Positions 1 to 42,307 are shown, numbered from the stretch's first letter. The stretch: 42,307 nt of DNA from a bacterium (GCA_043801585.1 JAZDLX010000171.1:1-42307), one strand, 5' to 3'. A program made the numbers and translations. Notes: generated by a model from the letters alone, not told the origin.

Positions 1-146
1 CTGCGAACCCGGCGGAGACGTTCGCCCTCGGCGAGACGTCCCCGAATGCCGCGACGGACTTTTTCGCTGAACAGACCCGCCATCATCAATCCCGCTTCCA
101 TCGCGGGAACGAACAACAGGTTGTATAATGCGCGCCAGACCATCAT
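1..146 (-). CDS. N-terminus (partial, runs off window) of a probable 3-deoxy-D-manno-octulosonic acid (Kdo) transferase, WaaA-like
   Basis: Manual translation from ATG 146: MMVWRALYNLLFVPAMEAGLMMAGLFSEKVRRGIRGRLAEGERLRRVR..., resembling WaaA N-termini. GAGGAG lies upstream, and the gene sits directly downstream of a GT9 heptosyltransferase. Not in the ORF track. Confidence 0.55.
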   Translation of the reverse strand, partial: MMVWRALYNLLFVPAMEAGLMMAGLFSEKVRRGIRGRLAEGERLRRVR

Positions 147-165
147 GGCCTGCTCATGCTCCTCG

Positions 166-1173
166 TCAACTGTTCAACCCTTTGAGGTCCAGCCCTTTCA
201 GTGCTCTCAGCACGTCGTCAGGTTGAATCTCTCGCATGCATCGATGATGCCCGAGTGGGCACCGTTCCGTTCCATGTGCCGAACACGGCCGACACCAGAG
301 GTTTCGCTGCAGCACCGTCGCCTTGGCACGGAACGGAAAGAAGCCAAACTCCTCCACTGTGGGACCGTAGATCGCCACCAGCGGTGTGGAAACTGCAACC
401 GCCATGTGCATCGGTCCCGTGTCGCCCGAAATAACAGCTTTTGACAGCGTAAGGATCGCGGCCATCTCAAGAAGAGTCGTCTCTCCGGTCAGGTCAAGAT
501 ACGAACCTCGTTCATCGAGGGCTTTTGCCAGCTCCGAAGGCGTCTCGCCCTTCATTCCAAGCACAATGAGATGAAGCCGGGGAGGAAACGATCTCACCAA
601 CTCCGCCCAGTACGATCCCGGCCAACATTTTGTCGCATGTTTTGCGCCAGGGATCAGCGCAACCGATCCTTTCAGCTCGTTGCCCCACCGTTGGCATACC
701 TCGGTCTTCATCTCCACCGGCACGTTCAACGCGAGTGAGCTACCGTCATCCATCACGCGCATCGGCGTCATCTGACGCAGCATCCGCAGGGGCACCGGAG
801 AAAATTTGCCCATCGGGAGTTTCGTGACGATTCGAAGGGTGCGCCGAAATCGCGGAGGAGTATCAATGGCCGAACGGACCGGTTTCAACCTGCGGAGCAG
901 TTTATAACTTCGTGCAGATCCCTGGAGATCCACAACCAGATCCCAGGGTCCTTCCCACGCGATCCTGATCACGTCCTGAGCGAATTTCGGTCCGCGGCGT
1001 TCGATCACCGCTACACGATCCACACCCGGCAAGGCCGCCGCGATATCGCTGTAAACCCGGGTCGTGATATACGTCAATTCCGCCTCAGGAAAGGCGTTGC
1101 GCAACCCACGAACCGCTGGCCCGGTGCAGAGAATGTCGCCCAGAGAACTGAATCGTATGATTGCAATACGCAC
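166..1173 (-). CDS. Glycosyltransferase family 9 (LPS heptosyltransferase, RfaF/WaaF-like)
   Basis: IIRFSSLGDI N-terminus, DLQG, PGAKHATKCW, DTGPMHMAVA, and C-terminal CRPCS...CPLGHHRCM motifs. Confidence 0.9.
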   Translation of the reverse strand: MRIAIIRFSSLGDILCTGPAVRGLRNAFPEAELTYITTRVYSDIAAALPGVDRVAVIERRGPKFAQDVIRIAWEGPWDLVVDLQGSARSYKLLRRLKPVRSAIDTPPRFRRTLRIVTKLPMGKFSPVPLRMLRQMTPMRVMDDGSSLALNVPVEMKTEVCQRWGNELKGSVALIPGAKHATKCWPGSYWAELVRSFPPRLHLIVLGMKGETPSELAKALDERGSYLDLTGETTLLEMAAILTLSKAVISGDTGPMHMAVAVSTPLVAIYGPTVEEFGFFPFRAKATVLQRNLWCRPCSAHGTERCPLGHHRCMREIQPDDVLRALKGLDLKGLNS

Positions 1174-1339
1174 TGGACGGTCCTTGCATCTGAATAGTCG
1201 GAGGGAAGATGGGCGACTTATGGCATTATTGCAAGCTCGCCACGCCCGGTTTCACTCGCACCGTGCACCGTAACCCTTGCTTCCGACTTTTCACTTCGCC
1301 AAGTTTCTCCCCATACCGGAGCCGAACCGGAGAGTTCTT

Positions 1340-2308
1340 ATGCTGACCCGTCTGGCATCTCTGTTCTGGAATTCTGAAGAACGGAGGCTGCGCGCGTTGT
1401 GGCGCATAGCGGTACTACTGACACTATGGTACAACGTTCAACTTGTCGTTTCCCTGCTGCCGGTCCGAACACATTTCTACGTCGTTGTCATTTCGCTGAT
1501 CATCCTGCTCGGAGCTTCCGCGCTTCTGACCGACCGCCGTTCTCCGCGCGATTACGGCCTTCGATTTGACCGGAACACGCTGCCCGATCTCTTCTTTGGA
1601 CTATTGTGGGGTGGCATTCTTGTCAGCGGTATCGTCACTGTCGAATCGTACCTCGGCTGGATCACCTTTGTGTCCGGCGCATGGACCCGTTTTCCCAGCG
1701 GTGATATCCCCTGCGCACTGATATCCGTAACACTTTTCTACATCGGCATCAGCCTCAACGAAGAAGCTGTATTTCGCGGATACCTGCTCCCCAACCTCGC
1801 TGAAGGGTTGTCCTTCACGGGGAAACCACTTCTTCAGGCGGGTTTTGCGACGATTGTGTCCGGCGCTCTGTTCGGGTTGATTCATTTCGACAATCCATTC
1901 GCAAACATCCTCAGTGGCGTCAACCTGATTTTGTATGGATTCCTGCTCGCTGTCCCATTCCTGCTCACCGGTAGCCTGGCGATCACGGTCGGCCTCCATT
2001 TCACCTGGAATCTGTTCATTGGGGTGATCTACGGTTTGCCGGTCAGCGGATATCCGCCCCTTGTTGCACTCATGCGTGCAGTTCAACTCGGTCCGGAGCG
2101 TTGGACAGGTGGAGAGTTCGGTCCCGAGGGAGGTTTGCTGGTGACACTCGCCCTGATTTTCGAATTGGCGGGATTTCTTGTATGGGTTCGCGCGACGAGG
2201 GGCCGAATCGCTCTCGCGGAAGGATTCGGAGCGTACCAGCCGTTTCGGGTTTTCTCGCTAACACCCGGAGAAATCCGGCAGGAACGTGCGGCATTTCATG
2301 ACGAATAG
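1340..2308 (+). CDS. CPBP family (type II CAAX/Abi) intramembrane glutamic endopeptidase
   Basis: EEAVFRGY, FGLIH, HFTWN and GGEFGPEGG motifs; multiple TM segments; start taken at ATG 1340 after GGAG. Confidence 0.88.
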   Translation: MLTRLASLFWNSEERRLRALWRIAVLLTLWYNVQLVVSLLPVRTHFYVVVISLIILLGASALLTDRRSPRDYGLRFDRNTLPDLFFGLLWGGILVSGIVTVESYLGWITFVSGAWTRFPSGDIPCALISVTLFYIGISLNEEAVFRGYLLPNLAEGLSFTGKPLLQAGFATIVSGALFGLIHFDNPFANILSGVNLILYGFLLAVPFLLTGSLAITVGLHFTWNLFIGVIYGLPVSGYPPLVALMRAVQLGPERWTGGEFGPEGGLLVTLALIFELAGFLVWVRATRGRIALAEGFGAYQPFRVFSLTPGEIRQERAAFHDE

Positions 2309-2377
2309 TACCGTTTCAGAACCTACTGGCTCGTTTTATCTCCCGGACCGCTGAAGCAGAGAATGTTATCTTTTTCA

Positions 2378-2462
2378 CAGAAAAATGTACCAGGTACATT
2401 TATTTTACGTCACAATAACCTCATAAACACTGGTTTTAAAATGTACCTGGTACATTTTTCTG
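2378..2462. repeat. REP-doublet-like element: perfect 24-bp inverted repeat with self-palindromic arms (AAATGTACCWGGTACATTT)
   Basis: CAGAAAAATGTACCAGGTACATTT (2378-2401) and its exact reverse complement (2439-2462), 37-bp spacer, between convergent genes; second copy at 16427-16509. Confidence 0.85.
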
Positions 2463-2473
2463 GAAACAATCCA

Positions 2474-3508
2474 CTAGTCAGATGAAACCAGTTTCCTAAA
2501 TTGGGGGTCTTCATTGACCACCAGTCCGGTGTCTGACATCGAGACCACCATCGCCGGCATTCCGATACGATCCGCCATCAGTATGCCCCATTCAGGCCCC
2601 ATGACGAAAAGCGCCGTGGCGAAGGCATCCGCATCCATGCAAGTGCCCCCAACGGCTGTCGTGCTGATCGAGGCGCGAGCAGGATACCCTGTGGCGGGAT
2701 CGATGATGTGGTGATAGCGTACGCCGTCCACCTCGAAATACCGTTCGTAATCCCCCGAAGTCGCCACCGACATCGGCTTCTTCAATTCGAGCACGGTGAG
2801 AAATTCGGACGGATTCCTCGGGTGACGGACGGCGATCCTCCAGGGCTTGCCGTCGGGCTTGCGTCCGAACACACGCAGGTCTCCACCCGCCCACACCATC
2901 CCGGCTTTCATCCCCTGTTCCTGCAACACCTCAACGGCACGGTCCACCGCGTATCCCTTGGCGATTCCTCCCAGTTCGATGGCGGCACCGCGCGGCTTCA
3001 GCCAGACTTCTCCGTGATTGGTACGGGTCATCACCGTATGGTGCACAATCTGCGAAAGGGTGTCGATCTCGCCCGGCCGTGGGATTCGCGGCTGCCCGAA
3101 AGCGATCCCCCAGGCCTTGACGAGTGGACCGATGGCGGGAGTAAACGCCTCATCGCTGATCTCTGAAATCTCAAAAGCGTGATCGATCAACCCGTAGAGT
3201 TCATCTGAGACCGAATCCGGCGAACCGGCGGCGGAGGAATCGTTCAACGAGGCAAGCTCGCCGGACCATGCCATTACTTCGACGCGGTGCATTTCGGTAA
3301 AGGCGGAATCCGCCGCCGCTTTCCAACGTTTGCCCGACCACCTCCCGGGACCGTCGTGGATCGTTATCGCCACCTCGGTGCCCATCATCGATCGGCCCCA
3401 GGTCCGGGGGCGCGGTGCGCAACCAGAGGTCAGGAGCAGGATCAACAGGGCGGTAATCACACGTGCGGCGTGCAGGGTTCGCGTCATGACCGGCTTTCGA
3501 TAATTCAT
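2474..3508 (-). CDS. apbE: FAD:protein FMN transferase (ApbE family) lipoprotein
   Basis: MMGT, LGGIAKGYAVD, AGGD, ATSGDYERYF, HHIIDPATG, ADAFATA motifs; lipobox LTSGC. Confidence 0.93.
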   Translation of the reverse strand: MNYRKPVMTRTLHAARVITALLILLLTSGCAPRPRTWGRSMMGTEVAITIHDGPGRWSGKRWKAAADSAFTEMHRVEVMAWSGELASLNDSSAAGSPDSVSDELYGLIDHAFEISEISDEAFTPAIGPLVKAWGIAFGQPRIPRPGEIDTLSQIVHHTVMTRTNHGEVWLKPRGAAIELGGIAKGYAVDRAVEVLQEQGMKAGMVWAGGDLRVFGRKPDGKPWRIAVRHPRNPSEFLTVLELKKPMSVATSGDYERYFEVDGVRYHHIIDPATGYPARASISTTAVGGTCMDADAFATALFVMGPEWGILMADRIGMPAMVVSMSDTGLVVNEDPQFRKLVSSD

Positions 3509-4539
3509 TTGTTGCGGGTGGCTGCGTACCGGGCAAAGCGGCGCAGATGATGGACGTACTCGTTCTGGCCGGGCAGGTCATCGAGCGACTTCTCCGCCTT
3601 CCCGGAGTACTCGAGGGCGATGTCACGGGAATATTCAATCCCCTGTTTTTCCCGAATCAGCGAAATCACATCGTCCACGTTCGGTTTCTTCCCACGCTTC
3701 CACGCCCGTTTCGCCCGGCGCAGCTGTCGAAGCACTTCTTTTTTCTCGTTTTCCGACACCTGCTCCAGGGCGTGAATCAGCGGCATCGTCATCTTTGCCT
3801 GGGAAAGATCGATTCCGACCGGTTTGCCGATTTCGTTGCTGCCGTCGCCAAGGTCGAGCAGGTCATCACGAATCTGAAAGGCAATTCCCACCATTTCGCC
3901 GAAAACGCCGAGGGGACGGACGTACTCGCTGGACATCCCGAGCGAGAGCGGACCCATCTGGCAAGCGGCGGAGATCAGCGATGCGGTCTTGTCGGAGACC
4001 ATCTGCAGATACTGGTTCTTGTCCAGGTTCAATTTGCGTGCACCGATCGCTTCCATCAGCTCGCCCTTCGCGAGACGGATGGAACAGTCACTGAACAGAT
4101 CGAGAACCTCGAGACTGCGCTGTGCGAGCATCCCCTGCAGGGATTTCGAGAGGAGATAATCACCGAAGAGCACCGCTACCTTGTTATTGAAAACGAGGTT
4201 GAGGGTGGGACGGCCGCGGCGCTCGGTGGCACGGTCCACGACATCGTCATGAACGAGGGTAGCCGTGTGGAGCACCTCGACAACAAGAGCAGCGATTAGC
4301 GTTTTCTCCGGAAGTTCCCCCTGAGCGCCGGAGGCACGTGCGGCGAGCAGCGTCAGGGTCGGACGCAACCCCTTTCCCCGGGATTTCACCAGGTACGCCG
4401 AAACCTTGTCGATCATCCAGACACCGCTGCGGAGCATTTTCGCATACTGGCGATAAAAGGCCTTGAGATCATCGGCCACCGGCGCGGTGATCTCCTTCGC
4501 TTTCATCGGGCGGATGGATGTCGCGGTTTCACGACTCAC
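3505..4539 (-). CDS. Polyprenyl diphosphate synthase (IspB/HepT-like)
   Basis: GKGLRP, LHTATLVHDDVVD...RRG, KTASL and FQIRDDLLD motifs. Probable GTG start at 4539 overlaps the smpB stop (GTGA) with GGAGG upstream; alternative ATG at 4506. Confidence 0.92.
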   Translation of the reverse strand: MSRETATSIRPMKAKEITAPVADDLKAFYRQYAKMLRSGVWMIDKVSAYLVKSRGKGLRPTLTLLAARASGAQGELPEKTLIAALVVEVLHTATLVHDDVVDRATERRGRPTLNLVFNNKVAVLFGDYLLSKSLQGMLAQRSLEVLDLFSDCSIRLAKGELMEAIGARKLNLDKNQYLQMVSDKTASLISAACQMGPLSLGMSSEYVRPLGVFGEMVGIAFQIRDDLLDLGDGSNEIGKPVGIDLSQAKMTMPLIHALEQVSENEKKEVLRQLRRAKRAWKRGKKPNVDDVISLIREKQGIEYSRDIALEYSGKAEKSLDDLPGQNEYVHHLRRFARYAATRNK

Positions 4540-4991
4540 CGGTTCGCCTCCTTTTTCGCGCGGGCAAGATCTCGTTTCGCCTCGCGATCGGCGATGGTCT
4601 TCCGTTTGTCGTATTCCCGTTTTCCCTTCGCCAGTGCGATCTGCACCTTGGCGTACCCACGTTCGCTGAAATAAACCTTGAGCGGAATGACTGTAAAACT
4701 TTTCTCGAACGCTTTCCGCGCCCACTTTTTCAATTCACGCCGGTGCATCAGCAGGCGGCGGGGACGGATGGGATGCTGGTCGGTGTACCCCGCGTCCTTG
4801 TAGAGCGATACCTGCATCCCGATCAGCTCAGGTTGCCCGCTCTCGAAACTGACATGGGCGTCACGGAGCGTAACACGGCCCTCCCGGACGGATTTCACCT
4901 CCGGCCCGGACAGGACAATGCCCGCCTCGAGTGTCTCCACAATCTCATAGTCGTGGAAGGCCTTTTTGTTCCTGATCTCAGGGGTGCCCAT
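4536..4991 (-). CDS. smpB: SsrA-binding protein SmpB
   Basis: NKKAFHDYEI, EAGIVLSGPEVKSVR, RRLLMHRRE, LAKGKREYDKR; start ATG 4991 chosen (ORF extends to 5015). Confidence 0.97.
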   Translation of the reverse strand: MGTPEIRNKKAFHDYEIVETLEAGIVLSGPEVKSVREGRVTLRDAHVSFESGQPELIGMQVSLYKDAGYTDQHPIRPRRLLMHRRELKKWARKAFEKSFTVIPLKVYFSERGYAKVQIALAKGKREYDKRKTIADREAKRDLARAKKEANR

Positions 4992-5221
4992 CGTCCGTCC
5001 GTTCGTCACCATCACAACAACAATTGAAACAGGATATACAGAATGCTACAGGATAAACAAGATAAACCGATTCACGGTTCTCGATGAAGAGTTCATTCAG
5101 AGGGCTCACCTTCGAAGGCGTGCGCTGGCCTCCATGCCCGCCACCGCCTGATTCTGGCAGTGATGGACTACCTGCTGCATCCAGCACAATGAAACCTGTC
5201 GGACAAATCAACAGGACCAGG

Positions 5222-5256
5222 AAAAACGCCCAAAGGCCATCGACCCTCGGGCGTTT
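5222..5256 (-). terminator. Intrinsic terminator downstream of the aldehyde dehydrogenase gene
   Basis: Minus strand AAACGCCCGAGGG-tcgatgg-CCTTTGGGCG followed by a T run. Confidence 0.7.
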
Positions 5257-5313
5257 GTTATCTGTTTTTATCGCGCACATGGCATTGTGCGATTCCTGGC
5301 GGCAACGACACCG

Positions 5314-6849
5314 CTACTCGCCGAATTTAATGCCCTGTGCGAGCGGCAGGTCGTGGCTGTAGTTGACTGTGTTCGTCTGGCGGCGCATGTACGCCTTCCA
5401 CGCGTCCGACCCGGACTCACGGCCACCGCCGGTTTCCTTCTCGCCACCGAACGCTCCGCCGATTTCCGCGCCACTTGTGCCAACGTTGACATTCGCGATG
5501 CCACAATCGCTGCCCAACGGCGAAATAAAGGTTTCCGCCTCGATCAGGTCGTTGGTAAAAACACTCGACGAAAGTCCCTGGGGCACATTGTTATGCAGTG
5601 CGAGCGCCTCTTTCTCAAAATCGCTGTACTCGATCATGTAGAGGATCGGCGCAAAGGTCTCCTGCTGCACGATCTCCCAATCGTTCTTCGCTTCAACGAT
5701 GGTCGGCTCGACCCAGTACCCCTTGGACATCAGGCCGGTCATCTTCGGCTGGCCGCCGCCGTACAACACCTCGCCGCCCGCCACTTTGACCTTTTCAAGT
5801 GCGATCTTCATATCTTCGAGCGCCGCTTCATTGACCAGCGGACCCATCAGGATTCCCTTCTTGAGCGGGTCGCCGATGGTCACCTGTTTGTATGCCTTGG
5901 TCAGCCGCTTGAGAAACTCCTCTTTGATGTCCTTGTGGATGATCACCCGGCGCGTCGAGGTGCAGCGCTGCCCGCTGGTGCCGACGGCGCCAAAAAGGAC
6001 GGTACGAACCGCCATCTTCAGGTCCGCGGAGGGAGTTACGATCACGGCGTTGTTGCCGCCAAGCTCAAGGATCGTGTGGCCAAGACGTTTGGCAACGACT
6101 TCACTGACACGCTTCCCCATCGCCGTCGAACCGGTAAACGAAACGAGGGGAATACGTGAATCGCTGATCAGGCGTTCACCGATCATGCGACCACGTCCGA
6201 TCACGAGATTGAAGATGCCTTCATATCCATGCGCCCGCTGCACTTCATTGGCGATGTGCTGCACCGCAACCGCCGTCAGCGGCGTTTCGCTGGAGGGCTT
6301 CCAGATCACGGGATCACCACAAATCGCCGCAAGAGTGGTGTTCCACGCCCAGACCGCCACAGGGAAATTGAACGCGGTGATGATCCCAACCGGTCCCACG
6401 GGGTGCCACTGCTCCATCATCCGGTGACGGATCCGCTCGGATTGAATGGTATATCCGTAAAGCTGGCGGCTCTGACCGACGGCAAAGTCGCAGATGTCGA
6501 TCATTTCCTGAACTTCACCGAGACCCTCGGGCAGGATCTTGCCCATTTCGAGGCTGACAAGACGCCCCAGCGCCTCTTTCTTCTCACGCAGGGCATCTCC
6601 AAGGTCACGAATCATCTGGCCACGGACCGGGGCGGGTACCATGCGGTATTCACGGAATGCTTCAGTGGCCTTTTTCATCACCGTTTCATAGTCGTGCTCG
6701 TTAGCCTGCATAACGCTGGCAATCGGCTTGCCTGTCGTCGGGTTGATGCTGACCAGCTCTTCACGACCCTTTATTCCGATCCAGCCTTTGGCACTCCAAC
6801 TCGCGCCGGAATTCACCGGTTGAATACCCAGCTGCTCGAGGAATTTCAT
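5314..6849 (-). CDS. Aldehyde dehydrogenase, ALDH7/antiquitin type (piperideine-6-carboxylate / alpha-aminoadipate semialdehyde dehydrogenase-like)
   Basis: GEVQEMIDICDFAVGQSRQL, TAFNFPVAVW, FTGS, LELGGNN, GQRCT, GAEIGGAFGGEKETGGGRESGSD; start ATG 6849 (MKFLEQLG). Confidence 0.93.
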   Translation of the reverse strand: MKFLEQLGIQPVNSGASWSAKGWIGIKGREELVSINPTTGKPIASVMQANEHDYETVMKKATEAFREYRMVPAPVRGQMIRDLGDALREKKEALGRLVSLEMGKILPEGLGEVQEMIDICDFAVGQSRQLYGYTIQSERIRHRMMEQWHPVGPVGIITAFNFPVAVWAWNTTLAAICGDPVIWKPSSETPLTAVAVQHIANEVQRAHGYEGIFNLVIGRGRMIGERLISDSRIPLVSFTGSTAMGKRVSEVVAKRLGHTILELGGNNAVIVTPSADLKMAVRTVLFGAVGTSGQRCTSTRRVIIHKDIKEEFLKRLTKAYKQVTIGDPLKKGILMGPLVNEAALEDMKIALEKVKVAGGEVLYGGGQPKMTGLMSKGYWVEPTIVEAKNDWEIVQQETFAPILYMIEYSDFEKEALALHNNVPQGLSSSVFTNDLIEAETFISPLGSDCGIANVNVGTSGAEIGGAFGGEKETGGGRESGSDAWKAYMRRQTNTVNYSHDLPLAQGIKFGE

Positions 6850-7000
6850 GAGTGTCCACCTTTTAATGGCATCAAATGTCCTGAATATGCGTTTTCCGTT
6901 GGTGCGATTAATGTGGAAGGACGCTATCTGCCGGGTAACGATCCCGAAGGCACGTCTATCCCTTGCGCTTACGGAAATTGCACCGATTTTTCGTGAGGGG

Positions 7001-7029
7001 AACGTAGGGTCAGCGAAGCGGCGTGTCAA
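7001..7029 (-). promoter_or_regulatory. Sigma70-type promoter for the ALDH gene
   Basis: Minus strand TTGACA-N17-TACGTT; implies a roughly 145-nt 5' UTR. Confidence 0.6.
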
Positions 7030-7136
7030 GCGACCCTGAGAGGGTGGAGACGTGTCGGAGCCGAAGCGGATAACCGCGTCTGCGATTCATGATTGGACTG
7101 TGCGAACGACAGACCAACATCAGGGAAATGTGGCGT

Positions 7137-7220
7137 TTACCGTCTGCGCCGGGTCCCCAGCCAAGCCCACGCACCAAATACCATTGCGGCCAGACCGGCA
7201 ATAACGAGGATTACATGCAT
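7137..7220 (-). CDS. Putative 27-aa single-pass membrane microprotein MHVILVIAGLAAMVFGAWAWLGTRRRR
   Basis: Manual translation ATG 7220 to TAA 7137; uninterrupted hydrophobic stretch followed by four Arg; weak GGGG RBS; below the ORF-track cutoff. Confidence 0.55.
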   Translation of the reverse strand: MHVILVIAGLAAMVFGAWAWLGTRRRR

Positions 7221-7616
7221 TGGGCTACCCCATGAGTCATTTCCACTCTCTTGAGCGGTCGTTAAACAGACATATGTGGTCTCGTTTCAGGGGGTATGGC
7301 GATTGGGGATCACCCCACTCCGAACCACAGTAAAACGTAGCATTAGGAAACGCAAATAGCAAGAATTGAAGGTATGATCTCCTGACGTATAACGGACCTG
7401 GAGCACAAATCTCAACGGTATTCGGTCCGGAGAACTGGGAGATGCACCCGTTTGCCGGGCGACGCTGCGATATAGGTGTGAAAAGGGGAAGGAACCGTGT
7501 AAATGCCATTTCCGGGAACAGCGAAGGAGCAGCTTTTAGCCGTCCCTTTGGTTGGTGTAAACGTCGAAACTGTCAGGTCATTTCCATTACCGGCTTCAGC
7601 AAATCGGGTCAGACGC

Positions 7617-7940
7617 TTATTCCTTCCCTTTCGCTTCAGCCTTTTTCGGCTCAGAGGCCTTGGAATCCTTTGCGGCATTGTCCGGTTTTGGCGCAGTGCC
7701 GTTGCCATTCGAGTCGTGGCCATTGATTCCGTTGCTCGCGGCGGTGCCATGGCCGTGCTTGTAATCGGTAATGTAGAACCCGGAACCCTTGAACACGAGT
7801 CCGGCGCCGGCACCAATCATCCGTTTTGCGGTGGCGCCGCATTTTTCGCATTTCTTGCGACCTGTATCACTCATCGAGTGAAAGAGGTCAAATTCATGGC
7901 CACACTTCGGGCAGCGGTACGTATAGGTCGGCATCGTCAT
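7617..7940 (-). CDS. FmdB family zinc-ribbon protein
   Basis: MPTYTYRCPKCGHEF...CEKCG...FKGSGFYITDY; AAGGAG RBS. Confidence 0.9.
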   Translation of the reverse strand: MTMPTYTYRCPKCGHEFDLFHSMSDTGRKKCEKCGATAKRMIGAGAGLVFKGSGFYITDYKHGHGTAASNGINGHDSNGNGTAPKPDNAAKDSKASEPKKAEAKGKE

Positions 7941-8236
7941 CTCCTTCTTCCACGGCTGCAGTACCCGCCCCCGTGTGCAACCACTTGAAGCAACTCGTAT
8001 GCCGGAACCGGTTCACCGGTTTCAACTGTGAACAGATAAGCTATTTTTAAAAATCATAATAGTTTAAACAAAATCATCTCGGTTTCCGTCGATAATTCAA
8101 GAGGGCAAAATACAGTCGATCTGCCATCTTGACAGCGTCTTCTGCGTATCAGGCAGAATGCGCTTTCCAGTGGGGCAAAAGTTAGGGCGGGGACCGTTCA
8201 TACGCAACGTACGATGAGTGATTCCAGGAGACGCAT

Positions 8237-9685
8237 CTATCGTTTCTGGACGATGGTCGAAAGGGAATCCTTTTCCGTGGGCATCAGGTCACAGAAAATC
8301 CTGTAACGGTCGATGACATCCACCACATAGCGCCGAACTGTACCACCTCGAACGAATGCGTAGCTGTCCTTCTGGTAGTACTCCGGTTTCTCCAGCAGGC
8401 TGAGCGACCTTGCGACGTCGTTCCACGAGGTGGAATCCCCCCCCCATTCCGAGGTCAGGCGGCGGGCGTTGGAGATGTGGCCGATGCCGGCATTGTAAGC
8501 CGCGAGGGTCATCCGGAGGCGGTCGTCCTCGGTGGCCGCGTCACCGTAGAGGCCGTAGAGACGCCGCATGTAGCGAGCACCGGCGATGATATTCTGGTAG
8601 GGATTCCAGACGTTCCCGATTCCCATCTCCCTCGCTGTCCGTGGCATCACCTGCATCAACCCGACCGCACCAGCCCAGGAAACCTTGTTCGGACGAAACC
8701 GGCTCTCGTGGTAGGATTGCGCCGCGAGCAGGCGCCAGTCGAAACCGGAGGTCTGCCCCGCCTCGCGGAAGTAACGGTCGAAGTCTGAAATTCTGCCACG
8801 GCGGGCGAGGCTGAGTTGTGCGCTGCGGTGTTTCAGGAAACGGTCCGGATCGTCAAAATAGCGGCTTTTGAGAACATTGAAAAAGGTTCGGCGCTCATGA
8901 CGGCGCAGGAAGTCATTCAGCGCTTCACGCAGCTTCGGGCTGTTCGGGCGCACTGCCCAGGCGAGGTCCTGCGGGTCCGAGAGAGTCATCCCGACCTGGA
9001 GTCCGGGGTAGAAATGCTGTTCGAGGCGGGCGATTGTGTTGTCCACAACGGTCAGCGAATACCGCCCCTGTGCGACAAGCTGCACCGGGTCGTTCTCCTC
9101 CACCGTCTCATCCAGGTAGTCAAGGCGAACATCCAGTCCGGCACGCTGAAGCTGGCGAAGGCGTTCTTCGTAACTGGACCCCCTCCGGACAAGCACCGTC
9201 TCTCCCGTCAACTGTTCCAGGCTTTTCGGGGGAGGCATCTCGTCCGTGCCCACGGCGACCTGCTGCACCTGGAGATAGGAATTGGTGAAATCGACAAACC
9301 GTTTTCGTTCCGGGGTCACAGTCAACTGGGCGGCGATCACATCTCCCTTGCCCTGGTAGAGCCAGGAGATCATGTCGTTCCACGTTGGCGGAAGAACGAC
9401 CTCAATGTGGATTCCCTGCTCCTCAGCGAACCGCTGGAGCAGTTCAAACTCGAAGCCACGGCGGGTGCCACGGTAGAGGTAATACGAGAGGGGATGGTTG
9501 CGTGTGATGACGCGCAACGTGTCGCTGGCAACGATCTGGTCCAGATCACGTCTGGCGGGGATGCCGAAGTGTCCCCTGAGACCGGGCCAGATCCCGTTCA
9601 ACAGCAACAGCAGAACGAGTGCAACCAGCAGGCTGGCCCCCGAAGCGATCAGCGTACTGGCGCGGCGGTATCCCCAAAAATCCAT
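8237..9685 (-). CDS. mltF: MltF-like lytic murein transglycosylase (solute-binding domain plus SLT domain)
   Basis: N-terminal TM; GFEFELL and QLTVTPER (SBP family 3); QSYHESRF, GAVGLMQVMP and LAAYNAG (SLT). Confidence 0.85.
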   Translation of the reverse strand: MDFWGYRRASTLIASGASLLVALVLLLLLNGIWPGLRGHFGIPARRDLDQIVASDTLRVITRNHPLSYYLYRGTRRGFEFELLQRFAEEQGIHIEVVLPPTWNDMISWLYQGKGDVIAAQLTVTPERKRFVDFTNSYLQVQQVAVGTDEMPPPKSLEQLTGETVLVRRGSSYEERLRQLQRAGLDVRLDYLDETVEENDPVQLVAQGRYSLTVVDNTIARLEQHFYPGLQVGMTLSDPQDLAWAVRPNSPKLREALNDFLRRHERRTFFNVLKSRYFDDPDRFLKHRSAQLSLARRGRISDFDRYFREAGQTSGFDWRLLAAQSYHESRFRPNKVSWAGAVGLMQVMPRTAREMGIGNVWNPYQNIIAGARYMRRLYGLYGDAATEDDRLRMTLAAYNAGIGHISNARRLTSEWGGDSTSWNDVARSLSLLEKPEYYQKDSYAFVRGGTVRRYVVDVIDRYRIFCDLMPTEKDSLSTIVQKR

Positions 9686-9692
9686 AGGGCGA

Positions 9693-9721
9693 ACGTTAGC
9701 TCACGCTTTACTCGGAGTCAA
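9693..9721 (-). promoter_or_regulatory. Sigma70-type promoter immediately upstream of mltF
   Basis: Minus strand TTGACT-N17-TAACGT, 7 nt before the ATG. Confidence 0.5.
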
Positions 9722-9832
9722 GAAAACCATGCACGATGGCGAGACGAACATTTTTTCGGAGAAACCCGACCCTGAAGGATCGGTCCACCCGTCCGATATG
9801 CTATGGAACCGATAGAACAGTTGATAGACCAA

Positions 9833-9987
9833 TCATCCTGAACAGCCTGCTGAAAGCAGGCGTCGTGAACCGCAGCACCAAAGGTGTAAGCTCACGGTCC
9901 TCCGAAGGCGGAACGCAACACAGGATCCATAAGTTATCGGTTATCTGACTCAAAGATCCTTCTCTCGACCGTTCGGGATCAGGATGA
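9833..9987. repeat. Nested palindromic intergenic element of the TCATCCTGA...AGGATC / GATCCT...TCAGGATGA type
   Basis: Terminal IR TCATCCTGA (9833-41) / TCAGGATGA (9979-87); inner IR AGGATC (9922-27) / GATCCT (9955-60); several internal hairpins. Confidence 0.55.
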
Positions 9988-10104
9988 CGCTCTGATTTGT
10001 TGTGCCGGGTCGTGAATCCGCCCGTTGACTGATGGAGACCCGACATCCGGTCCACCGTCGATTCACTGATTCGCTAAGGAACCGACAGAACCGTGAATCC
10101 ACAC

Positions 10105-11736
10105 TTACTGACTGTTTTTCAAAGAATTAATAACTACAACCCTGAGCTCCAGCCACTCACGGTTGGTCACAAAGCGGTCACCTCGATTGAGTTCCTCAAG
10201 TGCACCAGCGGGATCACCCAGTGCAAGGAGGATGCGTGCGGCAAGGATCGGTTCCTTGAAGAATTGCGGGGAGAGCCTTTGTACGTGACGTGACCACCCC
10301 AGCGCTTCGTCAAGCAGTTTCACTTTCACCTGCGGATCGGTGTCCGGCAGCATCGCACGCTGGTAGAGGGTTACGGTCAGCAACGTCGGTGCTTCCACGT
10401 CCTCCGGCCAGAGAAGGGCGGCTTTCCGCAGGGCGTCAACATTACGGGCGCCGTAATAAAGGTTCGGATCGCGCCCCTGACGCAAGGCGAAATCGGAGGA
10501 GATGCGTTTCCATTGCAAAGGCAGTGAGGCGAGCAGAGCCAGCGCCAGCAATGCGGGAAGACTTCGTGGAAGAGGCCGTGAAGCCTTCAGGGGAATCGCG
10601 AGTACCACACCGAGGACGATGGCGACAGCCAGCGATCCCTCTCGAGCCGGCGCCAGTGAAACCACTCCCTGCACCATTGCTGCTGCGGTCATCCGCCAGA
10701 TCGTTCTCCCCCACAAACCCCGGTCCCGCGCCGCCCTCCCTGCCGAGAGCAGCAGCCATCCGGCGAGCAGGATCAACCCCGCTGCACCGATCGCCCCCGA
10801 CTCAACGGCTGTGTGCAACGGTTCAAAATGCACGTGGTCGACGGGTTTTTGTGCACAGGTGTCCGGGAAGTACTGCATGTCGACCGTCCGCAGTTCCGGG
10901 AAACGGTAGAGAAACGAATAGACTCCCTGCCCGGTGACCGGAGCCTGTGCAAAGGCTCGCACGCCGGCATGAATCAGTTGAACGCGAGGCGTCACGGCAA
11001 CTTCACGCCCCTTCACGAGCAAGCCCATGGAAATGGCGGCAACGGCCACCGCTCCCGCCGCGAGCACTGTTGCCAGGCGCTTTCGGTTGTCCTGCGAGAA
11101 CAGGAAGGTGGGACCCCACCCCACGGCCAGCGCGAGAAACGCACCTGCGGACAGGGTAAGCACAACGACCAACAGGGCAAGCCCGACGCTCCCCCAGGCG
11201 ATCCATTTTTCCCACCGGGTTTGTGCTTTTCGAGCGGAAAATTCGACCAGCGGAACGAGCACCACGATCAGATAGGCGAGCACGTTGGCGTGTCCGAGTG
11301 ATCCCACCAGGGGGATCTTTCCCCGGATCGCACCGGCGATGAGGGCGGTGAGCGCGAGAACCGCAAGGAACAGCGTTGCCATCCGGCTGAGCGTCCGGCG
11401 CCCCTCCTCTTGCGAAGCGAGGACGGCGACAATCATCGCAATGGCCAGAACGGAACCTTTGTGGGCGAGTCCGAGCAGCGAAGTGGCAGGTGCCGGGGAG
11501 CGTCCCGCTCCGAGGACATAGCCGATGCCAAGCAGGGCTGCCGCCAGCAACGGCGTGCGCGCCATTTCCCAACGAACCCCCCGGATCATCAAAATCGCCA
11601 GTCCAGCGGCGGCTAACGCGGTGAACAACGCAAGACGAACGATAGACAACCGGAGGAAAGGCCCGGACGCAGGCATCGGGATCGCCACCGCCAGAAACGC
11701 GGCAGCCAGTACGAAGGCAGCAATTCGTCTGTCCAT
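10105..11736 (-). CDS. O-antigen ligase family (Wzy_C) membrane protein with a C-terminal TPR-like helical region
   Basis: GSLGHANVLA, TLSAGA, PVTGQG and HVHFEPLHTAVESG motifs; many TM helices. Confidence 0.75.
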   Translation of the reverse strand: MDRRIAAFVLAAAFLAVAIPMPASGPFLRLSIVRLALFTALAAAGLAILMIRGVRWEMARTPLLAAALLGIGYVLGAGRSPAPATSLLGLAHKGSVLAIAMIVAVLASQEEGRRTLSRMATLFLAVLALTALIAGAIRGKIPLVGSLGHANVLAYLIVVLVPLVEFSARKAQTRWEKWIAWGSVGLALLVVVLTLSAGAFLALAVGWGPTFLFSQDNRKRLATVLAAGAVAVAAISMGLLVKGREVAVTPRVQLIHAGVRAFAQAPVTGQGVYSFLYRFPELRTVDMQYFPDTCAQKPVDHVHFEPLHTAVESGAIGAAGLILLAGWLLLSAGRAARDRGLWGRTIWRMTAAAMVQGVVSLAPAREGSLAVAIVLGVVLAIPLKASRPLPRSLPALLALALLASLPLQWKRISSDFALRQGRDPNLYYGARNVDALRKAALLWPEDVEAPTLLTVTLYQRAMLPDTDPQVKVKLLDEALGWSRHVQRLSPQFFKEPILAARILLALGDPAGALEELNRGDRFVTNREWLELRVVVINSLKNSQ

Positions 11737-11777
11737 AAAAAAAGGTACAATGAGAAGAGTACCGGCTGCTCAGGCAA

Positions 11778-12671
11778 ATGAGCAGTATTACCTTCCATGC
11801 AATGATTCTGTACTCCCGGGTGCATCGAAATGTTGCGGGGAGTCTTGTCTTGGCTACGCTCCTTTTAATCACGGGAGCGCTCCCCACAGCCCAGGCCGCG
11901 TTTGAGGATCGCGGTCCGGTGCCCGCCTCCACCGGAACAGGGGGCGTGCATGCAGGCGACGCCCTCTCGTTCACCTCCCGTTCGATCAATCCCTCCGCCG
12001 GTTCCTGGCGTCCTTCCTGGGGTTTCCATGCCGCCTGGTCCGATCCCTTTGGAATCCCCGAGCTTTCCCAGGTGCGGGTCGATGCCTGCGGCCCACTTGG
12101 AAAATCTTGGACCACCGGACTCTGGGGAATGGGGCTCGGCAGCGCGGCTTACAACGAACGCTCCGCCGGTCTGACTCTCTCCCGGGCGTTCGGCTACACT
12201 GTTTCCGCAGGCATGGGATTGTCCTGGTCCGTTGTCAACCTGGACCATTATGGAGGCGACGATCTGGTCTCGCTGGACGCCGGACTCACCTTCAGGCACC
12301 GGCTGATCGACGCCGGGATCGCCGTGTCCAACCTGGCTCACGGAAAAATGGAACGTTTCGACGAAAGTTTTGCTTCACGTCAAGTCACATGCGGCGTCTC
12401 TGTGCCTGTCGACGAGGGCACCCGTCTGCTCGTGGATTACCTGTGGGGCGCCAACGGCACGGGAGCTGTGCGCGCTGGAATGGACATCCATGTTTATGGC
12501 CCGATCCAACTGAGGGCGGGGTGGGACGGACAGACGCAACGACTCGCGGTCGGCCTTGGCATTGGGGTCGGCGGCTGGTCGGCTGACTCGGCCTGGGATC
12601 ATCACCCATATCTCGGTTGGACCTCAAGCGCCGGGATACGATGGGAGCCGGACCATGACCCGCTCCCCTGA
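11778..12671 (+). CDS. Hypothetical secreted outer-membrane beta-barrel protein (PorV/PorP-like N-terminus)
   Basis: Signal peptide ...AQA-AFEDRG, INP motif, alternating amphipathic strands, HHPYLGWT near the C-terminus; exact start uncertain. Confidence 0.6.
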   Translation: MSSITFHAMILYSRVHRNVAGSLVLATLLLITGALPTAQAAFEDRGPVPASTGTGGVHAGDALSFTSRSINPSAGSWRPSWGFHAAWSDPFGIPELSQVRVDACGPLGKSWTTGLWGMGLGSAAYNERSAGLTLSRAFGYTVSAGMGLSWSVVNLDHYGGDDLVSLDAGLTFRHRLIDAGIAVSNLAHGKMERFDESFASRQVTCGVSVPVDEGTRLLVDYLWGANGTGAVRAGMDIHVYGPIQLRAGWDGQTQRLAVGLGIGVGGWSADSAWDHHPYLGWTSSAGIRWEPDHDPLP

Positions 12672-14379
12672 GATCCTGCTGCTTCCATTTCTGATTCTGA
12701 CTGCCGCGACGGCTTTTGCCGCAGGTGAGAGCGCTCCGGACCCATACACTATCAGCAATAACAACACAACGGTTATTCAGGAGCTTCTGGATGGCGGCGA
12801 GGAGGAAACCTCCGCCTGGTGGGAATCGATGGATGGGATCCCCATGCTCGGTGCAATCGTATTCCGCTCCCGTTCGATGCAGTCCTATGTTCGCAGCAGC
12901 ATCGTCGATCCGGATGTGAGCGACTTTCCGAAACAGGAGTTGAGACTGGAGATGAACGGCGGAAATCTCTGGTTCGGAACCCGTCTCCAACGTGACCGGG
13001 GCGAGATGGACATGGCAGACCTTCGCCGGACCGCATTCCAGATCGAAAATTCCTCTGCGCAGCTGATCGGCGGCGATTTCCGTGTCGACCTTGGACTCGG
13101 ATGGACGGTTGGCTCGACTCCGGCGTTCCCCTCCAGCTCGGATCCAGTCGCGCCTCTGCGAAAAGCGAATCAAAACGTGCGTCCCCAGCTTTCGAGCGAA
13201 GAGGGCCGTGGATGGCGGGGTGCGGCGCTGTCTCTCACCCCGGCAGCGGGAAAGCCCACCAGCCTTTTCATCTGGGGCGGCAGAGCGCGTTACGACGCCC
13301 GCCAAGAGGAGAGCGGTCTGGTACTCTATTCAGATCAGGGAAATCATTCGGCGGAACGTCTTGCACAATTGAAAAACGTGAATGAAACCAACCTCGGTTC
13401 GGCCGTCCAAGTGCCAATCGCCGGAATCCGGCTAGAAGCATCACGGATGATCAGCCGATTTGACACTCCTCTCGCGGTCGAAGGTCAGCCTGCGCGTTTT
13501 CGGTTTGGGGGAGAGAGTTTCGGCGCTTCAGGGGTCACCCTGCAGACGGGAAACCGGCGAGGCCGGTTTCTCGCCGCTGAAATGAGCCGGCAGGATGCAG
13601 GCGCCTGGGGCGGCGGAGCAGTTGCCTCTTTGCCATCACCAGGTTCTCGTCTGGTTGTTTCGATGTGGAGGGCGACTGCCACCTTTGCTCCGTTGCATGC
13701 CCGTCCCTGGATCGCCACGGGAACGGACCCGGCGGGGCGGTCAGGAATTCAGGTTGGCATTCAGCGAAACCTCCCCTCCGGCGCACGCTGGACTCTGACC
13801 GGAATGGGTGAGTTCCGCGAAGCGTTCGAGGGCTCCCCGGAGAATCGCGGCGCTTCCGCTGCGTCCACCCTTCTGCTGCGAACCGGCCCTTCCGCCAGCC
13901 TTGAACTCCGCGGAACACTGCGAAGCCAATGGGAGTCCGGGCAAACAGTTCGTACCGTTCGACAGCTTCTCGTTCACTACTTCATCGAGGATTTCAGGGA
14001 CCGCATCGACGTCCGGCTGCAGGGCGCACGCGGCATGGACGGCAACGGCTGGGGCGCTTCAATCAGTAGTGAACGAAGACTGGGCCGGGTTGTGGCATTC
14101 ACGACGACGGGAACGTACTTTGCCACAGCCGGCAGCGGAGTGAGCGTGCTTGTGATCGAACCATCCCTGCCGGGCGAACTGCCTGTGATAAACCTTACTG
14201 GCCGCAGGCTTCGCCTTGCGTTTCGGCTGCGCGCGTTTCTCCCCGCTGGATTGGAGGCGGTGCTGCGAGCAAGGGTCGAGCACCGTTTCGATGGCATCGT
14301 CGATGTGCCTTCGTCCAGGAGTTGGGCGGTCAGCGTGATATGGAGGTCACCTCAGGTGATCCACAAAGGCGGCAAGTGA
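12655..14379 (+). CDS. Hypothetical outer-membrane protein resembling the barrel part of FCB-group 'helix-hairpin-helix/ComEA-family' OM proteins
   Basis: Signal peptide ...AFA; IGGDFRVDLGLG and SSEEGRGWRGAA segments; beta-strand pattern; overlaps the upstream gene by 17 nt. Confidence 0.55.
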   Translation: MTRSPEILLLPFLILTAATAFAAGESAPDPYTISNNNTTVIQELLDGGEEETSAWWESMDGIPMLGAIVFRSRSMQSYVRSSIVDPDVSDFPKQELRLEMNGGNLWFGTRLQRDRGEMDMADLRRTAFQIENSSAQLIGGDFRVDLGLGWTVGSTPAFPSSSDPVAPLRKANQNVRPQLSSEEGRGWRGAALSLTPAAGKPTSLFIWGGRARYDARQEESGLVLYSDQGNHSAERLAQLKNVNETNLGSAVQVPIAGIRLEASRMISRFDTPLAVEGQPARFRFGGESFGASGVTLQTGNRRGRFLAAEMSRQDAGAWGGGAVASLPSPGSRLVVSMWRATATFAPLHARPWIATGTDPAGRSGIQVGIQRNLPSGARWTLTGMGEFREAFEGSPENRGASAASTLLLRTGPSASLELRGTLRSQWESGQTVRTVRQLLVHYFIEDFRDRIDVRLQGARGMDGNGWGASISSERRLGRVVAFTTTGTYFATAGSGVSVLVIEPSLPGELPVINLTGRRLRLAFRLRAFLPAGLEAVLRARVEHRFDGIVDVPSSRSWAVSVIWRSPQVIHKGGK

Positions 14380-15380
14380 AAGAACCACCACAGAAAAATC
14401 CCGTCGAGGAGCACCCTTCCGAGTCCGTGCAGGAGCCCTCAAGGAAGATGCATGAGAGTTCCTCCCGTGCCGAGGAGGAGCTGAAACCCCCGACCTCGCT
14501 GGCGATTCGGAATCTCCGTTGCCCAAAATGCGACGCGAAGTTCGAGCAGAACTGTGAAGGGCTGATGAACGAAGTGACTTGCCCGGAATGCAGGGCTCTG
14601 ATCCCTTACGCCTATGGTTACCTCAATTACTACAAGGAATACATTGAAATTTTCATGGACCCCGTGCACGCATTGCCCCTGGTGCCGGGATATTCCACAT
14701 CTGGACGCGTGATGTCGCTTCCGGATGATCTGCTGCTCGTGGATTTCGGGATGATGTACAACAAGCCACCCGAGGTCTTTTTCCTTTACGACAATGAAGG
14801 AGCCGGCAAATCCGCACGGCAGATCATGCGCGACAATCAGGTGCTGCTGCCCCTGTCGATTGTCGAGGACAATTTCATCCTGTTTTCCCGCAGCCTGGAC
14901 AAGACCCGGAAAGCCCGTCCGACCCCGCTGACATGGGTTGCTATCGGGGAAACCGGCGAATGGGAACGGCCTCTCTGGTTGAACTACCTGCAGAATGCAG
15001 CGGACCTTGTGCGTAAGCAGGAGGATATCGCGGCGATTGTGATGTTGATGATGGTCCTTGATTTTTTCTACGACCACATTCTCGAACGACTTGGGATTCC
15101 CTACGAGATCATCCGCCGCAAGGGACGGCGGCCAGGGATGAACGAAAAGCGGGCAAAACTGAAATTCATCTCCGAACAGCTCGGGGATTGGCCACCGGGG
15201 TTCGCCGAGGAACTGACCCTGTTGACCGAGTACCGGAACCAGATCGTTCACGGACAGATCAAGGAAGGAAACATCAAGAGTTTCAACGCCCGCCGTGCAT
15301 TCCAGATCGTCCTGCGTGCAGTTCTCTTTCTGATCGAGATGCTGTACAACCCTCGCACAAAAAACAAGGGCTCCGCCTGA
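14376..15380 (+). CDS. Hypothetical protein: Zn ribbon plus H-type-lectin/gp53-like beta domain plus C-terminal HEPN-like domain
   Basis: CPKC...CPEC; VDFGMMYNKPPEVF...WVAIG; AAIVMLMMVLD helix and YRNQIVHG (RxxxxH); GTG start overlaps the upstream stop (GTGA). Confidence 0.65.
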   Translation: MKEPPQKNPVEEHPSESVQEPSRKMHESSSRAEEELKPPTSLAIRNLRCPKCDAKFEQNCEGLMNEVTCPECRALIPYAYGYLNYYKEYIEIFMDPVHALPLVPGYSTSGRVMSLPDDLLLVDFGMMYNKPPEVFFLYDNEGAGKSARQIMRDNQVLLPLSIVEDNFILFSRSLDKTRKARPTPLTWVAIGETGEWERPLWLNYLQNAADLVRKQEDIAAIVMLMMVLDFFYDHILERLGIPYEIIRRKGRRPGMNEKRAKLKFISEQLGDWPPGFAEELTLLTEYRNQIVHGQIKEGNIKSFNARRAFQIVLRAVLFLIEMLYNPRTKNKGSA

Positions 15381-15479
15381 TTGCGCGGAACGGAGCTCCC
15401 ATCCTCCATTTCCTTTTCCGGCTGTGTACTTTTTGATGGGGTTGATGAACCAAACGGGCACATGCACGGGAGTGCGGCA

Positions 15480-16412
15480 ATGACGGCAGATGCAGAGAAA
15501 AAACGCGGTTTTCTGACCGGATTCCTGGCGTCCACGCTGGTTCTTCTTCTTGTCGCCTCATCGCCGGCGATCGACTCGGAACGCCAGGCCGATCATCTCA
15601 GGGAACTTCGCATGAGACTGATCGACGACGGCATCGACCCGATCGTTGTCAACCGTTACTTCGAAGACACCCGGTTTGAAGTGATTCCCAGCCTGCTCCG
15701 GGTGAACATCCGTCAACCCAGCGGCACGGAAGGGTATCAGCGTTTTCTCGGTGATTCAAGTGTGCGTACCGCCGCGGCGTTTCTCGAGATGAACCGTTCA
15801 GAAATCGAAAAGGTGCTCGCGGACGACCCGGTCAGCCCGGAGATCGTTGTCGCGATTCTCAACGTGGAGTCGAGCCTCGGCACCTACAAAGGCACCTATC
15901 CGGTGATGAATGTGTTTGCCAGCCTGACTCTGCTTGACACGGACCCGATCACCGATGTCGCCCCTGAATTCTGGACGAATGTTCTCGACGGCGTTCCGGC
16001 GAATCGACAGGACGCCGTTATCCTGGAAGCGCGGAAACGGGCACATTCGAAAGCACGGTGGGCTTACCGGGAGTTGAAGACGGTGCTGAGCATGGCGCAG
16101 GACGGCTATTTCGACCCACTTGATGTCAAGGGCTCCTGGGCCGGAGCCTATGGACTTCCACAGTTCATCCCCACGTCGGCGAATGCCTACGGCCGCGATG
16201 GTGATGGGGACGGCATCGTCAACCTGAACTCGCTGCCCGACGCTGTCGCCTCGGTGGCACATTACCTGAAGATCCACGGATATCGTGATGAGATTCTGAA
16301 TAAACGCAGGAAAGCGGTGTGGCATTACAACCATTCCGATGAGTACGTGGATTGCATCATCACTCTCGCCGATCGCATCCGGGAGTACAACGCCGTCCAC
16401 AGTGCGCCGTGA
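15480..16412 (+). CDS. mltB: Lytic murein transglycosylase B family (SLT_2)
   Basis: IVVAILNVESSLG, GSWAGAYGLPQFIPTS, DGDGDGIVNL (EF-hand), DAVASVAHYL, YNHS motifs. Confidence 0.88.
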   Translation: MTADAEKKRGFLTGFLASTLVLLLVASSPAIDSERQADHLRELRMRLIDDGIDPIVVNRYFEDTRFEVIPSLLRVNIRQPSGTEGYQRFLGDSSVRTAAAFLEMNRSEIEKVLADDPVSPEIVVAILNVESSLGTYKGTYPVMNVFASLTLLDTDPITDVAPEFWTNVLDGVPANRQDAVILEARKRAHSKARWAYRELKTVLSMAQDGYFDPLDVKGSWAGAYGLPQFIPTSANAYGRDGDGDGIVNLNSLPDAVASVAHYLKIHGYRDEILNKRRKAVWHYNHSDEYVDCIITLADRIREYNAVHSAP

Positions 16413-16426
16413 CGTCTCTTTTAAAG

Positions 16427-16509
16427 CAGGAAAATGTACCAGGTACCTTTTCACACGCGAGAGCAAACATGATCCTCAACGGGAAGAAAGTACCTGGTAC
16501 ATTTTCCTG
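16427..16509. repeat. Second copy of the GTACCWGGTAC doublet element (20-bp perfect inverted repeat)
   Basis: CAGGAAAATGTACCAGGTAC (16427-46) / GTACCTGGTACATTTTCCTG (16490-509); spacer unrelated to that of the 2378 copy. Confidence 0.85.
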
Positions 16510-16541
16510 TGATCTACGACTCGTTCGTCCAAACCCTCCCC

Positions 16542-16570
16542 TTGCGCTGATAAGGACATCTCTCTATCTT
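16542..16570 (+). promoter_or_regulatory. Sigma70-type promoter for tRNA-Glu
   Basis: TTGCGC-N17-TATCTT, 40 nt upstream of the tRNA. Confidence 0.55.
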
Positions 16571-16610
16571 CTCGTCCCGTCGCGTCAACAGGCGACAAAT
16601 GATCCATCCT

Positions 16611-16682
16611 GCCCGGTTCGTCTAGCGGTTAGGACGCTGGCCTCTCACGCCGGTAACAGGGGTTCGATTCCCCTACCGGGTA
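16611..16682 (+). tRNA. tRNA-Glu (anticodon CTC); CCA not encoded
   Basis: Cloverleaf: acceptor GCCCGGT/ACCGGGT, D arm, anticodon arm CTGGC-CTCTCAC-GCCGG, T arm AGGGG-TTCGATT-CCCCT. Confidence 0.96.
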
Positions 16683-16687
16683 CAGGA

Positions 16688-16720
16688 AACGGGAGATCCT
16701 TCAAGGGTCTCCCGTTTTTT
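16688..16720 (+). terminator. Intrinsic terminator after tRNA-Glu
   Basis: AAACGGGAGATCC-ttcaa-GGGTCTCCCG followed by TTTTTT. Confidence 0.85.
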
Positions 16721-16733
16721 ACTTGAAAACAAT

Positions 16734-17045
16734 GAAACCCGGCTGACGGAGCAGCCGGGCCACACAGGAAATTTATAACGGAACACAACAGGGTGGCCCG
16801 AGATGTGGACCGAAGGTCCATTTCCCGGGTTTCCTGTTGTAGCATTCCATGAATTGGAACCCGTCCTGCCGCGTTCCTGCTGCCCCCTTCTCCCTGACCC
16901 CTCTGCAGTGACAGCTACAGGGTGGCCCGGGATGTGGGCCGAAAGTCCATTTCCCGGGATTCCCGTTGTGACCTTGCTGGAATCGGAACCCGTCCTGCCG
17001 TCTTCCTGCTGCCTCCTTCTCCCGAACCCTTCTGGAAATGACAAC
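16734..17045. repeat. Cluster of GTGGCCCGR...CCGGGWTTC hairpin units: one inverted copy (16734-16763) plus two tandem 129-bp units (starting 16788 and 16917)
   Basis: Manual alignment shows 19 mismatches over the first 120 nt of the two units; each unit begins with a long hairpin. Confidence 0.85.
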
Positions 17046-17091
17046 GGAGGAGTACTGGACGGCACGGCGGCCGCATCACCGCGAAAAAGCG

Positions 17092-18369
17092 TCAATCGGC
17101 GAGCAATGGCAACGCCAGAGGCGGACCTTCCACATCCGGCCAAGACGCGATCTCGCCAAGAACTTCCGCCAGTACATTCCGTGCGACAGGGTGAGTGAGA
17201 ATCCGAACCCGCCCACTCTGCACCGATCCTTTCGGGATGTGAGCGTTGGCATGAGTGATCGAGATGCCAGCCTCTCCGAGGGCGCTGGTGATCCGCCCGA
17301 TCACCCCAGGCTTGTCTACGATCACAAAACGCAGGTAATGGCGCAACTCCGGAGAACTGATCCGGGCTCTCTCGGTACGGATACGGATGCTCGGAAAGAA
17401 ACCCCGACTGCCTCCAATATCAACAACATCCGAAAGCACTCCACTCGCAGTGGGCATTGCACCCGCACCCTTCCCATAGTAGAGGATGTCCCCGACCGCG
17501 TCTCCGCGCAGGAGGACGGCATTGTTTTCATCATGGACACTGGCAAGGGGATGATCCAGCGGCACCAGGGTCGGATGGACACGGAGATCGAGGATGCCGT
17601 TGTCACCGTTCCTCGCTCCATACGCCAGCATTTTAATCGTGTATCCATACTCACGGGCGGCGTGCTCGTCGTCCGTCTCGATGGCGTCGATACCGAGACA
17701 GGGGATCTGTTCGGGTACGACCTTTGCAGAAAAGGCGATGGAAGCGAGAATCGTGAGTTTCTGAGCGACATCGGCGCCTGAAACATCCGCCGCAGGATCG
17801 GGTTCGGCGAAACCGAGGCGCTGAGCCTGTTGCAGCGCCTCCCCATAGGAAAGCCCCTCCCCCATCCTTGTCAGGATGTAATTCGTCGTTCCATTGACAA
17901 TCCCACAAAACGCTTCGATGCGGTTAGCGACCAATCCCTCCATCAGCGAACGGATGAGGGGAATTCCGGCGCAGACAGCCGCCTCGAATCCGACGTACCG
18001 TTTGGTCTTTTCACCGAGGAGCAGGATCTCCTCACCGTGCTCCGCCATCAGTCTTTTGTTTGCCGTGACGACATGCTTGCCCCGGCGCAACGCTCCGGTG
18101 ACAAGGGAATAAGCGGGGTCAAGGCCGCCGAGCAGTTCGACGACAATCTCGACCCGGTCATCACCAAGAACCGCCTCGAGATCGGTGGTCAGTTCAATAT
18201 CCTGGACGTCCCGTTGTTTCTTCGTGTCCCGGACCAGCGCCTTGACGATCCTGAAACGTTTCCCGGATTTTCGCTCGATAACGTCGCCGTTCTGGCGCAG
18301 CAGTTTTACCACACCCTGGGCAACATTTCCCAAACCGAGTAGCCCGAGTCCAATGGTTTCGGCACTCAT
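17092..18369 (-). CDS. hom: Homoserine dehydrogenase with C-terminal ACT domain
   Basis: GLLGLGNV, HVVTANK, FEAAVCAGIP, GIVNGTTNYIL, GFAEPDP, GKGAGAMPTAS, DKPGVIG (ACT). Confidence 0.96.
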   Translation of the reverse strand: MSAETIGLGLLGLGNVAQGVVKLLRQNGDVIERKSGKRFRIVKALVRDTKKQRDVQDIELTTDLEAVLGDDRVEIVVELLGGLDPAYSLVTGALRRGKHVVTANKRLMAEHGEEILLLGEKTKRYVGFEAAVCAGIPLIRSLMEGLVANRIEAFCGIVNGTTNYILTRMGEGLSYGEALQQAQRLGFAEPDPAADVSGADVAQKLTILASIAFSAKVVPEQIPCLGIDAIETDDEHAAREYGYTIKMLAYGARNGDNGILDLRVHPTLVPLDHPLASVHDENNAVLLRGDAVGDILYYGKGAGAMPTASGVLSDVVDIGGSRGFFPSIRIRTERARISSPELRHYLRFVIVDKPGVIGRITSALGEAGISITHANAHIPKGSVQSGRVRILTHPVARNVLAEVLGEIASWPDVEGPPLALPLLAD

Positions 18370-18396
18370 CCCTGACTCCCCTCCCGCACTGCCAGA

Positions 18397-19563
18397 CTAC
18401 GCCTTTGACGCCGCGGACAGCGCCGTTTTCAAATCCGCAATCAGATCCACACCGTTCTCCAGACCGCAGGAGATCCGAATCAGGCCGTCGTCAATCCCCG
18501 CACGGCGCCTTGCCTCCGGCTCCATGCTGGCGTGCGTCATCGAGGGCGGGTGCGCGATCAGGCTTTTGATCCCGCCGAGACTCTCGGCGATGGTGAAGAG
18601 TCCAAGGTTGGCAAAAAAGGCGTCGAATTGACTCTGCCCGCCTTTCAAGACGAAAGAGACCATTCCGCCAAAGTCGCTCATCTGCTTTTTCGCGATCTTG
18701 TGGTTCGGGTGGGATGGATGGCCGGGATAGTAGACGGTTTCAACAGCTTTATGTTTTTTCAGAAAGTCCGCGACAAGGTGGGCGTTTTCGCAATGACGCT
18801 GCATCCGCAGTTCCAGCGTTTTCAGTCCACGCAGCACGAGGAAGCAGTCCTGAGGTCCGGGAATCGCCCCAACTGCGTTCTGGTTGAAGCGCAGTTTGGC
18901 ACCCATCTCCTCATCGTTGGTGACCACGATACCACTGACCACGTCCGAATGGCCGTTGATGTATTTCGTTGCCGAATGGATGATGACGTCCGCACCGAGC
19001 TTCAATGGTAGCTGCAGGGCGGGAGTCGCAAAGGTGTTGTCCACGACAACCGTCACACCCTTTTGACGGGCAATTTTCGCAGCTCCAGCGAGGTCCGTGA
19101 TATTAAGCAATGGGTTGCTGGGTGATTCGAGCCAGAGCAGTCGGGTGTTCGGTTTAATCCCCTTCGTTACGTTGGCGAGATCGGTTGTGTTGACGAAGTC
19201 GAACTCGACACCGAACCGGGTAAAAATCTTTGTGAATTGCCGGTATGCGCCACCGTAGAGATCCTGCGCGGCGAGAACGTGGTCGCCGGTTTTCAACGTC
19301 AAAAGGATCGCGTTAATCGCCGCCAGCCCTGTTGCGAACGCCACGCCGATGCTGGCCTCTTCGAGGGATGCAACGGCATTTTCCAGTGCGGTGCGTGTCG
19401 GATTCTCACTGCGGCCATAGGAGAGTTGCTTTCCCTGATACTCTCGTGGATGCCCCGGAACATCCTGCGAATAGGTTGACGTCTGGTAGATCGGAAACGC
19501 CACCGCTCCGGTTGTCGGATCGTTGGGAGATCCGACATGGATCGCCTTTGTGCTGAACTGCAT
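18397..19563 (-). CDS. Cystathionine gamma-synthase / gamma-lyase family PLP enzyme (MetB-like by context)
   Basis: PIYQTSTY, YGRSENPTR, ESPSNP, VDNTFATP, HSATKYINGHSD (PLP Lys), ESLGG; AGGAGG RBS; cotranscribed with hom. Confidence 0.92.
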   Translation of the reverse strand: MQFSTKAIHVGSPNDPTTGAVAFPIYQTSTYSQDVPGHPREYQGKQLSYGRSENPTRTALENAVASLEEASIGVAFATGLAAINAILLTLKTGDHVLAAQDLYGGAYRQFTKIFTRFGVEFDFVNTTDLANVTKGIKPNTRLLWLESPSNPLLNITDLAGAAKIARQKGVTVVVDNTFATPALQLPLKLGADVIIHSATKYINGHSDVVSGIVVTNDEEMGAKLRFNQNAVGAIPGPQDCFLVLRGLKTLELRMQRHCENAHLVADFLKKHKAVETVYYPGHPSHPNHKIAKKQMSDFGGMVSFVLKGGQSQFDAFFANLGLFTIAESLGGIKSLIAHPPSMTHASMEPEARRRAGIDDGLIRISCGLENGVDLIADLKTALSAASKA

Positions 19564-19607
19564 CCTCTCCTCCTGCTGTTGAAATTCCGAGCAACACTGT
19601 CATGAAT

Positions 19608-19636
19608 AAAAAAACCCACCGGCTGTGCGGTGGGTT
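19608..19636 (-). terminator. Attenuator (intrinsic terminator) in the metB-like/hom leader
   Basis: Minus strand AACCCACCG-cacagc-CGGTGGG followed by TTTTTTT, 45 nt upstream of the start codon. Confidence 0.9.
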
Positions 19637-19661
19637 GCTGTTTCGTCCGGTTGTCCAGTCG

Positions 19662-19736
19662 CTACACGCCTCCCTCCGCACCCTCGCGGGGTCCGTACAT
19701 CTTCATCGATCCCATGATGAAAAGAGGGGTATCCAT
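19662..19736 (-). CDS. Putative Met-rich attenuator leader peptide MDTPLFIMGSMKMYGPREGAEGGV (24 aa)
   Basis: Manual translation; GGAG upstream; Met at codons 1, 8, 11 and 13; its 3' part contains a sequence complementary to the terminator 5' arm. Confidence 0.78.
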   Translation of the reverse strand: MDTPLFIMGSMKMYGPREGAEGGV

Positions 19737-19783
19737 CGATCTTCCACTCCTGCAGTTGCCGTTTCTCTGCGACTCTTCGGGAC

Positions 19784-19812
19784 AACGTAGAGGCGCGTTC
19801 AGGCGGGCGCAA
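19784..19812 (-). promoter_or_regulatory. Sigma70-type promoter for the leader-metB-like-hom transcript
   Basis: Minus strand TTGCGC-N17-TACGTT; same -35 as the tRNA promoter and same -10 as the ALDH promoter. Confidence 0.6.
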
Positions 19813-19977
19813 CTGATTTGTCTCCCGCGTCTCAACGAATACTCCGGGAGTTCTATTTGAAATGAATCATCAGCTCGTCATATACGGAGGCTGCGTCCGG
19901 CTCACGCACAAAGCGGGCGACGGGAGTATCGCCAGAACCAGTTCGCAGGTCGTACCCGAACGTCCGGATGCTATCGG

Positions 19978-21162
19978 TCACTCTCCTGACCGCAACCGCG
20001 TGGATTGTCGGGTGGTTCTGGTCGTCACTCCGTGTGAAGAACTCTCTTCCGTGTCAATGATCGCCGGAAGTACGTATTCGTGGAGGATGACTTCGGGCGG
20101 ATACGGCCGAGTGTTATACTCCTCAGCCGTGACGACGACAACGAGGTCCATCTCCCGGATGACATAGATCGCCTGCCCTCCCAGTCCCAGCGCGGCGGGC
20201 GCCCGCTGAACTCCGGAAAACTCCGTGATCGGCTCCAACCACCAGTGAAAACCGTATCCGCTCCCACTCTGAAAAAGGGTGGTGAGCTGAAACGACTGTT
20301 CCAGCCACTCCTCGGATACGATTCGCTGACCGTGATAGACGCCGTTTCCAAGAACGAGCGTTCCGATTTTCGCCATGTCCCGCGGACGGAGAGACAAACC
20401 CCATCCTCCATTGGTGATTTCGTTGGGAGTCAGACTCCAGGTCCAGTCAGTGATCTCCAGGGGTGCGAAAAGATGTTCGCTTGCGTACTGATCGGCCCGC
20501 ATGCCAACGGCTTCCTGGAAAATTGCGGACACCAGTGTCGAGACACCGCTGTTGTAGCAGAACTCGTTTCCCGGTGCGGCTGACATCGGAAGGTTCAATA
20601 CGAAGGCAACCCAATTCGAACTGTTGATCAGGAAACCTATGGGATTGTCCTCGCTGAAGTAGGGAATGCTCCATTCATCCCATTCAAATCCGGCGCGCAT
20701 CGTCAGCAGGTGACGCAATGTCAATCCGCTTTTCTGTTCGTCGTTGTCGATCAGGGATGCATACTGCGGGAGCAGAGTGGTCACGGAATCATCCACGTTT
20801 GGGAGTTTTTCGTCGTCGAAGGCCATCCCGACGAGCAAAGAGGCCACACTTTTTGTAACAGAATACACCGGGTGCGGAACATCCACCCCCCAATCGAAAC
20901 CGTACCACTCAAAGACTATTTGTTCGTGCCGCTGGATAAGGATCGAACTGATATCGCCGAGGCTTCCATCGCTGACATCCTGCTCGAGGCGGAGAAGTGC
21001 GTCTTGGTTAAATCCCAGGCTTTCAGGAACTGCAGGGATCGCGGCGTCGTGATCCACGGGGCTGCAGCTGATCACGTGAATCGTCAGTGCGATGGACAGC
21101 AGAAATACCATGAGGGTCAGGGCACGGGAAGATCGACGAAATGAAAGATTCGACGTCTTCAT
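19978..21162 (-). CDS. Serine hydrolase, beta-lactamase class C / NylB-like family, probable lipoprotein
   Basis: SVTKS (SxxK), LRHLLTMRAG, PGNEFCYNS, LRPRDMAKIG, GYGFHWW, GLGGQ; lipobox-like VISC; start uncertain. Confidence 0.88.
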   Translation of the reverse strand: MKTSNLSFRRSSRALTLMVFLLSIALTIHVISCSPVDHDAAIPAVPESLGFNQDALLRLEQDVSDGSLGDISSILIQRHEQIVFEWYGFDWGVDVPHPVYSVTKSVASLLVGMAFDDEKLPNVDDSVTTLLPQYASLIDNDEQKSGLTLRHLLTMRAGFEWDEWSIPYFSEDNPIGFLINSSNWVAFVLNLPMSAAPGNEFCYNSGVSTLVSAIFQEAVGMRADQYASEHLFAPLEITDWTWSLTPNEITNGGWGLSLRPRDMAKIGTLVLGNGVYHGQRIVSEEWLEQSFQLTTLFQSGSGYGFHWWLEPITEFSGVQRAPAALGLGGQAIYVIREMDLVVVVTAEEYNTRPYPPEVILHEYVLPAIIDTEESSSHGVTTRTTRQSTRLRSGE

Positions 21163-21531
21163 GCTGTTTCCTGATTTTTTCCAGGCCGGCTCGGACAAGT
21201 CAGAGTAGCATGTTTTTTATCGTGGAACAAGCAGTGGACTCGTAATATTCTTAACGCATCAGATGAACTGCCGATTCTCTTCCCACGTATTCCAAATAGA
21301 ATCTTACTCTTCAATCGACGGCGATGCAATTGTCCAATGAGTGGTCGACTGACGGACAAATGGTGCACGGACGAATGGACCATCTCTTAGAGGCTGCACA
21401 CCCGCAAATCTTGCAGAATAACCGGGTATTTCCATAACGTATAATTAATTAGTAATAACTTCTCTTAATTAACACATCGACTATGTTGCGTCTTATAAGG
21501 GGACTACTCGTTTATTCTCTGGTGAGGTTGT

Positions 21532-23124
21532 ATGGATTCACACGACTCAGTATCAAAGCCTACACCTTTTTCATTCTTCAATCAGCTTCTCCAGCTGATT
21601 CCTGACGGTGTTTTCACCTGGACACCGGACAAGGACGAAACTCTATTCAGTCCGCATCTGCGGGAAATGCTTGGCTATCCCGCCGATTTACTGCTTGCCG
21701 ATTGGAATGAATGGATCAGCCTCGTCCATCCTGACGATCAGGATACCGTCACCCATATTCTACAGAACAGCCTTCAGCACTCAGATCACCCCTTTGAATT
21801 CAACATTCGGTTGATCACCGCCCAGTCAACCACCCTGAAAGCACACTGCCGTGGGTGCGTGGTCCAGGATCCCGAGTCAAAGAAAGGACGGCCTACCGTT
21901 GTCCTGACCGTCGAGGGCAACACCAATCTACCGGAAGCATTACGTGTAATGTGGCAGACGGGAAAGCTTTATCGCACCACGATCAACAATATTCGTGAAA
22001 TTGTCTTTGTCGTGGACAGCAATCGAAAAGTCGTTCTGATGAATCGGATAATGAAACGCGCCCTGGCGCGATATGGGATGCGTGATGCGAAGGAGGGAAT
22101 GTCTCTTGAGAAGCTGTTGCAACCCTATCGACCCGATTACATGGAGCGCTACGAGAAAGTATTCGCGGAAGGAACAATCCTCTCCTTTGAAGCAGAGACC
22201 GAGGTCGAGGGTAAAAAACTCTGGGGTGACTGGACACAGGTTCCAATCAAGAATCAACACGGCAATGTGGTCTTTATCCTCACCACAGTGCGAGATATTA
22301 CTTCACAAAAAATCGCGGAGAGTGACCGTAAGCATTTTGAATCGGAGGCGATTGCACAATTCCACCTGACCCAGTTGGGGCTGCTTGCCGCCGAGTTGAT
22401 CCATGTCATGCGGAACCCGCTGACCATTCTCACCGTCAACAACAACATCGCGAAGGACAACGTGATAGAAGTACTGAATCGCGGCGAAGTGGATCCACAG
22501 GTTCTCTATGACACCCTCGATGAACTCGTCGAAAAACTTTCCGCCAATCAGCGAGGTATCGAGCGATTGAATCAACTTGTGGAGGAAATCCAGGATTACA
22601 CTCGCGTCAACAGCGATCTCTCGGAGAGCAAGGTTGTGGACATCAACGCAATCCTCGAGGCGGACGCGAAAATGATTTCAGTGAATTCCGCAATCAATGG
22701 AGATGTGGAAATTCGGGTTTCGCTATCCTCGAGTGCTCTCAACGCCAAAGTACCTCCGTACGTGATTACCCAGATCTTCCTGAATCTTGTCAATAACGGA
22801 ATGGAAGCGATGGAATCCAGTGAAACACGAGTGCTATCCATACGTTCCGGACAGGATGATGCCAACGTTTGGTTCGAAGTCAATGACACGGGGAGCGGCA
22901 TTCCATCACACATACATAAGAACCTCGGGCAACCATTTCTCACCACCAAAGCAGATCCGGAGACATCGGCCTTGGAGAGTAGAGGATCCGGACTGGGAAT
23001 CTATATGCTCCTCAGATCTTTAAAGCGTTTTAGTGGCGAAATGAAAGCCGAATCGGAACCCGGCAACACCCGGATACGGATTTTCTTTCCCAGATCCGAT
23101 GTGTCCGTGGAGACAGAATCATGA
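21532..23124 (+). CDS. Cytoplasmic PAS-PAS sensor histidine kinase
   Basis: VHPDD (PAS), second PAS ending RDIT, H-box LIHVMRNPL, N-box NLVNNG, DTGSGI, FLTTK, GSGLG. Confidence 0.9.
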   Translation: MDSHDSVSKPTPFSFFNQLLQLIPDGVFTWTPDKDETLFSPHLREMLGYPADLLLADWNEWISLVHPDDQDTVTHILQNSLQHSDHPFEFNIRLITAQSTTLKAHCRGCVVQDPESKKGRPTVVLTVEGNTNLPEALRVMWQTGKLYRTTINNIREIVFVVDSNRKVVLMNRIMKRALARYGMRDAKEGMSLEKLLQPYRPDYMERYEKVFAEGTILSFEAETEVEGKKLWGDWTQVPIKNQHGNVVFILTTVRDITSQKIAESDRKHFESEAIAQFHLTQLGLLAAELIHVMRNPLTILTVNNNIAKDNVIEVLNRGEVDPQVLYDTLDELVEKLSANQRGIERLNQLVEEIQDYTRVNSDLSESKVVDINAILEADAKMISVNSAINGDVEIRVSLSSSALNAKVPPYVITQIFLNLVNNGMEAMESSETRVLSIRSGQDDANVWFEVNDTGSGIPSHIHKNLGQPFLTTKADPETSALESRGSGLGIYMLLRSLKRFSGEMKAESEPGNTRIRIFFPRSDVSVETES

Positions 23125-24710
23125 ACGATCTGAGTGAAGGCAAAACACCCCAGGCGTTTGGGGAAGAAGTACCTCCGGAAAAGATTACCCGCGTCTTCGA
23201 ACATGTTCTCTCCGGTACCACAGACATCGTGCTTTTTGATGGCAACAGGGATTTCGACAGCCGAGTGCTCAGTCACCTTCACGGTAAGGTGAATAAACAC
23301 GTTCTGATCATCGATGACACGACTCCTCCACTTCCAAAAAGTCTTCTTGAAAAGAAGATCACGTTGCTAGGACGGGTTCAGTACTTTCAGGCAGGCCTGC
23401 ACCACAGAATTTCCTTCCAGACAAATGTGCTCAAGCGAGCGATTTATGTGGGGCATCAGGCCCTGTGGATGGACGTCCTGCTCCCGGTACGACTAGTGTC
23501 CAATCTGTACGTATCGATGCCCAGCGAAAACCACCCCGTGTTGCTGGAGATTCCGGTCGCGGGCGCACCACCACAGGTGCGGGTTATCGAGCTGAGCACC
23601 TCGAAGCTGAAAGTTTACGCACCGGAAGCAAAGAAACTGTTTCCAGAAGCAATAAATGTCGAGGGATTGAAACTTCAGCTCATTGACATCGGCAGGGCTC
23701 AACTGAGCGGAATCATGCGTGCCGTTTCACAGGAGCACGCAGAGCTGGATATTACAGAAGTGCAAGGTGACTCAAAAGGTCTGCTGGACGAGTATCTGAA
23801 TCACGATTTCCTCCGTACGCAGAAAAGGTCCATCTCAGCGTCTCCGTCTTCCTTTTCAATGCCCGAGGAGCCATCGCCGGTTCCCGTACAGGCCAACACT
23901 CTCTCAAAAACGGCTCTGGTCCTTGTCGAGCAGAGCTCAGTTCGTGAACGGTATGTCCGGGTACTTCAGGATCTGGGTTATCAGGTCGAGAAAGATTCCC
24001 GGTTCGAACTGGCGACCCCTGACATGGTTCGAGGGCGCAGCCTCCTGGTGATGGATGCGGTTCAAGCCCCCACTCATGCAGAGAGCTGGATCGAAACCTG
24101 GATCCAGGACGGTTTGATCCAACCCTGCCGGTTCATCCTCATCGGCGACGATGTCGATCCCGATCACCGGCGAAAATGGACCGGACTCGGTGAAGGGCTC
24201 TGTCTTCGACCCTCCTACCCGGCAGACTGGATCAGCAACCGTCTCATGAATTGGATTGCCGAATCATCCAGCGTAAGCCAGGAATCCCAGAGGGAGGAAA
24301 AAGAAAAATCTCCAGGCACAATCGATAGCAACGTTCGAATTCTCTGTGTGGACGATGAACTGGATATGCAGGAAGTCATCAAGGACGTATTAAACCGTGA
24401 AGGTTTCCAGGTGGTAACCGCTTCGAATGGACAGGAAGCCGTCCGACTCGCAAGACACAGCCATTTCGATTTGATCCTGCTTGACCTGCTGATGCCACAG
24501 TACAATGGAATCAGCACTCTCGAAACCATCCGCCAGTTCAGCAAGACAAAAGACATTCCCGTCATCATCGTCTCCGGGAACTACCCCGACGCCAGCGTTC
24601 ACAAGATCACAGATCTCGGAATCTCCGGTTTTATTGCGAAACCGTTCCGGCCAGAAGAACTGCTGGATAAAATCAAACGTGTCCTCGCGAGAAGAGTCAC
24701 CGACACATAG
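23121..24710 (+). CDS. Multidomain response regulator with an intact C-terminal receiver domain
   Basis: C-terminal ILCVDDE...DLILLDLLMP...VSG...AKPF; degenerate central REC; overlaps the kinase (ATGA). Confidence 0.85.
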   Translation: MNDLSEGKTPQAFGEEVPPEKITRVFEHVLSGTTDIVLFDGNRDFDSRVLSHLHGKVNKHVLIIDDTTPPLPKSLLEKKITLLGRVQYFQAGLHHRISFQTNVLKRAIYVGHQALWMDVLLPVRLVSNLYVSMPSENHPVLLEIPVAGAPPQVRVIELSTSKLKVYAPEAKKLFPEAINVEGLKLQLIDIGRAQLSGIMRAVSQEHAELDITEVQGDSKGLLDEYLNHDFLRTQKRSISASPSSFSMPEEPSPVPVQANTLSKTALVLVEQSSVRERYVRVLQDLGYQVEKDSRFELATPDMVRGRSLLVMDAVQAPTHAESWIETWIQDGLIQPCRFILIGDDVDPDHRRKWTGLGEGLCLRPSYPADWISNRLMNWIAESSSVSQESQREEKEKSPGTIDSNVRILCVDDELDMQEVIKDVLNREGFQVVTASNGQEAVRLARHSHFDLILLDLLMPQYNGISTLETIRQFSKTKDIPVIIVSGNYPDASVHKITDLGISGFIAKPFRPEELLDKIKRVLARRVTDT

Positions 24711-24854
24711 TATTCATTATGCCGGTTGATCCGATCCGTCCAGGTGGCAGGGATTCAATCTGTACCCGGAGCCGCGATGCTCTTTCGCTGCGGGCGTATT
24801 GCCGGCTCGTTCTTGCTCAATGGTTTTTGCCGATATGGACAATGTGTCCCCGAC

Positions 24855-24883
24855 AAAAAGCCCTGCCGACAGGCAGGGCTTTT
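24855..24883. terminator. Bidirectional intrinsic terminator between convergent genes
   Basis: AAAAAGCCCTGCC-gaca-GGCAGGGCTTTT. Confidence 0.8.
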
Positions 24884-24912
24884 CCTGTGGATTCGCGACA
24901 ATCGATCGTCCG

Positions 24913-26850
24913 TCATTTCTTCCTTTTGGGATCACCAACGAGCCGCAGCGACACCAGGTGGTGCGTGGAGGAAAGCATCGCCCTTGCCTCCACACGAAGG
25001 CGGTCCATGACATTGTCTTCATTCTCGATGTGTTCAAGTCCGGGATAGGAAAACAGATTCGTGCTTCCGTCGCGATTGCGGATCAGGAACCGGTCGCCTT
25101 CAATCAATCCTTCTTCCACATCCTTGACGATCAATGCCCGGTGATGGCCTGGACGAAACAGACTCGATCCATAGGAAGCGTTGATCCATTCTCCGCCAAG
25201 CAGATCCATCACCGACGCCGTGACATCCACCTGGCCCCCCACCGGGTCCAGAATCTCCGGTTGCAGCAGCCCCGGACCGTGGAGAACGAGGGGGACGTGG
25301 AATAAACTGGGATCGATGCTCACCTTGGGATTCCAGTTCACTCCGTGATCGCCGAGGATAACGATAATCGTGCTGTCACCCCACGAACTGGCATCCACCT
25401 GGTCGACAAAGCGTCCGAGAGCCCAATCGGCATAGAGGGTGGCGTTGAACCGTTTCTCGTGTTGCGTTCCAGGTGGAACGCGCGGCGACGGAACCCCCTC
25501 GGGGATCCTGAACGGACCGTGGTTTGTGCTGGTCAACAGGGTCACAAGGAACGGCTGTGGCAGGGATTGCATGTCCTCCAACGCCCGGTTGAACATCACA
25601 TGGTCGGGAACGCCAAGGGTAGACAGCACCTCGTTGGCCGGGAAATCGGGCTGGCCGATGACTCGGGAATAACCGTTCAAATGGAGAAATCCCTGCATAT
25701 TGTCGAAATGGGGGTCGTGAGGTACATAGAACCAGCAGGTGTATCCGCGTTGCTGCAACACACTCGCCAACCCGCCGAAATCCTGTTGCCCCTCGGAACG
25801 TTTCATCAGCGACTGGCCAAGCGGCGAGGGATAGCCCGTTACAGTGGAAAAGATCCCTGTGAACGTATGACTGCCGGAGGAGAAGAAGTTGGAGAAAAGA
25901 ACAGAATTCGCCGCAATCCTCTCCAGTTCCGGCCCCAGGTCCTCCACTCCCCCCTGTGACCGGATAAACACGCTGGCGAGTGATTCGCAGATGATCAGGA
26001 CCACGTTGTACCGATGGATCGGACCATCACGCTCAAGCCGTGCAATGGGGCTTTTCATGACGAACAGGGAGTCCTCGATTCCAAGAATTCTCCGGGTGCG
26101 CTCAAGGGAATCTTCAGCGGGCATCAAGTCACCCAGCACGTTCGCTTCATTCCGTTCATCCTGATCGATGATGGCATCCTGAACAAAGGTGTATGCACTA
26201 TTCAAGGCAAGCTGGTTGGCGAAATTGTATCCGCTGAAATAAGCGACTGACCAGTTAATCGGAGCTTTTTCGGATATCCGGCCGCGAATCATCAGCAACA
26301 ACGTCGCGAGGACAAGCAGGTAGATCCCCCCGGAACGCCAGAGGGGCTCCCGCCTGGGACTGTCAAGAAGTCGTTCGAGTTTGATCAGGGCATAGGCGAA
26401 GAAACCTGCGAGAATCATCCAGGCAACAACGTACGGGACGATCGGTGCCGCCTCCCAGACGATCTTCAGAGACAGCAGGGGAGTGTCCGTCCAACCGAAA
26501 ACGATGTGATTCAGCCGGGAATTGAACTGCCCGAAGAATTCCATGTCCACGATGCCGGCGAACATCGCGATGCTCCCGAACACGATCATCCATGTTCGGC
26601 CGATCCAACGCATCACGCGGGACGATGACCATCCGATCCAGGGTAGCATTCCGAACAGGGCGACGGGTGCGATGATGTAACCGGTCACGGTCAGATCGAA
26701 TCGCAACCCCACAAGGAAGGATTTCAGCAGCACACCGGGCGGAATTCCCTGAGCCAACGGTGCGTACCGAATAAGTAATGCCATACGGATGAGTTCGAAA
26801 ATCAGAATAAGCAGTGCAGCCACCGCACAACAATACCGTAATCTTGGCAT
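24913..26850 (-). CDS. LTA synthase family / phosphoglycerol transferase-like sulfatase-fold membrane protein
   Basis: GLRFDL and N-terminal TMs, NVVLIICES, catalytic-position Thr in SGSHT, TSTNHGPF, YADWALG, GDHG, HVPL. Confidence 0.88.
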   Translation of the reverse strand: MPRLRYCCAVAALLILIFELIRMALLIRYAPLAQGIPPGVLLKSFLVGLRFDLTVTGYIIAPVALFGMLPWIGWSSSRVMRWIGRTWMIVFGSIAMFAGIVDMEFFGQFNSRLNHIVFGWTDTPLLSLKIVWEAAPIVPYVVAWMILAGFFAYALIKLERLLDSPRREPLWRSGGIYLLVLATLLLMIRGRISEKAPINWSVAYFSGYNFANQLALNSAYTFVQDAIIDQDERNEANVLGDLMPAEDSLERTRRILGIEDSLFVMKSPIARLERDGPIHRYNVVLIICESLASVFIRSQGGVEDLGPELERIAANSVLFSNFFSSGSHTFTGIFSTVTGYPSPLGQSLMKRSEGQQDFGGLASVLQQRGYTCWFYVPHDPHFDNMQGFLHLNGYSRVIGQPDFPANEVLSTLGVPDHVMFNRALEDMQSLPQPFLVTLLTSTNHGPFRIPEGVPSPRVPPGTQHEKRFNATLYADWALGRFVDQVDASSWGDSTIIVILGDHGVNWNPKVSIDPSLFHVPLVLHGPGLLQPEILDPVGGQVDVTASVMDLLGGEWINASYGSSLFRPGHHRALIVKDVEEGLIEGDRFLIRNRDGSTNLFSYPGLEHIENEDNVMDRLRVEARAMLSSTHHLVSLRLVGDPKRKK

Positions 26851-26984
26851 CGTACATTGCTCCCGTCACTGAAAGGTTCCCACCCCATGAGACCGAAAGG
26901 TAGGATGAAGCAGAGTCGGCTTCAATCTTGAGGCTCGCCTTTCGTTTGATTACCGTTGCTATGGTCGGATAACCGGGATGGTGG

Positions 26985-29900
26985 ATGAGCAGTCCGGAAA
27001 AATCTTATCGCAGGATAGTCCATCCGATTCTTCAAATACTAAGATTCGCGTTTGTTGTGGCATTCGCGGCGCTGCTGCTCTTTGCCCTTTCAACGTTCTG
27101 GCTGACTCATCCGGTCGGTGAAAACTGGATCCGTGGCATCCTCGAAGAACGCCTGACTTCATCGCTGGGGCAAGCTGTCTCGGTCGATTCCCTCGAGACA
27201 AACCTCTTCAACCGGTTGAACCTCTATGGAGTCACTGTCTATTCCACGGATACCCTGACGAGCAGATCGCCCTTGACACTGGAGTACGCAAGAGTCAACT
27301 ATCGACTTCCGGAATTAATCGGGGACTCGCCTTTCATCCGCAACGTCGCAATCGGTACGCTCGCACTCACTCTGCGTTCAGACAGCTCCGGGCTCAAAGA
27401 TTTCCGATTTCTTCAACATGCAGTACCAGTTGACACATCGAAAACCCGCAAGCCCATCCGTCAGGCAATGCAGATCAGGAGATTGACAATCACCAACGGC
27501 TCCCTGGCATTTCAAGACAAATCACTCCCCTTGAATCTCGACCTCGACGGTCTTCAGTTGACGCTTCAGTCACGCGGTCAAGGGTATGGGGTCAGCCTGC
27601 TTCTGGACACACTGCATCTCAATCACCAGGGATGGTCCTTCCCGCTCTCCGCACTCTCGGGCGAAGGCAGCCTGCAACAGAATCAGGTGGTGATTGACAC
27701 CCTTGCCTTCAGACTGCCCGAATTGACCGTCGGGGTTTCAGGAGGCGTGGATCTTTCCAGTCAGGGTGCAATTATCGATCTGCGGGCCGAATTATCAGGA
27801 TCACTCGGTTCTCTTGCGGACCTTGAAAAACAGAAACTCCCCCATTTCCTCGGCGATCTGAGTGGCGATATCGCCCTGCAAGCTCATCTTGCGGGGAACA
27901 TCTCACATCCCGACATCGAAGGGAAGCTGAACGCCTCTGATCTTCACATTGCACGGAATCCGACACTATCCCATGCCGAGATCACCGGTAGCATTCGCAA
28001 TGGCGTAGTTCAGATGGACACCCTGTCCATAGAAGCTCTCGACGGAACGCTGCGCGGATCCGGAAGCCTGCAGATCTCCTCGCCCTTCACTCATTCGCTG
28101 CACCTTACGCTGAAGGACATCGACGCAGGGAGCCTGTGGCAGGCATATTACGATGAACCTTCGCCATACAACGGCATCATCAACGGGCAACTGGCAACTC
28201 GCGGACCCCTTTCCGAACCGGCTCGAGTAACTCTTGCGATCCATGTTCGCGGAGACAATTCCCGATTTCGCGGCAAGGCATTTCCCCCACTGCTTCTTGA
28301 TGGAACCCTGATCGGTGGACGCGCATCCTTCCACATGGTCCAGGGCGGAGCCATCATGGACGGGGACGGATGGATGCGTGAAAGGCGCATTGGAGGATCG
28401 TTCCGTGCTGTGCTGCCCTCCATCGCCCCCTTCACCAGCCTCGCAAACCTTCAGGAGCTCGAAGGAAAACTCGAACTCGGAGGTTCTGTCTCCGGAACAC
28501 TCGAGCGACCCAGGGTGAAAGCCCGGATACGAGCTTCTTCCTTGAGTTACCGTAATCTTCCCATCGACACACTTGCCGCTTCACTCCGCTGGCAGGATTC
28601 CAAATTTTCCCTTGACAGCGCCTATGCTGCGCATCAGCTGCAGGAGGTTGACACCCTTCATGCTCCTTTCGGACTCGAGCGCTTGCGGGGAAAATATGGC
28701 TGGACCCTGAAGCTTTCCGGAACACCTGACCAGCCGAAAGGACGGCTCGAGGCGCGGTTTGTTAAACCATCCTGGGGCAAAACCCGGCTGGATGCCCTCC
28801 AGATGCTGCTGATGCTGGATGGAAACACCATCAAATTGCTGACGCTCCAGGCTCAACGGGGAGCGCTGGGCATGACGATTGATGGTGAATGGAAACGGGA
28901 CACCCGATCCGGTAATGCAACTGCCACACTTTACAATGTTCCGAAGTCACCGGACGATCGTGATGAAAAGGGGGTACTGTATAGCTCCGTTCCCGAAAAA
29001 GGCCGCTTTCTGAATTCGCTGGGGCAGATCCATCTGCAGACACGCCTGATGGACGAAAAGCGATTTACTGTTCAAGCGAGCGGAAAAAGAATTGACCTGA
29101 TGGCATTCGCATTGGCGGAACCACGGCTGCGCACGCTTGCAGGTCTGTTGGACCTCAAGGCGACTGTTGAGTATTCCGGCGGTGATGTTCAGTCGGATCT
29201 CGAAATAGGAGTGCAGCGGCCTTCCCTCGCCACCGTCCACATGGACTCGCTGCACCTGCACATGAACATTGACCCGAAGGCTCTTCGTCTTGACACCTTG
29301 AGTCTTTTCCGGGACGATTCACGCTTTCTCGCGTCAGGGTTGTTGAACTTCCCGATTCACTTTGAAAATAAACGGGATCGGCTGCAAGCGAGCACGATAA
29401 CACTGCTCACACTCGCTGAAGGTGTCGATCTCCAATTGTTGGCGCCGTTTCTGCCGCTTTCCACGGAGTTGCGTGGAATTGCAGGCTGGCAGCTTGACAT
29501 GGGGGGAACGCTCGCCCGACCACGTATTCACGGGTCCGTTAAGCTGAGGGACGGATATTACAAATCAGGCGTCAATGGCAAACCGATCGAGGACCTGAAC
29601 CTTACATTGCGCTTTACCAATCGCTCCTATGTCGTGGACAGGCTGGCGGGAATCACCTATAACCTCCCTTTCGAACTTCAGGGCAAGGGAACTTTCGACG
29701 GATTGAATTCCCTGACTACCGATTTCAACCTTGCCTTGAATGGCGAGAACGTTCTGACAGGTGAGGGTCGTGTTTCGCGTGACTCGGTTGCGCTGGCGCT
29801 CGATGCGAGGATGCTGAATCTGCAGAGCGTGGCACCCCTGCTTCGGGGGGTCGAGGATATCGGGGGCAGTATCTCGTCATTGATCAAAATCGAAGGTTCT

Positions 29901-31118
29901 CTGGAAAATCCTTCTTTTTACGGACAGATCTCAGCACGCCATGTGGAAATCAAACGTGAACAATTTGGCCTGTCCCTTTCAGGGGGATCGGCGGATATGC
30001 GATTCGAGGGCCATCGCCTGATCGTCGACAGCCTGAGCGCAGACTTCAATGGAGGACGGATCTTTGTCCGGGGAGACATGGACCTTGTCGCCCGCCAGAT
30101 TCAAAGCGCCACTTTTGACACCCGGCTGGAAAATGTACGGTACGAGCGTCAGGGAATCTTTGTTGTAAAGGTGGATACCGCTCAACTCACCTACCAGCGG
30201 CTACGCGAGGATTTATACAAGCTTTCGGGCACGGTGAATTTTGGAGAGACACGGATCATGGTCGATCTGCCCGTTCAACGGCTGCTTGAAATCGCCAGCC
30301 AGGCAGACCGGCCGAAACCGGAACTTCCCCCACTCTTCCAGAAAACCACGCTGGACGTCCGCGTCGTGAACCGGGATCAGTTCTGGATCAGCAACAATCT
30401 TGCACGCATCCGCAACCGTGTGGACATGGACTTCAGTGGTCCGCTTACCCAGCCAAGTCTGTCCGGCCGCGTGGCGGTTCAGGAGGGGTACCTGATCTAT
30501 CTTGATCGCAAGTTCGAGATTGACACCGGCATTCTCGACTTCACCAATCCACGTCATATCAATCCCTTTGTCACGCTGTCAGCCACCGCCAAATTGAAGA
30601 GCTATCAAACCCGCGACAAACAGGCATACACCATCCTATTCACCGCGCAGGGACCGCTCGATCAGGCACAGATCGACCTTCAGAGCACCCCTGCGCTCGA
30701 TCGTTCGGACATTCTCGCGTTGCTCACTCTTGGCTCCACACGCCATCAACTGACCGGCAACCTCACGCTAACCGAGAACAACGCCCTGATTTCCGTCATT
30801 CAACAGCGTGCCGAAAACCTGTCAAGTCAACGGATCAGCGGCTACGTGAGCAATCGTGTCGGCAGCATGTTTGGCCTTGAAGAGATGAGCATCGAGGGAA
30901 ACCTTTTCAACTTCGGAGACAATTGGGGACCTCAACTGCTTGCGTCCAAACAACTCAGCAACCGCGTCAGGGTCACCTACTCCACGCGAGTGGGACACCT
31001 CAACGAACAGGGCATCCGTCTTGATTACCAACTGACAAACAAGTGGTCCATCGAGAGCCAGGCCGACCAGCAGGGCGGCACTGGAGTCGACCTTAAATAT
31101 CGCGTGAGGTTCAAATGA
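26985..31118 (+). CDS. tamB: Translocation/assembly module TamB (DUF490) family protein
   Basis: 1377 aa with N-terminal TM anchor, repeated GxLxxP beta-taco motifs, LQSTPALDRSDILALL, C-terminal GVDLKYRVRF; adjacent to an Omp85 gene. Confidence 0.85.
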   Translation: MSSPEKSYRRIVHPILQILRFAFVVAFAALLLFALSTFWLTHPVGENWIRGILEERLTSSLGQAVSVDSLETNLFNRLNLYGVTVYSTDTLTSRSPLTLEYARVNYRLPELIGDSPFIRNVAIGTLALTLRSDSSGLKDFRFLQHAVPVDTSKTRKPIRQAMQIRRLTITNGSLAFQDKSLPLNLDLDGLQLTLQSRGQGYGVSLLLDTLHLNHQGWSFPLSALSGEGSLQQNQVVIDTLAFRLPELTVGVSGGVDLSSQGAIIDLRAELSGSLGSLADLEKQKLPHFLGDLSGDIALQAHLAGNISHPDIEGKLNASDLHIARNPTLSHAEITGSIRNGVVQMDTLSIEALDGTLRGSGSLQISSPFTHSLHLTLKDIDAGSLWQAYYDEPSPYNGIINGQLATRGPLSEPARVTLAIHVRGDNSRFRGKAFPPLLLDGTLIGGRASFHMVQGGAIMDGDGWMRERRIGGSFRAVLPSIAPFTSLANLQELEGKLELGGSVSGTLERPRVKARIRASSLSYRNLPIDTLAASLRWQDSKFSLDSAYAAHQLQEVDTLHAPFGLERLRGKYGWTLKLSGTPDQPKGRLEARFVKPSWGKTRLDALQMLLMLDGNTIKLLTLQAQRGALGMTIDGEWKRDTRSGNATATLYNVPKSPDDRDEKGVLYSSVPEKGRFLNSLGQIHLQTRLMDEKRFTVQASGKRIDLMAFALAEPRLRTLAGLLDLKATVEYSGGDVQSDLEIGVQRPSLATVHMDSLHLHMNIDPKALRLDTLSLFRDDSRFLASGLLNFPIHFENKRDRLQASTITLLTLAEGVDLQLLAPFLPLSTELRGIAGWQLDMGGTLARPRIHGSVKLRDGYYKSGVNGKPIEDLNLTLRFTNRSYVVDRLAGITYNLPFELQGKGTFDGLNSLTTDFNLALNGENVLTGEGRVSRDSVALALDARMLNLQSVAPLLRGVEDIGGSISSLIKIEGSLENPSFYGQISARHVEIKREQFGLSLSGGSADMRFEGHRLIVDSLSADFNGGRIFVRGDMDLVARQIQSATFDTRLENVRYERQGIFVVKVDTAQLTYQRLREDLYKLSGTVNFGETRIMVDLPVQRLLEIASQADRPKPELPPLFQKTTLDVRVVNRDQFWISNNLARIRNRVDMDFSGPLTQPSLSGRVAVQEGYLIYLDRKFEIDTGILDFTNPRHINPFVTLSATAKLKSYQTRDKQAYTILFTAQGPLDQAQIDLQSTPALDRSDILALLTLGSTRHQLTGNLTLTENNALISVIQQRAENLSSQRISGYVSNRVGSMFGLEEMSIEGNLFNFGDNWGPQLLASKQLSNRVRVTYSTRVGHLNEQGIRLDYQLTNKWSIESQADQQGGTGVDLKYRVRFK

Positions 31119-32947
31119 TACTTCACGCGCTTCGGACATCGCTTCGTCAAGCCTGGATTCCAGGCCGTCTGTTGCTCGGCATGGGATTATTGTTCTGCCT
31201 TCCCAACGTCAATGCCCATGCGCGAACCCAACCCTCCGAAGCGAAAATTGAGGCTGTGGAATTCACCGGCAACACGGTATTCACGGACAAACGGCTGAAG
31301 CAGATCATGATCTCGCGCCCATCAACCCTTTTCCGGTCGTTCTATTACTACCCCGAACTACTGCAAGATGACCTGCGGCAGCTCGAACTTTTTTATCAGG
31401 CCAATGGCTACCTCCAGGCTCAGGTCGTCGGATACCAGGTAAACCGGGACGATAGCCGGAATCGTGTGTCTATCCACATTCAGATCGTCGAAGGTCCGAT
31501 CACCAGCATCGAGGGCATTTCCTTTTTCGGAAACAGACTCTTCAGTGAGGAGAAACTTCGCTCAGTGATCGACGTCAAGGTCGGCGATGCATTGAGGCGG
31601 CAGGTTGCAGACAACTCGGTTTACGACCTTCTTCACCTGTACGCGGAACAGGGTTACCTCGAAGCACGCATCCTTCCAGAAATCAGCGTCGATTCCGACA
31701 GGCATCTTGCACTCGTGGATTATGTCGTCAAGGAGGGGCGAATGTACTATGTGGGCAACCTTGAACTGTCCGGATTGGACAAAACCCGCCAACGTGCGAT
31801 TACAAGGGAATTACAGTTCAAACCGGGTGAAGTAATTCAGTATTCAAAATTGCTGGAGAGCCAGCGCCAACTCTACCTGACCGGCCTTTTCGAATCGGTC
31901 TTCATCAAACCGGATCAGAACCAGGATGCCAGCGACTCGCTACGCGTCATTCACATCGACGTCCATGAAGCGTTGGACAAGGAGCTCAATTTTCGATTCG
32001 GATTCAACACAATCGAAAAACTTCGTGGAGGATTTGAAGCGATACAAAGCAACCTCGGCGGGATGGGACGCCGAGCCACATTCAGATCCCAACTCAGTTT
32101 CATCAGCCGCAGCCTCGAAATCGCCTATTCCGAACCGTGGACGTTCGGTTCGCCCTGGCGAACCGACGCACAGCTATTCACCGACTACCGCGAGGAACCC
32201 GGCTATGACGCACTTAGAGTTGGCGGGTCGGTTTCGGTGGGTCACAAATTACGCAAGAACAGCCGGATCACTTTTTCCTACAGGCTCGAGAATGTGGAGC
32301 TGCGTAACATTCGCGTTCTCGATGAAACAGGGGAGGGAAGCAATCGGATTCGGCTGCTGCGTATCAATCTCACCTACGACACACGAAACAACATTTTCAA
32401 TCCAACACGGGGATTTTATGCTGAGTGGTCCAATGATCTCGCCGGACTCTTCTTCCCCAATTCCAGCCAGTTTACCCGATCCATCTATTCACTATCCGGT
32501 TATCACTCGCTTTTACAATCCACCGTGCTCGCATCCGGTCTTGAAGTCGGTTGGATGGACGCCAACCGTGGACTCGTCTCGATCCCTCTCAACGAACGGC
32601 TCTACACCGGTGGCCCGAATTCCGTCCGCGGATTCGAATATCAACGCCTCGGACCTCGAGATGCGGCGGGCACTCCAAGTGGTGGCCGACTGCGGATTGT
32701 GCTCCATCCCCTTGAGATTCGCCAGAACCTTTACAAAGTGATCGGCGCCGCCCTGTTTATTGACGCAGGTAACGTCTGGTCACGGATCTCATACCTGCGC
32801 CCGAGCGAGCTACGGCTTGCCCCGGGATTTGGCTTGAGGGCAAACACACCGATCGGACTTGCCAGGCTCGAGTACGGATTCAACCTGAATCCCGGCAGCA
32901 ACGAACCTCCCGGCCAACTCTACTTTTCCATCGGACAAGCATTCTAA
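31115..32947 (+). CDS. Omp85 superfamily protein (TamA/BamA-like; about 3 POTRA domains plus barrel)
   Basis: FTGNTVF and Y..NGY POTRA motifs, GGPNSVRGF, FIDAGNVW, TPIG, C-terminal FSIGQAF. Confidence 0.9.
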   Translation: MILHALRTSLRQAWIPGRLLLGMGLLFCLPNVNAHARTQPSEAKIEAVEFTGNTVFTDKRLKQIMISRPSTLFRSFYYYPELLQDDLRQLELFYQANGYLQAQVVGYQVNRDDSRNRVSIHIQIVEGPITSIEGISFFGNRLFSEEKLRSVIDVKVGDALRRQVADNSVYDLLHLYAEQGYLEARILPEISVDSDRHLALVDYVVKEGRMYYVGNLELSGLDKTRQRAITRELQFKPGEVIQYSKLLESQRQLYLTGLFESVFIKPDQNQDASDSLRVIHIDVHEALDKELNFRFGFNTIEKLRGGFEAIQSNLGGMGRRATFRSQLSFISRSLEIAYSEPWTFGSPWRTDAQLFTDYREEPGYDALRVGGSVSVGHKLRKNSRITFSYRLENVELRNIRVLDETGEGSNRIRLLRINLTYDTRNNIFNPTRGFYAEWSNDLAGLFFPNSSQFTRSIYSLSGYHSLLQSTVLASGLEVGWMDANRGLVSIPLNERLYTGGPNSVRGFEYQRLGPRDAAGTPSGGRLRIVLHPLEIRQNLYKVIGAALFIDAGNVWSRISYLRPSELRLAPGFGLRANTPIGLARLEYGFNLNPGSNEPPGQLYFSIGQAF

Positions 32948-33001
32948 ACTTCTGACAGCACAGAGAGATCCATCGTCAACGAGGGGTGAATCAAACCGGG
33001 G

Positions 33002-33751
33002 TCAACGCTTTGTCCAGCGAGTCTTTGCCCGTACAACCTCAGCGCCGTCTTCCCGGCGAACCAAGCTGTGCAGAAATCCCATCTCCCCGTCCTCGGCACA
33101 TCGAGTCAGGACGAGATCGCCTGCGTGCGCTTCAATGCGAAACTGAATGTCCGCTTCGACTGGAACGTGATCATTCCACCATTCATCCGGTGGAGCTTCA
33201 AGCACCCACTCGAGGTAGCGAACGTTGTTCGCATGCCCAAGCATGTCCAGATCGGCACGCCTGATGGGTATTGTTTTTTCGTAACCCGCTTCCCGTAATC
33301 GAGGAATCAGTCGTGTCTCGAAATCGAGGTTTCGCGGCGGAGCCTGGGGAAGATCGCGGCCGATCCATACCGGGATGTCGATCACCTTTCGCGTTTTCAG
33401 ATCGAACACCAGCCATGCCGTTGTCGCTTCACCGATCAGATTCCCCTCGGCATCCATGATGCGGAAATCCCTGCTCGCCACATGACGATCCCGTGCCGAC
33501 GGCCATGTGAGGACCTCCAGGCTCTCCTGCGCCGCCGGGAAATGGTTCATCCGCAGCCGCAACCGGGAGAGCACCCAGAAAATGCCCTTCGGTACAAGGT
33601 GACTTGGACCCAGGTTCAGAGCGCTGGCGTGATGCCCCGCGGTTTCCTGCAGGTAGTTGGCAATCGCGGCGAGCGAGGCGCGTTCGTCCGGCCCTACCTC
33701 ATAGGAGCGGACTCGATAATGATCCGTCAGCGTTTTCGGGATGTCACTCAT
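33002..33751 (-). CDS. Acyl-ACP thioesterase (FatA/B-like)
   Basis: VRSYEVG, YLQETAG, WVLSR, TWP, DLDMLGHANNVRY. Confidence 0.9.
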   Translation of the reverse strand: MSDIPKTLTDHYRVRSYEVGPDERASLAAIANYLQETAGHHASALNLGPSHLVPKGIFWVLSRLRLRMNHFPAAQESLEVLTWPSARDRHVASRDFRIMDAEGNLIGEATTAWLVFDLKTRKVIDIPVWIGRDLPQAPPRNLDFETRLIPRLREAGYEKTIPIRRADLDMLGHANNVRYLEWVLEAPPDEWWNDHVPVEADIQFRIEAHAGDLVLTRCAEDGEMGFLHSLVRREDGAEVVRAKTRWTKR

Positions 33752-34032
33752 CGTACACCCATGCCAGTATCATGTTTGATCCGAGGAAGATAAGCCGGGA
33801 TCAGGACAATCCCCATGACACAAAGCGCCGTGGCTAGAATTGCAGCCAGGAAGCTCACACAAGAGAGGCGTCAATCGCCTGTTCACTTTTCCCTCACCGA
33901 ATCAATCACGTACGCAATCTGCTCAAACGGCGGCGCCGGGGAAAAAACGGTTTTCACCCTGATCTTCATCTTGCGGCAAGATAAACCTGTCGCTGTTGCA
34001 CCTCAACCGAATTCACCGGCGAATAAATAACA

Positions 34033-34062
34033 AACCCCGGTGATGACTTTACACCGGGGGTT
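34033..34062 (-). terminator. Hairpin/terminator downstream of sodC
   Basis: AAACCCCGGTG-atgacttta-CACCGGGGTTT, with a T-rich tail on the minus strand. Confidence 0.7.
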
Positions 34063-34089
34063 TACGGTTCCGTTTCAACTCTCTCACTA

Positions 34090-34659
34090 TCAGGGTGCGG
34101 CGATTCCAATCACTCCGCTGGCGACTCGAGCACCTGCCGCTCCAGTGGGTTGGCTGACGAGGTCATCCTCGCCGGCGTGGACGATCACACCCCGGCCGAT
34201 GATGGACGTTGATCCGTTCAGCTTCATCACGCTGTCGACATAATCCACCCGCCCGACTCCATCATCACCGACCACCAGGTTTCCCATATCACCCGCGTGA
34301 CGTTCTTTCGCCATCGGACCGCCATGCTTCATGCCACTCGGGTTGAAATGTCCTCCGGTCGAGGTTCCATCGGGTGCGGAAATATCACCGTACTCATGAA
34401 TATGGATTCCGTGCTTCGTCCCCGGCTGAAGGCCGTACACCTCGGCGACAACATGGACTCCGCCTTCCACCTTTACAAACGTGACCGTGCCATGCACTGC
34501 GTTGCCTTCAGTGGGAGACAACACGGCGACAGCGCGGATGAACTGCGGCATCATGCTCATCTCCCCCTGCACCATCCCCTGATCGCCCTGTCCGGCGTTA
34601 CCGATCATCGTAAAGGCCAGCAATGCAGCACCCGCCAGCAGAAATGAGATCCTTCTCAT
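34090..34659 (-). CDS. sodC: Periplasmic Cu/Zn superoxide dismutase
   Basis: Signal peptide; HGIHIHE, GGHFNP, KHGG, RHAGDMGN, IVHA, GARV ligand motifs. Confidence 0.93.
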   Translation of the reverse strand: MRRISFLLAGAALLAFTMIGNAGQGDQGMVQGEMSMMPQFIRAVAVLSPTEGNAVHGTVTFVKVEGGVHVVAEVYGLQPGTKHGIHIHEYGDISAPDGTSTGGHFNPSGMKHGGPMAKERHAGDMGNLVVGDDGVGRVDYVDSVMKLNGSTSIIGRGVIVHAGEDDLVSQPTGAAGARVASGVIGIAAP

Positions 34660-34830
34660 GGCTCCTATCCTCCAGCGTATACGGTGCCAGGATCAACCTG
34701 CTCCGTAATGTTCGGACTATCTAACAGAAGATCGAGGATCGTACAGGTTCCGGCAAGTGGAAAACCGGGCAAGCGGGTGCAAGGCGAGATGGAGACGGGA
34801 TTATGGGGCTGTCAGGAGAGTCCCACAGGT

Positions 34831-36663
34831 TCAGGTGGCGTTTACTGTTCTCAGTGCCTTGCGGGTCGCCTCTTCCGAAAGGTGGCGTTTGCGCAACCGC
34901 AGGGACGATGGTGTCACCTCCACAAGCTCGTCGTCGGCGATGAATTCCAACGCGTTTTCGAGGGAGAGAATCCGGGGAGGGTGCAGCATGTAGTTGTCAT
35001 CCGAGCCAGAGGCCCGCATGTTGGTCAGCTTTTTCTCCTTGGAAGGATTGACCCACATATCGTCCGTACGGGAGTTTTCACCCACGATCATTCCGCTGTA
35101 GAGCTCTTCACCCGGGGAGATGAACATCTGGCCCCGCTCCTGAAGGTTCTGCAGGGCGTAGGCGTTGGCTCTTCCCATACGGTCAGCAATCAGAACCCCC
35201 GACGTGCGATGCGGCACTTCGCCTGCAAAGTTGCGCCAGCCGAGGAAAATATGGTTGAGGATCGCGGTGCCCCTTGTTTCGACGAGCAGCAGGTTACGCA
35301 GTCCAATCAGGCCACGCATCGGCACTTCGAATTCGAGCCGGACCCATCCTGATGCGTGGTTGATTATCTTGATCATTTTCCCCTTGCGGGGTCCCATCGA
35401 TTGGGTGACGGTGCCGATGTGTTCCTCGGGAACGTCGAGGATCAGGTGTTCCCACGGCTCCAGCAGCGCTCCCTTTCCATCCCGGTGCATCAGCACACGC
35501 GGCTTGGAAACAGCAACCTCATACCCCTCGCGGCGCATGGTTTCGAGAAGGATCGCAAACTGCAATTCACCGCGCCCGAGAATCCGGAAGGTGTCCGCCG
35601 ATTCCGTCTCCTCGATCTTCAGGCTTGGATTCCCCTGAATCTCCTTGAAAAGACGGTCACGGAGCTGACGGCTGGTGACGAAATGACCCTCTCGCCCGGC
35701 GAAGGGGGAGGTGTTGACGCTGAAATACATCTCGAGCGAGGGCTCGTCGATGCGCAATTTTGCCAGGGGTCTCGGTGTCTCCGGATCGGTGAGGGTCCAC
35801 CCGAGCTGGATACCCTCGATCCCGGCAATGGCGACGATGTCCCCCGGTTCGGCCCGCGAGATCTCGTGGCGTTTCAGTCCCTGAAAGCCGTAGAGCATGG
35901 TCACCTTCGCCTTTTCTCCACCCTCACCACCCGTCATCAGCACCCAATCGCCGACGTTCAGCACGCCGTTGGTTACACGTCCGATGCCGATCCGCCCGAG
36001 GTAATCGCTGTAATCCAGCGTGGTAATCTGGAGCTGCAGGGGATGTCCTTCCTCATAGATCGGCGCCGGTACCTTTTCGAGAATCATATTGAATAAAGGG
36101 CGCAGGTCTGTCCCGGGGACGTTGATATCCGTCGTTGCCGTGCCCTGTTTCGCCACGGTGTAGAGAATCGGAAAATTGCACTGCTCTTCGCTGGCGTCCA
36201 GATCGAGGAACAATTCGAGCACCTCGTCGACGACTTCGCTGATCCGTGCATCCGGGCGGTCGATCTTGTTGATGACGACAATCGGGCTGAGACCGTTCGC
36301 CAGGGCGTTCGAGAGTACATAACGCGTCTGGGGAAGCGGTCCCTCCGATGCGTCAACCAGCAGCAGGCAGCCATCGACCATCTTGAGGATCCGCTGCACC
36401 TCGCCCCCAAAGTCAGCGTGTCCGGGCGTATCCACGATATTGATCGTCGTTCCCAGGTAGGGAACGGCGGTGTTTTTCGCCATGATCGTAATGCCTTTTT
36501 CGCGCTCGAGGTCAAGACCGTCAAGGGCACGCTCGGCGACGTATTCGTTATCACGGAACAGGCCTGACTGATGCAGCATGGCGTCAACAAGTGTCGTCTT
36601 GCCGTGGTCGACATGGGCAATGATCGCAATGTTTCGAACGTTGTCACGGGTACGAATGGACAT
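34831..36663 (-). CDS. typA: Translational GTPase TypA/BipA
   Basis: [42 protein letters not shown]...[17 protein letters not shown]. Confidence 0.98.
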
Positions 36664-36832
36664 CTTTTCTCCACAGAAACCAAAGTGGCCCGGACGGCTC
36701 GGTCCGGGCCTTGTTCAAACCGGGCGTAAACTTACTGAGGTACACCCCTTTATGCCAATGGTTCCTTCACGGCTCGTGGGGCCGTTCGAAAGCGTATCTT
36801 TCTAACAATCAATGTCCATACTGGAGGTTCAC

Positions 36833-37519
36833 ATGCAAACGGTTCCCCTGTTCGCCCACCGTGGCGCAAAAGCGTACGCTCCCGAGAACACCCTCGCAGC
36901 CTTTTCACTCGCTGTGGAAATGGGCGCCCCCTGGATCGAGCTGGACGTTCACCTCGTGGACGGCGCCCTGATCGTCATTCACGACGAGAGGGTGGACCGC
37001 ACAACGAACGGGCAGGGCTGGATCTGGGATTATTCACTCGAAGAATTGAGGGCTCTTGACGCCGGCGACGGTGAAAAAATCCCGGTTCTTGAGGAAGTGC
37101 TTGAAATTGTGGATCGCCGTGCGGGATTGAATGTGGAACTGAAGGGTCCTGGAACCGCCGAGGCCACAGCGAGTGTTCTGCGAGCCGCCGTCAAATCAGG
37201 CTGGTCCACCGATCAGTTCATCGTTTCATCGTTTTTTCATCGGGAATTGCGCAAATTCGGCGAGATCGCTTCGGAGTTCCCCCGGGCGGCGTTGACCATG
37301 GCGGTACCGGAATCCTACGCCGAGTTCGCGGAAAACCTCGGATGCGGGGCGGTGCACGCCAGCATTGAATTCATCGATCCGGCCTTCATCGCGGACGCAC
37401 ACCAGCGTGGGTTGGATTTCCGTATTTACACCGTCAATCACCCCGAGGAGCTTGCCCGCATGGACCAGTTGGGTGTAGACGCTGTTTTCACGGACAATCC
37501 ACGGCTCGTTTCTTCATGA
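36833..37519 (+). CDS. Glycerophosphodiester phosphodiesterase
   Basis: AHRGA...PENTLAAF, IELDV, IHD..VDRTT, NVELK, TVN, TDNP; GGAGG RBS before ATG 36833. Confidence 0.93.
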   Translation: MQTVPLFAHRGAKAYAPENTLAAFSLAVEMGAPWIELDVHLVDGALIVIHDERVDRTTNGQGWIWDYSLEELRALDAGDGEKIPVLEEVLEIVDRRAGLNVELKGPGTAEATASVLRAAVKSGWSTDQFIVSSFFHRELRKFGEIASEFPRAALTMAVPESYAEFAENLGCGAVHASIEFIDPAFIADAHQRGLDFRIYTVNHPEELARMDQLGVDAVFTDNPRLVSS

Positions 37520-37836
37520 TAGAAGAATGGCGGGGATTCTTACTTTCGACGTTTTCATTTAATTTCTTGTTTATTAAAATCATCCAATGGACTCCTCAGA
37601 AAACTCTCTGTAGTGTAGCAGGGATGTATAAGGTGCAACTCTGTTCTATATTTATTCGGAGAAGAACCTTCCGTTGGCCTCCTCTGCCACAGCGCAGTTA
37701 GGGCTCCGGACACTAACCCGGAGTGCGCCAAAGGCAAGTGATCGGTCAACACACAGATCCAGCCCTACAGGGGGGGCAAATTCCCGAGCCGGGTATGTTC
37801 GCCGCATCCATTGCGGTACTGTTTTGGGAGTATCCC

Positions 37837-39993
37837 ATGGTGATCCGCCGTGCCGTCACGGTTATGTCTCTGATTCTCTTAACAACCGTTCTCGGCTGGA
37901 CAAATCCCAGCCACGTGCTGGTCATCGAACCAATCGATCATGTCGAGATCGACGGTAATATCGAGACCACGTGGACAACTGTGCCCCCATTGGATCATTT
38001 TACCCAGATTCGGCCTTCGGAAGGTTCGCCGGCCCAGGCAGAGACATTCGCCTATGTCCGCTATACTCCCGACGCTCTCCTGCTCGCCTTCGACTGCCGC
38101 GATCCGAATCCGGATGCCATTTCAGGGAGAATACAACGGCGCGACCAGGACGATAATTCGGACTATATCGTTGTCTTTTTCGATCCCTTTCACGATCAGC
38201 GTTCAGGCTATTTTTTCGGCGTGACCGCGGGTGGCGTTCAGCTCGACGGGACGGTCTCTGAAGAGTCCAACTTCGATGATTCCTGGGATGGCATCTGGGA
38301 GTCCGCCGTACGCCGCACGGAGAATGGCTGGACGGCGGAAATGCGCATCCCCTTCAGCTCGTTCCGGCATGGCAACGACAATGCCAAATCAAACACCTGG
38401 GGTCTCAACTTCGAACGGTATGTCCATCACCTCAACGAAGAGAGCCATTGGCGTCCCCAATCACGTGCCCTCGGCCACCGTGCAAGCCAGTGGGGCGAGA
38501 TGAAGGGTTTACAAGGAATTAAAGGTGGTGCGCATGTCGAGCTGCTTCCCCACGCCGTAGCTCGCTGGGATGCTCCTGACGGCTCGTCGGTCTATTCCGA
38601 CCGGAATTCCTGGGATAACCTCGGACTCGACCTGAAAATCGTTCCCAGCCCCTACTGGACGATGGATGTCACGTTTCAGCCCGACTTTGCCCAGGTGGAC
38701 GTGGACGAAGAGGTGACCAATCTTTCTGACTATCCGATTTACCTGGATGAAAAACGTCCCTTTTTCCTCGAAGGTCTTGACCTGTTCAGTGAAACGGAAT
38801 TTCAGATGCTTTATACACGGAAGATCACAGACCCGGATGTCGGTTCACGTGTGACGGGCCAGTGGGGCAAATTCCGTGGAAGCGCGCTGGCAGTCCGTGA
38901 CATTGGGGAAGGTGGCGAAATTCGTGCGGTTTCGGCAGCGCGGGGAGTGCTCAATTTTGGCAAAACCAGCACAGCAGGTTTTACCTCGACGACCCTTTCG
39001 GTCGATTCGGGCTTTCATGCGAATGCTGGCGATCTTGATACTCACATCCGCTGGGGCAAGGAAAACGAATGGAATACCATCTTTGCAGCCGTGGATCGAA
39101 CCGACAGCAAACAGCAACCCGCTGCCCTTAGCTCCGTGATCCTGCTATTTGACGAAAAGCACATTCATTTGGGGACCGGAATTCATTACCTGGGCAGGGA
39201 TTTCAACGTGAACGATTTGGGATTCACAGGATACACGAACCGAATGGACCAATGGTTCTGGACCCAATATATGCTGAATCCCAAGACCGGATTGATTGAA
39301 TCCTGGTGGTTCAATCTCAACTTTTACCAAGAAGCAATGCCCATCGGATACGGCCTTTACGAGCGAAGTGGAAACTGGAACACCGATGTCGATCTCCGTT
39401 CGAACTGGGAACTTTATAGTGGAATGGCATGGGGAACAGGGTGGTTCCGGGAACGCTCGCAAATGGACTCAACCGTTGCTTGGGATCCGAAGTACGCTGA
39501 CAACTTTGGTCCCTTCTATCCGGAATTCCATCCATACTATTCGCAGTGGTTCGGGTTTGAAACCGATGACCGAAAGCCGGTGAGCCTCGATCTCCACCTT
39601 GAGCGCTCAACATTCCGGGAAGGCAAGGAGCACCGGGTGATACCCGAGCTTGGCTGGCGGCCGGCTCCCAACATGGAGATTACCGGGGCCTGGGATTGGA
39701 CGCGCATCGAAGACGCCAAGCGAGTGAATGACGGTGCACGCTCCGACTTCACCATCACCCGCCTTCGCGTTCGCTGGTCACCGACATTGGACTTCTCGGT
39801 GCGAGCGACGATTCAGATGGTGCATGAAGATAAGCGTGTCAACTCAAATATCCTTTTCGCCTGGAATTGGGCGCCCGGAAGCTGGGCGTACCTCGTCTAC
39901 GACGAAGGCCGTCCGACGGACGACCGATTCGGATATACCCGCGCCGACCGCACTATCCGGTTGAAATGGACCTGGTTCAAAGCAGTCAGATGA
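37837..39993 (+). CDS. DUF5916 / CBM9-like (DOMON) domain outer-membrane protein
   Basis: Signal peptide; IDGN, DPFHDQR, SWDGIW, WTAEMRIPF, PDFAQVDVD, EKRPFFLEG, YTRKI. Confidence 0.82.
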   Translation: MVIRRAVTVMSLILLTTVLGWTNPSHVLVIEPIDHVEIDGNIETTWTTVPPLDHFTQIRPSEGSPAQAETFAYVRYTPDALLLAFDCRDPNPDAISGRIQRRDQDDNSDYIVVFFDPFHDQRSGYFFGVTAGGVQLDGTVSEESNFDDSWDGIWESAVRRTENGWTAEMRIPFSSFRHGNDNAKSNTWGLNFERYVHHLNEESHWRPQSRALGHRASQWGEMKGLQGIKGGAHVELLPHAVARWDAPDGSSVYSDRNSWDNLGLDLKIVPSPYWTMDVTFQPDFAQVDVDEEVTNLSDYPIYLDEKRPFFLEGLDLFSETEFQMLYTRKITDPDVGSRVTGQWGKFRGSALAVRDIGEGGEIRAVSAARGVLNFGKTSTAGFTSTTLSVDSGFHANAGDLDTHIRWGKENEWNTIFAAVDRTDSKQQPAALSSVILLFDEKHIHLGTGIHYLGRDFNVNDLGFTGYTNRMDQWFWTQYMLNPKTGLIESWWFNLNFYQEAMPIGYGLYERSGNWNTDVDLRSNWELYSGMAWGTGWFRERSQMDSTVAWDPKYADNFGPFYPEFHPYYSQWFGFETDDRKPVSLDLHLERSTFREGKEHRVIPELGWRPAPNMEITGAWDWTRIEDAKRVNDGARSDFTITRLRVRWSPTLDFSVRATIQMVHEDKRVNSNILFAWNWAPGSWAYLVYDEGRPTDDRFGYTRADRTIRLKWTWFKAVR

Positions 39994-40014
39994 CCCGGAA
40001 TCAGCAGATCTTCC

Positions 40015-40052
40015 AAGAGCGTTCGGGTATTCCGATCCCGAACGCTCTTTTT
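40015..40052 (+). terminator. Intrinsic terminator
   Basis: AAGAGCGTTCGGG-tattccgat-CCCGAACGCTC followed by TTTTT. Confidence 0.85.
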
Positions 40053-40167
40053 CGTCAACGTTTCTGGTTTTTGGAAGGATTGAACTCTCCCGCTTTACCG
40101 GGAAACATGTCAGTCGCTTTCCGCTTTAGTATTTTCCATGTTTTACGGTTGTCAAGGAGATATCGTT

Positions 40168-40695
40168 ATGGAATGGAATATTGCGCTTGTCTGGATCGAA
40201 CGTCTTCTCGCCGCCGTCGTGGCAGGGGCAATGATCGGACTTGAACGGGAACTGCGCGGCAAACCCGCCGGACTTCGGACCATTGTCCTGATCACCATGG
40301 GTTCCGCCATGTTCATGATCGGCAGTGAAATCATCACCATTGGACCGCGATTTACCGACTCTTCGCGAGTTGCCGCCCAGATTGTCAGCGGTGTCGGTTT
40401 CCTCGGCGCCGGAGCGATCATCACCAGCAGGAACAAGGTTCTTGGATTGACCACCGCTGCCACGATCTGGATCGCCGCTGCCATCGGCCTGGTCATCGGC
40501 TATGGCGAGGTGGGCTTTGGCCTCTTCACGTCAATGGTGACCGTTAGTGTCCTGATTTTCCTCACTCAGCTCGAAAAACGATTTCTTCACCCATGGGCGC
40601 GCCGCCATGGGTTTATCCACGTGAATGGAAGGTCGGATTCACCTCATCCTTCGGGCATGGGAGGATCGGGGGATTATCCCCAGAGTATCGAATAA
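40168..40695 (+). CDS. MgtC/SapB family membrane protein (short form)
   Basis: IGLERE...AGLRT, RVAAQIVSGVGFLGAG, GLTTAATIW; AAGGAG RBS. Confidence 0.92.
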   Translation: MEWNIALVWIERLLAAVVAGAMIGLERELRGKPAGLRTIVLITMGSAMFMIGSEIITIGPRFTDSSRVAAQIVSGVGFLGAGAIITSRNKVLGLTTAATIWIAAAIGLVIGYGEVGFGLFTSMVTVSVLIFLTQLEKRFLHPWARRHGFIHVNGRSDSPHPSGMGGSGDYPQSIE

Positions 40696-40817
40696 TCCAA
40701 ATGTCTCCAGAAGAACATAATTGCAGGTAAGACCGAACCTCTCCGTTTCTGCGAGGGGTCCGGTCTTTCCGTATCTTTCTCCCCTATCACAATCAATCGT
40801 TCAGCGAGGAGAATTGT

Positions 40818-42307
40818 ATGCGACTACGTATCCCGCTTTTGCTTCTGCTGGCCATTCTGCTGACGTCCACTCCATCTTTTGCCATCCCCGGAAGCATTCT
40901 CGACAGCCTCAATGCACCCGGGACGATGCCCACCGGCCTCGCGTTTGACGGCACGAACCTGTGGATGGCGGACCGGCTGAGTGATTCCCTGTACGCCATC
41001 GATCCCTCCACGGGTGAGGTGAAAAACGTTCTCCCCGCGCCCGGTTACATGGTTACGGGTCTGGCGTGGGATGGCAAAGCACTCTGGTGCATGGACATCG
41101 AGGAGAGCAGGGTTTCGCGTGTGGACGTCAACTCCGGAGTGACGATCTCCAGTTTCGAATCGCCACTCCCGATGCCTGCCGATCTCGCCTGGGATGGCAA
41201 TTACCTGTGGATTGTCGATCCCACCTCCGACATTCTCGCGAAGATCTCCACGGATGATGGAACGACGGTCGTGGAATATCCCGCACCTTCGTCCAATGCC
41301 ACTGGTCTCACCTGGTGGAAGGGCTACCTCTGGTGTGCGGACCGGGTGGAGGACCGCATCTACCTCATCGCTCCCGATCATGACGGCGAAGTGGTGCTCA
41401 GCATGGACGCACCCGCACCCCACGCTCAGGGACTTGCGGCCGTCGGTGACGACCTGTTTTGCGTCGATTATCAGACCGACCGGATCTACCGTCTCGCCAC
41501 TGATGACGGCAAAACGATCCAGCAAAGCGACAAACATACTCTGGACGTGAAATTGCTTTACGAATTTCGCAATTACGGTCCGGGCGAGGTACCGGAGCTG
41601 GATGTCTACATCGCCGTCCCTCACGACATGCCCAACCAGGTGCTTCACGGCGATCCGACCTTCACCCCGGCACCCAAGGAATTTCTGGAGGATCGCTGGG
41701 GCCAGCGTGTCGCCCACTTCCGTCTCGAAAATCCCGCTCCCGGCGTACGCAACAGGATCACCATGGAGGCGACCGCCGATCTGTACGATGCGCGTCAATT
41801 CGTTTTCCCCCACCACGTCGGCAAGCTGAAGGACATTCCCAAGGAGATCCGCCAGCTCTACCTCGTGGACGAGGACAAGTACCGTATCAACGATCCCATC
41901 ATTCAGAATGCGGTAAAGGCGGCGATCGGCGATGAGACCAATCCCTACTGGATGATGCGCAGGATTCACAAGTACATCCGTGACCGGCTCTACTACGAGT
42001 TGGCGGGCGGGTGGAACGTTGCGCCCCGTGTCCTCGAACGCGGGAACGGCTCCTGCAGCGAATACACTTTCGTCTTCATCTCGATGTGCCGTGCGGCGGG
42101 CATCCCCGCGCGGTACGTGGGATCAGTGGTCGTGCGCGGCGATGAAGCCTCGACCGATCTTTATTTCCACCGCTGGAGCCAGGTGTACATGCCGGGTTTC
42201 GGCTGGATGATGGTGGACCCGCAGGGTGGCGACCAGGAAACCCCGTCTAAAGTGGGGAATTCCATCGGCCACCTCTCCAACCGTTTTCTGATCACCACCG
42301 AAAGCGG
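40818..42307 (+). CDS. Secreted protein with beta-propeller (GLxWDG) repeats and a transglutaminase-like domain (partial, runs off window)
   Basis: Manual translation MRLRIPLLLLLAILLTSTPSFA...; repeats PTGLAFDG, VTGLAWDG, ADLAWDG, TGLTWWKG; GSCSEY...CRAAGIPAR...HRW...GWMMVDP catalytic triad; GAGGAG RBS; missing from the ORF track. Confidence 0.88.
   Translation, partial: MRLRIPLLLLLAILLTSTPSFAIPGSILDSLNAPGTMPTGLAFDGTNLWMADRLSDSLYAIDPSTGEVKNVLPAPGYMVTGLAWDGKALWCMDIEESRVSRVDVNSGVTISSFESPLPMPADLAWDGNYLWIVDPTSDILAKISTDDGTTVVEYPAPSSNATGLTWWKGYLWCADRVEDRIYLIAPDHDGEVVLSMDAPAPHAQGLAAVGDDLFCVDYQTDRIYRLATDDGKTIQQSDKHTLDVKLLYEFRNYGPGEVPELDVYIAVPHDMPNQVLHGDPTFTPAPKEFLEDRWGQRVAHFRLENPAPGVRNRITMEATADLYDARQFVFPHHVGKLKDIPKEIRQLYLVDEDKYRINDPIIQNAVKAAIGDETNPYWMMRRIHKYIRDRLYYELAGGWNVAPRVLERGNGSCSEYTFVFISMCRAAGIPARYVGSVVVRGDEASTDLYFHRWSQVYMPGFGWMMVDPQGGDQETPSKVGNSIGHLSNRFLITTES

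Follow-up and report, generated by a model that had tools for sequence, protein, structure and literature searches.

A probable methionine-codon leader-peptide attenuator upstream of a cystathionine gamma-synthase-family gene and hom in an uncultured bacterium

Introduction

Methionine genes are usually described under the control of SAM riboswitches, T-boxes, or the proteins MetJ and MetR. Textbooks present leader-peptide attenuation for Trp, His, Leu, Thr, Phe and Ile/Val, and leave Met out; its classical representatives are the E. coli transcription attenuators trpL, hisL, leuL, pheL and ilvL. The locus described here raises the question of whether a short ORF carrying a cluster of Met codons can serve as such a device upstream of an operon of a cystathionine gamma-synthase-family gene and hom. 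It lies in a window (the whole stretch of DNA analysed) of 42,307 nt from an uncultured assembly, G000, of 3.28 Mb in 225 contigs. An initial annotation, made from the sequence alone, had read positions 19,608 to 19,812 as a complete methionine-sensing attenuator on the minus strand.

Results

The leader and the genes around it

The leader elements, the two genes that they would control and the gene upstream are as follows, in window coordinates.

21198-19978, minus strand (same strand as the operon): upstream gene, serine-hydrolase-like
19784..19812, minus strand: proposed promoter, TTGCGC (19812-19807), 17-nt spacer and TACGTT (19789-19784), hexamers read in the sequence
19747..19750, minus strand: GGAG, likely Shine-Dalgarno sequence of the leader ORF, 10 nt 5′ of its ATG
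19662..19736, minus strand: predicted leader ORF MDTPLFIMGSMKMYGPREGAEGGV, 24 codons and a stop, homologous to the leader of the related locus L111
19698..19715, minus strand: putative sensing block, Met codons 8, 11 and 13 (19715-19713, 19706-19704 and 19700-19698), read in the sequence and kept in L111
19672..19681, minus strand: candidate antiterminator 5′ strand GUGCGGAGGG (DNA GTGCGGAGGG), codons 19-22
19647..19658, minus strand: small spacer hairpin CUGG-ACAA-CCGG between stop codon and terminator, from predicted folds
19608..19636, minus strand: intrinsic terminator with a 9-bp stem, 6-nt loop and T7 run, from a terminator scan
18397..19563, minus strand: first regulated gene, a PLP enzyme of the cystathionine gamma-synthase/lyase family, 388 aa, from an NCBIfam profile match
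17092..18369, minus strand: second gene, homoserine dehydrogenase (hom), 425 aa (NF004976, 446 bits against a cut-off of 205)

The leader ORF is present on the minus strand as the initial annotation had it, with three Met within six codons, and ends 98 nt 5′ of the operon ATG. The terminator hairpin with its U7 and the operon start at 19563 were likewise found where they had been placed, and the terminator scan lists the hairpin: AACCCACCG/CACAGC/CGGTGGGTT at 19636-19613, with nine pairs (six of them G-C), a loop of 6, a predicted hairpin energy of -15.1 kcal/mol and a T run that reaches 19608. It starts 25 nt past the leader stop codon. Reading the sequence also confirmed the complementarity of the ORF tail to the 5′ arm and loop of the terminator: GTGCGGAGGG (19681-19672) and CCCACCGCAC (19634-19625) are complementary at 9/10 positions, with a single A/A mismatch. 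With its end 7 nt short of the stop codon, the candidate antiterminator strand would be covered by a terminating ribosome.

Two other parts of the initial description fared less well. The promoter hexamers and their spacing do exist at 19812-19784, but a sigma-70 promoter scan of 17000-21500 gave 0 sites at its thresholds, and this stretch aligns poorly with the closest relative, L111, where it is not conserved. A look for RNA or DNA sequencing runs spanning 18900-20100 returned none. Thr, Ile and Lys codons had been listed as further aspartate-family codons; the window leader has one of each, and we attach no importance to them. It is only in certain relatives (L004 and L202, see below) that Thr codons abound.

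The top NCBIfam match of the first gene is cystathionine gamma-synthase (NF005871), at 498 bits against a cut-off of 513, and no equivalog cut-off was reached among the 25 best of 54 NCBIfam families. An ORF of length similar to hom (423-441 aa; judged by length alone) lies 3′ of the orthologue in L002, L004, L107 and L202. No MetX (homoserine O-acetyltransferase, TIGR01392) was found over cut-off in G000, G001, G006, G009 or G011, where the best score was 22 bits.

Conservation of the leader in relatives

The phylum is represented by 79 genomes in the collection, 5 of which have an orthologue of the first gene at E <= 1e-140, and the order by 16, of which 4 have one. The same-genus genome G001 has a paralogue only. 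In a FastTree phylogeny of 177 proteins, L001 (the window), L111, L002, L004, L113 and L031 form one clade with a support of 98. A Met-rich uORF precedes the gene in 5/6 members of this nearest-orthologue clade, and a terminator was also found in 4 of those 5. The leaders of the relatives, together with that of a locus from another family of the phylum (L202), are listed here.

L111 (metagenome, 78% protein identity): leader MWMMSMQMSGLTIVGAEGGV and stop, nearly identical terminator
L002 (genome G006): leaders MMMRMQTTGVSRV and MSYMMMYMMMRCRVVDT, each with a stop, at 1157-1290 and 1308-1480, in tandem, each with its own terminator
L004 (genome G011): leaders MIQTTIMMMTMMTPTTVGAGRACLN and MGMSMMMRGLLRLPTRL, each with a stop, at 1152-1300 and 1363-1485, in tandem, each with its own terminator
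L113: leader ...NMVLGMMTMWRTS..., no terminator found between leader and gene
L202 (genome G044, another family of the phylum): Thr/Met leader VIATTTSMRKLSQMTPVRVGS and stop, followed by a terminator, the gene and a hom-sized ORF (423 aa)

At L031/L003 (genome G009) and at L107 the gene is present and no Met leader was found upstream. Alignment of the orthologous upstream regions, a check proposed in the initial annotation, bore out the conservation expected there: the in-frame Met clusters and the terminators are kept, while the rest of the leader has diverged. The first leader of L004 (L004a) carries six Thr codons besides its Met codons, which hints at a possible combined Met/Thr sensing for an operon with hom.

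When the window is aligned with L111, the Met codons are kept 3/3, whereas the residue differs at 4/6 of the neighbouring codons. Conservation also covers the uORF tail (GAEGGV) and the terminator. Between stop codon and terminator the L111 sequence is a different one, yet it contains a small hairpin there too (CGCG-AUUUUUA-CGCG). Within the antiterminator, the pair U19680-A19626 is C-G in L111. This is one compensatory change, and it is not explained by the terminator, because A19626 sits in the terminator loop. The outermost antiterminator pair, G19681-C19625, is lost in L111.

We then counted Met-rich uORFs, defined as ORFs of 5-45 aa that start with ATG, lie at most 300 nt upstream and have 3 or more internal Met within 8 residues. 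They were found on the sense strand upstream at 20/172 usable loci, against 1/172 in antisense, 0/172 within genes and, over 50 rounds of mononucleotide shuffling, 0.34 on average and at most 2; as related loci are kin and not independent trials, these counts overstate independence. Counted past the start codon, the ATG triplets of the seven clade leaders are distributed 31, 1 and 0 by frame, a count that is partly circular since the ORFs were chosen for in-frame Met.

Some upstream matches were discarded. The Met-rich matches at L022 and L027 were treated as false positives, lying inside the upstream coding region, from 200 nt 5′ of the start. More generally, the paralogues of the same family (L019, L021, L022 and L024-L027, 44-46% identical) lie directly 3′ of an upstream coding region. 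The Saprospiraceae hairpins upstream in L040-L067 are not leaders either: they adjoin the upstream coding region and are apparently its terminator.

Ribosome position and the predicted fold of the leader

The arrangement suggests the following switch. With plentiful Met-tRNA, the ribosome would run to the stop codon and cover the antiterminator strand 19681-19672; with the strand covered, the terminator would form and transcription would stop before the operon. With scarce Met-tRNA, the ribosome would stall at codon 8, 11 or 13, the free antiterminator strand would pair with 19634-19625 and the terminator could not form, so that the gamma-synthase-family gene and hom would be transcribed. In the complete absence of a ribosome the fold would mostly favour termination. 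We infer from this layout the translation of the leader, the stalling at AUG when Met-tRNA is short and the resulting rise in read-through.

The effect of ribosome position was modelled by masking everything up to 12 nt beyond the first nucleotide of the codon in the A site and folding what remained. For the window, the predicted probability of the terminator was 0.68 without ribosome; with Met codon 8, 11 or 13 in the A site it fell to 0.00, and a ribosome at the stop codon raised it to 1.00. In the stalled-ribosome folds the antiterminator strand 19681-19672 was predicted to pair. In this model, the window thus behaves as the initial annotation had proposed, a stall freeing the antiterminator and a ribosome at the stop codon masking it. 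For L002a the corresponding predicted values were 0.09 without ribosome, 0.00-0.01 stalled and 0.27 at the stop. The four remaining elements (L111, L002b, L004a and L004b) were predicted to adopt the terminator fold in every ribosome state at equilibrium when the full terminator is present, and antitermination in these would need a kinetic argument. As a kinetic proxy, the RNA was folded without the 3′ arm of the terminator, mimicking the moment before this arm is made. The 5′ arm was then predicted to be paired at 0.57-0.86 with a stalled ribosome and at 0.12-0.43 with the ribosome at the stop, the direction being the same in 6/6 elements.

How specific is this pairing? Shuffled uORF tails sequester the 5′ arm about equally (98/300 for the window and 127/300 for L111; 98, 127, 95, 25, 29 and 8 of 300 over the six elements), so this measure, which is largely explained by G-rich composition, has no significance. 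Duplex energy is a different measure. The antiterminator duplex of the window has an energy of -17.5 kcal/mol, a value reached by 57/1000 shuffles, and for the tail against the 5′ arm plus loop the shuffles reaching the natural value number 57, 91, 79, 133, 54 and 22 of 1000 in the six elements. Summed over the six, the energy is -91.0 against -66.0 +/- 6.4 in shuffles, and 0/1000 reach it. The antiterminator complementarity is therefore weak per element taken singly and beyond shuffles when summed. In addition, the 5′ arm has its best partner in the uORF tail in 6/6 elements. This partner strand ends no earlier than 15 nt before the stop codon and no later than 2 nt inside it, so that in every element it would be covered by a ribosome terminating there.

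Short Met-rich ORFs and attenuators in the same genome

Only 6 short ORFs of the 3.28-Mb assembly have both 3 or more internal Met in 8 residues and a terminator no more than 130 nt away. Without requiring a terminator, 9 Met-rich short ORFs are intergenic, and the present leader is the only one of these that was found 5′ of a methionine gene. The whole-leader fold energy is unremarkable (z = -1.28; 21/200 shuffles fold equally well). The signals of the window alone (its three Met codons, the 57/1000 duplex and this fold z) are modest.

An Ile/Met-rich short ORF on contig C171 is no leader, as it lies inside a 627-aa ORF, and a Met-rich ORF on contig C131 was rejected because there is no plausible gene downstream on the same strand. 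Met/His-rich short ORFs followed by a terminator occur on contig C21 (16490-16576, minus strand; …KMGSMKSMDHSGHRH) and on contig C11 (1593-1709, plus strand; …HPRWGMHRGMMGARS…). They may encode small metal-binding peptides rather than leaders.

The same genome holds another element of attenuator type. On contig C16, at 34502-34720 on the plus strand, a leader ORF ...STAWWWYYARPVG... (WWWYY) is followed by a strong terminator, AACGCCCACCGG/AATTT/CCGGTGGGCGTT and a T run, and the leader ORF contains a copy of the terminator 3′ arm. The gene that comes next, at 34740-35771, is a DAHP synthase gene (NF006421, 476 bits against a cut-off of 335). This element is likely, from its sequence, a Trp/Tyr-sensing attenuator. 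A WWWYY leader and terminator 5′ of a DAHP synthase gene imply that the lineage uses the attenuation device elsewhere.

Related Met leaders in other lineages

Met leaders are also carried by many metagenome loci of the neighbouring clades. A nearly invariant leader, ...MGRMVMRRPGADA and stop, was found at 11 loci forming one clade with a support of 98: L032 (a Thermoanaerobaculia assembly), L163, L166, L167, L169, L173, L174, L175, L178, L182 and L190. These leaders stand ~80-270 nt 5′ of the gene start, most of them without terminator. A CCCGGG-containing hairpin begins two codons past the last Met; the stop codon lies in the loop of this CCCGGG...CCCGGG hairpin, which is followed by UCCCUCC. 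In L032, L166 and L174, UCCCUCC can pair with the ribosome-binding site GGAGGGGA.

Other leaders of these neighbouring clades end in ...M[SA]MR[RC]PG.... Those of L143, L146, L147, L151 and L161, ...M-S-M-R-[RC]-P-G-T-x-A-C-P..., have two Met codons and lie ~90-170 nt 5′ of the gene. At the ribosome-binding site of these loci, CUGGAGC or CCGGAGCG has a pairing partner in an upstream CGCUCCAG or CGCUCCGG, and this anti-Shine-Dalgarno/Shine-Dalgarno pair covaries by eye, being A-U in L146 and G-C in L147. For the terminator-less leaders of MRRPG type, no consistent on/off logic could be derived.

The MGSMKMYGP of the window resembles MGRMVMRRP, and common descent is possible from this likeness. 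Taken together, the sequences point to a wider Met-leader family in at least two phyla. The window leader may be one branch of a large family of Met-codon leaders that spans phyla and is essentially undescribed, with a core of the form M-x-M then R-[R/C]-P-G, or MGxMxM. Its members would precede genes of the cystathionine gamma-synthase family in Armatimonadota, Acidobacteriota (L032) and many contigs from soil and sediment. Some would work through terminators and others through helices hiding the Shine-Dalgarno sequence, and they would stand where other lineages use SAM riboswitches. We put this proposal forward tentatively, at somewhat less than an even chance. As the wider family has no Rfam model, genome annotation misses it.

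Known RNA families and alternative explanations

The initial annotation had seen neither a SAM-I nor a T-box consensus in the leader, and covariance scans with Rfam, strict and permissive, agree with it. At gathering thresholds the whole window gave a single match, with no SAM riboswitch and no T-box: a tRNA gene (RF00005, 60.4 bits) at 16611-16682 on the plus strand, ~400 nt past the hom 3′ end and opposite in strand to the operon. A permissive scan of 19500-19990, up to E = 10, returned four weak matches, none of them SAM or T-box. The best was Phe_leader (RF01859), with 23.2 bits against a cut-off of 55 and E = 0.14; the letters that match in its alignment fall chiefly in the stem and U run of the terminator, with others in the AUG region. 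These scans rule out a SAM riboswitch, a T-box or another Rfam family as the identity of the leader. The 20 neighbouring loci without a clear Met uORF gave no Rfam match. SAM-I (RF00162) was not found in G000, G001, G006, G009 and G011 among the 150 of 239-338 first-look candidates that were scored, nor in the genomes holding L107, L032 and L031.

Among 44 other related loci, the only Rfam match bearing on the leader is that of L133, where a SAM-I riboswitch (456-567, plus strand; 79.3 bits) and a terminator precede a 51%-identical orthologue. A SAM-I riboswitch there fits a regulatory role for the position that the window leader occupies. The two share their place, the use of a terminator and the regulatory purpose; the SAM-I aptamer senses SAM directly, whereas the window has no match to it. 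L133 also lends some colour to the idea that the window leader is itself a metabolite-binding riboswitch of an unknown class (for SAM or methionine, for example), its AUG triplets being aptamer parts and not codons, and so does the wider ...MGRMVMRRPGADA group, which is highly conserved in nucleotides including third codon positions (CCG GGC, for example). We consider such a riboswitch improbable. Besides the lack of any Rfam match outside L133, what the window and L111 both keep is limited to Met codons, uORF tail and terminator, and the 45-nt spacer differs; the number and spacing of the AUG triplets vary among relatives, yet these triplets stay in a single frame of an ORF bounded by a start and a stop codon; and this stop codon stays from 15 nt downstream of the antiterminator strand to 2 nt inside it.

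We attach a similarly low probability to a uORF and terminator that report general translation capacity or stress, not methionine specifically. The window has only three Met codons, Thr codons are mixed in at L004a and L202, and any slowing of the ribosome upstream of codon 14 has the same structural effect in the model. Met is nevertheless the sole residue consistently enriched across relatives, the Met codons are what the window and L111 conserve, and the controlled genes make methionine precursors.

More improbable still is an RNA-binding protein that recognises the spaced AUG triplets in a TRAP-like manner and controls the terminator, with translation irrelevant. The triplets do repeat at short spacing, but their spacers are always multiples of three and they lie within an ORF behind GGAG; the conserved position of the stop relative to the antiterminator is not needed by a protein model. 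Least probable of all is a hairpin that merely ends the transcript of the upstream serine-hydrolase-like gene, with a fortuitous short ORF: that gene is on the same strand and no separate terminator was found for it, but the hairpin is ~340 nt past its stop codon, uORF and terminator persist in relatives whose upstream genes differ, in two cases as tandem units, and the sense strand has far more Met-rich uORFs than the controls have.

Discussion

The sequence of the leader and its relatives and the folding models argue with good probability for a leader-peptide transcription attenuator that likely senses charged methionyl-tRNA, a response to methionine being deduced from the codons. The window leader is likely a rarely described version of the classic trp-type attenuator. 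It has in common with the E. coli attenuators a short leader ORF, a cluster of end-product codons and an intrinsic terminator, and its candidate antiterminator would likewise overlap the terminator, with ribosome position as the switch. It differs from them in its sensing codons, which are AUG, in having no sequence relation to any Rfam leader family, in its phylum, apparently Armatimonadota, and in an anti-antiterminator (1:2) hairpin that is weakly predicted. In Gammaproteobacteria, thrL carries Thr and Ile codons and controls thrABC. This too is leader-peptide attenuation of an operon with homoserine dehydrogenase activity, and L004a and L202 mix Thr and Met codons; in the window, however, Met codons would control a gamma-synthase-family gene together with hom.

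The mycobacterial polycysteine attenuators are not known to have an intrinsic terminator. They are leaderless short ORFs where, as the accessible part of the preprint describes, a sulfur amino acid is sensed through uORF codons (bioRxiv 10.1101/834739); the ribosome would sense a sulfur amino acid in the window also, the codons of the mycobacterial ORFs being Cys and these ORFs leaderless. In Streptomyces lividans TK24, a 'metL' 5′ of metNIQ is annotated, in the part of that paper at hand, as a methionine-dependent leader peptide, at the level of annotation only; the peptide ends in ...ARCMCRRMCAF, is leaderless, and its authors found no typical terminator (PMC8079986). Its Met codons are followed by Arg codons, as in many of the leaders found here; it differs in standing 5′ of a transporter operon, leaderless and without a typical terminator, and is set beside the window by description, not homology. 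Similarly, the consulted part of a Deinococcus deserti study gives Deide_09379, 5′ of the Met-tRNA ligase gene, as an annotated Met leader peptide with proposed attenuation, again as annotation only (PMC4007540). Both this and the window are Met-related leaders, compared here by description, the D. deserti one preceding a tRNA ligase gene.

A full-text literature search, thin on subscription journals, found no functional study of a Met-codon attenuator, and the accessible parts of three attenuator surveys list none for methionine (PMC2965389, PMC1262725, PMC11109978). The initial annotation had called the element possibly undescribed. This holds for the lineage and for the operon; the idea itself had already been annotated in S. 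lividans and D. deserti.

A conserved Met-codon attenuator would mean that methionine supply is read as charged tRNA, a signal other than SAM. It would also help to assign the ambiguous gamma-synthase-family gene to methionine synthesis. If the cross-phylum family of Met leaders proposed above is real, many bacteria would gauge methionine via tRNA charging, not SAM, and the near-invariant MRRPG tail might even serve to arrest ribosomes from within the nascent peptide.
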